Part shown: positions 1-64,000 of the stretch, one piece after another
Numbering within the stretch: position 1 is the stretch's first letter
Layout: the number at the start of each line of letters is the position of its first letter
Origin: a virus
Length of the DNA stretch: 64,000 nucleotides
Reading direction: 5' to 3' (one strand)
IMG/VR virus record: IMGVR_UViG_3300046794_000123
Location: 14,538 to 78,537 of that record
The notes under the pieces: model-generated
The model's input: only the letters and a program-made list of their open reading frames with translations
Databases searched by the model: none
Told to the model about the DNA's origin: nothing
Made by a program: the position numbers and the translations under genes

Positions 1-1575
1 TTCGAATGCACCACCCTTGGCCGTGAGCCTGTTGGCCACTTGCTTGGCCGACGAACCATCGCTCTGCGCTGCCAGATAGTCTGCAGCCTTGATACCGGTG
101 TTGGCGATGTTCTGGCCGTCACGCTGCTGCGAACCGGCAATCAGCGAGTTGTTGAGCGACTTCGACTGGTTCGAAGCCTCACGCAATGCGTCAATCGTAG
201 GGAAGTCCGCTGCTGTTGCCTTGGCAATGGCATTGCCTGCCGGAGTCGCACCCTGCTCGGCCGGAGCCACCGAACCCGGACGAAACGAGGCAGTCTGAAT
301 TGCCGCCGGGGACGTGCTCGACTCACCCTTGGCAATCACTTCCCTTGCCTGGTTCCAGTCTGCACCCTTCAGCGCCTGAGCCTCAGCCGGAGACAGTGAA
401 GTCCACCGGCCCACCATGGCCGAAGGGTTGTTCTTGACCGTATCCCAGATTGCACTACCCACCTTGTCATGGGTGGCGAAGTCATTGATGTCAGCCTTGC
501 GCCAGTCCGAACCCAGCGCCTTGGGTGCGAAGTCTTTCCAGGTCGGGGCCGTGATCTGAAACGGACCCACATTGGAGTGACCCACACCGTCTTGCGTCTT
601 GTGGGCATCGGCCAGTGTCTTGCCGTTATCGACCACATCGCCTACGGTGTTGATGGTCGGATCTGCTTGACCGCCACCCAGCGTGAGGCGCATCGGGTTT
701 GTACCTGAGCCAGGGGAAACACTGCCGCCGCTGCCGAGCACTCCACCCGAGCCTGCCGGACCGGGTGTGATGTCCCACTTCTTGCCGAGCTTCTGGCCCA
801 CTAGTGCCTGCACTTCTGCCGGGATACCGAGCTTGTCGAGCTGGTCACGTGCACCCTGCTCGTCCGTGTTCAGACTCTGGATGTAGCCCGCCAGACGGGA
901 GGCCTGCAGATCGTTGGTCTGCTCTCGGACACCCTTCTCGAAGTTGAAGGTGCCTTGGGAATTGGAGACGGTCTTGCCGAAGCCTTCCAGGCTACCCCGG
1001 CTCAACTCGCCATACTTGGTCGGATCGACCGCTTGCAACAGAGGGCGGATGGACGGATCGTTCTCCAGTGCACGAGCACCGGCTTCGTCCCCCTGGTTCC
1101 GGCGAATCTGGATCTCGTTGATAACCGGTTGAGCCGCATTGAGTGCCGACTGGTTGCGCTGTTCGACACCCAGATCGAACTGGGTCTTGCCGGTACGTGC
1201 CTGGTCGTACTGTCCCTTCAGAATAGCCGCCGCAGCCTGCTGTGTATGAAGGTCATTGGTGACACGGTCACCCACACCCTTCTGGAGAGCGCCCAGCGTA
1301 GCCGCGCTCACACGAGTCGGATCGACACCTTGTAGGGAACCAAGGAGAGAACCGTCACCCAGTGCGGTACGCAGGCCATCTGCCGTCTGGAGACGGGAAG
1401 CCGCTTGCAGTGCGGCGTTGTCTGCCAGATCGGTCTGGGCCTGACCAAACTTTCCGAGGGCATCGGACAATCCATCGGTGCCCCTGGAAAGTAGACCAGC
1501 AGCCGTAGCCAGACCGGCAATCTCGCCGTTCCCGCCACGAGGCGCATCGACATTGCGCCAAGTCAAAACAGCCAT
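1..1575 (-). CDS. N4 gp51-like internal virion (ejection) protein, 3' end outside window; contains a lysozyme-like segment
   Basis: Manually translated open frame from ATG at 1575 (MAVLTWRNVDAP...) running off the window. Position after gp52 matches N4 order. Internal NVGPFQITAPTWKD resembles the transglycosylase GxYQxxxxTW motif. Confidence 0.7.
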   Translation of the reverse strand, partial: MAVLTWRNVDAPRGGNGEIAGLATAAGLLSRGTDGLSDALGKFGQAQTDLADNAALQAASRLQTADGLRTALGDGSLLGSLQGVDPTRVSAATLGALQKGVGDRVTNDLHTQQAAAAILKGQYDQARTGKTQFDLGVEQRNQSALNAAQPVINEIQIRRNQGDEAGARALENDPSIRPLLQAVDPTKYGELSRGSLEGFGKTVSNSQGTFNFEKGVREQTNDLQASRLAGYIQSLNTDEQGARDQLDKLGIPAEVQALVGQKLGKKWDITPGPAGSGGVLGSGGSVSPGSGTNPMRLTLGGGQADPTINTVGDVVDNGKTLADAHKTQDGVGHSNVGPFQITAPTWKDFAPKALGSDWRKADINDFATHDKVGSAIWDTVKNNPSAMVGRWTSLSPAEAQALKGADWNQAREVIAKGESSTSPAAIQTASFRPGSVAPAEQGATPAGNAIAKATAADFPTIDALREASNQSKSLNNSLIAGSQQRDGQNIANTGIKAADYLAAQSDGSSAKQVANRLTAKGGAFE

Positions 1576-1584
1576 AGGACCCCC

Positions 1585-2046
1585 TTATGCGCTGAGCCGG
1601 TTCTTGTTGATGTAGTCCTGCACCTGTTGTGCCGACTGCCCTTCAACTGCACCACGGGCCGTAGCACGGTCAGTGAGTGCCGTGTTGTACGAAGTGGTGG
1701 AGTTGACCAGATTCTTCTGGGCGAACTGCTTCTGGAAGTCGAACTGATCCTGAGCCAAGCCCAACGCCTTCAGGCCGCTGTACAGGTTTGCCAGCGTCGA
1801 GACCCCGCCCAACCCGAGTTGCAGAGTCGGGATGTTCATGCCGAGCCCGCCTGCTGCCGGAGCATTGCCCGCAGGAAGATTGAACCCGCCAGAATTCGCC
1901 CCCAGCGTCGGAGAGCTCATGCCAAAGGAGCTGAGGGAGTTGAATTCACCGGGAGCGTTCACACCCAGTCCCGTGGGAACAGTGAAGTTGTAGGGCGTCA
2001 CATTAGCACCGGCCCCAAACTGAAAGTCATTCACACCAAGAGCCAT
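1585..2046 (-). CDS. N4 gp52-like small virion protein
   Basis: 153 aa Gly/Asn-rich ORF; N4 synteny. Confidence 0.7.
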   Translation of the reverse strand: MALGVNDFQFGAGANVTPYNFTVPTGLGVNAPGEFNSLSSFGMSSPTLGANSGGFNLPAGNAPAAGGLGMNIPTLQLGLGGVSTLANLYSGLKALGLAQDQFDFQKQFAQKNLVNSTTSYNTALTDRATARGAVEGQSAQQVQDYINKNRLSA

Positions 2047-2058
2047 TTTCGGATCCTG

Positions 2059-4617
2059 TCAGATAGAGAGTGTTTGGTTGATGTCCAGAGTTAATGCGGC
2101 GAAGTTCGCAATCAAGGTGGAGTTCAACTCCGCAATGTCGCTGCCTGTCATTAGTGTTCTGTTCAGAAAGACAGAAGGAGGTTCTGGCGTAAAGGCCCGC
2201 AAGGAGCCAACAGTGGAGTCCGTGAGAGTCAGCGGATCGATGGACCCCATATCATTGCCCAGAACATCAGCGTACTGGTCAGCTACGCCTTTCATCTGCG
2301 TATTGTACTGATCAAGCATGTCCTGTGTCTGCTTCAGAACATCCTTAATCTCGGCCTGCTCGTATTCCACGATGCCGTTGCCGACCGCATTGGTGATGGC
2401 CAGGATGTTCTGTGGCGAGGTGAGCGAGCTCAGACCCTCGGTCCAGCCACCGCCATTAGCGACGCCTGCACCATAGACGATCATCACCACGGCAGCCACA
2501 GCCTGCACGATGGCCCCAACCTTATCCCCGAAAAGGGACTTGGCTGCCATGCCAATGACCTGGAGCAGGATCATCGATGCAATCATGGTGATGGCCATGC
2601 CCGCAATGATCGCAGCGGTGCCAGTGAGCCCGATCGCCGCACCGATCGCCCCATAGGCTTGCAGCGCTGGTCCGGTACCTGCACCCCAGGTCAGATAGGT
2701 GATGACGATGATGATAATGATCATGATCACCGTGAAGATCCCAGTCTGATACCACTTCTGCTTCACCACCTGATAGCAGTTGAAGACAAGGTAGCAGCAG
2801 GCCGTGCTCATCTGGGTGGCGTCCACAATGGACATTGACCGGTAGATCTCCTCGTGCAACGGGATGATGAAGCCCGACTCCTCGGTGTCCCGGATCGCAT
2901 CCGTGATCCCAATGTCGACCGACTTGCCGTTGTAAACGAAGTTCTGGTGTACCAGCCCATACAGGGTGAAGGCCTTCCAGTTGTTGTCATCCACCTGCCA
3001 GTAGAGCGTGACGCTGGATACCTGGTAGCTCGTCACGAACGGAGGCACGCTCGGATCCTGACTGGTTCGGATCGTCTTCTGGAAGACATCGGCACCATTG
3101 ATCTTCCACCAGATATCCCCTGCCTTGTGCGCAGGATCAGCCAGGCCTGCCCCGAAGGTATCCACGATGCCGTTCCACGAGATCTTCATATCGAAGTTGA
3201 TGTTGCTCGTCTTCGACGTTTTGATCTCGATCGATTGGGTAGGCAGACTCGGAAAAGGCGCAATCGCCGGAGCTGGCTGGCTCGAACCCAGGCCGCCGTG
3301 GGCCAACACCCAGTCGTTGTAGGCCAGCTGGCTGGCCTGAGCGATCGCCCACTGTGCCTTGAACTGGGTGTATTCGTGGTGAGGGAAGGAAGCCGAATCC
3401 AGGATCGATTCGAAGAATGCCCAGAGGTATTTCTTCGACGCCAGCTCGGCCACATTCACCGACACGCCAAACACAATATAGGCGTAGTCGATATCACCAA
3501 TCGAGGCATTGTCGTTGATCTTGTCCACCACATCATCGAAGTGGCCACCGGTGGCTTTCTTCAGAGCCCGCTTGGCGAGCGCATACACGTTCGGCTGATA
3601 CGTGGGCGAGACCATCCGATTGTCGATGCGCACCGGAATGTACGGGAAGAACGTGCCCATGTTGGCCGGTGCGTTGAACATCGCATCGAGCACAGCGTTG
3701 CCGGAGCCAAGGGGATAAATGAAGATGTTCAGTCCCGACTGCACCGAGTTCGTGAGCTCCTGTGTATCGATCCGGTACCAGCGAGTGGTGACCGGCACAC
3801 CACCCTGCGCAACGATCGTCTGCACCATCGTAATGATCTGACGAGTCGAGTGCGTACGAGACGGGTTGGCCGGATCAATCCCCAGGTACGTCGTCTTCTG
3901 GAACACGGTGTTCGTGTTCATCCCCTGCGTGGTGACATTGGCCAGGACAAGCGTCACCGGAGTGAGCGTGTTCGAGACCAGTGTCCAGCCAGTTGTATCC
4001 GGGAAAGCCGTATTAGCATCCAGGTTCACCTGACTGCCCGGTACCACGGGACCATCCGTCCCACCTGAAATTAAGGTATAGGCTGCGAAAAGGAACTTCG
4101 CCTCCGGGTTGAAGCCAGCCGGAGAGAAGCTTTCCTTGGTTCCATCGGCGTAGGTGACGACTGCCTGACCATTCAGATAGTCGCAGTGCCAGTTCGTCTC
4201 GATGAGTGTCGGATGATGAGCGAGGATGTATTGCTCGGCCCACCAGGTGATATCCGCGTAGCCCAGATCACTTTCCTGGATCAGCACAGTCTGTCCGGCC
4301 GGTGCCGGAATCTGTGCCGCCAGCTGCTCATTGTTGAGCGAGTTACCGGTGATGATCTGGCCGGAGGTAAAGCCCACCGTATCACTGTAGCCGGAGCTGC
4401 TGCCCGGACTCGCCCACCGGGCAAACGAGCGCAGTTGCAAACCGGGACCGTTCTTGTAGGCGCTGGAGATCACATCACCCAGCGACTGGTTACCCGAACC
4501 AATCCTGCTGGAGGCCACCGTCGATTTCAGGTAGTTCGCACGCTTGTTGACATCCCCGGCCATGTTGTACACGACCGAGGAGACAAAGGTTTCTGAGCCG
4601 CCGCCAAAGAAGCCCAT
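2059..4617 (-). CDS. N4 gp53-like virion/tail protein with hydrophobic C-terminal region
   Basis: 852 aa ORF, TM-like stretches near C-terminus; N4 synteny. Confidence 0.7.
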   Translation of the reverse strand: MGFFGGGSETFVSSVVYNMAGDVNKRANYLKSTVASSRIGSGNQSLGDVISSAYKNGPGLQLRSFARWASPGSSSGYSDTVGFTSGQIITGNSLNNEQLAAQIPAPAGQTVLIQESDLGYADITWWAEQYILAHHPTLIETNWHCDYLNGQAVVTYADGTKESFSPAGFNPEAKFLFAAYTLISGGTDGPVVPGSQVNLDANTAFPDTTGWTLVSNTLTPVTLVLANVTTQGMNTNTVFQKTTYLGIDPANPSRTHSTRQIITMVQTIVAQGGVPVTTRWYRIDTQELTNSVQSGLNIFIYPLGSGNAVLDAMFNAPANMGTFFPYIPVRIDNRMVSPTYQPNVYALAKRALKKATGGHFDDVVDKINDNASIGDIDYAYIVFGVSVNVAELASKKYLWAFFESILDSASFPHHEYTQFKAQWAIAQASQLAYNDWVLAHGGLGSSQPAPAIAPFPSLPTQSIEIKTSKTSNINFDMKISWNGIVDTFGAGLADPAHKAGDIWWKINGADVFQKTIRTSQDPSVPPFVTSYQVSSVTLYWQVDDNNWKAFTLYGLVHQNFVYNGKSVDIGITDAIRDTEESGFIIPLHEEIYRSMSIVDATQMSTACCYLVFNCYQVVKQKWYQTGIFTVIMIIIIIVITYLTWGAGTGPALQAYGAIGAAIGLTGTAAIIAGMAITMIASMILLQVIGMAAKSLFGDKVGAIVQAVAAVVMIVYGAGVANGGGWTEGLSSLTSPQNILAITNAVGNGIVEYEQAEIKDVLKQTQDMLDQYNTQMKGVADQYADVLGNDMGSIDPLTLTDSTVGSLRAFTPEPPSVFLNRTLMTGSDIAELNSTLIANFAALTLDINQTLSI

Positions 4618-4618
4618 A

Positions 4619-5482
4619 TCAGCCCAACTGGTTGTTGGTCTTCAGCGCAGTCAGGACCGTATCGAGCGAGGCATTGGTGAACCCGTTCGGAGGCACCAGA
4701 CCTTCATCGATCGTCTTCATCGTGATCCATGCATCCGAGAAGATCTTCGATGCCTTCACTTCAGCGTCCCGCTGGTAGCTGATGATCTGCTGGGCGTAGA
4801 GCTTCTTCTGGGAACCAACCGAACCAGTCACCACCGTGCCATCGGTACGGGTGTCCATCGTCTGGGCACGTTGTCCTTCGGTCTGTTCCGAGACGAGCCC
4901 CTGTTGCTTCTGCACGAGCGTGAGCTGAGCAGGCAGCATATTGTCGTTCTGGAACTTGAGCTGACCATACTGGGCATCTTCCGTACCGATCTTGGCCTTG
5001 GTGAGAGCCAGGGTGACCTTGGCCGTCTCCGCTTCGATGCGTGCCCGCACTGCCTGGTACTTGATCGTCTCCAGCTGCACACGAGCAGTGACCGCGGCGA
5101 TCTGCGCATTGACCGACTGCCAGTACGCAGCATCCCGGCCAAGCAGGTATTGCACCGCATTCTGGAGCACTGCACCGGTCAGTGCTGAATATGCCTTGGT
5201 GTACTCTGCTCCGGTGATACGGCCCTTCTCGTACTCGCTCTGGAGCTGCGCTTTCAGGCCCTGCATCATCACATCGAACGTGCCCGTGCCATCGGTCTTG
5301 CCGTTGGTGAAGTCTGCGTTCGTGAGCTTGGCGACTTCCTGATACGCCGGGGAGTCCGTATCGGAAGCCACTTTGTAGATGTCGGCCGTCAGGTCCAGCG
5401 GCTCGACTGCAATGGGTGTCCCAGCCATCAGGAGGCTGTAGACCAGATTTGCATCGGTATCAATACCGTACGGTGCAGGCAT
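4619..5482 (-). CDS. N4 gp54-like structural protein
   Basis: 287 aa ORF with GTGTFDVMM...EYEKGRITGAEY motif; N4 synteny. Confidence 0.75.
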   Translation of the reverse strand: MPAPYGIDTDANLVYSLLMAGTPIAVEPLDLTADIYKVASDTDSPAYQEVAKLTNADFTNGKTDGTGTFDVMMQGLKAQLQSEYEKGRITGAEYTKAYSALTGAVLQNAVQYLLGRDAAYWQSVNAQIAAVTARVQLETIKYQAVRARIEAETAKVTLALTKAKIGTEDAQYGQLKFQNDNMLPAQLTLVQKQQGLVSEQTEGQRAQTMDTRTDGTVVTGSVGSQKKLYAQQIISYQRDAEVKASKIFSDAWITMKTIDEGLVPPNGFTNASLDTVLTALKTNNQLG

Positions 5483-5504
5483 GTTCTTTTCCTTGGCTCA
5501 AAAC

Positions 5505-5539
5505 AAAAGACCCGCCCAGTAGATGAGCGGGCCTCTTTT
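5505..5539. terminator. Intrinsic terminator-like hairpin
   Basis: aaaagacccgccc...gagcgggcctctttt, imperfect stem with A/T tails on both sides. Confidence 0.55.
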
Positions 5540-5556
5540 CATGAAAGACGGCGGCT

Positions 5557-6168
5557 TTACTCGCCCGGTGCTTCGATGGAACCGGCTGCGATCTGGGCGG
5601 TGGCCAGCTGGTCGATATCCTTCTGCGAGAGTTGCGGCAGCACCTCGATGGCGAATTCCTTGGACATCGATGTCTCGACTCGGGTCGTTCCCGTGCGCTT
5701 GTCCTTGACCGTGCGGATGTTCAGAAAGCGCCGAGCTTCGAGTGTCTTGTAGAGGATGTTCGGGATGTGATAGCCGCCATCCGTCGCCTCGCCGTAGGGA
5801 ATGAACTTCTTGACGTTGCCCAGGTACTCGTTGGCCACCGTCAGCAATTCACCCGGCAGATTCGCCTTCTTCGGGTCCAGACACTGGATCCGTACACGAA
5901 TGAGCTTCATCTCCTCGTCGTGCAGGTGTTGGCGCAGAGTCTTTTTCTTGACCGGCGTATTCTGGCCGATCAGCGGATTGGCCGGATGCACGTCCGTGCT
6001 CGGTGCAGCTTCTTCGGTCGTCTCGCCCATCTTCTCGGCAATCTTCGCCTTGAGGGTTTCGACGGAACTGTTGTTGGACACTGCAATGCCCATCAGCTTG
6101 GCACGATCGAGCAGCAGTTGTTTCTCGGTGGGCTGGTTCTCAGCCGGATCTTTGAGGAGTTCGCTCAT
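5557..6168 (-). CDS. N4 gp55-like protein
   Basis: Start MSELLKDP preceded by AAGGAAG RBS; follows the capsid gene as in N4. Confidence 0.7.
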   Translation of the reverse strand: MSELLKDPAENQPTEKQLLLDRAKLMGIAVSNNSSVETLKAKIAEKMGETTEEAAPSTDVHPANPLIGQNTPVKKKTLRQHLHDEEMKLIRVRIQCLDPKKANLPGELLTVANEYLGNVKKFIPYGEATDGGYHIPNILYKTLEARRFLNIRTVKDKRTGTTRVETSMSKEFAIEVLPQLSQKDIDQLATAQIAAGSIEAPGE

Positions 6169-6254
6169 GATGTCTTCCTTGGTTCTTTGAATCAGGAGCC
6201 AAGGGAAAGGAGACTGCGGGGACAATCTCCTTTCCTCTGGTTCAGCCGGACTGC

Positions 6255-7484
6255 TTAGACCGGTGCGACGGTCTTGATCAGACCAATCCGTTCCGGGCGC
6301 TTGATCAAGATGCCGTAGTACCACTTGATCGAGCTGAAGCCTTGCTCACCATACGGGTCCGTCTTGTCGGCGGTGGCCTGGCCCGGCATCTTCGTGAGCA
6401 CGCTGAACTTGACCGTCTTGCCGTCCGTCTGGAAGCCGATCGTCGTGAACGAATCGTCACCGATGCAGAGCATCGGGAAGATGTCGTAGTGCTCAGAGCC
6501 ACCCACCGTCGAGGAACGGTAGCCGGGGTTGTCCGTCACCACCGCACCAGCGCCCGCCCAGTGCAGCATTTCCGGCACCTGGATGAAGCGGAACTTGCCG
6601 ATGGTGCCGACTTCGCCGTTCATGATCGTGCCAGCATCGCCGTAGTGCTGCACTTCGATGAAGGCCTTGTTGCCGAACAAATCGGTGATGGCCATGAGCG
6701 CCGGGACCAGCTCCGAGCCCACGAACATGATGCGCGTCGCACCGATCACCTTCGTATCCACCAGACGGGAACCCGTGATGATGGTCGTCGAAGTCGGCGT
6801 GCGGTTGTCGGTCAGGATCTGATCCAGGCGGATCAGGTTCTTGTACGACACCACCGAGGCCGGGATTTCCGGCACCGGACCCGCAGCCGGCGTCACTTCA
6901 CCGGTCACCGTCGCATCCGAGGTGGCCGCACCTGCGAACAGGACGACACCGGGAGCAGCGAGCAGATCCTTCTGCAGCACGGCTTCCGTGATCTGCACGG
7001 CACCATTCATGAGCTCGGTCGACAGATGCGACATGAGCTCGGCGTCCGAGTCGAAGTCGAGCGACTCTTGCGTGAACTCGGTGAAGAAACCGAACTTGTG
7101 AATCGATCCTTCACGCTCCAGACGGGTGAAGCCGACCCGGTTCACGCGGCCACCGTTTTCGCTGAGCGTCGGCAGCTTCGAGGTGATCGTGCCGATGTCC
7201 TTCGACGAACCGTACAGGTTGCCATTGGCAATCGTAGCGCCGGTAGCGTCGATGCCTTGATCGTTGATGTTGCGTGCGTCGAGCAGCGGCACATACTCGT
7301 ACACCTTGATCTTCTTGCCGTAGTTCTTCGGCATGTTGGTGACCGAGGCGAGCGGCATGAAATACTGCTCTTTGCGGGCGGTGATGATTGCCTTCTTCAG
7401 CCAGAAGAAGGTGTTCATCTGGTCCGACGAAGCCGAGTCGATGCTCGACTTCTGACCTTCAGCAGGGGCGTTGTAATTCAACAT
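6255..7484 (-). CDS. Major capsid protein (N4 gp56 family)
   Basis: 409 aa MLNYNAP...[32 protein letters not shown], typical of the N4-gp56 MCP. Confidence 0.92.
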
Positions 7485-7501
7485 GAGTCAGGTTTCCCTT
7501 T

Positions 7502-8770
7502 TCAAACACGGTTATGGAACGTTTTCAGAAACTCTTCATCGCTCATGGCGAGCGGATTGACGAGCTTCTTGACCTCTCCGGGAGTGCTCCGCGTTGCCGC
7601 AGCGGCACTTGCCTGATCGTTGTTCGTGACCGAAGCCTTCGGGGTGACGACTCGTGTTGCGACTGGCTCTTTCACAGCGGGCTTTTCAACTTCGCTTGAG
7701 CCAGAGGAGGCGGGGGATTCCGTGACGTTGGGTTTAGCCAGATCGTTGAAAGCGCCCGCCTTCTGCAACGCATCGCCCACGACCTGGTAGGCCTGGATGA
7801 ACGGCAGATCAGCTGGAATGGCCCCCAATGTCCGCTGGCGATTCACTTCAGCTTCGATACGGGCGTAAATGCCCATCTCGCGCTGCTCGTGCATCACCTG
7901 CATGATTGCAGGGTTCTCCCACAGCACTTCCTTACTGGACTTGTCCCATGTCGAGTTGATTGTCTGAAGTGTCGCTTTACCCTCCTGGTGCGAGTTCAAC
8001 TCGTCCAGAGTGGTGCGGAAATTCGCTTCAGCATCACTGACCTGGTGATTCCCACCAAGGTAGTTTGAATCTTCGCTGGTATCGATGGACAAGGGATCGA
8101 CGCCCTTGTCCTTCAGCAGCTTCTGGATTGCCTTGGTGTCGCCGTTGTTCAGGTCGATTAAGAACGAGAGCTTCTCCGGGTCCAGCAGCTGGTTGTTCTC
8201 CAGCATCAGCAGCGTCTTTCGATGCGGCTGAATGTCCTGCATCTTGCGGGTGTAGTTGGCCCCCATCTGCATCAGCTGGATGACTTCCTGCGGATCCCGC
8301 AGCTCAATCATCTTGCCGTTCGCTTTGAACGGGGCCATCACCTGCTTGTAGAAACCTTCGTAGTCGACAGGTCCAGTCTGGGCAGCTGGCTTGGTTTCGA
8401 CGGTACTGTCCGTCTTCTCCTTGCCCTGGGCGTCCTTCGCTTCGTCTGCCGACTTGGCGAGAGGATCACTTGCAGTTGCTTCGTCCTTCTTGGTTTCCTT
8501 CGACTCCGCAATGGTCGGAACGTTACCACCATTCACCTCTGGTTTACTAGAGGCTTCTTGCGTGGATGCAACATTCGACGCATCAACAACTGCGACTTCA
8601 GCCGGTTTGACTTCAGTTGCTGCGTTGTTGACTTCGGTGTTCGTTTCGCTGGGCTTGTCGTTGGAGACTTCCTGAATCACCTCTACCGGCTCGGAGCCAG
8701 GGAAAGGCTGATTCAGGAAGTCCTCATCGTCCATTGCCAGCGGATTGGTATCCGTGGCTTGGGTCGTCAT
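7502..8770 (-). CDS. N4 gp57-like protein (scaffold / often annotated tape measure)
   Basis: 422 aa, acidic low-complexity ends, PFKANGK...MQMGANY core. Confidence 0.8.
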   Translation of the reverse strand: MTTQATDTNPLAMDDEDFLNQPFPGSEPVEVIQEVSNDKPSETNTEVNNAATEVKPAEVAVVDASNVASTQEASSKPEVNGGNVPTIAESKETKKDEATASDPLAKSADEAKDAQGKEKTDSTVETKPAAQTGPVDYEGFYKQVMAPFKANGKMIELRDPQEVIQLMQMGANYTRKMQDIQPHRKTLLMLENNQLLDPEKLSFLIDLNNGDTKAIQKLLKDKGVDPLSIDTSEDSNYLGGNHQVSDAEANFRTTLDELNSHQEGKATLQTINSTWDKSSKEVLWENPAIMQVMHEQREMGIYARIEAEVNRQRTLGAIPADLPFIQAYQVVGDALQKAGAFNDLAKPNVTESPASSGSSEVEKPAVKEPVATRVVTPKASVTNNDQASAAAATRSTPGEVKKLVNPLAMSDEEFLKTFHNRV

Positions 8771-9120
8771 TCGGCGTTAGCCTCCCCTTCTTCTGCACGG
8801 AGCTGCTCGATCGTGCTTTCGATCTCGGGCAGCTGCTCGGCCGCCGAGTTGCCCATCTGGATCTGGAAATTCAACCAGCGCTTGAAGTGACCTGCCGCCT
8901 GTGCCATCGCCAGTGCATCGGCGCGTTGACGATCCGAGAGTGCCGGATCCGCCGACTCTCGTGCGTAGCGTGCGCATTCCTTCTCGAAGTACTCTTCACG
9001 CACCACTCGCTTGAACTCACGGTTCTCGGTGAGCTTCAGAATCTGATCGCGGAAAGCGATGACTTTCTTGGCCTCTTCGAGTCCCGTTTCGAGTTGCTGA
9101 AGATCGGTAGGTTCTTGCAT
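8767..9120 (-). CDS. N4 gp58-like protein
   Basis: 117 aa helical ORF between portal and gp57. Confidence 0.7.
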   Translation of the reverse strand: MQEPTDLQQLETGLEEAKKVIAFRDQILKLTENREFKRVVREEYFEKECARYARESADPALSDRQRADALAMAQAAGHFKRWLNFQIQMGNSAAEQLPEIESTIEQLRAEEGEANAE

Positions 9121-9165
9121 TTGAGGCGTCCTTGACTATAAAGATAGGTTGAATGATCCAGCGTT

Positions 9166-11436
9166 TTAGGCCGGTATTCCTTGGTTCACGGGGGCAGGTT
9201 GTACCCCAAAGTTAACTTGGGGAATTGTAGGGTTTGCTGCGGTCTGTTGTCCAGCACCGGATTGTGCTTTTGACAGTGCGTTGTACCCTACAGCAGCAGG
9301 AATATCCGGCTTCGACTCCGCCCCATTAGCCTGCTTTCTTGGTTTGAGCAACGCATTGGTGACGGCCAGTGCCTGATTGCCTTCAGCCTGCCCTGCCTGC
9401 TTTTCCATGTCCCGAGCATGTTTGGTGCCGGTTTCCTGCTCGACGTAATCGAGGTTGGTCTTGTCAGCAGTCGCCCCTGCGGCACGAGCCTGAGCCTCAT
9501 ACATCTGAGCCTGAGCCTGGTTCTTCGCAATCTCAGACTGAAGCTTCTGGGCTTCGAGCTGCTGCATCTGCTGCTGGAATGGATCGGGCTGCGGCTGGAA
9601 GGTAGCAATCTTGTGAGCCAGTTCCGGCATTCTCTTGAGCTTGGCAATCTCACTCAGAATGAGTGCCCGGAAACTCCAGTCGGTCGTCGGCCCCATGGTC
9701 TGCATCATGAAGGCCAGATCCTGAGACTTCTGGTTGTCCACCTCAGCCGTCGAGATGTCCACGTCCAGATCGAAGTTGCCGATGAGCTCATCCCGATTGA
9801 CGGACACGAACTCTTCATTGGTCACTCGGACAACTTCCTTGTCCGACATGAAGGCCTGATTCATCGAGATGACCTTGCTGCCGATCTCGCTCATGCCCGT
9901 CGCCAGTCTCCGGAGGATGGCCATTTCACGCTTGCTGGCAGCATCCAGTGCTCCCCGTATGCCGGCAGCGACATCGCCATACGCTTCACCCGACATCCCG
10001 CCTGAGAAGGATTTGACGCCGGTGAGGGCTTCTGCGTCCTGGTTCATCAGTTGCACCATGGTGAGCGCCGAGTTCGGCAGCTCCGGGTACTTGTGCTCGA
10101 TGAGCCCGTTCTGCACCGGCATGTTCGGGTTGAACTCGTAGTCCTGCCCGTTCTCGTAGCGGCGACGATTCACCACATCGAGCATGCCCTTGGCGAAACC
10201 CTGCTGACCATTGGCCGAACGTCCCAAGAGATCGATCATGCCGCGAGTCACTGCACCCAGAATCTTCTGGTTGTCCTCCAGCACCTCCGCATCCGGCTCA
10301 CCGTAGGCGGCGCGTTTGATCGGCAGATACGGCACCACGACGAAGGGAATCTTCTGGTCGGGGAACGGATTCAACTCCATCCGGACCATCGTGTTGGCGA
10401 TCCAGGTCGCCACGATCGGCACCAGCGTCCCATCGCCATTCACGTCATAGACGCCCCAGTATTCGTAGGCCACGACCTTCTTGCGAGGCGCATCCCGGAA
10501 CTGGAAGTCCTGCGGCGTGTTGGTGGCGTGGTCGGGATCTTGGACTGCCGAAGCCCCTTCCCAGTTGACCTGGTCCAGGTTCTTGTAGCGCTGCGGTTCC
10601 TTGAGCAGCTCGGCCTTGTTGGTCTCGAACGAGACGACTGCGAACAGTGCCTTGCTCGGATCCCCGTTACAGCTCGGGTCGAGGTAAAAGTTCCGGATGT
10701 CGATCACTTCGATCGTCGGACGATTCTCCACCAGCTTGTCGGTCAGCACCGTCTCTACGCCAGCCTGCACGGCATAGGTCGCCTGCCCCGTTTCCTGGTA
10801 GTGAGAGACGGCCGACTGCATCTCGGGAGGCACAGTATCCGCATAGGTATGAGGATCTTCCTGAGCCAGGGAGATAGCCTGTTGCAGCGCCAGAAGCTGT
10901 TCCTGCGTCTCGATCTGGAAGTGCTTGAACACCGGCACTTGCTGCTTGATCTTGGTGGTGACCCGCTTCCAGCCGAGCCGCACCACGGATGTCCCTTCAT
11001 CGACCGTGCAGCGCACGAAGTCGTCAATGAACTTCACCCGGTTCATCTTGGTCTTGAACTGCCAGTTGAGTACGAGCTCATTCTGGTCGGCTGCCTTCTT
11101 GTCTTCCCAGCTGGTGGGCGAGACCTTGAACAGCTTGTTCGAGCCAAGGAAAGGCTCAGTCAGCGCAGGATAGCGCCACTCCGCTTGCCGGCGAATGAGC
11201 TTTGGCTGAACGGACGAACGCCCCTTGATCTTCTGGGGAGCCGCCTTGCCCTTGACCTCCGTCAACTCAATCCAGTGGTTGATCTTGGCCACCTGGGCAT
11301 CATGGCTGGGCTTGGCCGCTTCCAGATCCCCTTTCAGTACCTGGATCGACGGCTCGTTTTTCCACGTGGTCAGCTTCTGCTCGACAGCCGTCGAGGGCAG
11401 GATCTGATCCGGAGATTGCGTTTGCAGTTGTGTCAT
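9166..11436 (-). CDS. Portal protein (N4 gp59)
   Basis: 756 aa, WKNEP...[22 protein letters not shown] motif of N4 portals. Confidence 0.92.
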
Positions 11437-11963
11437 TCGGCGGCACCTGGGTCAGAGATGAGATGGCGATCCGCCGTCAGTTGCTCGCCGACTTGCACGA
11501 GCTGTCGGTCACGCAATTCAACAGTTGCCCGGAGTTCTGCAACCAGAGATCGACCCGCTTCAAGAGATCGGTCGAGTTCGGCTGTATGGCTTGCGAGACT
11601 TGCGCACTCAACGGAGCCAGATTCGGCTTGACGTTGATAAATTGCGGCTCGGGCGTCACTGCGCTGCAAGCTGCGAGCGTAGTCAGCGCGCAGAGCATCA
11701 AGCTCCTGCGCATGAGCGCTTGAAGCCGCATCGAGTGCGGCTGCTGCACGTTGAGATTCCTGGGCATGCTTGTTTTCCTTTTGCGCAAGCTCGGCCTTCA
11801 CCGTGGTGATGGCCTCGCTCTGCGCTTCTTTTTCTGCATCCCATTTGGATTGAATCTCGGCTTTTCCGTGATCCGATCCAGATGAGTAGCAATACCAAGC
11901 TGCTCCCGAGATGACCGCTACAGGCAGCACCCCGTAGAGCAGGATCCTGAGCAATATGCTCAT
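11433..11963 (-). CDS. Rz-like inner-membrane spanin
   Basis: N-terminal TM followed by coiled coil, downstream of the endolysin. Confidence 0.8.
11477..11731 (-). CDS. Rz1-like outer-membrane lipoprotein spanin embedded in Rz
   Basis: Alternate frame within Rz; signal peptide with lipobox LAAC. Confidence 0.75.
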   Translation of the reverse strand: MRLQALMRRSLMLCALTTLAACSAVTPEPQFINVKPNLAPLSAQVSQAIQPNSTDLLKRVDLWLQNSGQLLNCVTDSSCKSASN

Positions 11964-12391
11964 GGCACGTCCTTGTAGAAGATGTGGCTCCCTATCTGCA
12001 CCGTGCGGGTGGCATCCTTCGTCCACGCCGGAGCAGCAATGCTCTTGGCGTAGTAATGCGTCGCACCCAGCGTGATGTCAGGCTGGTAGTGGGCGAGTAC
12101 CAGGAGCGCCGCATCCTCACACTCCTGGTACTCGGACTTGGGTATGACTCGGGAACCAGAAAGAAAGGCGAAGTTCGGGTCATTGACGTTCCAGCAACTG
12201 AACTGGTACTTGGCCCGGCAGACGCTTGCGTAATCCTTCCCCCACCATGTCTTTGGGGAAAGAACTCGGTTTTTGATTACCCAAGCGACCGCTATCTTGC
12301 CTTCCTTCGTTTCCCCTCGGGATTCTCCCCAGAGGGTTCTAGCTACCGCATCCAAATCACCATCAGTATATGTTGGGTTTGTAACAGACAC
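11960..12391 (-). CDS. Endolysin, SleB/Hydrolase_2-type cell wall hydrolase
   Basis: ARTLWGESRGE...VAWVIKNR...YQFSCWN...GATHYY...IGSHIFY motifs. Confidence 0.88.
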   Translation of the reverse strand: MSVTNPTYTDGDLDAVARTLWGESRGETKEGKIAVAWVIKNRVLSPKTWWGKDYASVCRAKYQFSCWNVNDPNFAFLSGSRVIPKSEYQECEDAALLVLAHYQPDITLGATHYYAKSIAAPAWTKDATRTVQIGSHIFYKDVP

Positions 12392-12412
12392 AATCCATTT
12401 CCTCCGATTGGT

Positions 12413-12664
12413 TCAGGTTGAGGAGTCCTCACCGGGCGCTGTAGCGCCACCGATACTGGACTGTTTCACTATTCGACCCACGATTCCGGACAGTGCTACC
12501 AGCGGAGCCAGGCCCCAGAGCATCCATCTGCAGTGCTGCTGCAAGTCGGGTGGCATCGAAGCCCAGGCCACTGGAATCGCCCCCGCAATGCTCAGTGCAT
12601 GCGTGGAGTACATCCGCCAGACTTGTTTCCATTCGTCGATCAGTTTTAGGTTTTTGAGAGCCAT
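12413..12664 (-). CDS. Putative holin
   Basis: 83 aa, two hydrophobic segments (LIDEWKQVWRMYS...), adjacent to the endolysin. Confidence 0.7.
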   Translation of the reverse strand: MALKNLKLIDEWKQVWRMYSTHALSIAGAIPVAWASMPPDLQQHCRWMLWGLAPLVALSGIVGRIVKQSSIGGATAPGEDSST

Positions 12665-12978
12665 TTGACGATCTCCACACGGAAAGAAAATGCCAACCCA
12701 ATCAGGAAGGCAAGCGTCCCCCACGCCCATTTGCCAAAGATCCCGGCACCGGTGATCTTGTGCTTGATCGTGATGAATTCCTCGATCGTGGGGCTCTGTT
12801 TGGTCAGAGACTCCTCGACTGCCTTCAGCCGATTGCCCATGTTTGCCAGGCTCACCGACTGCTCTTCCATCTTTTCGTACTGGGTCTTTCTGGCAGCCTT
12901 GGCTTCCTCCAGCTCTTTCTGGATGAACTTGTACTGCTCACCCAACACGGCAAGCTGAACTTCAAGAGAGTTGGGCAT
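12646..12978 (-). CDS. Lysis-cassette membrane protein (coiled coil + C-terminal TM)
   Basis: 110 aa; position resembles N4 gp63. Confidence 0.55.
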   Translation of the reverse strand: MPNSLEVQLAVLGEQYKFIQKELEEAKAARKTQYEKMEEQSVSLANMGNRLKAVEESLTKQSPTIEEFITIKHKITGAGIFGKWAWGTLAFLIGLAFSFRVEIVKWLSKT

Positions 12979-12995
12979 CTTTGGGCTCGCAAACG

Positions 12996-13042
12996 AAAAA
13001 GGGGGGAGCACCTGAGATCAACTCTCTTGGCGCTCCCCCCTT
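12996..13042 (-). terminator. Intrinsic terminator
   Basis: aaaaaggggggagc...gctcccccctt inverted repeat with U tail on the minus strand. Confidence 0.55.
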
Positions 13043-13264
13043 GGTGAACCGACGCTGCAGTTCACTGGGATTAGACTGTCCGAATGATACTTTATTAGTC
13101 AGGAGGATTGGGTGAACTGTCACCAGAAGCAACAGTCGGATTCACCGCAACCGGTACCTCCGGGTCGACCACGATCCGGCTGGAGTGATTCAGCAGGTGC
13201 GGATTGGCTGCCAGGAACTGCGCATACGTGGGTGTCTTCCACTCCGGCACTGGGGTGTCTGCCA

Positions 13265-13459
13265 TCACAGGCCTCCTTTCGGATAGCGGTCTTTGACCGA
13301 CTTGCAGTGCTCGACCCACAGCATCGTCTCAACAGGCAGCTCGATACCTTTTTCCATGAGCGCTGCAAAGCCCTTCATCAGCGCATCGAGCTGGTCCCCG
13401 ATGCTCATATAGGCCTGCTTACGCAGCGGCCCCACATCCACCTCGTGTCGGATCTTCAT
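13265..13459 (-). CDS. Small tail-associated hypothetical protein
   Basis: 64 aa ORF (R..AY.SIGDQLDAL...CKSVKDRYPK), overlapping start/stop with neighbours. Confidence 0.6.
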   Translation of the reverse strand: MKIRHEVDVGPLRKQAYMSIGDQLDALMKGFAALMEKGIELPVETMLWVEHCKSVKDRYPKGGL

Positions 13460-13860
13460 ACCTGGCTCACCTGAAAGGACGCATCGAGCCAGGGGAAAGA
13501 AGACACCCTTACGCTGTAGGTACCGGGTTGAGAGAACTCCAGCTCACAGTGATCGTCCGTGCAGTCATGGACCACGCCCTCGATCGTGATCGTGCAGGGC
13601 ACCGGCAGGTTCTCAAGTACCCTGCCCACGAGTGTTGCAGGGCAGGCTGGCCGAACAAGAACCTCCCCGTCTTTCACGTAATGCGTCTCGGCTGTGCCCA
13701 TCCCTTTCGTCAGCCGCCCGCCATCTGGTATCACCTGGATGTCGAAAATGAATGCCGGCACGCTGCCGTAGTAGAGGATCTTCCCTGCCGCATCGGAGGC
13801 GACGTATTCGACCACCGTGTGATCCAGGACCGGTGCTTCCACCACTTGTTCTTCGCTCAT
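13456..13860 (-). CDS. Tail-associated hypothetical protein
   Basis: 134 aa ORF coupled to the upstream fibre gene. Confidence 0.6.
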   Translation of the reverse strand: MSEEQVVEAPVLDHTVVEYVASDAAGKILYYGSVPAFIFDIQVIPDGGRLTKGMGTAETHYVKDGEVLVRPACPATLVGRVLENLPVPCTITIEGVVHDCTDDHCELEFSQPGTYSVRVSSFPWLDASFQVSQV

Positions 13861-15458
13861 CGCTTTGCCTCAAGAAGTGCAACTGTGGAGCCAGTGAAAC
13901 CGCCTTGTGCCGAGGAAAGGGTGATCGTGATCACCTGAGCCGCCCACGCTCCCAGACGCACGAACGTCCCTGCCTGAACCTGATCACCCTGCAGCGTTGC
14001 CTGCACACTGCCATTCACCTTCAGCTGGAGGATGCCTGGCACTCGTGTGCCCGCTTCCGGGTTACCAGTGCCGAGACACAAAGCGCCGATGAAGATGATG
14101 ATGTCACCGCCCACGCTCTGGTACGTCACTGACTGATTGTTGGAAAACCCGCCCCACGAAGCGAGTGTCGATACTGCATTGTTGCCAATGCGCAGCGTAT
14201 CGACCTGAGCGAAGCCAATCTTGGCCGTGGTGATCTGGGCATCTCCGATCTTGGCGTTCGTGATCGATGCATCAGCGATCTTGGCGTTGGTAATGGCCGC
14301 ATCGGCAATCTTCGCATTGGTGATCGTGGCATCACCGATCGCTGCATTGGTGATGCACACCTGCGGCACACCATTGACCGAGCCCACCCAGAACGGCTGC
14401 ACACCGGGATACCCCGGCAACTGCACCGTGAACCGGTCAGCCAGAATGTTGAAGTAGCTGACGACTGCGCCATTGGCTGCGGTTGAGTACAGACCAAACC
14501 CGGATACATAGCCGTTGTTGTCGATCTTGACGGCGTAATTCGCATACACACCATTGATCGAACTCTGCTGAACGTTGATCGTGCTGGTGTGTCCATTGAG
14601 CGTCGTCGTCAGCGCCAGCATGGCAGACGCATTGGACTGGTTCGCCGCAGCCAGTGCCGTCTGTAGCGAAGTAATCGCAGCCGATGACACGTCCGTGTGG
14701 GCCTCGACCTGAGTGATCCGGGTCGACAGTGCCGAGTCTGCATCAGCACGGGCTTCTTGCTCATCGAGGATGCTGGCCGTGTTCTGGCCGACATCGGCCA
14801 CAACCACATCGATGCGCTTACCGATCGCCGTATCGGCATCGGCATAGGCGATCTTCGTCTCATTGATGGCGACCGTGTTGGCGGCTGTTGTCGCCACCAC
14901 CTGCTCGATCCGCTCACTAAGTGCCGACTCAGCATCGGCACGGGCGAGCTGCTCATCCTGAATGGCCGCTACGTTCGCATCAATCCGGGCACCGACCGTA
15001 TTGATCTTGATCGCCACCGACTCTTCATTGGTCTGCCGGATCGCCTTTTCTTCGGTGATCTCGGCCTCGAAGATGCTATCCGCGAGCTGGCGTGCCTCCA
15101 CCTCGGCTTGAAGCACAGCATTGGCCGTGGTTTCGGCAGTGATCTGTGCCTGCGCCACGGCTTTCGCAATGACCGCATCGATCACTGCCTTTTCCAGCAG
15201 ATCCTTGTCTGCCTGCGTCAGTCCTCCTGGGTCGCCCTTGAAAAACGGTACGAAATCGGTGCCCAGCGTCGAGCCATCCGGGCTGTAGAGCCGGATGACC
15301 AGATTCTTTGTCTCAAGCACCCCGGAAATGGGATCGTCTTCGAGAGCTGCCGACAGGACATTGGATTGGAGACCGAGCTGCATTTCCTCGGTCCCCAATC
15401 CAACAGCCAGTCCGGAAGTCTTGATGACGATCTGGGGATCATCCAGAACGTCACTCAT
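13857..15458 (-). CDS. Tail fibre/host-specificity protein with lambda-J-like C-terminal (DUF1983-like) domain
   Basis: Coiled-coil repeats (EQ.ARADA.SALS), YAVKIDNNGYVSGFGL...FNILADRF motif, ITNAKIADA repeats. Confidence 0.7.
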   Translation of the reverse strand: MSDVLDDPQIVIKTSGLAVGLGTEEMQLGLQSNVLSAALEDDPISGVLETKNLVIRLYSPDGSTLGTDFVPFFKGDPGGLTQADKDLLEKAVIDAVIAKAVAQAQITAETTANAVLQAEVEARQLADSIFEAEITEEKAIRQTNEESVAIKINTVGARIDANVAAIQDEQLARADAESALSERIEQVVATTAANTVAINETKIAYADADTAIGKRIDVVVADVGQNTASILDEQEARADADSALSTRITQVEAHTDVSSAAITSLQTALAAANQSNASAMLALTTTLNGHTSTINVQQSSINGVYANYAVKIDNNGYVSGFGLYSTAANGAVVSYFNILADRFTVQLPGYPGVQPFWVGSVNGVPQVCITNAAIGDATITNAKIADAAITNAKIADASITNAKIGDAQITTAKIGFAQVDTLRIGNNAVSTLASWGGFSNNQSVTYQSVGGDIIIFIGALCLGTGNPEAGTRVPGILQLKVNGSVQATLQGDQVQAGTFVRLGAWAAQVITITLSSAQGGFTGSTVALLEAKR

Positions 15459-15460
15459 GG

Positions 15461-15778
15461 CTATCCTTGTGTCACCGTGTCCAGCACGTCGATCTCTTCG
15501 GTGTTGGAGATCAACACATTGCCCGCCCCATCCGTCAGCCGGATGTCCATCAGATGGGGCATGACCTTCCACTTGGTGGTGTCCGTGGTCGGCGCATAGA
15601 TCCGGATCATACCGGTGGCCGGATCCAGAATCGAACAGATCATGTGCTGAACGAACTCGAAGTTCGTCTTCGTGCGCAAATCAGCAGCAAGGATGTACCC
15701 AGCAATCGGATACGGTTCACCCTTGTTGGTGATCTGCCCAGAGAAATCGAACGTCTGTCCGCGCTTGAACTTCACCAT
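15461..15778 (-). CDS. Tail-associated protein (BppU-N-like)
   Basis: 105 aa, KRGQTFDF...DIRLTDG...SNT..IDV. Confidence 0.5.
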   Translation of the reverse strand: MVKFKRGQTFDFSGQITNKGEPYPIAGYILAADLRTKTNFEFVQHMICSILDPATGMIRIYAPTTDTTKWKVMPHLMDIRLTDGAGNVLISNTEEIDVLDTVTQG

Positions 15779-16230
15779 GCCAGCGTCCCTCCAGCAGCTT
15801 CACGCCGCAAAATGTCAGCAAGAAGGTTCGGACTATAGCGCCACGACTCCGGGAATCCCAGTGCACGGGCAACGGCTTCCGAGCAGAACCACTTGCACTT
15901 CTCACCTTCCTGCCGTGCCCACACGAACTGGAACAGGCCCAGTACATCGTAGCCTTGGCCTGCATGCGCCTGGAACCAGGAAAGAGAAGCTGCCTCCTCT
16001 TCAGGTGTCGTCGGGATCTCGATCACATCCCAGTCAGCCGGATCGAGATCGACGATCTTCTGACGCACGCCACCGTCGAGGTAGGCCGAGCTCCAGCACA
16101 CTGCCCTGCCGTTCTCTTCAGCAACGACCAGCTCGCAGTGCGAGTACGGACCCACCGTCCACCACTTCGTGAGCACGCCCAGCCAGCCCTTCACACCTGG
16201 ATGACGACCCTTGAAAAACGCAATTTTCAT
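15772..16230 (-). CDS. Permuted papain-like (YiiX/YaeF-type) amidase
   Basis: YSHCELV...YD..G...WFCSE motif order (His before Cys). Confidence 0.7.
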   Translation of the reverse strand: MKIAFFKGRHPGVKGWLGVLTKWWTVGPYSHCELVVAEENGRAVCWSSAYLDGGVRQKIVDLDPADWDVIEIPTTPEEEAASLSWFQAHAGQGYDVLGLFQFVWARQEGEKCKWFCSEAVARALGFPESWRYSPNLLADILRREAAGGTLAW

Positions 16231-16238
16231 GTGTGCCC

Positions 16239-16724
16239 TTATTCAATCGATTTAGCGGCCATGTTGATAGCGTCGATGATCGAGTCATAAGACGCCTGCG
16301 CCACAGCCGCCGAGGTTGCGGTGATGATTTCGTACTTGCGCATACGCAAGGCACCGATCTGGGACAGTGCCGCCTTCAGGTTGGTGGCTTGCACGAGAAT
16401 CAGGTCAGCTGCCTGCTGGTTCGACATGCCGGACGGAACCGCAAAGCCCGTCACCCACGGACCAGGATCACCCACGTAATCGGCATCCTTGAACGCTTGG
16501 GCTGCTGCTTCCCGTGACAGGTATTCCTGCTGAAAGCGGGTCCAGTTCGAGTAGATCTCAGCGACGAGACCGTCGATGGCTGTCGGATAAATGTCCTGCA
16601 GATACGCGAGCCAGGCAGGATCACTGTCCGCCACGAGGGTGCTGCTGCCATCGTCGGCCACTGCCCACACATGGTGGGCATCCGTTTGGCCGGTCGATGG
16701 GTTGATGGCCATTAGATACTTCAT
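16239..16724 (-). CDS. Tail fibre-associated protein
   Basis: 161 aa ORF directly after the tail fibre. Confidence 0.55.
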   Translation of the reverse strand: MKYLMAINPSTGQTDAHHVWAVADDGSSTLVADSDPAWLAYLQDIYPTAIDGLVAEIYSNWTRFQQEYLSREAAAQAFKDADYVGDPGPWVTGFAVPSGMSNQQAADLILVQATNLKAALSQIGALRMRKYEIITATSAAVAQASYDSIIDAINMAAKSIE

Positions 16725-19700
16725 GCTGCATTCCTCATCTCAAGTGCTGCGATGCGTGCATTTGCGTTATCGAGCTTGTCAGCGAGTTCTTTCACCGCCT
16801 CGATCAGCGGAGCCACGAGATCGTTGTACGAGACGCCCAGGTACTTCTCCTTGGTTCCTGCACCGTGGTTCTCGTTGACGCAGTACGGGAACACTTCCCG
16901 GACTTCCTGAGCGATCACCCCGTAGTGCTTCTCGCCGTTTGCCTTGTACGCGTACGAAACACCCCGGATCGAGCGGATCTTGTCGAGCGAGTCAGACAGG
17001 TCCTGAATGTCTTCCTTCAGATTACGGTCCGACCCCTGCGAACCTGCGCCGGCCGCCGTGATCGTGAAGCGACCCAGTTCCGCCGTGTTGGCATTGTTGA
17101 CGGTACGGAACACGAAGCCGCCACTGCCCAGCCCCTGGTTGTTGACCAGGCAAGTCTCGCCCGTGCCCACGTCATTCCAGACAAACTTGCCCCCTTGGGA
17201 CGAGTAGTTCAGGCCGAAGTTGGCAGCAACTGAAACGCCCCCGCCGAACTGAGCGCCCGCAGATCTTGAAGCCGGGTCAGTCACGCCACCAACGCTATTT
17301 GCCGAGGCAGCAACGCCTGCCGAGTTTGCGTAGTTCACGCTGAAGTTGGCGGGATTCCACACCAACATGTTCGCGCCGTCATTGCTGCCCCACATCCAGC
17401 TGGGCTGTCCGGCCTGTCCGGAGAAGTTCCATGTCGAGTCGGTACCGCTAGCGAGACGAAGGTGAAGCGCGGTGTAGATCGAACCGTTAGTCTGTGCCGG
17501 ACTCGGCAGGTTGCCGGTATCCCACGGCGTGACACCTGCCCAAGTCGGACGAGCACGAGGCAGATTCAGTACGCCCCCATCGCTGAGCGACATGTTGATC
17601 GCATTGTTCGCGTTATTAACCCACTCCCACTGCTGCGGGGAACCATTGACCCGCATGTGCGGCGCATAGCCACCCGACCCCCGCATGTAGAACAGTTTCG
17701 AGAGAACGCCTGCTCCCGAGTAGTCAACGATCATGTTCCCTTGGAACGTGTGTGACGCCGCAGCGTACGTCAGGTTGCCCTGCCCCGACGCAGCGGCACC
17801 ACCCGTAGAGATAATGCGCGAGTCATAATCCGTGCCCAGACCCGAGCTATGGAAGTCGAGCAGAGCAGTGGTAGTGGCGGCAGCACCAAGCTCGATGTTG
17901 CCGCCGTTGATCTGCACACCCCCTTCGAACGTGTGACTGCCCACTGCACTGATCGTGTAGCGTAGGGTGGCCCCCGTGTAGAAAGTCAAGGCCGGGGCAG
18001 TAGTAGCGCCGATCGCCTGAGTACTGAGACGAGTCTCTCCCGGCACGACCAAAAGTTGACCAAGGGTCGCGTTGTTTGTATCTGCGTTGGAGTAGGCGTT
18101 GTAGTTCGCCTGAGTACCCGCACCATTCGGAATCGCGCCTACCACGGTGGGGCTGTCCGGAGTGGTCGTCTGGAACAGCAGCCGGTTTGCAACCGTGGCG
18201 TTCGACATATCGCCCCGGATACGCCGAGCCGCACCGGAGAACGTCAGATCCCCGGCAAGCGTGGTCAGGCCCGTGCTTCGTGCGATCTTCAGCGGCGTAT
18301 CGATGAGCGTTCCGCTGTCGTCGTAGCGATTAATGCTGAAGTCGGAGCCCGCGTTTGCGCCGGCTTCAGTAGCGTTGTTCCGGCCCACCCTCCAGCGATT
18401 GAGCATCGCCTTAGAGAACATGACCGACGACTGCGCCCCATCCACGGTGGAGAGTGTCAGCAGTGCATCCGCCGCAGCCTTGTCGACAGTCACGTTACCG
18501 GCGACGTTCACGCTGCCAGTTACGGCCGTGTTGCCGCCGACCTGAAGCACGGACGTACCATCATCTACGATCGTGCCGATCAGCTTGCGATTGACGCGCC
18601 GGTCCATACAGTTGCCTGCTGCGACATCTACCATAGTCGCACTCCGGCCAACCAGTGTCACCCACTCGGCACGGTTGAGCGTAATGGTCTGATAAAGCGC
18701 CCCGGCGAAGGCGAACTGAGATCCGTCAGCTGGCAGCGCCAAGGTGAGCGGGCCGACCCCAACGTTGAAGAACGTGAGGGTGCGTCCGTTCAGGAACTGG
18801 ATTGCCGTGAAGAGCGTCAGCGTACCGGCCGTCGCTTTCGACCACTTGACCGCCTTACCAACGAACGTTGGGTCGATGTCTTGATCTGCCGACAGCGAGA
18901 CGACACCGCTGAATTGCAAACCGGATGCAGCGATCGCACTGGCTGCTGCCGCAAGTTCACTGGCATACGCTGCAGTTGCACTCTGCCCCGCCGCTGTTGC
19001 GCTACCCGCTGCTGCAACTTCGTGATCATGAGCCAGACCTTCGCTGACTGCTGCTGCCTGCTTCGACCCATCCGCCGCAGTAGCCGAGAGCGCCGCTGCT
19101 TGCTTCGATCCGTCTGCCGCCGCTGCACTGTCCGCAGCTGCCGTCTTAAAGCCATCCGCTGCTGAGGCGCTTGCTGCCGCAGCAGTCTGGCTGACAAGGG
19201 CGGCCGCAGCACTTCCCGAAGCGGCCGAGGCGGCTGCTGTCGCATTGGCGGCCTGGGTGATCGCTGTCTCATCCTGATCATGCCAACCATCCGACTGGTA
19301 GACACGCATCATGTTGGTGACAGTGTTGAAGTATTCGGCACCCACCGCCAGTGGATCGCCGTTGTTGTCGGTCGTTGGGTCAGCCGCCTTCTTGCCCAAA
19401 TAGAGGGCATTCATCGTCGAGAGGATGCCCTGAACCAGAGAGAGAGAACTGGCAGCGTCCGCCGCCGATGCAGCGGTATTCGTCTCACTTACCTTAGATT
19501 TGGTCTCGCTGTCCTTGGCATTGAGTTCACTGGTTCGGGCCTTTGCTTCGCTGTCCGCAGCCGCAGTTTGCGAAACCAATGCTGCCGCTTCTGAATCAGA
19601 AGCATTGGTTTCGCTCAACTGGGCGTGTTGCTCTGCGAGCTCGGCCGCAATCCTGGCTGTGTCCGAACCAGCGGCGCTTTGTGCAGCAGCCACTTTCGAG

Positions 19701-20140
19701 GCATCGGCATTCGCCTCAGAGAGAGCTGCCGCCCGCTGCGAAGCAGCTGCTGCGACTTCGCTGTCCGCGGCATTCGCTTCCGAGAGTGCGGCAGCTTGTT
19801 GGCTGGCGAGTGCTGCTGCCGCCTGTGCCGTTGCCCCAGCTTCGTGCTCTGCCGCTGCCAGTTCCGAGGCATGTGCCGCAGCCTCACTGGCCGCTGCTGC
19901 CATCTGGCTGGCCAGTGCCTCAGCCGCTTTGGCGATCGCCGTCTGCTCGGCGGCGAGCGTCGTAGCCATGGCAGCCTGAATGTCCCCGACAAGGCCATCC
20001 ACGTTCTGCTCAAGGTACACGATGATGGGGAGCTTCTCGGACACCGACTTCACGATGTCGTATGCCGTCCCCACCATCTTGTCCACGGGCAGCGTGTTGC
20101 TGCTGCTACCTCGCCGGTCAAGGGTGCTTCGGATGCCCAT
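16721..20140 (-). CDS. Long tail fibre with C-terminal intramolecular chaperone (peptidase S74)
   Basis: Ala-rich repeats (AA.SE.NA) and C-terminal SDRNLKEDI...YGVIAQEV...LIEAVKEL. Confidence 0.85.
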   Translation of the reverse strand: MGIRSTLDRRGSSSNTLPVDKMVGTAYDIVKSVSEKLPIIVYLEQNVDGLVGDIQAAMATTLAAEQTAIAKAAEALASQMAAAASEAAAHASELAAAEHEAGATAQAAAALASQQAAALSEANAADSEVAAAASQRAAALSEANADASKVAAAQSAAGSDTARIAAELAEQHAQLSETNASDSEAAALVSQTAAADSEAKARTSELNAKDSETKSKVSETNTAASAADAASSLSLVQGILSTMNALYLGKKAADPTTDNNGDPLAVGAEYFNTVTNMMRVYQSDGWHDQDETAITQAANATAAASAASGSAAAALVSQTAAAASASAADGFKTAAADSAAAADGSKQAAALSATAADGSKQAAAVSEGLAHDHEVAAAGSATAAGQSATAAYASELAAAASAIAASGLQFSGVVSLSADQDIDPTFVGKAVKWSKATAGTLTLFTAIQFLNGRTLTFFNVGVGPLTLALPADGSQFAFAGALYQTITLNRAEWVTLVGRSATMVDVAAGNCMDRRVNRKLIGTIVDDGTSVLQVGGNTAVTGSVNVAGNVTVDKAAADALLTLSTVDGAQSSVMFSKAMLNRWRVGRNNATEAGANAGSDFSINRYDDSGTLIDTPLKIARSTGLTTLAGDLTFSGAARRIRGDMSNATVANRLLFQTTTPDSPTVVGAIPNGAGTQANYNAYSNADTNNATLGQLLVVPGETRLSTQAIGATTAPALTFYTGATLRYTISAVGSHTFEGGVQINGGNIELGAAATTTALLDFHSSGLGTDYDSRIISTGGAAASGQGNLTYAAASHTFQGNMIVDYSGAGVLSKLFYMRGSGGYAPHMRVNGSPQQWEWVNNANNAINMSLSDGGVLNLPRARPTWAGVTPWDTGNLPSPAQTNGSIYTALHLRLASGTDSTWNFSGQAGQPSWMWGSNDGANMLVWNPANFSVNYANSAGVAASANSVGGVTDPASRSAGAQFGGGVSVAANFGLNYSSQGGKFVWNDVGTGETCLVNNQGLGSGGFVFRTVNNANTAELGRFTITAAGAGSQGSDRNLKEDIQDLSDSLDKIRSIRGVSYAYKANGEKHYGVIAQEVREVFPYCVNENHGAGTKEKYLGVSYNDLVAPLIEAVKELADKLDNANARIAALEMRNAA

Positions 20141-20142
20141 AA

Positions 20143-20844
20143 TTATTTCCACCCATTGCGTTGGAATCGGTTGTTGGTCTGTGACTGGGACTGGCCTACC
20201 AGATCCAGGGAGATCACCTCAGCGCAGGTCGCCTCGAACGCTGCCAAGTGTCCCTGGCTCATCACCTGTGCTTCCTGTGTCTGAGGCTTACCGAAAGCCC
20301 GGTACGCGATCCAGGAACGAAGAGCAGGAACAAGGACATCCGGCAGGTCGATCTCCTGCGTCAGATCTTCGAGCATGAGCAGTGGGTGCTTGGCCTGATA
20401 GGTGGCCGACAGCGCCTGCCCCGTCACCGGGTTCGGCACCTGCAAGACATTGAACTGGGGAGTAAACACCGAACGATGGTCGCTCTCGTTGTTCAGCGGC
20501 AACTCCCCACACTCACTGAAGACCGACATGATCCGGAGCACGTCCTCCTGAAACGGCTCCTCGAACGTGTCACGGATGTAGAGGTACGGCTGCGTGGAGA
20601 TGCCAGCCTGCGACTGCGCGAACTTGAGCAGCAGGTGGTAGTTCGTAATCGAGTCGACCAGATCGAGCACGACATCGCTCTGCTTCAGTACAAAGCGGGT
20701 GTAGAGCTTGAGCAGTCCCTCGTTGGTGAAGCGGATGATCGACTCTTTGCCGGCATCGGTAATGATGCCGTCCCCGTCTTGGGCGAGAGAGAGGGTCGAC
20801 AACTCTCCGAAGGAGAGGTCGGCAAACAACTCCGAGATATTCAT
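20143..20844 (-). CDS. N4 gp67-like virion adaptor protein
   Basis: 233 aa, LSFGELS...NEGLLKLYTRF; follows terminase as in N4. Confidence 0.8.
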   Translation of the reverse strand: MNISELFADLSFGELSTLSLAQDGDGIITDAGKESIIRFTNEGLLKLYTRFVLKQSDVVLDLVDSITNYHLLLKFAQSQAGISTQPYLYIRDTFEEPFQEDVLRIMSVFSECGELPLNNESDHRSVFTPQFNVLQVPNPVTGQALSATYQAKHPLLMLEDLTQEIDLPDVLVPALRSWIAYRAFGKPQTQEAQVMSQGHLAAFEATCAEVISLDLVGQSQSQTNNRFQRNGWK

Positions 20845-20852
20845 TCAAGACC

Positions 20853-22442
20853 TCACACGATATAACTCGACAACCCACTGGGCTCGGAATGCTGCTCCTC
20901 GTCCTCGTAGATCTGCACTTCATCAGGGGTGGCCGGCACAGAGTCGGAAGGCTTCCACGGCTTGAGGAACGCCAGCATGGACACGGTGTCCACGAAGTCG
21001 TCTTTGCCTTTGATGCCCGACGATGTGACCAGCTTGATCTGGCCCATAGCCAGACCCATGATGACGCTCGACTTCATCTCTGTCGGGAAGAACATCTTCC
21101 CCACCTTGAACCAAGGAACAACAAGATTGAAGCGGGAGAGCTTGTCGGTGATTGGGCGTATGCCAGGAGAGCCACTCTTCTCAGAGCTCGCAAAACTGAA
21201 CCAGATATTCCTGTTGATCTGTTCGTTCTGGAGCCAGGAGATGAAGCCCTGCTGCTGTCCCGTGATCTCGATGCCTACCTGCTGCGGTTTGTACTGCTGA
21301 ACGAGACGGAATAAATCATTGACCGTCTTGTCCATCTTCTGGCGTTCCATGACGCCATCGACCCAGAACCAGTCGCCGTTGGAATTGTATGCCCAAACAC
21401 TGATGACGGAGTAGTCAGCCGTGGTTTTTTCGCTGGTGGCGAAGTCCGTGGTGATATAGAAGTTGAAACTGCTGCGGTTCTGCAACAGGTTCTGTCGGCT
21501 GTACCAGCGGATCTCCTCGTCCATCACGAGCCGTTCTTCATCCGAGCTGATACGCAGCATCAACTCCTGCATGAACGCTGCCACCTTGCCGGTGAGCACG
21601 GCCAGGTCGTACTGCTCCTTGACGAACTTGTAGGTGAAGCGATCCGGCCAGGCCCCGACGAATTCCTCCTCGGTGCAGGGAAAGCGCTCACAGACGGGCC
21701 ACACGTTCACGTCCCACGCACCCGACTCGACCGCTTCAATGAGGATGTCCTCCTTGTTGAACGGCGTGCCGTTGAAGATGATCTTGCGTTTGGTCGGGTC
21801 GAGCGCGTGGTTTACGCCCTTGTAGACCGTGTCCTTGATCGCCTGCATGGCGGCCTTGGACTTCGAGTCGTCATCACTCACGAGGTCATCGAGCACGCAC
21901 AGCTTCGGGCGCTTGCCGAAGATCTTCGTCCCTCGGATACCGGTCTTCGCACCGAACATCTTGATGCCGAGTCGGTGCCCATCCTTGGACTGGAACTCCA
22001 GGTAGTTGTCAGTGAAGGTGGCCTTCGGGATCCAGTGCTGGAGAAACTCCGAGTTGTTGTAACGGAACTCGATGTTTTTCCGGGCGCTCTTCACCCCGTT
22101 GTCCATGGAGTCGGACACGTAGATCATCGCCTCGACCTTACCGAAACCGGGCAGGTAGCCGAAGACTGCTAGGAACAGGGAAAAATACTCGAAGAACAGA
22201 GTGGTTTTCGCTGCACCCCGGAAACACAGGTTTGCAATGTAGTCCGACCGGGATTCAACTACCTTGTCCAGCATCTTCAAGTGGACTGGCGGAGTTTTAT
22301 GAGATTCACCCTGCTCGCCGTTGACGAGCTTGATGAAGTTCATAAAAGTCAGCGCAAACTCACTCGGTGTATAGCTTGGACTGTTCAATTCGTGGTAGTT
22401 GACCTGATCGAGCCATTGATCTAGCTCTTGTTTGATCAGCAT
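20853..22442 (-). CDS. terL: Terminase large subunit (N4 gp68)
   Basis: FRGAAKTT Walker A, VLDDL Walker B, TTDFA and DDFVD nuclease motifs. Confidence 0.93.
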   Translation of the reverse strand: MLIKQELDQWLDQVNYHELNSPSYTPSEFALTFMNFIKLVNGEQGESHKTPPVHLKMLDKVVESRSDYIANLCFRGAAKTTLFFEYFSLFLAVFGYLPGFGKVEAMIYVSDSMDNGVKSARKNIEFRYNNSEFLQHWIPKATFTDNYLEFQSKDGHRLGIKMFGAKTGIRGTKIFGKRPKLCVLDDLVSDDDSKSKAAMQAIKDTVYKGVNHALDPTKRKIIFNGTPFNKEDILIEAVESGAWDVNVWPVCERFPCTEEEFVGAWPDRFTYKFVKEQYDLAVLTGKVAAFMQELMLRISSDEERLVMDEEIRWYSRQNLLQNRSSFNFYITTDFATSEKTTADYSVISVWAYNSNGDWFWVDGVMERQKMDKTVNDLFRLVQQYKPQQVGIEITGQQQGFISWLQNEQINRNIWFSFASSEKSGSPGIRPITDKLSRFNLVVPWFKVGKMFFPTEMKSSVIMGLAMGQIKLVTSSGIKGKDDFVDTVSMLAFLKPWKPSDSVPATPDEVQIYEDEEQHSEPSGLSSYIV

Positions 22443-23131
22443 CAGGGGATCTCTTTGGCCTCCACGTCGATAACTTCCACCAGACGTTGTGCTGCGATGT
22501 CTTTTGCGGTGGCTCCATTGGCAATGAGTTCTTGTTGTTGCTGACTCATCTTGCTCAACATCTCCTTGAGTTCGGTCATTCCTGAACTCTCCTTCAGGTC
22601 AATCGGCAGAACACCGACTGCTTCCTTGGGTTTAGCCAAGTGAGTGAGCAGTGAGTTGGCGGCTTCCTGCCTAACCTTCTCACTCATCGCAGTTCGCATC
22701 AGGGTGGCTTGGGTCGTGATCGCCTCCTGATACAGGTGGTTGTTCATCACCCAGCTCGGGACGATGGTCTGTTCCAGAATCAGGTTGACCAGCTTGCCCT
22801 TGGCGTACGCCGAGACGTAGGAGCTGATCGTCTTCTCGTCGCAGCCCTTCTGCACCAGCGCCTGGTAGCGGGCCGGGAAGGTCTTGAAGTAGGCGTCCTT
22901 GTTCGAGTCGCCCATCACCTTGTAGGAGACGAAGGCCACCGCATGGACGTAGTCCTCGGCCTTGAACTTGCCCTCCTTCAGCACGGACGTGTAGCTGATG
23001 AAGTTGTTGCGTACCTGCTCCGCGACCAGCGGGTCGGCTGCGATGTTGTTGACCAGATCGACCAGCTGCTGGCTGATCGAGCTCTTGAGCGTGGGCGGTA
23101 CCGCCCGCACCACCATGTCTTGCGTCAGCAT
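22442..23131 (-). CDS. N4 gp69-like protein (putative terminase small subunit)
   Basis: 229 aa, NFISYTSVLKEGKFK...YVHAV, upstream of terL. Confidence 0.75.
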   Translation of the reverse strand: MLTQDMVVRAVPPTLKSSISQQLVDLVNNIAADPLVAEQVRNNFISYTSVLKEGKFKAEDYVHAVAFVSYKVMGDSNKDAYFKTFPARYQALVQKGCDEKTISSYVSAYAKGKLVNLILEQTIVPSWVMNNHLYQEAITTQATLMRTAMSEKVRQEAANSLLTHLAKPKEAVGVLPIDLKESSGMTELKEMLSKMSQQQQELIANGATAKDIAAQRLVEVIDVEAKEIP

Positions 23132-23177
23132 TGGATACTCCGTAAACAGAAACGGGCCACCGGAGTGGCCCTTGGTC

Positions 23178-23960
23178 TTAGCCCTGACTGGCTCGTGCGA
23201 TTCGTCGTTTCAGGAGCCAGAGGTACTCCTCCTGGCAGTCGGCCTGCGTCTTCAGATCCTGCTGCTCGACAGGAGGCAGAGCAGCGAACGCCTCGGTCTT
23301 GAGGAAGGGCCGCAGCTTCTCGTAGCGAGCTTCCAGCTCAGCAGCCTCGACTTTCAGACGATCCAAGAAGGAAGTGGAGCGGGGTTCCCCACTCACCGTG
23401 TACGCACGTTCGAACACTTCCTTCGGGGACCAGCTGAGGTAGCCGGCGAAGCCAACAACATTCGAAGCACCGCCGTCCGTGTACTCGACCAGGTAACCGG
23501 CATCGTCCGGATTCTCGTCGGCCGGCACAGTCCAGCCACGCAGACCGCTGTACTCTCCGCGACTCATCGGTGTGCCGTGGACAACCTTGGTGCCAACATA
23601 CGTCTTCGTCTCTGAGCCAAGGGGAAGGAGATCCCGCGAAGCTGGGCCGGCTGCGTCGATGAGCGACAGCTTCCACGCCAGTACGGTACCCAGTGCCTTC
23701 CAGACTTCGTTGGTGGCCAGCTTCAGCGCGGCACTCTCACCCATTTCCTGGTTGAAGTTTTCCTTCGAGACGCACGCGCTATACCCTTCGCAGGAGAAGC
23801 GCTCACCGAAGATCTCGACCTGGGCCACGGTCGTGCGGCCATTGGGCAGGACGGTGAAGGTCACCTTTCCTTCTTTGATCGCCCTCTCGACTTCCTCCAA
23901 GCTGACTCGCGGTGCCTTAGCTCCCGCCGTCAAAAGTTTTTCTGCCGCTGCGGTATCCAT
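23178..23960 (-). CDS. Multi-domain protein: N4 Gp49/Sf6 gp66-like N-terminus + YVGTK/WSPK domain + crAss001_48-like helical C-terminus
   Basis: APRVS...GYSACVSKENFNQEMG; YVGTKVV...GYLVEY...YLSWSPKEVFERAY; DRLKVEAAEL...LKRRI. Confidence 0.65.
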   Translation of the reverse strand: MDTAAAEKLLTAGAKAPRVSLEEVERAIKEGKVTFTVLPNGRTTVAQVEIFGERFSCEGYSACVSKENFNQEMGESAALKLATNEVWKALGTVLAWKLSLIDAAGPASRDLLPLGSETKTYVGTKVVHGTPMSRGEYSGLRGWTVPADENPDDAGYLVEYTDGGASNVVGFAGYLSWSPKEVFERAYTVSGEPRSTSFLDRLKVEAAELEARYEKLRPFLKTEAFAALPPVEQQDLKTQADCQEEYLWLLKRRIARASQG

Positions 23961-24006
23961 TGTTTATGTCCTCGTCTGTACGGTAGTCCACAAATAGACT
24001 AAGCGC

Positions 24007-24035
24007 AGTCTAAAGTCTATGTTAGGATTCGTCTA
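24007..24035 (-). promoter_or_regulatory. Possible sigma70-like late promoter
   Basis: Minus strand TAGACG-N17-TAGACT upstream of the first late gene. Confidence 0.35.
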
Positions 24036-24086
24036 CAGAAATTTCAGACTCTATTTCCTTATGGGAATGGGAGGGTCACTCCTATG

Positions 24087-24105
24087 GTTGCTCCGCAACA
24101 GGGAG
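24087..24105 (+). promoter_or_regulatory. Candidate vRNAP hairpin promoter (TCC loop)
   Basis: GTTGC-TCC-GCAAC hairpin, N4-type C-TCC-G core. Confidence 0.45.
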
Positions 24106-24402
24106 GGGGAGAAAAGCTACCCAAACTGAAATCAAGCTGTTAACGTAGCGCCGTGGAAGCTAACCCGCGTCCACATGCCGTTACGTTAGGCTTGCCTTCG
24201 TTTCGATACCCAAGCGAGAGTGGGGAATGAATAACCATCGCAGTTCCAGCTGACGAACTCCTCTTCTGAAGTGGTCATGAGTCGGGCTACGCCCTCCTCG
24301 CCTACGGCTGCTTCAGTTGTCAGTCAGTGATGGGATACGGAGCCTGAACCGTTCATCAGTCAGGGGATAAGGGAGAGCACTGGTTGCTCTCCCTTGTCTT
24401 TT
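24104..24402 (+). ncRNA. Candidate structured ncRNA ending in a terminator
   Basis: ORF-free region with several stems, some with G-U pairs; terminator aagggagagca...tgctctccctt-gtctttt. Confidence 0.45.
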
Positions 24403-24716
24403 CTAGGTCCCCTCTCTGCACACCTGGAGCCAAGGGAAAGACAGTTAGTAGACTTCCCCGCAAACGCGAGGGTGACCTTCGGGGTCAGCCGAGTCGTACT
24501 CTCCCCCCGCTTATAGAGAAAATTTCTCGCCAATTTTCTGGACGAGACCGGATCGGCATGTGCTCAAAAAAGAGGCACGGTTTCCAGGAAATCTCATAGC
24601 TAAGGGACATAGCAGTGTGTGGCCCTCCGGCTTTACACACATACACCACCCCCCCGGTACTGCTTGCCTATGTGGTATCGCATGCCACCCCTGCTTTACA
24701 CGGTACACAACCCTTG

Positions 24717-24734
24717 CTGCTACGCAGATGTTGG
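24717..24734 (+). promoter_or_regulatory. vRNAP hairpin early promoter 1
   Basis: CTGC-TAC-GCAG-ATGTTGG. Confidence 0.75.
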
Positions 24735-24770
24735 TGCTTGTGTTCAAGCTAACTGTTTATCGGGGGTTGT

Positions 24771-24998
24771 ATGACATTCGCTGCTATCGCTCTGCCTGAG
24801 TCCAATGCTGATCTGTATCCCGTACATGCTGATGTGTGTGACTGGGAGGATGAGTTGACTGAGGAGGAGCTTGAGTTGGCTTCGCTACACGATGCTCACT
24901 ACTCCCAGTGGTACCTGACTGGACGTAACTCACTGCATAACTACCACGTACGTGAGTGGCTGGTACACGGTATCGATCTAGGTGATGTGCCGTTCTGA
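24771..24998 (+). CDS. Early hypothetical protein
   Basis: 75 aa ORF with GGGGG RBS, directly after promoter 1. Confidence 0.55.
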   Translation: MTFAAIALPESNADLYPVHADVCDWEDELTEEELELASLHDAHYSQWYLTGRNSLHNYHVREWLVHGIDLGDVPF

Positions 24999-25075
24999 GG
25001 ATACTGAGACTTAGTCTCGCTTCACTCAGTATGAGGTGAGTGGTAGGTCAGTGCTAACTCAGTGATTAGCTCTGT

Positions 25076-25094
25076 TCGGCTACGCCGATGTTGG
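25076..25094 (+). promoter_or_regulatory. vRNAP hairpin early promoter 2
   Basis: TCGGC-TAC-GCCGA-TGTTGG. Confidence 0.8.
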
Positions 25095-25183
25095 ATCATC
25101 TTGATCCTTCTCTTTTTCTGGGTTCAGCCTAAATCCTAAGCTGTTCCTCTTTCCTCAAACTTGGTTCTAATTGGAGTTTCAAA

Positions 25184-25525
25184 ATGACAACAGCACGCAT
25201 GACGTTCGGTACGGTTCTGGGCACGGTTTCGGATGCAGCAGTGGCCGTCAGCACGACGCTGGGTTCGCTCACCCAAGGCGTCAACATGTTGGATGAGTTC
25301 GTGAAGGTAGCAGCACTCAAGCAGAAGGCACGCAATGTCGTCGAGGTGGAGACCTTCGCCGTCAAGCTGCAAGAGGAAGTGGCCATGGAAGAAGTCGAGC
25401 GTGGCATCAAGCTGGAGGAGTTCAAGGGCAAGAGCGATGCTCACCGTGCAGCGTTCGACAAGAGCTTCGAGCGTATCGGCGCACTGCTGGCCAAGCACAA
25501 GATCGACATGCCGGTGACGGCGTAA
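25184..25525 (+). CDS. N4 gp1-like early protein
   Basis: 113 aa MTTARMTFGTVLGTVS...; GGAG RBS; followed by a hairpin at 25532-25563. Confidence 0.55.
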   Translation: MTTARMTFGTVLGTVSDAAVAVSTTLGSLTQGVNMLDEFVKVAALKQKARNVVEVETFAVKLQEEVAMEEVERGIKLEEFKGKSDAHRAAFDKSFERIGALLAKHKIDMPVTA

Positions 25526-25684
25526 CACCGTCTGGTCTGCTCACCCTCGGGTGGGCGGGCCAGCGCACTCCATCTGGATAGACATTCTAGATGGTCATCA
25601 AGGGTCTATTGGCGTGTCGCTCAGACAGTCCAATTGGCCCTTTTTATTTTTCCATCATTAGACATATCTTTGAGGTAATCTCCC

Positions 25685-26220
25685 ATGAACAAATCCATCA
25701 CCTTCGCTGCCATCCTCATTTGCCTGATTGGCATGGGCTTCATCGCTTGGGCCTGTGCACAAATGATGATGATCGTTCCCTATTATTCCCATTGGAGCGA
25801 CGTCGCTGGCCTGCTCATCGGTGTCTGCCTTAATGGGGCTGGCTACATCATGCTGATCGACCTCGGATCGAGGCCATCACTCGCATGAAAACCTACCGCA
25901 TTCGGGCATCCAGGTCTGGACGTGCATTTGCCGTCCGGGCCATGGATGAGCGTGATCTCAAGCTGGTGCTGCGTAATTGCTACGCCTGCACTGTATACAT
26001 AGTGTTAGAAGTTTATTGAGCCAAGGAGAAAGACATGAACCAGCGTGATCTAGTTGTCATCCAAGGGATGCTCGATGCCCGCACGGAATTCGATCTGCGT
26101 GTGCGTGATCCGGAAAACAAGTCAGTGGTCTGTCCGTTCGATCCACTCACTGAGTCGCAGGAATACGACTACTGGTGGGAGGGCTACACCTTCCACCGTG
26201 ATCCGAAGATAGTTGGATAA
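25685..26220 (+). CDS. Small early hypothetical ORFs (25685-25888 membrane protein, 25885-26019, 26035-26220)
   Basis: Short ORFs with RBS and coupled starts. Confidence 0.5.
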
Positions 26221-26232
26221 CTACGGTCGTAG

Positions 26233-26252
26233 ATCCGCTACGCGGATGTTGG
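26233..26252 (+). promoter_or_regulatory. vRNAP hairpin early promoter 3
   Basis: ATCCGC-TAC-GCGGAT-GTTGG. Confidence 0.8.
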
Positions 26253-26341
26253 GATATGTGATCCCAGTTTCATTGTTTTTCTGGGGTGAGTCCATCTCAT
26301 CCCACTGCTACTTTCTCTCAATCTCTCAAGGAGTTATCGCA

Positions 26342-26740
26342 ATGCCCATTCTCGAATCCAAGAACCTGTTCGGCAACACCAAGCAAGCCGCTGCGAGCAG
26401 CAAGCAGGACAAGCCCAAGGCCAACTTCTGGCTGAATGTCGGGCTTCTGAAGAAGGTCGACGACGGTGAGGTGTTCCTCTCGCTGCCCATCGGCATTCCG
26501 CTGGACACGCAGGATCGTCTGCCGGAAACGAGCTCCAACAAGGAGTTCGCCCAGATGCAGGCAGCTCGCAACAACATCATGGATCAGCTGATCGCCTACG
26601 CCAACACCATGGAACCGGGTCAGGACATCGTCATCGACCTTCAGGTTCAACTGCGTCGAGTCAAGGAGACGCAGGAAGTGAGCACCAAGGTTGGCGAGAA
26701 CAAGTTCGCCATGGACTTGGGTCTGCTCGAATCGAAGTAA
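26342..26740 (+). CDS. N4 gp2-like ssDNA-binding RNAP II co-activator (Drc)
   Basis: KPKANFWLNVG...FLSLPIGIPLDTQ...LQVQLRRVK closely resembles N4 gp2. Confidence 0.88.
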   Translation: MPILESKNLFGNTKQAAASSKQDKPKANFWLNVGLLKKVDDGEVFLSLPIGIPLDTQDRLPETSSNKEFAQMQAARNNIMDQLIAYANTMEPGQDIVIDLQVQLRRVKETQEVSTKVGENKFAMDLGLLESK

Positions 26741-26866
26741 ACCCAAGCTGAGGGAGTGAGGCTATAATGCCTCGCTTCCTCAAACTTACCTCTAATTGAC
26801 AGTCTAACTTTCCATGCCCTAAGTAGGGTTGGAGGCTGGATTTCGACTATAGATAGCCAAAAGACT

Positions 26867-27385
26867 ATGAAACCCCTGAAATACGCTGGCATCGGACCTC
26901 GTGCAACGCCTCTGGATGTCTGCACTCAGATGTTCAACGTCGCCGGAGAGCTCAATAAACTGGGCTGGATAGTCAGATCCGGCCATGCCGAGGGCGCAGA
27001 CCAGGCGTGGGAGCTTGGCCATGATCCGGCTCAGCGGGAGATCTATCTGCCGTGGAATGGCTTCAACAATGGCCAAGGCAAGGGAGTCTACGTATCGCCC
27101 TCCTCTCCTGCATTGGTGGCTGTAGCCCAGCTCATCCACCCACGCTGGGACTTCCTCAGCCAGGGTGCCCAGAAGCTGATGATGCGAAACGTCTCGATCA
27201 TCTTAGGTCCCCAGCTCGACGACCACGTCAAGTTCGTCGCCTACTGGTCAGCCACCCGTGAGGTGCAAGGTGGCACCGGCAACGCAGTGAAGCTGGCCAC
27301 GGCCTACGGCATTCCTGCCTACAACATCGCATTCGAGGATGAGCAGGAAGAGATGACTGCACTCATCAACGTGCTCTCGCCCTAG
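26867..27385 (+). CDS. SLOG/DprA-like Rossmann-fold protein
   Basis: YAGIGPRATP...RSGHAEGAD...GGTGNAV motifs. Confidence 0.75.
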   Translation: MKPLKYAGIGPRATPLDVCTQMFNVAGELNKLGWIVRSGHAEGADQAWELGHDPAQREIYLPWNGFNNGQGKGVYVSPSSPALVAVAQLIHPRWDFLSQGAQKLMMRNVSIILGPQLDDHVKFVAYWSATREVQGGTGNAVKLATAYGIPAYNIAFEDEQEEMTALINVLSP

Positions 27386-27450
27386 CCTTCGCTGCCGCTC
27401 AGGCTCGTTCTCGCGTTTGGGTGAGATACCTCTCAGGAACCAAGGAAACC

Positions 27451-29291
27451 ATGAACCAAGGAAAGAAGGTGGCATTCGTCACCAAGGCTCAACTCGTCCG
27501 TGCTGAAGACATCTGGATCGGTGATGAACTATATGTAGGCAAGTTCGTGCTGCGTGCAGTGATGGTCGCAGACAAACCCGAAGCACGAGTTCACGAGAAT
27601 CAACACCGTGTCTTTCAGGCTGGTGAGGATGTCCGTACATCGTTCCTCATTCGGGTCGACATCGAGAAGAACGAGTTCGAGACCATGAACACCATCTACA
27701 AGGTGGTGCCCGAAGCACAGGTCGATGTGTACCGCATGACCAACCCGTTCTGAATCAGTAGAAGACGTTCAACAAGCTATGTCAGCGTTCACCGCTTCAC
27801 TACACCAGGAATGTTCATGACATAAAAACTGAGGCTATATCCCATGTCCAATCCGGACCCGAAGGAAGTGCTGCAAGTATTGCGAATGACCGAGGAACAG
27901 ATGGCGACTGTCTCGACCATCGTTCTGTATCAGGCCTTTTACGCTCTGCCTACCCACTATCCACTTGCCCTGTGTGATGTGTCCACTGGCAAGGGGTTCG
28001 AGCAATTGAACAAGGAAGAAAGGGTCATCGCTGAACGCATTGTGCGTGTGATTCAACACCGATGCCCAGTGCCGAAGATTGAGCGTTGGAAGAAATTCGA
28101 AGCACCCGCAGCCAACGATCCGCAGATCCCGATCGAGCTGCGCATCACGCATCACTGAGCCAAGGAAAAGAATATGAGCCAGGAAAAGAAAGAGTGCGCT
28201 GACTGCTGCGGCTGGGCAGAGCCGGGCAATGATCGTTGCGGCTATCACCAGTGCAAGCCAGCAGCAGCAACTCCTGCGCAGTCTGAACTCCTCACCAAGT
28301 TTTACCGTGCGTATGCTGCATGGATTGACGATGGCGCACCTGAAATCCCGGTGTTCACTCGTCAGCATGGCCTCTGCCACAACCTGAAAACGTGGATTCG
28401 AGCAGTCGACGGGGTAGTAATCCCACAGACCTGGTACGAGCTCGATCAGGAAATGCGCAAGCAGTTCCGGCAAGCACGTCTGCATGAAACCTTCCCGTTC
28501 AACGGGGGCGACCGCATGTATTACCAGATCGAGCAGAACACTGTGGCTTCTGGTCCGCAGTGTCACTCCAACGCAAACCGACTGTCATGGGTACGTGACC
28601 ATGTTTAATAGCCAACAGTTTTTCACGATCTCCAACGCAGAAGGACGTTGGCCCAATCGAACCTACTTCGACATTCTTCCTGGTTCAGTGCTCTATCACG
28701 AAGGAACCAAGGAGGAGTACATCGACTGGCTGTACACCAGTGCGGAGGAAGATCCGGCTGTAGCTGAAGAGCTCACCAAGATCGTCGATGCAGTCAGTGT
28801 GAGTCATCTGGTCCGTCTGGTTGTGCCTGACCGGTTCAATGACTTCCGAGGTAATGCTGTCATTGGGCTGGTGAAGCAAGCCATGGAACAACTCAAGGAG
28901 CAATCGTGAGCTATCAAGTCATTGTCGAGATCAAGGTCATCAATGAAGTTGGTGATGTGGTGGACCACAGGGGACATCCACAAATCAGCAACAAGAAGAT
29001 CTTCACACCTCTGGAGACCAAACAAGACTTCAAGTATTACGAGCACATCGAGTCCGCTCACCAGAACCTCAACGTGCTGCATGCCGTCATCAAACATATG
29101 AAGGAACTCTCGTGATCACCTCACAAGAATTCAGGAAGGCAACGGGTCGTGATCCTGCTCAGGATGACCTGGAACGCTGCAACTGCAAGTACGCAGGCAA
29201 GCTGGGCCATTCGGATTGTGGCTGGAACAAAGAACACAACCTGCCCAACTTCATGGCCAACTATCTCAACGTCAAACTGAGCCGCCAATGA
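27451..29291 (+). CDS. Cluster of early hypothetical ORFs (27451-27753, 27844-28158, 28174-28608, 28601-28909, 28906-29115, 29112-29291)
   Basis: Consecutive, often translationally coupled ORFs with RBS. Confidence 0.6.
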
Positions 29292-29677
29292 GCAACAAAC
29301 CCATTTTCGTCTTTGGCTCTAATGAAGCCGGCCGCCACGGTGCAGGTGCTGCGTATACCGCACTCAAACAGCACGGTGCCGTGTATGGCATGAGCTATGG
29401 CCACTATGGTGACTCGTTCGCCATTCCCACCAAGGACCGGGCTGTCAAGAACCCTTTACCGATGAGCCAGATAAAGGGCTACGTGGAAGGCTTCGTTGCG
29501 TATGCCAGAAGCCATCCGGAGTGGACCTTTCAGGTCACACGCATTGGCTGCGGACTGGCTGGCTGGACGGATGAGTACATCGCACCGCTGTTCATGTTTG
29601 CGCCTGACAACTGCCTCTTCGATGAGAAGTGGAGGCCATGGATTCAGGCGTATCACAAAACTTGGGGAACGTTCTAA
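29288..29677 (+). CDS. A1S_2505-type (macro-domain-like) phage protein
   Basis: IFVFGSNEAGRHGAGAA...FAIPTK...FQVTRIGCGLAG motif. Confidence 0.7.
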   Translation: MSNKPIFVFGSNEAGRHGAGAAYTALKQHGAVYGMSYGHYGDSFAIPTKDRAVKNPLPMSQIKGYVEGFVAYARSHPEWTFQVTRIGCGLAGWTDEYIAPLFMFAPDNCLFDEKWRPWIQAYHKTWGTF

Positions 29678-30064
29678 ATGAGCAACGCACACGTGAAAGA
29701 GGACTTCATCCTCGAATCGGCCTATGGCCACAAGATCATGAGCTTCCCTACTGCTGAGCAAGCACGTGAGTGGGCACAGCAGCGTCGTGAGAAAGCCAAG
29801 GGTGTGATCCCTGCTGTACGCCTGGTCAAGAAGACTGTCCTCGAAGAAGAGCTGGGCGTCGTCTGAACCAAGTAACCAAGCTTCCAAGGAACCAAGATGA
29901 GCACGAAGAAGTGCTGCCCTCATTGCGGCAGTGAACGCATCCTGCGTGATGCGTGGACCAAGTGGGACGGCACCGAATGGGTAGTCCATGACGTGCTGGA
30001 CAACTGCGTCTGCAACGAATGCGGTGCGGACTTCAATGACGACGAGATCGAGGATCAAACGTGA
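29678..30064 (+). CDS. Two small ORFs (29678-29866; 29897-30064 Zn-finger CPHCGS...CNECG)
   Basis: ORF track plus manual translation. Confidence 0.55.
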
Positions 30065-30870
30065 GTGACTCGAAGATCGAGCATCAGAAAGAACTTGAGC
30101 GTCTCTATAACAAGAACCAGCTCATGCCACGCATGCGAGCTGAGTTCAAGGCTGAGCCGGAGATCATCGAGCACCTGAAGGCCAATGGCATTCCGGAGGA
30201 CTTCGGTATCGATCTCCTGGTTCAGATGGCACTGCATAAGCGAGCTGATCTGCAGACCATGATCGGCACTCTGCGCCACCACTGTGTGTCGGCCCAGGAA
30301 TGTGCGGATCTGCTCGTCAAGGCTGCCGAGGCCGATCTGTGCACCTACAACACTGTCCTGCGTCAGTTCATCGTGATCTTCGAGATCGATGCTCAGACAC
30401 AGGAAGAGATCGATCGATTCCAGTATCCGCTGCCGATGGTAGTCGAGCCAAGGGAGATCAAGCACAACGCCCAGAGCGGTTACCTGCTCAACAACAGCTC
30501 CATCATCCTGAAGGATAACCACCATGAGGATGATGTGTGTCTCGACCACATCAATCGGATGAACAAGGTCCGATTCAAGTTCAACTTCAACACCGCGAAA
30601 CTCATCAAGAATGAATGGAGAAACCTCGACAAACCCAAGGAAGGTGAAGAGCGAGGCGAGTACGAGCGCCGAGTCCGTGCTTTCGAAAAGTACGACAAGA
30701 CTGCTCATGCTGTCATCGATCTACTTGTTCGAGAAGGGAACGAGTTCAACTTCACGCATCGATACGATAAGCGTGGTCGCACGTACTGCCAGGGCCATCA
30801 TGCGAACTACCAGGGCACGGCGTGGAACAAAGCCGTGATCGAGTTCGAACGAGGAGAAGTGACGCAATGA
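30061..30870 (+). CDS. RNA polymerase II small subunit (N4 gp15)
   Basis: FQYPLPMVVEP...YDKRGRTYCQG (T7-like DxxGR motif). Confidence 0.9.
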   Translation: MSDSKIEHQKELERLYNKNQLMPRMRAEFKAEPEIIEHLKANGIPEDFGIDLLVQMALHKRADLQTMIGTLRHHCVSAQECADLLVKAAEADLCTYNTVLRQFIVIFEIDAQTQEEIDRFQYPLPMVVEPREIKHNAQSGYLLNNSSIILKDNHHEDDVCLDHINRMNKVRFKFNFNTAKLIKNEWRNLDKPKEGEERGEYERRVRAFEKYDKTAHAVIDLLVREGNEFNFTHRYDKRGRTYCQGHHANYQGTAWNKAVIEFERGEVTQ

Positions 30871-31357
30871 TCACGCACGAACAGGCGCTGGATGTCTGTG
30901 CCCAGAAATATGCTGAGTACAGGGATAAGTGCGACAAAGCGTTCCGTACAGGTGCTGGAGGACGCTCAGTCGTCCATGCACAGAATGCCCACGTCATGGC
31001 AGAACAATTCCAAAAACTCGCTGGGCTGCGAAACACAGATGAAGCTGTGGCCCAGATCCGTGAACGACTCAAGAGGAAGAAACGATGAAAACCACCTGGC
31101 GTCATCCGGGCTACGATGCCCTCAATGAGAAGAGCAAGCCTGTCGTCGTGAAGACGTATTCGAGACCTGGAGTGAGTCCCGATCCGCAGGTCTCGGTAGG
31201 CTGCACCATGCGCAACTTCACCACGCTGGAGCTGCTCGACGATGGCACGCTGCAAGTGCGAGATCGTGATCTCGACAAGGCAGTCAACCTAGGCCGAGCC
31301 AAGGAAGCAATGGAGGCCATGGCCTACTCCATGAACATGCTGAAGATCCACTTCTAA
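30867..31357 (+). CDS. Two hypothetical ORFs (30867-31088, 31085-31357)
   Basis: Coupled ORFs. Confidence 0.55.
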
Positions 31358-31482
31358 CCAAGGAACGAGGGAGACAAGGAAAAGTCCTTCCTTGGTTCCC
31401 TCCCTCCTTCATTCGCGGGAGGCTTGCATCCCTCCAAGAATGGTTTACCGTATACGGTTGAACCAACCTTCTTGGAGTTCAG

Positions 31483-32127
31483 ATGAGAACAATCGTCTTC
31501 TCCTGCCTGAAAGGCGGGAGTGGCAAAACCACGCATTCAGCCCACTTCGCAGTGGCGCTGGAAGCCATGGGCAAAGGTCCAGTAGTCACTATGGACCTCG
31601 ATCCGCAAGGATCTCTCTCAGCCTGGTGGAATGACCGCAAGGCTGAGACACCCCAGTTCGCCATGGTCGAGAACGTAGCGCACCTGGCCAAGAAGCATGT
31701 CGAGCTCACCAATGCCGGCTACCAGTGGTGCGTGATCGATACGCCACCGCAGGACCACGAGATCAACCGCACAGCCATTCGTCTGGCTGATCTGGTGGTT
31801 ATTCCGGCCAAGCATTCTCCGCATGACATCCGGGCTGCCGAGAGCACGGTGGATCTATGCGAGCAAGAGAAGAAGAAGTTCTTCTTCCTGCTCAATGAGA
31901 CCAACGGCAAGTCGGTCTCGCTGGCTGCTACCCGTAAGCTTGCCTCGATGGGGCCGGTGATTCCACACGCCATCCCCAAGCTCAATGGCTACTGGGAGTC
32001 GATGATCGACGGCCGTACCTTTCAGGAAGTAAACAAGGGGACCGGTGCAATCATCATTGATGACGTAGCCAGCTTCCTTATCAGCCAGTTCGAGAAGCAG
32101 CCGAAGAAGGAGAAGGCTCATGTCTAA
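31483..32127 (+). CDS. parA: ParA (type Ib/ParF-like) partition ATPase
   Basis: Deviant Walker A KGGSGKTT, DLDPQGS, IDTPP; 214 aa with no N-terminal HTH. Confidence 0.93.
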   Translation: MRTIVFSCLKGGSGKTTHSAHFAVALEAMGKGPVVTMDLDPQGSLSAWWNDRKAETPQFAMVENVAHLAKKHVELTNAGYQWCVIDTPPQDHEINRTAIRLADLVVIPAKHSPHDIRAAESTVDLCEQEKKKFFFLLNETNGKSVSLAATRKLASMGPVIPHAIPKLNGYWESMIDGRTFQEVNKGTGAIIIDDVASFLISQFEKQPKKEKAHV

Positions 32128-32473
32128 GCCATCACTCGACTCACTCGTCACCCGTAAGGGCAGTGCTGCGCCTGCCGCCTTGGAACCGCCTGCAATCGAG
32201 CAAGCAAGCAAGGAGCCAAGGAAGGAAGTAACCAAGGAGGCATCCAAGGAACCCTCCAACCAAGGAGCCAGTGAAGGAAGGAGACGTGCTTGGCACCAAC
32301 CCGGCCAGGAGGAGTGGAAGAAGACGAACTATGAGATGCCGCTGCGTGTGCAGACCAAGCTCAAGGAGATGAAGAATTGGGGTTACATCCCCAATGTCTA
32401 CAAGTTCGTGGCTGAGGTGGTCGAGAAAGAGATCGACAAGGTCATTGCCAAGGCCGAGAAGGAGGGCTACTGA
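32120..32473 (+). CDS. Putative ParG-like centromere-binding protein (RHH)
   Basis: Overlaps the parA stop; flexible N-terminus with Arg (LVTRKG), C-terminal strand-helix-helix pattern (KKTNYEM-PLRVQTKLKEM-NVYKFVAEVVEKEI). Confidence 0.65.
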   Translation: MSKPSLDSLVTRKGSAAPAALEPPAIEQASKEPRKEVTKEASKEPSNQGASEGRRRAWHQPGQEEWKKTNYEMPLRVQTKLKEMKNWGYIPNVYKFVAEVVEKEIDKVIAKAEKEGY

Positions 32474-32474
32474 C

Positions 32475-33113
32475 GTGAGCGTACCCGAGCTATTCGATGA
32501 CGAGCCAGAGAAGATACAGCAGCTGGAGCTATTCAAGGCTGAGACTCGCTGGTTCCATGTCTTCAAATCCATGATCGCCAGCGGTGATGTGGCCAAAATG
32601 GGGCCGTATGCCTTCACCGTCTATTCGGTGATCAAGGCCCATACCAGCTTCAGCAAGGGCCACAGCTTCCCGGAGATCTCCACCATCGTGGAGGAGTCGG
32701 GCATCAGCAAGGCACAGGTGCATCGAGCTCTCGATGTACTGGAGGAACTGGGTTACGTGCGCAGGGGCAAGAAGCCCAGCGGACGAGGGAACCTCTACAT
32801 CTTCCGTGAGAAGGTGGACATCGAGGACAAGCAGGGCAACCATGTGGCTGATGCCTCATGGGATTACCTGCCGCTCGGTGTCAGCTCTGCCATCGCTGAG
32901 CTGAAGCATGTCAAAATGACTGGTGACTTTAGCGGAGCCAAGATCGTCCAGATCGAGAACCTGACTGTCAACGTGAACACAGCGAACGACAGTTCGATTC
33001 AGATCAACATTCAGACGCTTATGGACAACATGGAAATGCTGCCCAAGGAGCTGAAAGAGATATTGGTTAGACGATTAGCAGAGATGCAGTTGAAGTCTCC
33101 CACTGAGACTTGA
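32475..33113 (+). CDS. Putative plasmid-type replication initiator (winged HTH, HTH_36-like)
   Basis: GTG start after GGAGG; AFTVYSVIKAH...SFPEISTIVEESGISKAQVHRALDVLEELGYV; immediately followed by a repeat array. Confidence 0.65.
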   Translation: MSVPELFDDEPEKIQQLELFKAETRWFHVFKSMIASGDVAKMGPYAFTVYSVIKAHTSFSKGHSFPEISTIVEESGISKAQVHRALDVLEELGYVRRGKKPSGRGNLYIFREKVDIEDKQGNHVADASWDYLPLGVSSAIAELKHVKMTGDFSGAKIVQIENLTVNVNTANDSSIQINIQTLMDNMEMLPKELKEILVRRLAEMQLKSPTET

Positions 33114-33298
33114 AACGTAGGTCTCACACTGAGACGTATCCAAGAGAGACTGAACAACTCCCTTCAAGTCTCAGGCTGAGACTCGAAACCGGGGTTCAGG
33201 TCTCACACAGAGTCACTAATAAGATAAGACTTGTTTACTAAGTAAACCCAGAGCATCGAAGACTTATCCACACTTTCAGTGGCTAACCCTGTGAACAA
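33093..33298. repeat. Putative replication origin: 5 palindromic GTCTC-N5-GAGAC boxes, AT-rich tract, DnaA boxes
   Basis: Boxes at 33095, 33121, 33136 (1 mismatch), 33168, 33200 (1 mismatch); AT-rich 33215-33247; TTATCCACA 33264-33272; TGTGAACAA 33290-33298. Confidence 0.8.
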
Positions 33299-33300
33299 CT

Positions 33301-33941
33301 ATGAGCGACGCACAAGAACCGAAGAACCTCGTCCTGGTCAAGCTGGATCAGGTACTGACCAGGCTCGACAACCTGCATGACGACATGCGGCAGATCAAGG
33401 CACGCATGACAGCACTGGAAAAGCAGATGCAGACAACCAGTGAATCCGTGGTCGCCCAGTGGGACACCTTTGATAAGCACGAAGACCGGATCCGCACGCT
33501 GGAAAACCAATGACCGACCATGGCCATCGAAAACATCCCACGATTCGAGTCAGAAGAGCAGGAGCTGCGCTGGATCCTCAACGAGCTGCACAAGGAGTAC
33601 CAGCGCAAGATTCAGCCCATTGTCAAACGGCTGAGCAAGATTGACGCAGCCAGGCCGCTGCCACCGCTCATCGTGAGCGACTACGACAAATACAACCAGC
33701 AGGCGCTACAGCAGCTGCTGGACAAGTTCAGACAAGGCCGAACATGAACCAGGAAAAAGAAATGACGCACAAACCCATGAATGCCTGGAAGGTGTATCAG
33801 CCTTCCGGCACCACCGACCCGGATGCCCATCTCGACACGGTGTTCTTCATCCCGAGCATGGAAGCGGACGACATCAAGAAAGCCCTGATTGAGCATGACG
33901 GCTTTCCATCCAACATCTACATTGAGTTGGATAAGCGATAA
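33301..33941 (+). CDS. Three small ORFs (33301-33513 coiled coil, 33520-33747, 33744-33941)
   Basis: ORF track. Confidence 0.55.
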
Positions 33942-33963
33942 GCGCAGTACCGCATCAAACCTC

Positions 33964-33992
33964 AAAGGCACCTTCGGGTGCCTTTTTCTTTT
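33964..33992 (+). terminator. Intrinsic terminator
   Basis: aaaggcacc-ttcg-ggtgccttt-ttctttt. Confidence 0.8.
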
Positions 33993-34014
33993 GGTTCATC
34001 AAAAGGAGCACACC

Positions 34015-35208
34015 ATGCAAAAGTTCACCGGCATGCAGTACCTCAAGATCGACATCGCTTCGAACTTCGGCCTCGACAAGAAGACCTGGGACGAGCGTCT
34101 GGACTGGTTCGAAGAGAACAAGCACTGCCTGCATGAGAAGCTGGCTGAAGCGGAGACACCGGCACTGTACTTCGCAGGCGTGCAAGCCTATGAAGCGAGC
34201 CAGCGAGGAGAAGCCTCGGGTTATCCGATCTCCCTCGATGCCACGAGCTCGGGATTGCAGATCCTCGCTGCACTCTGCGGTGACCGTCTGGCTGCAACCC
34301 TGTGCAATGTCATCTCCTCTGGCTCACGGGAAGATGCCTACACCGGCATCTACGAACGCATGCTGGCCAAGGTCGGAGCCGAAGCCAAGATCAAGCGCAC
34401 CGACATCAAGCAGGCTGTGATGACGGCTCTCTACGGTTCCAAGGCCATCCCGAAGCTGGTATTCGGTGAGGGCGGGCTGCTCGACATGTTCTACGACACC
34501 ATGAAGGAAGTCGCTCCCTACGCCTGGGAGCTCAACGAAGCCTTTCTCGCAATGTGGAATCCGGAAGCGCTCATCAACAGCTGGGTGCTGCCCGACAATT
34601 TCCACGTGCACGTGAAGGTCATGGGCCAGGTCACCGAGCGAGTCCACTTTCTGGATGAGCCGTTCGACTTCACCAAGCAAATCAACATGCCCACGGAGGA
34701 GGGCAGGTCACTCGGTGCCAACACCATCCACTCGCTCGACGGGATGATCGTCCGTGAGATGAATCGTCGTTGCAATTACGACACTGCGACAATTCACCGC
34801 ATCTGGTCGGCACTGGAAGGCGACTGCAGCGCAGGCACCGATGAGGACGATGAAATAGTGATGACGCTTTGGAATCACTTCCTCGAGTCCGGTTACCTGT
34901 CGGCTCGCATCCTCGATCACCTGTACGGAGACAACATCGATCTGGTGAACTCAGCCGACATCCATGAGTTGCTGACCAGTCTCCCCAAGAAACCGTTCCA
35001 GATCATGACCATCCACGACTGTTTCCGCTGCCTGCCCAACTACGGCAACGATCTGCGGGAGCAGTACAACCTGCAACTGGCCCTCATTGCCAAGAGCAAC
35101 CTGTTGCAGTTCCTGGTTCGCCAGATCGTCGGCCGTCAGGTCGAAGTCAACAAGATCGACGGCACCATGTGGCAGGACGTTCTGTCCGCAGAGTACGCCC
35201 TTAGCTGA
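34015..35208 (+). CDS. RNA polymerase II large subunit (N4 gp16)
   Basis: ISLDATSSGLQ (motif A), R..IKQAVMT.LYGS (B), TIHDCF (C). Confidence 0.92.
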   Translation: MQKFTGMQYLKIDIASNFGLDKKTWDERLDWFEENKHCLHEKLAEAETPALYFAGVQAYEASQRGEASGYPISLDATSSGLQILAALCGDRLAATLCNVISSGSREDAYTGIYERMLAKVGAEAKIKRTDIKQAVMTALYGSKAIPKLVFGEGGLLDMFYDTMKEVAPYAWELNEAFLAMWNPEALINSWVLPDNFHVHVKVMGQVTERVHFLDEPFDFTKQINMPTEEGRSLGANTIHSLDGMIVREMNRRCNYDTATIHRIWSALEGDCSAGTDEDDEIVMTLWNHFLESGYLSARILDHLYGDNIDLVNSADIHELLTSLPKKPFQIMTIHDCFRCLPNYGNDLREQYNLQLALIAKSNLLQFLVRQIVGRQVEVNKIDGTMWQDVLSAEYALS

Positions 35209-35491
35209 CAATTTGTCAGGAAGGAGGAATGTTTTACTCCCTTACAGGACAAAGCAATTCGCGGATCAGCGGGGTAAAGAAACATCTATTCAGACCGACC
35301 TTTACCCCATCTATTCCCTAAGATCATGGCCCTTGCCGGTAAACGACCAATTCAACTTACCTCTAAAAAGCAGTTAACCTTTAGTCTGGATTTAGTTAGA
35401 ATCTGCTCCCACACGACAGGTCCCGGTAAGAACTGCCGTAGGCAATCCCTGTTTGTTCTGGGGTGGTGAGACACCTCCCACCATCCGTTTT

Positions 35492-35516
35492 CGGCCCGCT
35501 CGGAGCGGGCCTCTTC
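35492..35516 (+). terminator. Terminator-like hairpin
   Basis: ggcccgct-cgg-agcgggcc-tcttc. Confidence 0.5.
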
Positions 35517-35520
35517 AATT

Positions 35521-37617
35521 GTGAACCTGATAGATCAGGCCAAGGAGTCAGCTGTGGCGGTCAACCCATTCACCCAAGCCAAACCCTATCTCTGGAACGG
35601 TCACGGCGAAAAACAGGAACAGCAGCGGTTCCTGTGCCACGCACTGGGCCGGGCATACGAAGCAGGCAAGGTCCGTCCCATTCTGTGCGGCCGGGCTGAG
35701 GTGATGATCCATAACCGCCTGGGTGGCTACGTCTCGGTCGAAGGGTGGTTGGCCAACGAGCTCGGGCTCACGCTCAGCGTGATGACCCCGGAGAACGTGC
35801 AGGCCTACCGCCTTCGCTGGCTCGAAGACCTGGAACAACGCTGGAACCAAGGAGAAAGAACGTGAGCAACGCAGACAAGCGCAGCACCCACACCGACGCA
35901 CTCGAAACGCTCGGCATGATCCACTTCAAGCCTGAAGCACGGGATGCGATTCACTTGGCTGTCGAGCCGATCGAAGCTGGCGAGCGCCTGCGTCCGAACG
36001 ATGACGTGGGCATCTACAACGGCAAGGCCTATCAGGCCGCCATTCGTGATATCGACGGGCAAATGGTCGAAGTCAAGGCACTGGGCAAGGTCGATCCCTT
36101 CCTGCCGAACAACAAGTTCGTGCAGGCCGGTCAGTCTTTCTGGCTCGTCGTCTACCCCCGCATGATCACCTCCCTGCGTCACGTGTGGGAGCACCCGGCA
36201 TTCTCGGAGAGCAAGTGATGGCACACCCGTACCCGGTGGAAGAGCACGACGCTCGTGTGATGTGTGCCGATCCGCAGGCACTGGCCTATGCATGGATGAC
36301 AGGCTACCTAGACAACCTGAACAGCCGCATCGGCAGTGACGATGGTCACGACATCACCATGGATGAGTTGATCCAGACGGCCATGAGCCATCTGGATGAA
36401 AACAGCCGCTGGGGTGGTGACTACATCACCCGAGGTGGTGCCTTTGAAGGAGAGGGCACCGACCCGACGTTCTGGGAAAAGCTAGCCATCTTCAAGGGCA
36501 TCGACATCCCTGAAGAGAAGCGTGGCAACTTCTTCAGCTGCTCCTGCTGACATGCCGGGATTTCTCACGCAGGAGGAACGAATCATCATCGTTCGTGCGA
36601 TGACGATGTTCCGAGAGCAAAAGCCAGATGAGAACAGCACCAACCACGGACTGGAATACAAGGTCCTGTCTGAGTTGCTGGATCGTGACTCCCCATCGAA
36701 CCAAGGAAAGAACATGAGCAGCACAGTGCGATCGTACGGCTTCATCGCCGTACTGCGAGTACCAATCCTGGAAGATCAGCGTGATGATCTGAATGAAAAG
36801 CTCTACGACGAGAAGAGCGACATTCGTGTCGGTTACAGCGGCGAGCTGCTGCACATCGACTTCAACCGGAACAAGCCGTACCACATCAAGGAAGACATCT
36901 ACGGTCTTTTCATTGGCTCCGATAAATACGATCCGAAGGGCTTCCTCGAAGAAGCTGGCCATCACAACCTGTTCGTCGATCTGCTGACCCTCCGGCCGTA
37001 CAACTGCATCTGGTACAACGGCACCGACAACCCGGTGGACATGCTGACCAAGGAAGAATTCCTGAAGAAGGTGAAGCCGTGAAAGAGCGATTCAAGGAAT
37101 GGCTGCTGCGCTGGCTGATCAGGGATCTGATCCGACGCCGGTACGGCGTGCACCTGATGACTGTCATCGTTGGCGAGTATCTCGACTGCTTTTACGAAGA
37201 CAACCTGTTCACCATCCACTCCGTAGTGTCTGCTCAGGTAGATCAGGCCGTGGAACGGGTACGTATTGGTGGGGATCCGCTGCTATGAGCAGCTGCAATG
37301 TAATTCCGCCGATTATTCCACCGATCACAGATCCGCTGGGGAGTCATTGGGTACAGCCAGCACCAGATGACATCCTGGTATCCGATGACACTGCTGTCAT
37401 GAGTCAGCCAGCGTTCGCCGGTCTGCGGGAGTATTCCTCGACGATACCATCCGGTGTCTACCCCGGAAAGATGTGGAAGGCGCAGCTGGAGGATGGCTGG
37501 TATCTGCGCTGGTACGGCATAGTGCCTGGCCGAGAAGACCTCTGTTCAAACAATCAACGAAAGATTTCGATCATGGACTGGAAAGCCATGATGGGGATTG
37601 CACAAAAGGCCATCTGA
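35521..37617 (+). CDS. Cluster of middle hypothetical ORFs (35521-35865, 35862-36218, 36218-36550, 36552-37082, 37079-37288, 37285-37617)
   Basis: Translationally coupled ORFs. Confidence 0.6.
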
Positions 37618-37621
37618 TGAA

Positions 37622-38098
37622 ATGGACACTGCAATTTGTCATCCGCCGGATGCTGTCTCAAGGTCGAAAGGAAAAGCTGTACCAGTGGATTGTGGAAGCG
37701 GATTCGTGGGCCTACTACAGGATCCGAGAGACACAGTCGGGCATGAACTCGATACTGGAACTCAGCACGCTCCTTCGGGAAGACGGGAAAGCATCCTAGA
37801 GAAGATCCTGAAGCGCATCGTCGAAGTCGACATGGGCTTCGTCACTCCCTGTCACATCTGGCAAGGACCAACCAGTGGAGAAGGCAGGGGAGGTGGCTAC
37901 CCCAGGATGAGTCTCGATGGCCAGACCGTGGCCGTCCATATCGTGGTGTACACCCACCACTTCGGCTACATCCCTGGCAAGAAGCAGATCGATCATCTGT
38001 GTAATGTCCGTCTCTGCTGCAACCCGTTTCATCTGGAGCTCGTCACTCATCTGAAGAACCAACGAAGAAGAGCTACCCGAGCCAAGGAGAAGGTATGA
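37622..38098 (+). CDS. HNH endonuclease (N4 gp22-like); start uncertain
   Basis: CHIWQG...GYPRM...IDHLCNVRLCCNPFHLE. Confidence 0.8.
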   Translation: MDTAICHPPDAVSRSKGKAVPVDCGSGFVGLLQDPRDTVGHELDTGTQHAPSGRRESILEKILKRIVEVDMGFVTPCHIWQGPTSGEGRGGGYPRMSLDGQTVAVHIVVYTHHFGYIPGKKQIDHLCNVRLCCNPFHLELVTHLKNQRRRATRAKEKV

Positions 38099-39144
38099 AG
38101 CCTCTATATGCCATCAGGCATAAACCAACCGGCCACTACATTCCAGATCCGGATCGTATTCAGTGGCGTGCTTCACATATCGAACCCGTGGACTGCTCAG
38201 GAGATGGCCCCAATCCGCGTCTGTTTATTTCGGAACTCGCAGCCAAGCGTGCACTTAGTGCCTGGCTTCAGGGTCGGTGGAAGGCTGAGTTGGAATGGGA
38301 ATCCACGGATGAATACGGTAGCGGCTTCCATTACCGGGGATTGCCTGTACCTAAGACAGCCCCTAACCGCGTCAAGGAAGAAATGGAGGTTGTAGCTTTC
38401 TATTTGGAAGCCCGGCTGTAGGAGTGTGCGGTTTCACACATGAGGTCTGATCATTGTTATGGCACTATTTATGCCAGATCAATGAGGAGTCCTCACGCCA
38501 TGAACCGCACTCACTTCGATATCGCGCATGAAAAGCTGAACGATTACCTGCTGCAGTTTTGTCTGTCCCGGATTCACGGGATGCACAACGCAGCTGAGGA
38601 TAGGCCCCGTACCTTCGGCACGCATACCGGCTTCGTCTCTATCGAGCTGAACCGGGATGCCGAGTTCCTGCAGACCGGTGATCTGCTGCTGATCTCCGGC
38701 CACCGCAACCCGAAGTGGCGCATGGCCTGGTTGAAAGAGGTACGAGTAGGCGAAGCAGGACCGGAATACCTCGTTCAGTCCACGCAAGGCGAGGGTGAAG
38801 TGACCTGGATGCACAACGTATCCATGTCGTTCTTTCACCGACCCACCCTGGAACACCATCCGGAGTGGCGCTGGACGAATGAGCAGCATCAGTTGGCGGA
38901 TCAATGGATGGACGTGGTCACGGCGAACCGTGACACCCGTCTCATTGCTCCCATGATGCCTGTGTTTTTTGGGGATTCAGTTCGACTGAAAGCCCGTGGA
39001 CGGTTTGGAATCTCTGATTTCAGACCGCAGAAGACAATCGATGATTTCCACTGCATGACCCAAGAGAATCTCTTGGCTGTCTATGACGAGCTGTGCCAGA
39101 TGCTGGCCACCGACAAGGCAACGAAAGTGGAGGTCGACAACTAG
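38095..39144 (+). CDS. Two hypothetical ORFs (38095-38421, 38500-39144)
   Basis: ORF track with RBS. Confidence 0.55.
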
Positions 39145-39158
39145 GAACCAAGGAAGAG

Positions 39159-40208
39159 ATGGACAACGCATTCAAGTGCAGCCCCCGCCAACTCCGCAGC
39201 TTCATCACCGACGCACTCTACGCTGGACTCGTGCCCTTCGTTCAGGCTTCACCGGGCGTGGGCAAGTCCTCAATCATGAAACTGGTGGCACAAGACCTGA
39301 ACCTGAAGGTCATCGACCACCGGCTCTCGACTTCCGCTCCGGAAGATCTCTCCGGGCTTCCCCGATTCACCGAGAACAACTCCGCCGAGTTCGTCCCGTT
39401 CGCTGATCTGTTTCCGCTAGACGGCACGGCACTGCCCAAGGGCAAGGACGGCTGGATGCTCTTCCTGGACGAGTTCAATTCGTCTGCCAAAACGGTGCAG
39501 GCCGCAGCCTACAAGCTGGTGCTCGATCGCATGATCGGCCAGTACAAGCTGCACCAGAACTGCGTGATCACGGCGGCCGGCAACCTCGCCACCGATCGGG
39601 CCATCGTCAACCAGATCTCGACGGCCATGCAGTCCCGAGTCGTGCACCTGGAGCTCGAAATCAGCTTCGAGGAATGGATGCACGATGTGGCGCTCAAGAA
39701 CAACTACGACGCCCGCATCATCGGCTTTCTGTCCCAGTGGCCGAGCAAGCTGATGGACTTCAATCCGAGCCATTCGGAGAAGACCTTCGCCTGCCCCCGG
39801 ACCTGGGAGTTCGTCGACCGTCTGTGCAAGCTGCCCAACTGGCAGGGTGACCTGACGGAGAAGGCGCCACTCCTCACCGGTACGCTCACCAGCGGGATCG
39901 CTACCGAATTCATCACCTTCTCCAAGGTGTGGAAGGAGCTGATCAACATCACTGAAGTCGTCCGAGATCCGAAGAACTGCCGGATTCCGAGCAATGCTTC
40001 GACCAAGTGGGCAACCATTGCTCACCTGATGGAGAACATCAATCCGCTGAACTTCGATGACGTGGCTACCTACGTCAATCGGGATGACTTCGGCATCTCC
40101 TTCCGAATCCTGTTCTTTCGCTCGGTGATGGTTCGCCAGCCGGATCTGCGTCAGCACCCGGCATTCGCCCGTGCGATGAGCGAGCTGTCGAAGTATTTGG
40201 CTTCCTGA
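39159..40208 (+). CDS. MoxR-like AAA+ ATPase (N4 gp24)
   Basis: SPGVGKS Walker A, LFLDEFN Walker B, PRTWE. Confidence 0.88.
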   Translation: MDNAFKCSPRQLRSFITDALYAGLVPFVQASPGVGKSSIMKLVAQDLNLKVIDHRLSTSAPEDLSGLPRFTENNSAEFVPFADLFPLDGTALPKGKDGWMLFLDEFNSSAKTVQAAAYKLVLDRMIGQYKLHQNCVITAAGNLATDRAIVNQISTAMQSRVVHLELEISFEEWMHDVALKNNYDARIIGFLSQWPSKLMDFNPSHSEKTFACPRTWEFVDRLCKLPNWQGDLTEKAPLLTGTLTSGIATEFITFSKVWKELINITEVVRDPKNCRIPSNASTKWATIAHLMENINPLNFDDVATYVNRDDFGISFRILFFRSVMVRQPDLRQHPAFARAMSELSKYLAS

Positions 40209-40296
40209 GCCATGTTCTCCCCGACCTACCTATCCATGATGTGGGGTCTCTGGCTCCGCATCATGATGAACCCATTCCCTGAGCCAAGGAAAGAAG

Positions 40297-40515
40297 ATGA
40301 CCACCTTCATCAATAACAAAGGTCCGATCGATCACACCTACGTTGCCCATCTGAATGGTAAGGGAGTGGTGGTCTACGCCCGCTCGCTGTACGAAGCGAA
40401 GCAACGTGCTGTCGAACACTTCAAGCCCAAGAAGAAAGATCTGGGCCTGCTCGCCGTCAACCTCTACGAAGTAGGGGAGGGACGTACCCTCGTTGAACAA
40501 ACGGCGGTGGCGTGA
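40297..40515 (+). CDS. Hypothetical protein
   Basis: 72 aa ORF with RBS. Confidence 0.55.
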   Translation: MTTFINNKGPIDHTYVAHLNGKGVVVYARSLYEAKQRAVEHFKPKKKDLGLLAVNLYEVGEGRTLVEQTAVA

Positions 40516-41654
40516 TGACACCCGCTGATCCGACAACGTTCGACCTCCGTCTGCTCGACCGGGAGATGGACAAGTGCAAGTCCACGGTGTTCCTGCACCA
40601 TGGAACAGCCGCATTCCTCGGCAGCATCATGTGCTCGCTGGAATTCATCTGGTCGAGGGAAGTCCCGACTGCAGCAACAGACGGGGTCTACCTGTGGTGG
40701 AACCCGGACTGGTTTCTCTCCCTGGCTCCAGTGAACCGTGCCACGGTGCTGCGTCACGAGCTCTGGCACGTGGCTCGCCTGCACATGATCCGTCAGGGCA
40801 CCCGAGATCCGCAGGTCTGGAACCACGCCTGTGACTACGTGATCAACAACGACCTGGCTGCTGAAGGGTGTGACTTCACTTTCGGCGGTCTGATCGATCC
40901 CCAGTATGCGAACCAGGCTGAGGAGGATATCTACGACCACCTGATGAGCCTGCCCACCGTACCGAACTTCGGTGCGTGGAAGCCTGGAGGCGGCTGCGAC
41001 ATCATGCCAGCCACCAAGAAGCAGCAGGTCATCAACACCGTGGTGACCGCCGTGCAGCAAGCCAAGATGGCTGGGGCCGGCAACGTACCCGGTGGCATCT
41101 CGGAGCTGGTCGACCAGTATCTGAAGCCGGTCATCCCGTGGCAGACGCTTCTACAGCGCTGGTTCACTCAGTTGCTGGACGAGGACTATTCCTGGTCCAA
41201 GCCCAATCGCCGCTATGAAGACATGTATCTGCCGTCTCGTCGGCTCGAAGCAGGGAAGCTGGAGAACCTGCGCTGGTACATCGACGTGTCCGGTTCCTGC
41301 CGGTTGAGCGACATCGTGCGCTTCAAATCCGAACTCAAGTTTGTGAAAGATACCTTCCGTCCGGAGAAGCTCACGGTCGCTCAGTTCGATGTCGAGATTC
41401 GTCGGACAGACACGTGGGAGGAGGATCAAGAGTTCGACAAGCTCGAAATTTTCGGTCGTGGCGGCACGTCTCTCGAATGCGTTCGTAGAGATATGTTGGA
41501 GGAAAAGCCAACTGCGGCTATCATCTTCTCCGACATGGAGTGCAGCCCGATGAGCCAGGAAGGGATAGAGAACATTCCCGTCCTCTGGGTCTGCCTGCCA
41601 TCTCGTCGAGGACATAAGCCCACCTTCGGTGAAGTGGTGGTGATCAACGAATGA
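40512..41654 (+). CDS. Metallopeptidase-vWA protein (N4 gp25)
   Basis: TAATDG, HELWH (HExxH), WNHACDYVIN, IDVSGS, GRGGT. Confidence 0.88.
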   Translation: MMTPADPTTFDLRLLDREMDKCKSTVFLHHGTAAFLGSIMCSLEFIWSREVPTAATDGVYLWWNPDWFLSLAPVNRATVLRHELWHVARLHMIRQGTRDPQVWNHACDYVINNDLAAEGCDFTFGGLIDPQYANQAEEDIYDHLMSLPTVPNFGAWKPGGGCDIMPATKKQQVINTVVTAVQQAKMAGAGNVPGGISELVDQYLKPVIPWQTLLQRWFTQLLDEDYSWSKPNRRYEDMYLPSRRLEAGKLENLRWYIDVSGSCRLSDIVRFKSELKFVKDTFRPEKLTVAQFDVEIRRTDTWEEDQEFDKLEIFGRGGTSLECVRRDMLEEKPTAAIIFSDMECSPMSQEGIENIPVLWVCLPSRRGHKPTFGEVVVINE

Positions 41655-41771
41655 AAACTCTTTGTATCGTGGTAGTGACGGGAGTCTGCGCCTCAGTCTG
41701 GAACACCGTAGGCGGTATTGCCGCAGGCATCGTCACACTCTGGTTATTCAGCAAAATAAGGAGCTGAAAAG

Positions 41772-42296
41772 ATGGTGATCAACGGTATCGATCTGCTGCT
41801 GAAGCAACCGATCAAAGACATGCTCGACCACAAGATCCATGAGCACGGTGTGACTCGTGGACTGGGTGAAGCGGGCTACGACATCCGCATCAAACAGGAG
41901 ATTCAATTCTGCTCGACGGACTTTATCCGCCATCACGTGCTCTCAACTGAGCGAGACGAGGGCGGCCGTGTCATCTCGTATCACAAGAAGATGGGCCGCT
42001 TCACGATCGCCTCGGCCATCGAGGAGTTCGACATGCCGACCGACATGATCGGCATCGTGCACGACAAGAGCACCTGGGCTCGGCAAGGTCTGTCGGTCTT
42101 CAACACCGTGATCGAGCCGGGATGGAAGGGCTTCCTGACACTGGAGCTCGTCTACCACGGCTACGATGGTCTGGTGATCCCTGCCGGTGCAGCCATCGCT
42201 CAGGTCGTATTTCATCGGACCAGCGAGCATCGCCGGTACGAAGGTAAATATCAGAACCAAGCCAATGAACCCGTCGCCGCTATTGCCTCTGTGTAA
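41772..42296 (+). CDS. dcd: dCTP deaminase
   Basis: GYDIR, DKSTWARQG, VIEPGWKGFLTLEL, YEGKYQNQ. Confidence 0.9.
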   Translation: MVINGIDLLLKQPIKDMLDHKIHEHGVTRGLGEAGYDIRIKQEIQFCSTDFIRHHVLSTERDEGGRVISYHKKMGRFTIASAIEEFDMPTDMIGIVHDKSTWARQGLSVFNTVIEPGWKGFLTLELVYHGYDGLVIPAGAAIAQVVFHRTSEHRRYEGKYQNQANEPVAAIASV

Positions 42297-42486
42297 GGAG
42301 TGCGGTGATCCCAATGCCTGGTCGCTGATGGACAAGAAGTATCGGTCCATGTGCGGCCAGTGCTACAACGCTCTGGAAGCCTTGATGATCACCCACAAGA
42401 ATCAGCACAATTCGGTGCTGGAGGTCGATTCATTGGTCTTCCTAGCTCAGAGTCTGATGGGGGCTCACACACCATAGGAACCAAGA

Positions 42487-42693
42487 ATGAACCTGCATCA
42501 ACTGTACGGCGTGGACACCGTGGGCAAGCTCAAGGAGCTGCTCAAGGATCTGCCCGATGATATGGAAGTCAGCCGTCTCCATCGAGGAGAACGTCTCCAC
42601 CTGGATGTCAGCATCCAGCTGCGAGGCAAGGGCAATCAACGCAAGACAGTGTCCCGTGGCGGCGTCGAGTTCCTGGCCGTCAGCGACTTCTGA
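42487..42693 (+). CDS. Hypothetical protein
   Basis: 68 aa (TVGKLKELLKDLPDDMEV). Confidence 0.55.
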   Translation: MNLHQLYGVDTVGKLKELLKDLPDDMEVSRLHRGERLHLDVSIQLRGKGNQRKTVSRGGVEFLAVSDF

Positions 42694-42720
42694 TCTCTGT
42701 TTGTTTGGTGTGGTTCATTT

Positions 42721-42759
42721 GAGGGAGCCTTGACAGCTCCCTCTTTTGGACTGTACATT
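42721..42759 (+). promoter_or_regulatory. Terminator hairpin overlapping a sigma70-like promoter
   Basis: gagggagc-cttgaca-gctccctc-tttt; TTGACA(42730)-N18-TACATT. Confidence 0.5.
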
Positions 42760-42783
42760 AGATATAAATTAGAGGGAGGGCAG

Positions 42784-42924
42784 ATGTACATCGTGTTACT
42801 GATGTCGATTCTCTGTTGCTGCCTCGCCAAAGAATACGTACCTCGTGCAGTGGGACGTATGTTGCGAATCCGATCAACCGACACCACAAGTCCGGGCAGG
42901 CCGGTGCAGCAGGAGTATGGCTAG
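42784..42924 (+). CDS. 46-aa peptide with hydrophobic N-terminus
   Basis: GAGGGAGG RBS, MYIVLLMSILCCCLAK...; followed by hairpin 42956-42979. Confidence 0.45.
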   Translation: MYIVLLMSILCCCLAKEYVPRAVGRMLRIRSTDTTSPGRPVQQEYG

Positions 42925-42977
42925 AGCAGATCTGAACCATTAACTGCACACATTGGAAAGCCCCTCCCCAGGGGCTT

Positions 42978-43147
42978 TCTGGATATTGGGGAGTGTTCCA
43001 GCTGCCGCCGAGGCGACAGATTCAGCAACGAGTTTAGGTGTGTGATGGCACCGGAACCCGTGACGCATCGCGTTGCGTCGAGCTGATGATAGGTACTCGG
43101 AACAAGCGGATTCGTCCGAGTTGTTGGAGCACTCCCCAATATTCAGA
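42978..43147 (+). ncRNA. Candidate ~170-nt structured RNA
   Basis: 25-bp closing stem (42978-43002 / 43123-43147) whose three non-WC positions are all G-U on the + strand, enclosing several hairpins. Confidence 0.6.
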
Positions 43148-43531
43148 TCGAGGGTGAAGATTGAAGTCTTCGCCCTTTTTCATTTTCGAACCGAGGAGAA
43201 GAGATGGATAACGAGAAGCTGCTCGACGAGATCGAGCAATGGCTGGACAACCACGGCTACATCAACGGCATCGGCTTCAGCGAGCACGGTCTGCTGGAGC
43301 GTATCCGTGAAGTGCGTGCCCTGAATGACGTGGTGGCTGCATGACCACGGAGAAAGAGCGCCTGGTCGCACATTTCCAGAAGCAGCTCGAAGACCTGGTA
43401 CGAGCAGCTGGCAGGTCTGGCGTGACGCTCACCATCCAGTCCCGGCCCCTGAAGCCGCTGGCCATGGGTCACTCGATCATGATCCCGCACGCTCGCGCAG
43501 CACGTGGCGAATACTGAGCCAAGGAAAAGAC

Positions 43532-44832
43532 ATGAGCATCGGACTATCCACGAATGACCGACTGGCCATTGTCGATACGACGAATGGTCTGCAAGTCACC
43601 GCATTCCAGGACTACCAGAAATTGCTGGACATGGCCGCTTACCGCTTCTTGCAGAGGAACGGTGGTGTGGCCAATCTCGCAGCCTTCGACAAGTGGGCCA
43701 ATGAGATCCGACAGGTGATCAAGGAAGAGATCGCCAACCCCAGCAATTGAGTCAAGGATAGACATGAACCAGAAAAGCAAACGGGGCACCGGCCGTACCA
43801 CCCGCATGATGGAAGCAGCCATTGAAGCTGCATCCATGGGAAGGGCCGTCTACGTGATCGTAGACAGCAAAGAGCAGGGTTATGCCTTGACAAGGCAGTA
43901 CCCCAATACCCTCAACCTAGGTATCAAATTCGAAACCTTCGCCTCGCTGCTCAACTTCGATCCCGTCACGATGACGCTGAAGGGTGCTCACCCGCACTGC
44001 GTCGTCTTCGCGGATCACTTCGCCATCGAGGCTCGTTACAGCAAGTTGATGGATGAGCTGGTCCGCTACGACTCCTGAGAGACCAACATGAAAGAGTGGA
44101 ACCTCCAAGAGCTTCTGAAGTTGTGTGATGTAGACGCAGTAGCAATCGCAGACCGGTTGCTGGAAGCAAACTTCGCTGAGCTCGAACGACGCATTCTCAC
44201 TACGAATGCGCTGCGCCCCGACAAGGTCGAAATGTTCAAGCGACTCGTCAGCGAAAATCATCTGATGGAATACCACGAGGTCCGTGACAACGGGATCAAG
44301 GTGATCATCATCGACGACTTCTACCAGGGAGCGCCCGGTCAGCTCCCGCTGTTACGGGACGTAGAGTTCGGCCACATCGACCGGTTCCGCTTCATCTCTT
44401 CTCCCTTGGTTCAAGAGCCAGAGGAGCCAAGGGCAAAGAACGGGGCTGCAGCCAATCGTAAGACGCAGCAGGCCAAGGCCAAGCTGCCCTTTTATCACAA
44501 GAACCGGAGGTTCTGATGACCTTCTTCCAATACCTCAACGACAACCCGGTTGTCGTAATCATCGTCTCCGCACTGATTTGCTTTGCAGTCGTGGAGACGA
44601 CTAAGGCAATCCGGAGGCGCTAATGCACCGCAACTGCAAGACCTACCGGGATGTGAAGGTGGCTCCCGGTTCACAGCTCTACCAGGCACTGGAAGAGGGC
44701 GACCAGAAGAAGGCCGCTGCCATCTACGACCAGTGCGAGAAGGATCGAGCCAAGCTCGAAGGTCGCTGCGAGCTCTGCAACAAAACGTGGGAGCAGCACG
44801 ACTTCGGTGTGCCTGCCCCGATCTGCCCGTAG
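43532..44832 (+). CDS. Hypothetical ORFs (43532-43750, 43764-44078 with GTGRTT P-loop-like motif, 44088-44516, 44623-44832)
   Basis: ORF track with RBS. Confidence 0.55.
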
Positions 44833-44841
44833 GAGATTCAG

Positions 44842-46006
44842 ATGACTACCAACACCACCAACAGCGCAGACGGATCAGCAGGCGCGGGAGAGCGGGCAAT
44901 CATCGATGGCCTGCTGTGCGAACAAACTTATATCTCGTCCGATCGCGAGCGGTGCCACCCTGAATACGAATTGCCCCGTTGGGATCGTATTCAGGCCGCG
45001 ATCGACTACATTTCCCGCGCTGCTATAGACAAGGGCGATACGCAGGCTGGCGGGGGCGACCTGTTGAACGACTACATCGAACTGAACATGTCCAACTACA
45101 ACGAGGATGACGTATCGCGCCTCAATGAGTGGGGCATCAGGGCATACGACGCACTGTCGGCAGGCTGCGCCGAGGGCGGCAAGAGTGAGGCGGTGGCGTT
45201 TTACGACGGGCGTAGTAAAGAGCCGTGCTTGCTGTGGGCATTCGACGGATACAAGCCCTCACCACATGACGTGGTCCTTGTCGCTGCCCCTATCGCCCCG
45301 CGTGCGATCAGCGATGATCAGATTCGCCAAGCGGTGTGTAAAGCAACTGCCGAAGTTGGCATAGCTGCTGGCGGGATGGAGTGGAACCGTGCATTCGCCC
45401 GAGCCATACTCGCCGCCGCCGACAAGGAGGCTCAATCGTGAAAACCTATCCGCTCGAAATCGAGAACGCTGGCGACGATACCTACATCGTCATGTCGCGC
45501 GGTCATCATGACCCGCACGAGTTCATGCGCGAGGTGCGCGAGGAAGGCTACGACTGGCCGCTAGGCATGCCGTCACACCGTTGGGTAAAACAAACGCCCG
45601 CTCGCGACGGCTTCTCGTACCACTTCGTTAAGGAAGGGACACGCGGCGCATTCCCCGCCACTTATGCGCATGAGGCATATGGTGATGAGCGATATGAAGT
45701 GGCCGCGAACAAGGAGGCTCAATCGTGAGCGACGTACGGAAGTGGAAGCTTGTTCCGGTCGAGCCGACGCCGGAAATGCTCGAAGAAATCTGCATCATCG
45801 AAGGCTTCACCGAACAGGCGTTGAAGGTGCGCTACGCAGCTATGCTCGCCGCCGCCCCTGTCTCCCCGCGTGCGCAACTGAGCAAAGAGGAAATTATCGA
45901 AGTCATCGAGTCCGCAATACGCGATGCTTCGCGCGGGGCAGATACCTACATGGCAGCGATGATCGGAGCAGAAGCAATCCTCGCCGCAGCCGACACGAAG
46001 AACTGA
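44842..46006 (+). CDS. Three coupled hypothetical genes (44842-45441, 45438-45728, 45725-46006) of apparent foreign origin
   Basis: Shared 20-bp junction repeat; WKLVPVEPTPEML...YAAMLAAAP motif typical of temperate-phage accessory genes. Confidence 0.6.
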
Positions 46007-46093
46007 CATGTGCGCTCGCTGTGGCAGTTTCAATCTAACTGAGCGCAGTGGTTGGATGATCTGCCACCACTGCGGCAACACATGGAAGGAAGC

Positions 46094-47422
46094 ATGACAG
46101 AGAATCAATTCGTGGAGTGGTTCTTCAGCAACTACAACAAGCACACCATCATCGTTGACCCAGTCTGGCATGCACGGAAGATCTTTGCCGTGCTGCAACA
46201 GCCTCCCAAGCACGTGGACATCCTGAGAGCCAGAGAAGCCATGCTGATGGTCAAGTCGATGCCTGATGCTCGTCGTCTGGAGATGAAGCACTTCGAAGCT
46301 CTGGAACAAGTCATCCACAAGTGCGACATGTACCAACAGCCGCAGTACCGCTGCGTTGGTCAGGCGAGTGCGCTGCCCGGAACAGGTAACGCATTCACCT
46401 GTGGAGCATTTCAGGCTGAGGATGTTCCCGTTGGCTACAGTCTCTACGTGAAGGTGTGACAGTGGCACGTACTCGCTTTTTCAGATCGGGCAAGAAGCCC
46501 GTCAAAGTGCCGACCATCATCCGGCACACACCTGGCCAAGAGGTCACCCTCAAGCTCATTCCCCATGCGCACCTGAAGGCAATTGCAGATGGCCGGGGAG
46601 GGGAGGAGGAGTTCCTGACCATCACCTTCCGGACCCTGGTCGGAGCCTCGCTCACTGGTTTTGCCGATGATGCAGACCAGAAGCATCTAGAAGAGATCTT
46701 CCAGGCTGCTACCGAGGCGCTGATCTCAATGGGTGAGCGCTATACCCGGCTGAGCAAGTTCGGAACCAGTGGAGATGAACTGATCCGGATCAAGGCAGCG
46801 CTGAACCTCACTGATGATCTTCAAGACGTCGCCACCAAACGTGAGCAAGCCGAGATGTACAAGCAGGTGGAGGGATTCGTCGGTGCATTCGATTTCACTA
46901 TGAAGAACCTCCGCCTGTTAAAGGAAAGGTATCAGCAACCTGCTGAGATCAGTTAGAATTAAGTTTGTGTGAGGTCGATTGGTTGTTTTGGGGTGAAAGC
47001 CCCATAAATGCCATCCTTTAGAGGGGCACTGGAAACGGTGCCCCTTCTTTTTGCATATAGATAGATATAAGTTTGGGGTAGCTATGCTATCTGAAGCGCA
47101 GTACCGGGAAGTGCTGGACAAAGTGTTCATCGGCACCGGTCCGACATGGGCCGAAGGCGGAGCCAACTGGAACAACCAACTGATCCTGTCCTTGATGGTT
47201 CACGGTCTGGTCCTGCTGCCATTTCCCCATGAACACGCGCAGCCCCCGTTCAAACACTACATCGAGATGTCCGCACCTTCACCAGAGCTCGTGCTCACCA
47301 AGGACGGACGAATCATCGGAGGTCAAGCAGCCTGGGTCCGTAGCTGGATCGTCGATGCAGATTGGGAAGAGCACTACAAACCGCCTCTCAAGTTTCAATT
47401 CACACCTCTCACAAAGGCATAA
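46094..47422 (+). CDS. Hypothetical ORFs (46094-46459, 46456-46956, 47084-47422)
   Basis: ORF track. Confidence 0.55.
47021..47052 (+). terminator. Intrinsic terminator
   Basis: gaggggcactg-gaaa-cggtgccccttc-ttttt. Confidence 0.75.
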
Positions 47423-47424
47423 CA

Positions 47425-49926
47425 ATGCAAGTCGCAGACATTCAGGGTGACGCCACCGCAGCTACGCTCGGGGCACAGAAGACCACCGCAATGAGCATGG
47501 TTCAGGACGCCTCGTTCCTGATGATGCTCTCGACCAACCTGTACTCCAACCAGATGCTGGCGTGCATCCGTGAAACGATGTGTAACGCCTGGGATGCGCA
47601 CATCGAAGCCAAGCGCACCGATGTGCCGGTGAAGATCACCATCACCGCCGAGAACGAACTGATCATCGAGGACAGCGGTCTCGGCATTCCCGAGGACATG
47701 TTCGAACAGATCTACGGCACGTTCGGTGGCTCCACCAAGCGCACCAACACGGCTGTGACTGGTGGCTTCGGTCTGGGCTGCAAGTCGCCCTGGGCCTACA
47801 CCGAATCCTTCCGGGTGATCTCCGAGAACCAAGGGAAGAAGGTGATCTACAACCTGGTCAAGGCCAGTGTGGAAGCCGAGGGACTGCCTGCCATCACGCG
47901 TGTCATGGAGACGGTTACCGAGCGCAGCGGACTCACCGTGCGCTTCCAGCTCCGTGAAGACGATGTGCGGCAGATGAAGCACTACATCGAGGCCATTGCC
48001 TGTCACGGTGACATGCTGGTGGACTTCGAGCACGTTGGCCGCAAGGATGCAGTCACCGGTGAAGAGATGGGCACGGAACGCCTCGACACGATCAATCTGG
48101 ATCCGACACCGGGCAGCTATGACGTGGAGGATCACCGCTGGTATCACCACTACATGGGCCAACACTCAGTGTTCGTGCGTTACGGTGCGGTCATCTACCC
48201 GATGCTCGACACACCGGGCACGAAGAAGGCACTCGATCTGCTGCGTGAGTTCATGCAGATCGTCGGTTTCAGGCGCATGGTGGTGCAGGCAGCTCCCGGC
48301 ACCTTGGCGCTGACGCCAAACCGTGAGGCACTGTCGTCTTCCAAGATGACGGAGGATGGTCTCACCGATCTGTGTGTGGCACTCGTTGCCCGCATCGAAG
48401 ATGACATCATCAAGCAGATCCCGGCATCGATTCTGCAAGCGGTGGAGCGGCTCACCAAGCACGACTACCTTCGTTGTGGGCTGGAGCATTACGCCAGTCT
48501 CTCTGATGCCATCACACCAGTTCCTGTTCGCCGGTATCTGAGTTCTCAGCTCGGGGCGGCCAAGTACTCCAAGTATGTGGCCATGCTGAAACAGGCTGAG
48601 CACCGGGGCTTCAAGAACAGCCACACGTTCACCAACAAGTCGGCTACGCACGAGTATCACCGTCTGCGTCGGCGCTTGTCGGACAAGGGCTGGCAGAAGA
48701 AGGAAGAGCTGAAGTTTGCTTTCCTGAAGCACTTCATCTTGCGTCCGCTCTCACGTGTGTTCCAGAAGCATCCGAAGTTGCTAAAGCGTAGCGAGTTCCA
48801 TCATGCTCACGACTTCAGCTACCACTCAAGCCAACGGAAGGATTCTCTTCTGGCTCACCTGGATCCGGCTGACTTCTCAGGCATGCAGCAGATGATCGAC
48901 CATCCGACCGTGTTCATTACTACACGGACAAAGTACCTTGATAAGAGCATCAAATGCTGCCCGGACGTTACCGATAGCCAGGACACCTGGGTCTACAAGA
49001 TCGCACCAAGGGATTCGAACAAGGATGTCATCGTCAAGGCATTCGAAGAGTCTGGCATGAAGGTCATCGATCTCACGCTGAACCATGAGTGGGATGACGC
49101 AGCTGCTGAGATCGAAGAGGAAAAGATCCGTCGTAACGCCAACCGCAAACCGATAGCTTCGGTGGGCGCGGCTGAGAAGAAGTCGGCCAACCTGCTGATG
49201 TCACTCTCGAACGTCTACGACGACGAGGGCAAACGCAAGGCGAGCGTCGGCATGATCAAGCTGATGGAGGGCGATCTGGAAACCTCGAACACGCCTGTGT
49301 TCTATGTGCCAGTCGAGTCTGTCTCTTCCACGGGCTCGCTGGGCCGGTTCGGCTACTACCTCGATCTGACCGCTGACGAGCGTAAGCACGGCGTCATTGT
49401 GCGCTCAGGGGTCGAGAAGAACATGGCCATCAAGCGGGGTGCGGTGCACATGGATGCGTATCTCGCCAAGCAGCTCTGGGACCGCATTCGCACACCGGAG
49501 TTCGCAGCCTATCGCACCAAGCAGCGTAAGGAAGGCCTGTTCGACGAGCACCACATCAGCGCGCACTACGTCGAGCTGATGGAGTACCTAGGCATCAAGC
49601 TCACTGGCTTCGACAAGCTCACTGTCAATCCAGTGTTCGACCGCGCAGCTGCATTGATCAGCAACCTCTCTGCAGTCGAGTTCTTCAACCAAGTCCCCGG
49701 CATTACGCAGGAGGAGTTGACGCACTACAAGGAAGTGATCTCGCACTACAAGCTCGAAGAGCTGCCGTTCATCACCAAGATCAAGGCACTGAAGCAGGAC
49801 GACATGCTGAGCCGTCTGTTCCTTGGTTCGGGTTGCCTGGACCTGGTCAAGCAATTCCCGGAGCGTAAAGCCGCTCTCAAATCGCTCGTCATGAGCGTCT
49901 TCAAATCTGGACCCACAAATGAATAA
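47425..49926 (+). CDS. rIIA: rIIA-like protein
   Basis: GHKL-type N-terminus: LYSN...IRETMCNAWDAH...DSGLGI...GGFGLGCKSPWAY. Confidence 0.88.
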   Translation: MQVADIQGDATAATLGAQKTTAMSMVQDASFLMMLSTNLYSNQMLACIRETMCNAWDAHIEAKRTDVPVKITITAENELIIEDSGLGIPEDMFEQIYGTFGGSTKRTNTAVTGGFGLGCKSPWAYTESFRVISENQGKKVIYNLVKASVEAEGLPAITRVMETVTERSGLTVRFQLREDDVRQMKHYIEAIACHGDMLVDFEHVGRKDAVTGEEMGTERLDTINLDPTPGSYDVEDHRWYHHYMGQHSVFVRYGAVIYPMLDTPGTKKALDLLREFMQIVGFRRMVVQAAPGTLALTPNREALSSSKMTEDGLTDLCVALVARIEDDIIKQIPASILQAVERLTKHDYLRCGLEHYASLSDAITPVPVRRYLSSQLGAAKYSKYVAMLKQAEHRGFKNSHTFTNKSATHEYHRLRRRLSDKGWQKKEELKFAFLKHFILRPLSRVFQKHPKLLKRSEFHHAHDFSYHSSQRKDSLLAHLDPADFSGMQQMIDHPTVFITTRTKYLDKSIKCCPDVTDSQDTWVYKIAPRDSNKDVIVKAFEESGMKVIDLTLNHEWDDAAAEIEEEKIRRNANRKPIASVGAAEKKSANLLMSLSNVYDDEGKRKASVGMIKLMEGDLETSNTPVFYVPVESVSSTGSLGRFGYYLDLTADERKHGVIVRSGVEKNMAIKRGAVHMDAYLAKQLWDRIRTPEFAAYRTKQRKEGLFDEHHISAHYVELMEYLGIKLTGFDKLTVNPVFDRAAALISNLSAVEFFNQVPGITQEELTHYKEVISHYKLEELPFITKIKALKQDDMLSRLFLGSGCLDLVKQFPERKAALKSLVMSVFKSGPTNE

Positions 49927-51901
49927 CAATCTCGTGACCATCGTGGCCCTGTCGGTCGATACCCGGCATGCCGTGCTGTATTTTCAGGACGGCTCGACGC
50001 ACATGATTCCGCAGGGTGACGCTCGTCTGCCACGAATCGTGGCTGACTCCCGCATTGCACTGCAAGCGGGTATCCCGGTGCAGGTGAACATCACGCCGAT
50101 CTTCGTTCAGCGTACCGAGTTCGCGGACGCAGAGCAGGGCACCAAAGGCGTGGTCAAGTTCTTCCGGGTGGCGAAGTCCTTCCTGAAGAAGCTGGTGAAC
50201 ACCGAGTCGCCGGAGGCTGTGCCCGAGGAAGTGGCCCACGTCTCGCCGCTGACGATCGGTGTCTTTCCAGGCAAGGAAGCAACGAACCAAGGAACCAAGG
50301 AAGAAGATGACAAGCCGAGCATGTTCACCGAACCGGGTGACTACCGGGAAGGGAACGCTCCGACGCCGACTGTACCTGATGCGGCTAAGGATCAAGCTGC
50401 GTGGGAAAAGTTCGTAGACACCACCCACATGAACGCAACTACCGATCAGTCGCCGGTAGCCCAGACCAATGACCAGAAGCTCGACGCAGCACGTGAGCGC
50501 ATGCAGCAGCTGGTCGGCAACAGTGTGGGCACCTCGCAGCCGGAGTTCCACACGCCGCTGAAGGACGACGAAACGATCGTGGCCGTTCACGAAAAGAGCG
50601 GGGCGATCATCCCCGATGCGCACAAGCTCGCTCGTCAGTTGCGCTCGGCTCAGAAGCTTCAGGACTACGCAGGCTTCGAGAAGTTCATCGAGCGCCTGGC
50701 TGCCATCATCGACCAGCGGGGTCACTCGGTCGAAGACCTGATGAAGTTCATCGAGCAAGGCGATCTGCCGATTGCAGATGACGGCTCCATTGTCATCTAC
50801 AAGAAGCTCAATCGTGGAATGGGTCCGGAGCGTAGCAAAGGCGAATTCTTCGTCGATGTCCACACGGGCAAGATCCGCCAGAAGGTCGGCAGCTACGTTT
50901 ATCTGCTGCCGCATCTGGTCGATCCAAACCGTCGCAACTCATGCTCGAACGGCCTGCATGTGGGCGTCATGAGCTACGTGCGCAGCTTCAGCGGCAACGT
51001 CACGATCATGGCCAAGCTGCGTCCGGAAGATGTCTTCGCCGTGCCGGAACAGGAGCACACGAAGATGCGCGTTGCGGGCTACCACATCGTGGCTGAGCTG
51101 CCGGCCAAGTTGCGTCAGCTGGTGGACCAGGGCGTATCGATCTCGGCCGATCCGGAGGGTGCGGTTCTGCTCAACAACGTACTGCGTGGTAACCACATCG
51201 GCATCACACAGCATGTGCAGGTCGGTGGTCACCAAGGCACGGACGTGACCTACACGGACGTGGAAGGAGCAACTGGCCCACAAGTGGAAGCCACGTCGCT
51301 TGGCCACGCCGAGGCACTCGACATGCAAGAGGCACTCGAAGCCAAGGCGCCGGTGGCACCGGAGATCAAGGCCACCGATCTCGTCCAGCCTCCGACGACT
51401 GCAGCCGACTGGGATCTGGGCAAGGTGGATGACTGGATCAAGCGTGACGAAAGGTTGATCATACGTATTACGTCAAATACCCCCAAAGATACCTCGTGGA
51501 ATGGTGTCGTACCGGCACTCGTCGAGGGTCCGAAAGCTGAGGTTAAGTTGAGCCAGAAGGAAAAGGCCAATCAACTCTACGAGCAGCTGCTGGGGGCTGG
51601 CACTTTCCCCGAAGAACAGACGGCGGCCAAGGCGCTGCTGGAGTTCAAGAAGTCCGCTCGCAAGAGCTGGTCGGCACTGGGACTGCCGGAGGCCACCGGT
51701 GACGACATCAGCAAGATGCTGGCAGCGGAAGTTGTCCAGGCTCCGTCCACCCGCGTGGCTGCTGCACCGAGGGTAGACGACAAGGATCTGAAGAAGATTC
51801 TGAAAGCCCTGAAAGAGGGCAAATCGAATGTGGAAGTAGCTTCTATGTTCGGTCTGTCAAAAGACCAGGTCTATCGACTCAAGAAAAAGCATCAAATCTG
51901 A
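49919..51901 (+). CDS. rIIB: rIIB-like protein
   Basis: LPIADDGSIVIYK...DPNRRNSCSNGLHV...PEDVFAVP; C-terminal HTH. Confidence 0.88.
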   Translation: MNNNLVTIVALSVDTRHAVLYFQDGSTHMIPQGDARLPRIVADSRIALQAGIPVQVNITPIFVQRTEFADAEQGTKGVVKFFRVAKSFLKKLVNTESPEAVPEEVAHVSPLTIGVFPGKEATNQGTKEEDDKPSMFTEPGDYREGNAPTPTVPDAAKDQAAWEKFVDTTHMNATTDQSPVAQTNDQKLDAARERMQQLVGNSVGTSQPEFHTPLKDDETIVAVHEKSGAIIPDAHKLARQLRSAQKLQDYAGFEKFIERLAAIIDQRGHSVEDLMKFIEQGDLPIADDGSIVIYKKLNRGMGPERSKGEFFVDVHTGKIRQKVGSYVYLLPHLVDPNRRNSCSNGLHVGVMSYVRSFSGNVTIMAKLRPEDVFAVPEQEHTKMRVAGYHIVAELPAKLRQLVDQGVSISADPEGAVLLNNVLRGNHIGITQHVQVGGHQGTDVTYTDVEGATGPQVEATSLGHAEALDMQEALEAKAPVAPEIKATDLVQPPTTAADWDLGKVDDWIKRDERLIIRITSNTPKDTSWNGVVPALVEGPKAEVKLSQKEKANQLYEQLLGAGTFPEEQTAAKALLEFKKSARKSWSALGLPEATGDDISKMLAAEVVQAPSTRVAAAPRVDDKDLKKILKALKEGKSNVEVASMFGLSKDQVYRLKKKHQI

Positions 51902-51999
51902 AGTCGAGTTGTGTTCGGAAGGGCACGGTAAACCCTGCTCTCTTCCAAGATAGTTCTAGTCATGTCACACTAGAGGTTATTTTGAGGAGATTTGCATTT

Positions 52000-52368
52000 A
52001 TGTCAGGCGTTTACCGGGCCAACCGAAAGGCAGAGGATTCGGACATTATCCGACTAAATAGTGTCGGATTGTCCCTGTCCTCGATAGCAAAACTGTTGGA
52101 CTGTCACCCAACAACCATCACGCTCCGATTGAAGGCACTCGGCATCAGCCCAGCTGATACTCGACGAACCTTTATGGAAGACGTGTTCATGTCATTGTCT
52201 CCCAAGCAGCAGGAATGGCTGACCAAGCAGCTCGGCCCTCACATATCAATCAAGGACTTTGTGAGAAACCTGCTCGTGAAGGAGTTTCTAGCCAAGAGCG
52301 GGGAATCAGATGCAAAACCAAAATCAACAAAGGCTCCAGGAAAAGCTTCCGTCAAACACTCTGAGTGA
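52000..52368 (+). CDS. HTH DNA-binding protein (conserved after rIIB in N4-like phages)
   Basis: GLSLSSIAKLLDCHPTTITLRL HTH pattern. Confidence 0.7.
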   Translation: MSGVYRANRKAEDSDIIRLNSVGLSLSSIAKLLDCHPTTITLRLKALGISPADTRRTFMEDVFMSLSPKQQEWLTKQLGPHISIKDFVRNLLVKEFLAKSGESDAKPKSTKAPGKASVKHSE

Positions 52369-52828
52369 TACGTACCGCTGGTTCGTACTGGCTCACCCCA
52401 ATCCGACCAGCAAGCAATTCAGCACTCAGACTGGTGTCCACTTTGAAGAAGTGGCCGAGATGATTGAGGAGATTCGCCCTCTGTCCGCGAAAGCTGACTA
52501 CCTGCTCCACGATGCCAAGGTTGCCCTCAACGCACTGGCTACCTATCTGAAGCAGAACGACGGCGTGATCACTGTCTTGGAAGGCAATCTCCCCGGTTTT
52601 CTTGACGCTCTCTGCGATCAGATCGTGACAGCCACCGGCGTCGGCCGTGACTGTGGCTTTCCCATGGTTGAAGCCATGGAAGAAGTCAATGCTTCCAACT
52701 GGTCCAAGTTCGACGAAGACGGCAAACCCAACTTCGATTCGAACGGCAAGATCACCAAAGGACCGAACTACTTCAAGCCCAACTTGAAACAGTTCATCCC
52801 TTCCTTGGTTCCGGCAGCCACCGAGTAA
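52310..52828 (+). CDS. MazG-like NTP pyrophosphohydrolase
   Basis: EEVAE...LDALCDQIVT...EVNASNWSKF...GKITKGPNYFKPNL. Confidence 0.85.
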   Translation: MQNQNQQRLQEKLPSNTLSDTYRWFVLAHPNPTSKQFSTQTGVHFEEVAEMIEEIRPLSAKADYLLHDAKVALNALATYLKQNDGVITVLEGNLPGFLDALCDQIVTATGVGRDCGFPMVEAMEEVNASNWSKFDEDGKPNFDSNGKITKGPNYFKPNLKQFIPSLVPAATE

Positions 52829-52921
52829 CCAGCCACCCTACCCGCGTTTTGAATACTCTCCCCTTGGCTCCGGCCTTGGGGAGTAGCCCTCGTATTGCCC
52901 GGACAAAACAAAAAGACTGAT

Positions 52922-54223
52922 ATGGACCAACTTAAAACCGTCCCGCTGAACCGGGGACAACAACTTGCAGCGGACGGGTTTTTCGAATTCCTGTTCAGCG
53001 CTGATAAAGAGCTCTGCCTGTCTGGCCCCGGTGGCGTAGGCAAGACCTATGTCATGTCGTACCTGATCGACGAGATCATGCCTCGCTATCACAACACCTG
53101 TCAGTTGATGGGCATCAAGCCGCTCTTTACTGAAGTGGTGATGACAGCGACCACCAACAAGGCAGCAGAGGTACTGGCCGAGGCTACCAAGCGACCGACG
53201 CAGACCATTCACAGCTTCATGAACCTGGTGCTCAAGGAAGACTGGGAAACCGGCAAGATGCATCTGAAGCATGGTGCACAGTGGAAGATCCACTACAACA
53301 AGATCCTCTTCATTGATGAAGCCGGGATGCTCGATACGCCGATACGCCGGGAAATCCTCGAAGGTACCCACGGCTGCAAGATCGTCTACGTGGGTGACCA
53401 CCTCCAGCTCGGACCGATCATGGAAGAGGTCAGCCCGATCTACAAGGACACGCTCCCCTTCTTCGAGCTGACCGAGCAGATGCGCACCACCATTCCCGAG
53501 CTGCAAGCGACCAACGCCCAGCTGCGGGAGTCGGTCAGGACCGGCGTCTTCAATCCGATCCAGGCATTCCCCGGCATCATCGACTGGCTCGATGGTGCCC
53601 AGATGGAAGCCGAAGTCAACGCCACGTTTGCCAAGCAGACGCACGAGGCACGGATTCTCGCCTATACCAATCCCCGTGTGCTGCAGTACAACGCCCACAT
53701 CCGGGATCTGCGTGGACTGGGTGAGGACTTTACGGTCGGTGAGTTCCTGGTGAACAACTCGGCGGTGATCTTGAGTCACGGCATGATGCACGTCGAGGAA
53801 GAGATCGAGGTCGTGAGCGTAGAGCCGGACACCGAGATGGTCGATCTCGATGGCCAGGCCGAATTGGAAGTCATTCGCATGACATTCCAGAACCGCTACA
53901 ACGAGCTGCACCGGGACATCCCCGTACCGGTGGACCGGGACCACTACAACCAGCTGCTCAAGTATTTCAAGAAGCAGAAACAGTGGCGCACCTTCTACCA
54001 GCTCAAGAACGGTTTTCCGGACCTTCGCCAACGGGATGCAGCCACCGTGCACAAGGCACAGGGCAGCACCTACGACACGGTGTTCATCGATCTCGATGAC
54101 TTGTCCACCTGCCGCAATGCCAACACCGCAGCTCGTCTGCTCTATGTCGCCTTCAGCCGTGCTCGTCGCCGGGTCGTCTGCTATGGCGATCTGGCCGAGA
54201 AGTTCGGAGGCATGCTCGCCTGA
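52922..54223 (+). CDS. Dda/RecD-like SF1B DNA helicase
   Basis: GPGGVGKT, IDEAGM, GDHLQL, TVHKAQGSTY, YVAFSRAR. Confidence 0.92.
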   Translation: MDQLKTVPLNRGQQLAADGFFEFLFSADKELCLSGPGGVGKTYVMSYLIDEIMPRYHNTCQLMGIKPLFTEVVMTATTNKAAEVLAEATKRPTQTIHSFMNLVLKEDWETGKMHLKHGAQWKIHYNKILFIDEAGMLDTPIRREILEGTHGCKIVYVGDHLQLGPIMEEVSPIYKDTLPFFELTEQMRTTIPELQATNAQLRESVRTGVFNPIQAFPGIIDWLDGAQMEAEVNATFAKQTHEARILAYTNPRVLQYNAHIRDLRGLGEDFTVGEFLVNNSAVILSHGMMHVEEEIEVVSVEPDTEMVDLDGQAELEVIRMTFQNRYNELHRDIPVPVDRDHYNQLLKYFKKQKQWRTFYQLKNGFPDLRQRDAATVHKAQGSTYDTVFIDLDDLSTCRNANTAARLLYVAFSRARRRVVCYGDLAEKFGGMLA

Positions 54224-54237
54224 ACTGGGAGGAAATC

Positions 54238-54759
54238 ATGGCTACCAAGCCCTTACCTATCACCGCAGAAAACCAGACGTACAAGTTCCTGAGCCAGTTT
54301 CTCGAAAAGCTCTTTGAGCCAGAGGGAAGAAGGCTTCAACAGGCGCTTGATCGGATTATCGATCAAAACGAGGAGCTCGCCCCTACTGGCGGAAAGTTGG
54401 GCATCTGGTACGGCGGTGAGCGATTCGTCCACAGCCGAGCACAGGCCCATTTCAATACAGTTCCACCGCTTGCATGGGCACTGAACGATCAGATGGATGC
54501 GTGGCTGAAAGACAAAGCCACCATCAAGCAGGACAAGGAACTGATCCAGCAGACGCTCTTCAAGTGCGTCTATGGCTGGAACGATAGACAGGACTTTCGC
54601 AATCGACTGCCGGATTGCCTGATTCCTCTCCTTGGTTCCAACTTGGCGCGCACCGTGCCATTCGAGGAGGCGGTATGCCTGAATCCGAGGGACAAACGGC
54701 AGTTCGAGAAGATCCTGCCGAAGATCGAGCTGTATGCAACGACCCGCCTGATTTACTGA
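54238..54759 (+). CDS. N4 gp38-like hypothetical protein
   Basis: 173 aa between helicase and polymerase. Confidence 0.65.
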   Translation: MATKPLPITAENQTYKFLSQFLEKLFEPEGRRLQQALDRIIDQNEELAPTGGKLGIWYGGERFVHSRAQAHFNTVPPLAWALNDQMDAWLKDKATIKQDKELIQQTLFKCVYGWNDRQDFRNRLPDCLIPLLGSNLARTVPFEEAVCLNPRDKRQFEKILPKIELYATTRLIY

Positions 54760-54779
54760 AAGAGAAGGAGCTGCACGAG

Positions 54780-57449
54780 ATGCGACACCACGTTTGGGCT
54801 CAACAGCCGGAGTATCCGGTCTGTCTGCTGGTCGGGCAAATCATGAAGGATGAGATCGCCCGTGCCTACTTTCCCGATGGCTCGAAGGTGGACCGTGACG
54901 ATGTCATGGTGCTCGACCTGCACTACGCCGGCAAGAAGACCTCAGCCAGCGAGATGCAGCGCTACATCAAGGAGCAGTTGCAGGAAGTGCTGGATGACAA
55001 CAAGTGCCAGTACATCCTCGTCACCGACTCGGGCTACTTCAAGACGCTGACCGGGGCCAACAAGTCCGATGCGAATCTGGGCTACGTGCTGGACTCCAAG
55101 TATGGACCGCAGAAGGTGCTCTACATCCCTTCCTACCGGGCCATGTTTGCAGATCCCACGGGGGTGAAGGCGAAGATTGCTCAGGGGATGGATGCACTCG
55201 TGGCCCATGCGACGGACAGTTACAGCAAGCCCGGTCACGGCATCATCAAGTTCTCGGACTATCCCCAGACAGATGCCGAGATCGAGGCGTGGCTGAATAA
55301 GCTGCTGGACATGAATGTTCCGCTCACGGTGGACATCGAGACCTTCAGCCTGAAGCACTACTCCGCTGGGATCGGCACGATCAGCTTCGCCTGGAACCAG
55401 GGAGAGGGAATTGCCTTCCCGGTGGACTATGTGCCCATCGAAGGTGCCACACAGGCACCATTCGGCCGTCAGGTCCGCAATGAACATCGCCGTGCCCTAC
55501 TGCGCTCCTTCTTCGAGCGATTGAAGCAAAAGGCTGTCTATCACCGGATCGCCTTCGACGTGTACATCCTGATCTATCAGCTGTACATGGACCACATCAT
55601 CGACACTGAAGGGTTGCTCCAGGGCATCGATGTGATGCTGAAGAACTGGGATTGCAGCCTGCTCATCACGTACTTGGCGACGAATTCCTGTGCCGGTAAC
55701 AAGCTTGGTCTGAAAGACCAGGCACAGGCATTCGCCGGCAACTATGCGCAGACCGAGATCCACGACATCACGAAGATCCCGCTGCCTCAGTTGCTGGAGT
55801 ACAACCTGGTGGATAGTCTTTCCACCTGGTTCGTGCACGACAAGCACTATCAGACGATGGTCAATGACCAGCAGCTGGAGGTCTACGAGACGCTCTTCAA
55901 ACCAGCGACGGTCGACATCATCCAGATGCAATTGACCGGTATGCCGGTCAGCATGCCTCGTGTGCTCGAAGTCGAAGAGGCACTGCAGGCCGTCCACGAC
56001 GATGCGGTGGAGCGGATCAACAAGACGAAGTGTGTCCAGCAGTACCAGCATCGTCTGAAGGAAAAGTACATCGAGAAGAAGCACGCTGAGTGGAAGAAGA
56101 AACGCATCACGATGGCCGATGTGCCTGACGAGGTTGTATTCAATCCACGCAGCTATCCGCAGATGCAGGATCTGCTTTACACCTCGCTCGGTCTGCCCAT
56201 CATTTCCCACACGGACACGGGTCAGGCTTCGGCTGATGGAGACACACTGGAGAAACTGAGGAACCACACGACCAACCCCGACATTCTGGATCTGTTGAGT
56301 GCGCTCCTTGATTTCGCCGCCGTTGACAAGATTCTGAGCAGCTTCATCCCTGCGATGAAGAATGCACAACAGGGTCCAGATGGCTGGTGGTATCTGTTCG
56401 GTAACTTCAATCTGGGTGGCACTGTCTCTGGCCGGTTGAGCTCCAACGATCCGAACCTGCAGAACCTGCCAGCCAACGTCGCCATGGTCATCTCGGCCAT
56501 GCTGCTGGCGCTGTTCCCGATTCTGCAGAAGTTCACGAAGAAGGGAAAGCTGTCACTGGGCAAGCTGATCAAGTATTGCTTCGAGGCACCGCCCGGATGG
56601 ATCTTTGCCGGACTGGACTTCGCCTCGCTCGAAGACCGGATCAGTGCACTGACCACGAAGGATCCTCAGAAACTGAAGGTCTACACCGATGGCTATGATG
56701 GTCACTGCCTGCGGGCGTATGCCTATTTCGGTGAGGAGATGCCTGACATCGACGCCAACTCGGTACCCAGCATCAACTCAATCGAGATGGCCTACAAGAT
56801 GCTGAGACAGGATAGTAAAGCGCCAACCTTTGCCCTGACCTACCAGGGCACCTGGAAGACGCTGATGACCAACTGCGGGTTCTCAATGGAGAAGGCACAG
56901 CTCATCGAGGCACGCTACAAGTCACTCTACAAGGTGTCGATCGACTGGGTGCAGGACAAGCTCAATCAGGCTTCCAAGGATGGCTACGTGACCGTGGCTT
57001 TTGGGTTACGTGTGCGTACTCCTCGTCTGGCTCAGGTGATCCGGGGCACGAGCAAGACACCACGGGAAGCAGAGGCTGAAGGCAGGACCGCTGGCAATGC
57101 CCTTGGGCAGAGCTGGTGTCTGCTCAATAGTCGGGCCGGATCGGAATTCATGGGCAAGGTGCGCCAGTCGGAGTTCCGGCTGGACATCCGTCCCTCTGCC
57201 CAGATTCACGATGCGGGTTACTTCCTGGTCAAGGAAGATCCAGCGGCCCTCGCCTACATGAATGAGCATCTGGTCAAGGCCGTGCAGTGGCAGAACCATC
57301 CAGACATCTGGCACGACGAGGTCAAGCTCGGCGGGGAGGTCAGTGTTTTCTTCCCGGACTGGTCCAACGAAATCGGCATCCCCAATGGTGCCGGTGAAGA
57401 AGAGATCATCGAGGTCATCCAGTCAGCGATGGAAAAACTTGCTGCCTAG
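54780..57449 (+). CDS. Family A DNA polymerase with 3'-5' exonuclease (N4 gp39)
   Basis: DIET exo I, GRLSS.DPNLQN, DFASLEDR, RQDSKAPTFALTYQG, QIHDA. Confidence 0.95.
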   Translation: MRHHVWAQQPEYPVCLLVGQIMKDEIARAYFPDGSKVDRDDVMVLDLHYAGKKTSASEMQRYIKEQLQEVLDDNKCQYILVTDSGYFKTLTGANKSDANLGYVLDSKYGPQKVLYIPSYRAMFADPTGVKAKIAQGMDALVAHATDSYSKPGHGIIKFSDYPQTDAEIEAWLNKLLDMNVPLTVDIETFSLKHYSAGIGTISFAWNQGEGIAFPVDYVPIEGATQAPFGRQVRNEHRRALLRSFFERLKQKAVYHRIAFDVYILIYQLYMDHIIDTEGLLQGIDVMLKNWDCSLLITYLATNSCAGNKLGLKDQAQAFAGNYAQTEIHDITKIPLPQLLEYNLVDSLSTWFVHDKHYQTMVNDQQLEVYETLFKPATVDIIQMQLTGMPVSMPRVLEVEEALQAVHDDAVERINKTKCVQQYQHRLKEKYIEKKHAEWKKKRITMADVPDEVVFNPRSYPQMQDLLYTSLGLPIISHTDTGQASADGDTLEKLRNHTTNPDILDLLSALLDFAAVDKILSSFIPAMKNAQQGPDGWWYLFGNFNLGGTVSGRLSSNDPNLQNLPANVAMVISAMLLALFPILQKFTKKGKLSLGKLIKYCFEAPPGWIFAGLDFASLEDRISALTTKDPQKLKVYTDGYDGHCLRAYAYFGEEMPDIDANSVPSINSIEMAYKMLRQDSKAPTFALTYQGTWKTLMTNCGFSMEKAQLIEARYKSLYKVSIDWVQDKLNQASKDGYVTVAFGLRVRTPRLAQVIRGTSKTPREAEAEGRTAGNALGQSWCLLNSRAGSEFMGKVRQSEFRLDIRPSAQIHDAGYFLVKEDPAALAYMNEHLVKAVQWQNHPDIWHDEVKLGGEVSVFFPDWSNEIGIPNGAGEEEIIEVIQSAMEKLAA

Positions 57450-57529
57450 TTCGGGGTTTCTTTGGGTGTCAGTTACCTATAGACACTGTCTTAACTAACG
57501 TTTACCATTCTTCCATTAGAAATAAGTTT

Positions 57530-57563
57530 GGGGGGAGCCAGAGAGATCTGGCTCCCCTTCTTC
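57530..57563 (+). terminator. Intrinsic terminator
   Basis: ggggagccaga-gaga-tctggctcccc-ttcttc. Confidence 0.7.
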
Positions 57564-57579
57564 ATCCATTGAGGCTCCC

Positions 57580-58415
57580 ATGAAAGCTCCCGCATCCAAG
57601 AAGAAGTTCTTTTTCCTCGTCTCGGCCACGATCGTCTTCCATCTGAAGGCTGACGAGAACCAGAACGTCACCACGGTACCGATCAACGCCACCATCTACG
57701 GCGAGAAGGACCAGATCCCTTCGGCCATGATCGGCAAGGCACAGCAGGCGGTGCAGATGCAGCTCCTGAAGCGTCTGGGCGAAGAGTTCCAGAACATCGA
57801 GATCGACGATGTGGTGATCAACAACATCATCACGCTCGGCTACATGACCGAGGACGAATTCCTGGCTCCTCCCAAGGTCGAGTCGGATGCCGTCAAGAAG
57901 GTCATGTCGATCGTCCAGGGCGGCGCAGAAGCATGAGTGACGCCACACTCACAGGCGGGCGAGTGAATTACTACCTCGCCCAAGTCGAACATCCCCAACG
58001 GGAAGACCAGCAGCCGTACCAAGCTGAGTGTGAGGACATCATCACCGCACTCGGCATGACCTTCGACGAAGGCTGTCTGTTCAAGGCTCTGTGGCGTACT
58101 GCCGCAGCTCGTCTTGGCAACGGCAAGCCCGGCCAGAAGGCCAAGTACGACGCTGAGAAGATGGTGCACTATGCAGGCCGGATTCTCACGCAGCTCCAAA
58201 ACGCAGAGAACGATGTGGTACGCCAGGAGGCTGACAAGCCCGTGTATACCGGCTGGATCGAGTGGAGTGGTAGTTGCATGGCTCCTGTACCGGGAGAGGT
58301 CGTTGTCGAAGTCGTTCTTCGAAACGGTTCCAGACTGAGCGGCAAAGCCCGGTTTCGTGATTGGAATCAATTCGGCGGCGCTGGTGACATCGTGAAATAC
58401 CGAATCGTCTCCTGA
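57580..58415 (+). CDS. Two N4-type hypothetical proteins (57580-57936; 57933-58415 DUF3310-like)
   Basis: ECEDII.ALGMTFDEG..FKALWR motif in the second ORF. Confidence 0.6.
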
Positions 58416-58464
58416 TCCCTTTCCTTGGTTCGGCTGTCTCCCCCTTTCACAGTGAGTACTCCTC

Positions 58465-58956
58465 ATGACGATTACGCATCAAGAGCTCTTGGAGTTGATC
58501 CACTACGAACCGACAACCGGAGTTTTCACCCGTCTGGATACAGGCAAGGTGACGAACTGCATAGGTAAAGCTGGCTACGTGGAGATCCGCATCAAGAACG
58601 TCCTGTACTACGGACATCGCTTGGCGTGGTTCTACGTGAAGGGCGAGTGGCCTCCCCGCGTGGATCACGACAACAACCATCGACACGACAACCGATGGAC
58701 GAATCTGCGTCTGGCAACCCGGACACAGAATAACCGGAACGGCGTGATACGTAAAAGCAACAAGAGCGGGTTCAAAGGCGTCTGCTTCTGCAAGGTCATG
58801 AAAAGATGGAAGGCAACGATCACCGTTGATCGCAGGCAATTCACCATCGGCTACGCCGACGAACCACAGGAAGCAGCTCTGCTTTACGACCAGGCGGCGA
58901 TTGTGCACCACGGTGCCTTCGCCAAAACCAACAAACAACTGGGACTGCTTTCATGA
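58465..58956 (+). CDS. HNH homing endonuclease with AP2 domain
   Basis: HRLAW...VDH.N..R.DNR..NLR...SGFKGV...WKATI...AA..YD. Confidence 0.88.
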   Translation: MTITHQELLELIHYEPTTGVFTRLDTGKVTNCIGKAGYVEIRIKNVLYYGHRLAWFYVKGEWPPRVDHDNNHRHDNRWTNLRLATRTQNNRNGVIRKSNKSGFKGVCFCKVMKRWKATITVDRRQFTIGYADEPQEAALLYDQAAIVHHGAFAKTNKQLGLLS

Positions 58957-59933
58957 GAGTTTCGAACAACTCAGACATCTCACTACCACTCGCTGTTTGG
59001 CTGCTCGCAGATGACTATGACTACCAGACCGACGAGAACTACATCAGCGCCACCAAGCTGATGCGCCCTCTTCGTCATCTGGTCCTGCCGCACCGCATTC
59101 CGGATAAAGAGCGTCCGATGCCGGACGTGCAGGATTACATCGCCTCGGCTCTGGGCAAGGCACTCCACGATTCCATCGAGAAGGCGTGGACGAACGGATA
59201 TACCAAGGCTCTGAAGATGATGGGCTACTCGGAAGACATCATCAGTCACGTCCGCATCAACCCCGATGAGCCAGAGGAAGGAACGATCCCGATCTACATC
59301 GAGCAGCGTGCCAAACGCACGATCAAGATCATGGGCAAGGTCTACACCATCGGCGGCAAGTTCGACATGGTGATGGAAGGCAAGGTGATGGACAACAAGT
59401 CCACCACGGTCTACACCTGGATCTATGGCGGCAAGGACGACGACTATCGTCTGCAGGGTTCGATCTATCGCTGGTTGAACCCGGACAAGATCACCGAGGA
59501 CACCATCCGCATCAACTTCATCTTCACGGACTGGAGTGCAGCGGACGCTCGTGCCAACCCCAAGTATCCGCAACAACGTGTGGCCTACACGGAGATCCCG
59601 CTGCTGACTGTCGAGGAGACAGAAGCCTGGATTATCTGGAAGCTCACGCAGGTGCAGAAATACTGGGGCGTGCCTGAGAACCAAGTCCCGGAATGCACGG
59701 ACGAAGAGCTCTGGCGTTCGGCACCGAAGTACAAGTATTACAGCGACCCCCTCAAGACCACGGGGAAATCGACGAAGAACTTCGACGCACTGAGTGAAGC
59801 CAATCAGTGGTGGAAGGTCGAGAAAAGTGGCAAGGGAATCGTCATCACAGTCCCCGGCGAAGTCAAACGCTGCGGCTACTGCGAGGCATTCAACATCTGC
59901 ACACAGAAGGATCGCTACATCACAACACCATGA
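58953..59933 (+). CDS. PD-(D/E)XK exonuclease (N4 gp42, Cas4-like)
   Basis: GKALHD, GKFD...DNKS, C-terminal CxxC. Confidence 0.8.
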   Translation: MRVSNNSDISLPLAVWLLADDYDYQTDENYISATKLMRPLRHLVLPHRIPDKERPMPDVQDYIASALGKALHDSIEKAWTNGYTKALKMMGYSEDIISHVRINPDEPEEGTIPIYIEQRAKRTIKIMGKVYTIGGKFDMVMEGKVMDNKSTTVYTWIYGGKDDDYRLQGSIYRWLNPDKITEDTIRINFIFTDWSAADARANPKYPQQRVAYTEIPLLTVEETEAWIIWKLTQVQKYWGVPENQVPECTDEELWRSAPKYKYYSDPLKTTGKSTKNFDALSEANQWWKVEKSGKGIVITVPGEVKRCGYCEAFNICTQKDRYITTP

Positions 59934-62101
59934 TTGATCTCACCGGAGTCACCCACCATCCGGCAATCGAAGAGATTGTCGATCTGCTCTGTAACAAGAC
60001 GCAGAACACCGACCGCGGATTCTTCCGCACCGAAGTTGCCTACTTCCTCGGGAAGATGGCGAGCAACATGCGTGCAACCATCGTCACGAAGGATCGTGGT
60101 GAGATTCCGGTGAACATCTACGCACTGGCTCTCGCCACCTCGGGCTTCGGCAAAGGCCACTCGGTCTATGTTGTCGAGAACGAAATCATCGCCGGATTTA
60201 AGAAGCGCTTCGTCGAAGACACGTTCCCAGTGATTGCCGAGAAGAACCTCTGGGACATCGCCAACAACCGCGCACTGAAGAACCAGTCCGATGCAAACGA
60301 CGAGTTCGAACAGGTACAGGCGGAGTTCAAGCGTAATGGTACGCTCGTCTTCACGTTCGATTCCGGAACACCGCCGGCCGTCAAGCAGATGCGCAACAAG
60401 TTCCTGATGGCACAGTGCGGCGGGATCTCATTGCAGATAGACGAAATCGGCTCGAACCTCATTGGCTCAGTCGATGTGCTGAACCTGTTTCTGGAGCTGT
60501 ACGACCAGGGCATTACCAAGCAGAAGCTGACCAAGAACACTGCGGAGAACACCCGTGGCGAAGAACTGGATGGCAAGACGCCGACGAACATGCTGCTGTT
60601 TGGCACGCCATCCAAGCTGCTCGATGGTGCCCAGACCGAGGACCAGTTCTACTCGTTCCTCGAAACCGGTTACGCACGCCGGTGCCTCTTTGGCTGGGGC
60701 CAGGTCGAGCGCAAGGCTTCGCACTCGATGACGCCGGAGGAGATCTACGCACGGCTCATTCAGCCGAGCAATGATGTCGCTGCCAAGAAGTGGGCGGCGC
60801 ACTTCCATAAGCTCGCAGATCCGGCCATGTACGGCTGGAAGATCCTGGTCGAGGACCAGGTCGGGATCGAGCTCTTGCGCTACAAGATCGCCTGCGAGGA
60901 AGCCGCTTACGATCTGCCCGAGCATGAAGATGTGAAGAAAGCGGAACTCAACCACCGCTACTTCAAGGCACTGAAGCTGGCTGGTGCCTTTGCCTTTGTC
61001 GACGAGTCCAACGAGATCGAGATGGATCATCTGAAGTCCGCGATCCTGCTCGTCGAAGAGTGCGGCAAGGCATTCGAACAGATCCTCAATCGTGAGAAGA
61101 ATTACGTGAAGCTGGCGAAGTACATCGCTACTTGCGGCAAGGAAGTCACGCATGCGGACCTGAACGAAGACCTTCCGTTCTACAAGGGCGGGCAGGCTTC
61201 GCGCAACGACATGATGAATCTGGCCATTGCCTATGGCTACAAGAATCACATCATCATCAAGAAGTCGTTTGCAGACGGCATCGAGCTCTACAAAGGTGAG
61301 ACTTTGCAGGAGACAAACCTCGACGAGATGACGCTCTCCTACGGGGAACACTGGGCCTACAACTACCTGTCGGAGACGGTACCGTTCGACCAGCTCCACG
61401 TGCTCACCAACGGCGCACAGGATGACGGCTCACCGCTGCACTGGTGCAACCACCATCTGAAGGGCGGTCACCGCTCGGAAGAGAACGTGGTGGCAGGCTT
61501 CAACCTGCTGACACTGGACATTGATGAGGGCGTCACGCTCGATGCGGTGCACGAGCTGATGGAGGAATACAAGTTCATGACGTACACCACCAAGCGCCAT
61601 CAGACGGATGGCCATGGGGACCGTTTCCGTCTGATCCTGCCGATCAACTATCGGCTGGAGCTGAACAGCGACGAGTACAAGGAGTTCATGAACAACGTCA
61701 TGGCGTGGCTCCCGTTCAAGACCGACGAAGCAGCGAACCAGAGAAGCAAGAAGTGGGAGAGCTTTGCAGCTGGCCAGTACCACTACAACCTCGAAGGGAA
61801 GCTGCTCGATGCGCTGCCGTTCATCCCGAAGACCAAGAAGAACGACGAGTATCAAGCCGGGATGAAGGAAATCGAGTCGATGGATAACCTCGAACGCTGG
61901 TTCGCAGGACGCATCGCCTCGGGCAACCGCAACAACAACCTGCTGAAGTACGCCATGGCACTGGTGGATTCGGGCATGGATCTCTACCAGGTCACCCAAG
62001 CTGTGATCGCCTTCAACGGCAAGCTCAGCAATGGCCTGACCGAAGAAGAGATCCGCAGCACGATCCTCATCTCGGTGAGCAAGCGCTACAGCACCAAATA
62101 A
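59930..62101 (+). CDS. DNA primase (N4 gp43)
   Basis: ATSGFGKG, IDEIG, LDID, FRLILP, GNRNN (PriCT-like). Confidence 0.85.
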   Translation: MIDLTGVTHHPAIEEIVDLLCNKTQNTDRGFFRTEVAYFLGKMASNMRATIVTKDRGEIPVNIYALALATSGFGKGHSVYVVENEIIAGFKKRFVEDTFPVIAEKNLWDIANNRALKNQSDANDEFEQVQAEFKRNGTLVFTFDSGTPPAVKQMRNKFLMAQCGGISLQIDEIGSNLIGSVDVLNLFLELYDQGITKQKLTKNTAENTRGEELDGKTPTNMLLFGTPSKLLDGAQTEDQFYSFLETGYARRCLFGWGQVERKASHSMTPEEIYARLIQPSNDVAAKKWAAHFHKLADPAMYGWKILVEDQVGIELLRYKIACEEAAYDLPEHEDVKKAELNHRYFKALKLAGAFAFVDESNEIEMDHLKSAILLVEECGKAFEQILNREKNYVKLAKYIATCGKEVTHADLNEDLPFYKGGQASRNDMMNLAIAYGYKNHIIIKKSFADGIELYKGETLQETNLDEMTLSYGEHWAYNYLSETVPFDQLHVLTNGAQDDGSPLHWCNHHLKGGHRSEENVVAGFNLLTLDIDEGVTLDAVHELMEEYKFMTYTTKRHQTDGHGDRFRLILPINYRLELNSDEYKEFMNNVMAWLPFKTDEAANQRSKKWESFAAGQYHYNLEGKLLDALPFIPKTKKNDEYQAGMKEIESMDNLERWFAGRIASGNRNNNLLKYAMALVDSGMDLYQVTQAVIAFNGKLSNGLTEEEIRSTILISVSKRYSTK

Positions 62102-62109
62102 GGACAAAC

Positions 62110-62391
62110 ATGAAAGATCTGAATTTCGGCCAGGCACTCGACCAGTTGAAGCAGGGACAGGCAGTTGCCCGCAAGGGATGGAACGGCAAAGGCATGTTCG
62201 TTTACCTGGTTCCGAAGAACGCGTATCCGGCCCAGACGGGCATCGCCAAGGCCTACTTCGGTGAAGGCAACCTCGTGCCCTACAACGCTTACTTCGCACT
62301 AAAGGGCGTAGGCGGTGCGGTAAGCACCTGGGTGCCGAGTGTGACGGACTGCCTCGCAGAGGACTGGGAACTGGTCCAGGTCAGTCACTAA
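62110..62391 (+). CDS. DUF2829 / Tad2-like protein
   Basis: NFGQAL..LK.G..VARKGWNGKGMF...WVPSVTDCLAEDW. Confidence 0.8.
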   Translation: MKDLNFGQALDQLKQGQAVARKGWNGKGMFVYLVPKNAYPAQTGIAKAYFGEGNLVPYNAYFALKGVGGAVSTWVPSVTDCLAEDWELVQVSH

Positions 62392-62450
62392 GTAATCACC
62401 GCTCATTCCTTTCCTTGGCTCAAGGAAGGGATGAGCAGACAGGAGAAACC

Positions 62451-63218
62451 ATGAGCGACGTGGCAGCAGACCAAGAGGTCGAGAGGGCTGGAGAAGTCAA
62501 TGACCAGTTGATTCTGGTCGCAGGCTACTCCGGGGAAGGCAAGAGCGCATCGCTGCGCAACATCCGGAACCAGGAGAACTGGGTCTATCTGAACTGCGAA
62601 GCAGGCAAGCGTCTGCCCTTTCGCAACAGGTTCAACAACGTGCGGATCGCCAATCCGTACGAGGTGTGGGACTACTTCGATGACTGCATTGCGAACAAGG
62701 ATCAGGTAGACGGCGTGATCATCGATTCGATCACGTTCCTGCTCGACATGTTCGAGACGCAGTTCATCAACGGCTCGGCCAATGGTCAGAAGGCCTGGGG
62801 GGATTTCAACCAGTTCTTCAAGACCATCATGCAGCAGAAGGTCACCACCTTCGGCAAGCCCGTGGTCATCATCGCCCACTTGCTGGACGTGTACGACGAG
62901 GCGAGCCAGTCGATGAAGGTGAGCGTGCCTGTGAAGGGTTCGCTCAAGAACAACGGCATCGAGGCGTATTTCTCGACGGTCGTCGCTGCCAAGAAGGTTC
63001 CGATCAAGGAGCTGGAGAAGTACGGCAGCAAACTCCTCGACATCACCGAGGAGGAGAAGGAACTGGGATACAAGCACGTGTTCCAGACGCGCATCACCAA
63101 GCAATCCACCGGCATGCGAATCCGTGCACCGATGGGCATGTTCGACAAGGCAGAGACGTACATCGACAACGACTGCCAGAAGTTGCTGGACCACCTGAAC
63201 GAGTTCTACGATATCTGA
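62451..63218 (+). CDS. Sak4-like AAA ssDNA-annealing ATPase (N4 gp44)
   Basis: GYSGEGKS, NCEAGK.LPF, IIDSITF. Confidence 0.85.
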   Translation: MSDVAADQEVERAGEVNDQLILVAGYSGEGKSASLRNIRNQENWVYLNCEAGKRLPFRNRFNNVRIANPYEVWDYFDDCIANKDQVDGVIIDSITFLLDMFETQFINGSANGQKAWGDFNQFFKTIMQQKVTTFGKPVVIIAHLLDVYDEASQSMKVSVPVKGSLKNNGIEAYFSTVVAAKKVPIKELEKYGSKLLDITEEEKELGYKHVFQTRITKQSTGMRIRAPMGMFDKAETYIDNDCQKLLDHLNEFYDI

Positions 63219-63273
63219 TCGGTCAGCACCCGTTTATCACACAACCATTTTTGCAAACGAAAGAAAAAACACT

Positions 63274-64000
63274 ATGAGCACTCTGTTCGGAAATCTCAGC
63301 ACTGAAGGCCTCGAAGAATCCACCGACCGTCTGGGTGGTGGCTTCGGTCCGCGTGACAGCGACATCTACGACTTCGAGATCAAGGCCATGTACGCCGGTC
63401 AGTCGGACTCGGGCGCACGCTCGGTCACCTTCATCGGCACGGAAGGCGGCAAGGAATATCGTGAGACGTTCTGGATCACGAACGGCAAGGGCGAGAACTT
63501 CTTCATGGCCAAGGACAAGGACGGCAAGCCCACGGGCAAGAAGGCGCCCCTGCCCGGCTTCACCATCGTCGACGACATCTGCCAGATCGCCACCGGCAAG
63601 CCGCTCTCGGAGCAGGATACCGAGGACAAGGTCGTGCAGGTGTGGGACCAGGGCAAGCAGGTCAACAAGTCGGTGCCGATGCTGATCGACTGTCTCGGCC
63701 AGCACGTGGCACTCGGCGTCACCCGCCGCAAGGTCAACAAGAACGCCAAGAACGATGCAGGCGTGTACGTGCCGACCGCCGAAGAGCGCGAAGAGAACGC
63801 CACCGACAAGGTGTTCCACCCGGAGCTCAAGCTCACCATCGTCGAAGCCAAGGCCGGTGCCGACAACGCAACCTTCTGGGATGCGTGGCTGGAACTGAAC
63901 AAGGGCAAGACGCAGGACCGTCGCAAGATCAAGGACGGCCAGGGCGAGACCGGCCAGGCAGGTGCACCGAAGGCCAGCCGTGCGTCGAACGCTGCAGCAC
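63274..64000 (+). CDS. N4-type SSB (gp45), truncated by window end
   Basis: MSTLFGNL...TDRLGGGFGPRDSDIY resembles the N4SSB N-terminus. Confidence 0.85.
   Translation, partial: MSTLFGNLSTEGLEESTDRLGGGFGPRDSDIYDFEIKAMYAGQSDSGARSVTFIGTEGGKEYRETFWITNGKGENFFMAKDKDGKPTGKKAPLPGFTIVDDICQIATGKPLSEQDTEDKVVQVWDQGKQVNKSVPMLIDCLGQHVALGVTRRKVNKNAKNDAGVYVPTAEEREENATDKVFHPELKLTIVEAKAGADNATFWDAWLELNKGKTQDRRKIKDGQGETGQAGAPKASRASNAAA

Follow-up and report, generated by a model that had tools for sequence, protein, structure and literature searches.

Can an N4-like phage persist in its host as a plasmid? N4-like phages are textbook virulent viruses that are usually regarded as strictly lytic and, for this reason, are often picked for phage therapy and biocontrol. 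A preliminary description of the stretch analyzed here (64 kb of an IMG/VR virus record, referred to as the window) had proposed that a plasmid-type replicon lies between its two RNAP II genes, allowing the phage to be maintained as a partitioned, host-replicated episome. Our results suggest that this block (positions 31356-33300) is likely to be a self-contained plasmid maintenance cassette, inserted into a variable slot between the RNAP II genes of a soil N4-like clade and supporting persistence in plasmid form. If true, the existence of such a lineage would alter phage screening, with the ParA/Rep cassette as a marker, and a whole virus family would join the phage-plasmids. A further question would then be what silences and re-induces a phage that relies on an injected polymerase for its early transcription. 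The cassette combines replicon and partition functions in a compact 1.9-kb unit, whose putative initiator family and palindromic origin are uncharacterized. Because it is found repeatedly, on plasmids, in integrative islands and in phages of several types, one functional result would annotate many loci.

The phage genome and the layout of the block

The genome of about 77.5-78.5 kb (GC content 0.57) is N4-like. It contains a 3616-aa ORF homologous to the vRNAP region of phage vB_IME_Ab2712 (hereafter Ab2712), replisome genes for a DNA polymerase, a Dda-like helicase and a primase, identified by PHROG matches, and rIIA/rIIB. With its giant vRNAP, two-subunit RNAP II and N4-type DNA polymerase, primase and helicase, the phage meets the criteria for Schitoviridae, in line with its previous classification as an N4-like phage with its own replisome. 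The lack of an integrase and a repressor, initially noted for the window, extends to the whole IMG/VR record, which contains no tyrosine integrase, serine recombinase, HTH_3 repressor or ParB_N domain. In the absence of an integrase, integration is not an alternative route of persistence. Neither did we find genes for a lysis-lysogeny switch (repressor or antirepressor), with ten early-region ORFs remaining without a Pfam match. The gene content thus corresponds to that expected for a phage-plasmid, comprising a complete phage gene set together with plasmid replication and partition genes but no integrase. Rhizosphere metagenomes are the sole known source of the phage, which leaves its host, copy number and physical form undetermined; none of the sequencing runs listed for it is an RNA run, and a search of viral contigs with the RNAP II large subunit gave no match.

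Between the RNAP II genes, we located all of the elements described previously: parA, an overlapping 117-aa gene, an HTH gene, a set of palindromes and a DnaA box (Table 1). The genes are tightly packed, with the 117-aa ORF overlapping parA by 8 nt and its TGA stop codon (32471-32473) separated by a 1-nt gap from the GTG start codon of the putative initiator gene (32475). A scan of positions 30800-34100 for sigma-70 consensus promoters yielded no candidates, including the regions ahead of parA and the initiator gene.

Table 1. Features of the inter-RNAP II block and its flanks (positions in the window).
Feature	Position	Strand	Basis or remark
RNAP II small subunit gene, N4-type, left flank of slot	30061..30870	+	54-69% aa identity to N4-like phages/relatives
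parA upstream region with inverted repeat and CCAAG/CTTGG boxes, candidate par operator/centromere	31356..31482	.	Arms 31360-31381 / 31388-31409; no binding data
ParA, type Ib (ParF-like) partition ATPase, 214 aa	31483..32127	+	phrog_164, NCBIfam and PDB matches
117-aa ParG-like protein	32120..32473	+	Disordered 1-66, RHH-like 67-117 (AF2, VIA-align)
212-aa winged-helix origin-binding initiator candidate (HTH_36; lambda-O/DnaD-NTD-like)	32475..33113	+	Pfam, PHROG, VIA-align
Five 15-nt palindromic sites GTCTC-N5-GAGAC	33095..33214	.	First site inside 3' end of initiator gene
AT-rich tract, candidate DNA-unwinding element	33215..33250	.	GC 0.28; equivalents in relatives
Perfect DnaA box TTATCCACA	33264..33272	+	Single copy in 78.5-kb genome
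Intrinsic-terminator-like hairpin closing the inter-RNAP II block	33964..33995	+	9-bp stem, T-rich tail
RNAP II large subunit gene, N4-type, right flank	34015..35208	+	55-76% aa identity to relatives

The cassette has a mosaic character, since its ParA shares 81-83% identity with homologs from unrelated ~40-kb phage contigs, as opposed to 66-74% with those of N4-like relatives. This relationship could point to an inert passenger, i.e., a fragment without function that was recently acquired from a plasmid or phage residing in the same cell, or to an assembly artefact. However, independent Logan contigs extend from the block into the RNAP II gene on either side, so that it does not represent an assembly chimera. 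Moreover, the cassette site is common to four N4-like genomes. All ORFs of the cassette are intact, with dN/dS values of 0.11-0.33; two other N4-like genomes from IMG/VR carry the cassette at this position, and its values are similar to those of the essential RNAP II genes, indicating purifying selection. We therefore disfavour a passenger or artefact and regard it as barely credible.

The partition genes and a candidate centromere

The deviant Walker A motif of ParA (KGGSGKT, residues 10-16) and its length of 214 aa meet the criterion for a type Ib protein, as had been surmised. Its best matches among solved structures are TP228 ParA/ParF (5u1g/4dzz; E 2e-12). It is also recognized by the NCBIfam model ParA_partition (4.5e-37; 127.6 bits, under the 180-bit equivalog cut-off), by phrog_164 (4.3e-33) and by the Pfam families AAA_31, MipZ, VirC1 and CbiA. 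The dN/dS values are 0.17-0.29 for parA and 0.11-0.15 for the adjacent 117-aa gene.

The 117-aa protein has no match in Pfam, PHROG or other sequence families, a PDB profile search likewise identified no family, and its alignment against metagenome contigs matched a single 2.2-kb fragment. Its AF2 model features a disordered N-terminal part, followed by an extended segment and two helices (residues 75-87 and 93-115). The best VIA-align matches of this predicted strand-helix-helix fold are nearly all RHH proteins (Z 3.3-5.0), among them ParD2 (Z 5.0), TacA1, omega, pCXC100 ParB and SegB. Together with the gene order, the protein size and the disordered region 1-66, these low-scoring matches would be compatible with the suggested ParG-like partner. 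A Foldseek search with the model returned nothing at E <= 0.001 (best E > 2), and the predicted complex with a ParA dimer scored 0.30, compared with a mark of 0.32.

Four CCAAG/CTTGG boxes lie within the 160 nt upstream of parA, where we estimate that ~0.3 would be expected in random sequence, and two to six such boxes are found in the equivalent 160-nt regions across the window and ten relatives. A relative in which a beta-strand residue is changed has CTAG boxes in their place. Given their position, which conforms to the type Ib arrangement, the boxes are a candidate centromere and operator, although no binding data are available. The locus as a whole resembles the TP228 ParF/ParG/parH and pSM19035 delta/omega systems, with which it shares a small ParA that has a deviant Walker A motif and lacks an N-terminal HTH. 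As in the ParF/ParG system, the ATPase gene is preceded by short boxes and followed by the gene of a small protein, here predicted to combine a disordered tail with an RHH-like C-terminal part. However, sequence identity is ~30% or less, and the CCAAG/CTTGG boxes are distinct. In addition, the partner differs from ParG and omega in its length of 117 aa, its ~66-residue low-complexity tail and its lack of any sequence match, and neither its DNA binding nor a stimulation of the ATPase has been demonstrated.

Separately, the motif GARCCAAGG occurs genome-wide, with 38 copies in the window compared with 1.45 expected, and is almost restricted to the par locus in non-N4 carriers. We rejected a role of these copies as a dispersed centromere or RHH operator, because cultured lytic N4-like phages without the cassette hold 30-35 copies; the location of many copies 8-10 nt ahead of start codons also disfavours a centromere.

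The putative initiator and its origin

The product of the third gene (dN/dS 0.22-0.33) matches Pfam HTH_36 (2.4e-9) and phrog_28562 (3.6e-27) and, more weakly, PHROGs of replication-initiator, O-like and DnaD-like proteins (E 1.5e-5 to 5e-5 for the latter two). For Pfam DnaD_N, the value was 0.03, and Pfam otherwise points to regulator HTH families. In VIA-align comparisons, the top two matches of its fold, primosome DnaB (Z 8.6) and a pSK41-type plasmid initiator (Z 8.3), are tied within ~1 Z with the winged helices of MarR, Fur and TFE regulators, the DnaD-NTD reaches Z 7.0, and a PDB profile search retrieved only generic winged-helix matches. A protein matching transcription regulators alone would have spoken against the replicon initially proposed; its similarity also to replication-initiator PHROGs and to DnaD/pSK41-RepA-type domains removes this objection.

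The proposal of a Rep-iteron-DnaA origin has to be modified. A conserved, co-varying origin-like element is indeed present, but the iteron-binding Rep is not: the protein has no match to the Rep_3 domains (Rep3_N/Rep3_C) and contains one winged helix only, and the window origin has 15-nt palindromes rather than tandem direct iterons of 17-22 bp. The initiator candidate is thus not an iteron protein of the Rep_3 type; it has a single winged helix and palindromic sites in a lambda O-like arrangement. Similar to the O/ori-lambda system, an N-terminal winged helix is combined with four to five palindromic sites and a subsequent AT-rich tract. However, the sites are situated at or past the 3' end of the gene instead of mid-gene, a DnaA box is present, and there is no adjacent P-like helicase loader.

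Three of the palindromes are exact and two contain one mismatch, with spacings of 26, 15, 32 and 32, and only two more copies of GTCTC-N5-GAGAC with at most one mismatch exist in the entire window. One relative has the same spacing with a different site sequence. More generally, we observed that each initiator variant is paired with its own 3-6 palindromes and AT-rich tract, the site sequence shifting with the variant. A perfect DnaA box is found between -60 and +400 nt from the initiator stop codon in 33 of 61 distinct loci with initiator homologs, equivalent to 1.30 boxes per kb compared with 0.007 per kb in the remaining 867 kb (~190-fold). Since initiator gene and palindrome arrays also occur at loci without ParA, in integrative islands, the arrays belong to the initiator. 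The clustering of binding sites, AT-rich tract and DnaA box beside the initiator gene and its conservation in relatives fulfil the criterion for a DnaA-dependent theta origin. On the basis of this comparative evidence, in particular the DnaA-box enrichment and the variant-specific palindromes, we consider the case for an origin strong, even though it comes from sequence comparison and both DnaA dependence and initiator binding are inferred.

Alternatively, the winged-helix protein could be the centromere-binding or regulatory part of a three-component partition system, similar to AspA or TubR, with the palindromes acting as the centromere. It shows weak profile matches to these two proteins (E 0.04-0.09), its Pfam matches are regulator families, and palindromes are typical of dimeric regulators. 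We nevertheless assign this possibility very little weight, given that more than half of the loci (33 of the 61) keep a DnaA box and an AT-rich tract beside the sites, that gene and sites are found without ParA, that replication initiators are among the PHROG matches, and that a Rep_3 initiator with iterons occupies the same slot in a relative (see below).

A model for plasmid maintenance

As the cassette is self-contained with respect to replication and partition, we propose that it enables the phage to persist as a low-copy phage-plasmid. In this model, an initiator dimer would bind to the five palindromes beside its own gene and melt the AT-rich tract jointly with host DnaA bound to the neighbouring box, giving the host replisome access to the phage DNA for one round of copying per cell cycle. 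The RHH protein, in turn, would bind the CCAAG/CTTGG boxes, which may serve as both centromere and autoregulatory operator, and its disordered N-terminal tail is predicted to stimulate the ParF-like ATPase, leading to the separation of the copies at cell division. The phage would thus be carried as an extrachromosomal prophage that keeps the full N4 lytic machinery. All of these binding events, the DnaA dependence, the ATPase stimulation and the stabilization of the replicon are inferences, as is the plasmid state of the studied phage, which is known only from metagenomes.

There is precedent for this lifestyle in P1 (RepA/oriR with DnaA boxes, ParA-ParB-parS), N15 and SSU5, which are likewise integrase-less tailed phages with their own initiator, a host-DnaA-linked origin and active partition (Pfeifer et al., 2021, PMC7969092). 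The studied phage differs from P1-type phage-plasmids in its affiliation with the Schitoviridae, its vRNAP and own replisome, the lack of a detectable immunity repressor, the compactness of its cassette and its par system, which is of type Ib instead of type Ia.

Relatives of the cassette and their replicon form

Evidence for a plasmid state comes from relatives. A Burkholderiaceae-family assembly of 7.1 Mb in nine contigs includes a separate, closed contig of 79,569 bp that is syntenic with the N4-like genome and has an intact helicase ORF crossing its joined ends. In its RNAP II slot, a ParA with 66% identity and a gene of RHH-like type are accompanied by a Rep_3 initiator (Rep3_N, 2.5e-35; Rep3_C, 2e-18) and five direct iterons of 21 bp, which are seen in this relative only. 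It is the one N4-like contig among ~870 Burkholderiales genomes searched, and order- and genus-level genome searches revealed no additional N4-like replicon. A linear genome with terminal repeats likewise assembles as a circle. Moreover, persistent infection can cause a virulent phage to show up in an isolate assembly as a contig of its own (bioRxiv 10.1101/2024.12.31.630880).

A second case is that of Ab2712 (OK149216.1) and pRBH2-3 (NZ_CP110465.1), the former deposited as a phage and the latter as a circular plasmid of 75 kb. The two are 99.6% identical over the 20 kb compared and N4-like, with vRNAP, RNAP II and DNA polymerase. Among 72,556 PLSDB plasmids, pRBH2-3 is the sole N4-like record. 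Both carry an analogous ParA-X-HTH block, in which ParA, a small ORF and an HTH gene are homologous to those of the window (35% and 38% identity), and at least 150 contigs of A. baumannii encode the cassette proteins, with lengths of up to 72-77 kb. They differ from the studied phage in being distant Schitoviridae with a GC content of 43%, in having a serine recombinase and a ParB-annotated gene, and in the lack of a DnaA box beside the block. The block is located elsewhere and on the opposite strand, indicating an independent insertion. In the literature searched, we found no description of a Schitoviridae phage-plasmid group, pRBH2-3 or Ab2712; the Acinetobacter 'AB' phage-plasmid group, with ~110 kb, is distinct.

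Collectively, cassette relatives are found as separate circular replicons in bacterial assemblies, and the lineage can probably persist in cells as a plasmid. The episomal state postulated at the outset therefore gains support at the level of the lineage, whereas for the studied phage itself it remains inferred. It is tempting to go further and speculate that a clade of Schitoviridae is truly temperate, consisting of phage-plasmids that need no classical repressor, and that this strategy arose independently in soil Burkholderiaceae phages and in a phage carried by many clinical A. baumannii isolates. Because the N4 lytic cascade starts only from virion-injected RNAP, inherited plasmid copies would be silent, with only the host-expressed par/rep genes active ('lysogeny by absence of the starter enzyme'). 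This combination of ideas is possible but tentative.

The missing repressor, antirepressor and switch genes are also compatible with a carrier state, in which the cassette merely prolongs the survival of stalled or unexpressed genomes in slow or starved soil hosts (pseudolysogeny), passing them to daughter cells until lysis conditions return, without a stable plasmid prophage. N4-like phages have been reported in pseudolysogeny-like states (PMC10654107), and non-temperate phages persist in isolates (bioRxiv 10.1101/2024.12.31.630880). However, a host-DnaA-coupled origin with active partition suits many generations rather than a transient stall, purifying selection acts on the cassette in diverged genomes, and the Acinetobacter analogue is known from one finished plasmid record and at least 150 contigs of isolate assemblies. 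We thus consider a mere carrier state unlikely.

Stable maintenance as a plasmid also has to be weighed against a function in an obligately lytic cycle, with initiator and origin recruiting host DnaA and the replisome early on and ParA positioning the genomes. The retention of the full replisome and lysis genes and the isolation of Ab2712 from sewage as a phage would agree with such a role. The preliminary description had specified beforehand that the same block in strictly lytic relatives would count towards refuting its plasmid proposal, but cultured lytic relatives do without the cassette and merely have 2-3 small ORFs in the RNAP II slot. In addition, there is no obvious use for a partition ATPase in a cell bound to lyse, and the Rep_3 iteron replicon in the slot of the Burkholderiaceae contig is of a copy-number-controlled plasmid type. 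We give an obligately lytic function little credence, also in view of the homologous cassettes in integrase-less phage genomes and a plasmid. The latter, Polaromonas pA29BJ2 (NZ_MN657148.1), is a 104-kb catabolic/resistance plasmid that is devoid of phage genes and whose replication function is unproven in the literature searched. Without any other annotated Rep, it encodes, in the same order as the window, a ParA-like ATPase, a 110-aa ORF and an HTH protein that shares 35% identity with its window counterpart; downstream of the HTH gene lie an AT-rich tract, three palindromes and DnaA boxes.

The proposed replication and partition cassette

The preliminary description had proposed a plasmid-type replicon between the RNAP II subunit genes, and each element that it named was found where it had been placed (see table). 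Two cassette-bearing IMG/VR N4-like relatives also have the small coiled-coil ORF that follows the origin (47-67% identity), which is absent from lytic relatives.

Elements between the RNAP II subunit genes (window coordinates)
Feature	Position	Remark
ParA gene	31483-32127	deviant Walker A KGGSGKT
117-aa ORF	32120-32473	8-nt overlap with ParA gene
HTH (winged-helix) gene	GTG start at 32475	1 nt past preceding stop
Five palindromes GTCTC-N5-GAGAC	33095-33214	downstream of HTH gene start
AT-rich tract	33215-33250	GC 0.28
Perfect DnaA box TTATCCACA	33264-33272	sole perfect copy in whole genome
70-aa coiled-coil ORF	33301-33513	directly after origin

The two complete IMG/VR genomes (74.7 and 77.2 kb), which are syntenic with the window and lack an integrase, carry the cassette at the same site (identities: ParA 66-74%, 117-aa gene 76-79%, initiator 59%) together with their own palindromes and DnaA boxes. 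Its presence in strictly lytic relatives would have spoken against a plasmid function, but the cultured lytic phages Holyagarpour, Arace01 and Axy10 (RNAP II 54-62% identical) have no cassette in this slot, only two to three small ORFs. The dN/dS ratios are 0.17-0.29 for ParA, 0.11-0.15 for the 117-aa gene, 0.22-0.33 for the initiator and 0.15-0.20 for RNAP II, with dS near saturation. The ParA of the window is 81-83% identical to its counterparts on unrelated phage contigs of ~39-54 kb, most of them without an integrase. The cassette is thus mosaic, which points to an exchange with further candidate phage-plasmids.

Four IMG/VR contigs of 39-54 kb (L062, L068, L069 and L074) represent phage genomes that are complete, are not N4-like and lack a tyrosine integrase, with ParA proteins 64-81% identical to that of the window; L068 and L069 bear their own initiator/origin variants. 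They are candidates for further phage-plasmids exchanging cassette parts with the N4-like clade.

The winged-helix protein and its origin-like element

The winged-helix protein matches Pfam HTH_36 (2.4e-9) and phrog_28562 (3.6e-27) and, more weakly, replication-initiator, O-like and DnaD-like PHROGs. Its model comprises a single winged helix, a long beta-hairpin and a C-terminal helical tail. Structurally, it is closest to two replication proteins, primosome DnaB (Z 8.6) and, at Z 8.3, the initiator of pSK41-type multiresistance plasmids; MarR, Fur and TFE domains tie with both to within about 1 Z. The protein thus does not match transcription regulators only, an outcome that would have undermined the proposed Rep function. 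An initiator role is inferred from these family and structure matches and from the origin-like element. The protein does not belong to the Rep_3 type, having no Rep_3 hit and only one winged helix.

We gathered homologs from IMG/VR, one genome per prokaryote species, phages and plasmids. At least one perfect DnaA box lies within -60 to +400 nt of the initiator stop codon in 33 of 61 distinct loci, corresponding to 1.30 boxes per kb in this zone; across the remaining 867 kb of these loci, the density is 0.007 per kb. In nearly all loci, the corresponding position beside the initiator gene has three to six palindromic sites and an AT-rich tract, and the palindrome sequence varies with the initiator variant (GTCTC..GAGAC, GTGTCA..TGACAC, GTGCA..TGCAC, GCCGCTG..CAGCGGC, GTTCAC..GTGAAC or CCCTTA..TAAGGG). 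In one relative (L003), the site spacing of the window (26, 15, 33, 32) is kept and the bases are changed. Since such arrays also occur in loci without ParA, such as small integrative islands of Pseudomonas and Stutzerimonas (in the order integrase, AlpA, initiator homolog, cargo), they go with the winged-helix protein rather than with the partition pair. The combined pattern is the one expected of an initiator that would co-evolve with its own origin. The closest architecture is that of lambda O/ori, to which the window adds a DnaA box. The 104-kb Polaromonas plasmid pA29BJ2 (NZ_MN657148.1) shares all three genes and the features of the origin, with no other Rep annotated in the (incomplete) PLSDB gene table.

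Two further settings of the initiator homologs may be mentioned. Islands in L030 (positions 8065-14950 of a Pseudomonas taeanensis contig) and L031-L034 encode a tyrosine integrase, AlpA and the initiator, followed by MmeI-type restriction-modification and YhcG nuclease genes; their downstream sites do not fit the GTnTC palindrome pattern, and they may be replicative islands or satellites. In L047 (positions 7690-13262 of a Methylophilaceae chromosome), and likewise in L044 and L048-L053, the homolog is flanked by VirB3- and VirB4-like genes; a perfect DnaA box follows it at 61 nt and a ParB/KorB gene is nearby, a setting that resembles an ICE or integrated conjugative plasmid.

The partition genes and a putative centromere

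The matches of ParA to phrog_164 (4.3e-33), NCBIfam ParA_partition (4.5e-37, under the equivalog cut-off) and, as best hit among solved structures, TP228 ParA/ParF (2e-12) agree with the earlier assignment, identifying it at the sequence level as a type Ib ATPase. For the 117-aa protein, proposed to be ParG-like, searches of Pfam, PHROG and NCBIfam returned no match; its AlphaFold model (21-sequence alignment) shows disorder over residues 1-66, followed by an extended segment and two helices. RHH proteins dominate the VIA-align list (ParD2, Z 5.0; TacA1, omega, pCXC100 ParB and SegB). Because these scores are modest in absolute terms and Foldseek gave no significant match, the predicted RHH fold is likely, not proven.

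Type Ib systems have their centromere/operator upstream of parA, where the window has four CCAAG/CTTGG boxes within 160 nt (two to six in ten relatives). In one relative, the RHH-like protein has G for N in the predicted beta-strand, and five CTAG boxes stand in place of the usual ones. The boxes would fit a putative centromere/operator, although this rests on a single co-variation event without binding data. In the 117-aa protein and its counterparts in relatives, the disordered linker (window 32202-32281) consists of KE(P/A)xKE repeats whose coding DNA is of the CCAAGGA type, so that the same short box type recurs inside the gene, again without binding data.

Signs of a plasmid state in related phages

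A search of 400 Burkholderiaceae-family genomes for the RNAP II large subunit yielded a single match, a 79,569-bp contig (G381:C7) that has 45 syntenic ORFs in common with the window genome. Its nine-contig, multipartite assembly (3.0, 1.47, 1.20 and 0.90 Mb; 177, 137, 79.6, 65.8 and 54.1 kb) suggests a finished genome; its status as a cultured isolate is not established. The contig is a closed circle, as a 439-aa helicase ORF becomes intact once the two ends are joined. The slot between its RNAP II genes contains ParA (66% identical), a 104-aa gene of RHH-like type, five direct iterons of 21 bp and a Rep_3 initiator (Rep3_N 2.5e-35, Rep3_C 2e-18), and therefore a textbook plasmid replicon where the window has the winged-helix initiator. 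The distant Acinetobacter N4-like phage vB_IME_Ab2712 (OK149216.1) has an analogous ParA-X-HTH block, albeit elsewhere in its genome. Over 20 kb, it shares 99.6% identity with pRBH2-3 (NZ_CP110465.1), a circular 75-kb plasmid of a clinical A. baumannii isolate and the only N4-like record in PLSDB, and the three cassette proteins of this pair occur on at least 150 A. baumannii contigs, the longest of 72-77 kb.

These relatives provide direct hints of a plasmid state, and we consider a phage-plasmid life style of the window phage probable. It nevertheless remains an inference, because no repressor was identified in the phage genome and no promoter for the cassette, and because the circles may be linear phages, given that a terminally redundant linear phage can yield a circle in assembly. 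Moreover, virulent phages can persist in cultures (bioRxiv 10.1101/2024.12.31.630880). Integrases have been proposed as a route to N4-like lysogeny (PMC10654107), and the phage-plasmid groups defined in the papers searched include no Schitoviridae (PMC7969092). Our full-text literature search (Schitoviridae or N4-like with phage-plasmid; pRBH2-3; Ab2712) did not turn up any account of an N4-like phage-plasmid.

A genome-wide motif

GARCCAAGG occurs 38 times in the window versus 1.45 expected (~26-fold over-represented; e.g. at 26018, 28157, 36698, 40281 and 43516). Its near-confinement to the par locus in genomes that share these par genes but are not N4-like raised the idea of a dispersed centromere or global operator. 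For the genome-wide copies, this idea is ruled out by the 30-35 copies in each of three cassette-less cultured lytic N4-like phages; the counts in the two cassette-bearing relatives are 15 and 20. Roughly one copy in three precedes a start codon by 8-10 nt, and the equally enriched lytic phages infect Pseudomonas and Achromobacter. The motif is thus a lineage-wide signal linked to gene starts, by an unknown mechanism.

Genome and assembly

The phage genome is N4-like, with a 3616-aa virion RNA polymerase ORF, a two-subunit RNAP II, DNA polymerase, Dda-like helicase, primase and rIIA/rIIB. The full IMG/VR record (78,537 bp, of which the window represents bases 14538-78537) is 100% complete according to CheckV. 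Since its ends overlap by ~1,040 bp at 91.6% identity (genome 1-1037 and 77499-78537, the right copy being window 62962-64000), the unit genome measures ~77.5 kb, and the assembly wraps around, probably into a strain variant. Logan contigs from one public run, which may be the source sample of the record, correspond to window 30631-33144 and 33142-34833 with zero mismatches, thereby bridging both junctions between the cassette and the RNAP II genes. Among the matches listed, 24 rhizosphere metagenome runs (2023) contain the phage. In one run (X7), a diverged relative is present across window 30500-35200 at roughly ten-fold the contig depth of the window strain; its matches cover the ParA and 117-aa regions but skip the initiator region (from 32474 to 33519), in line with possible initiator swapping.
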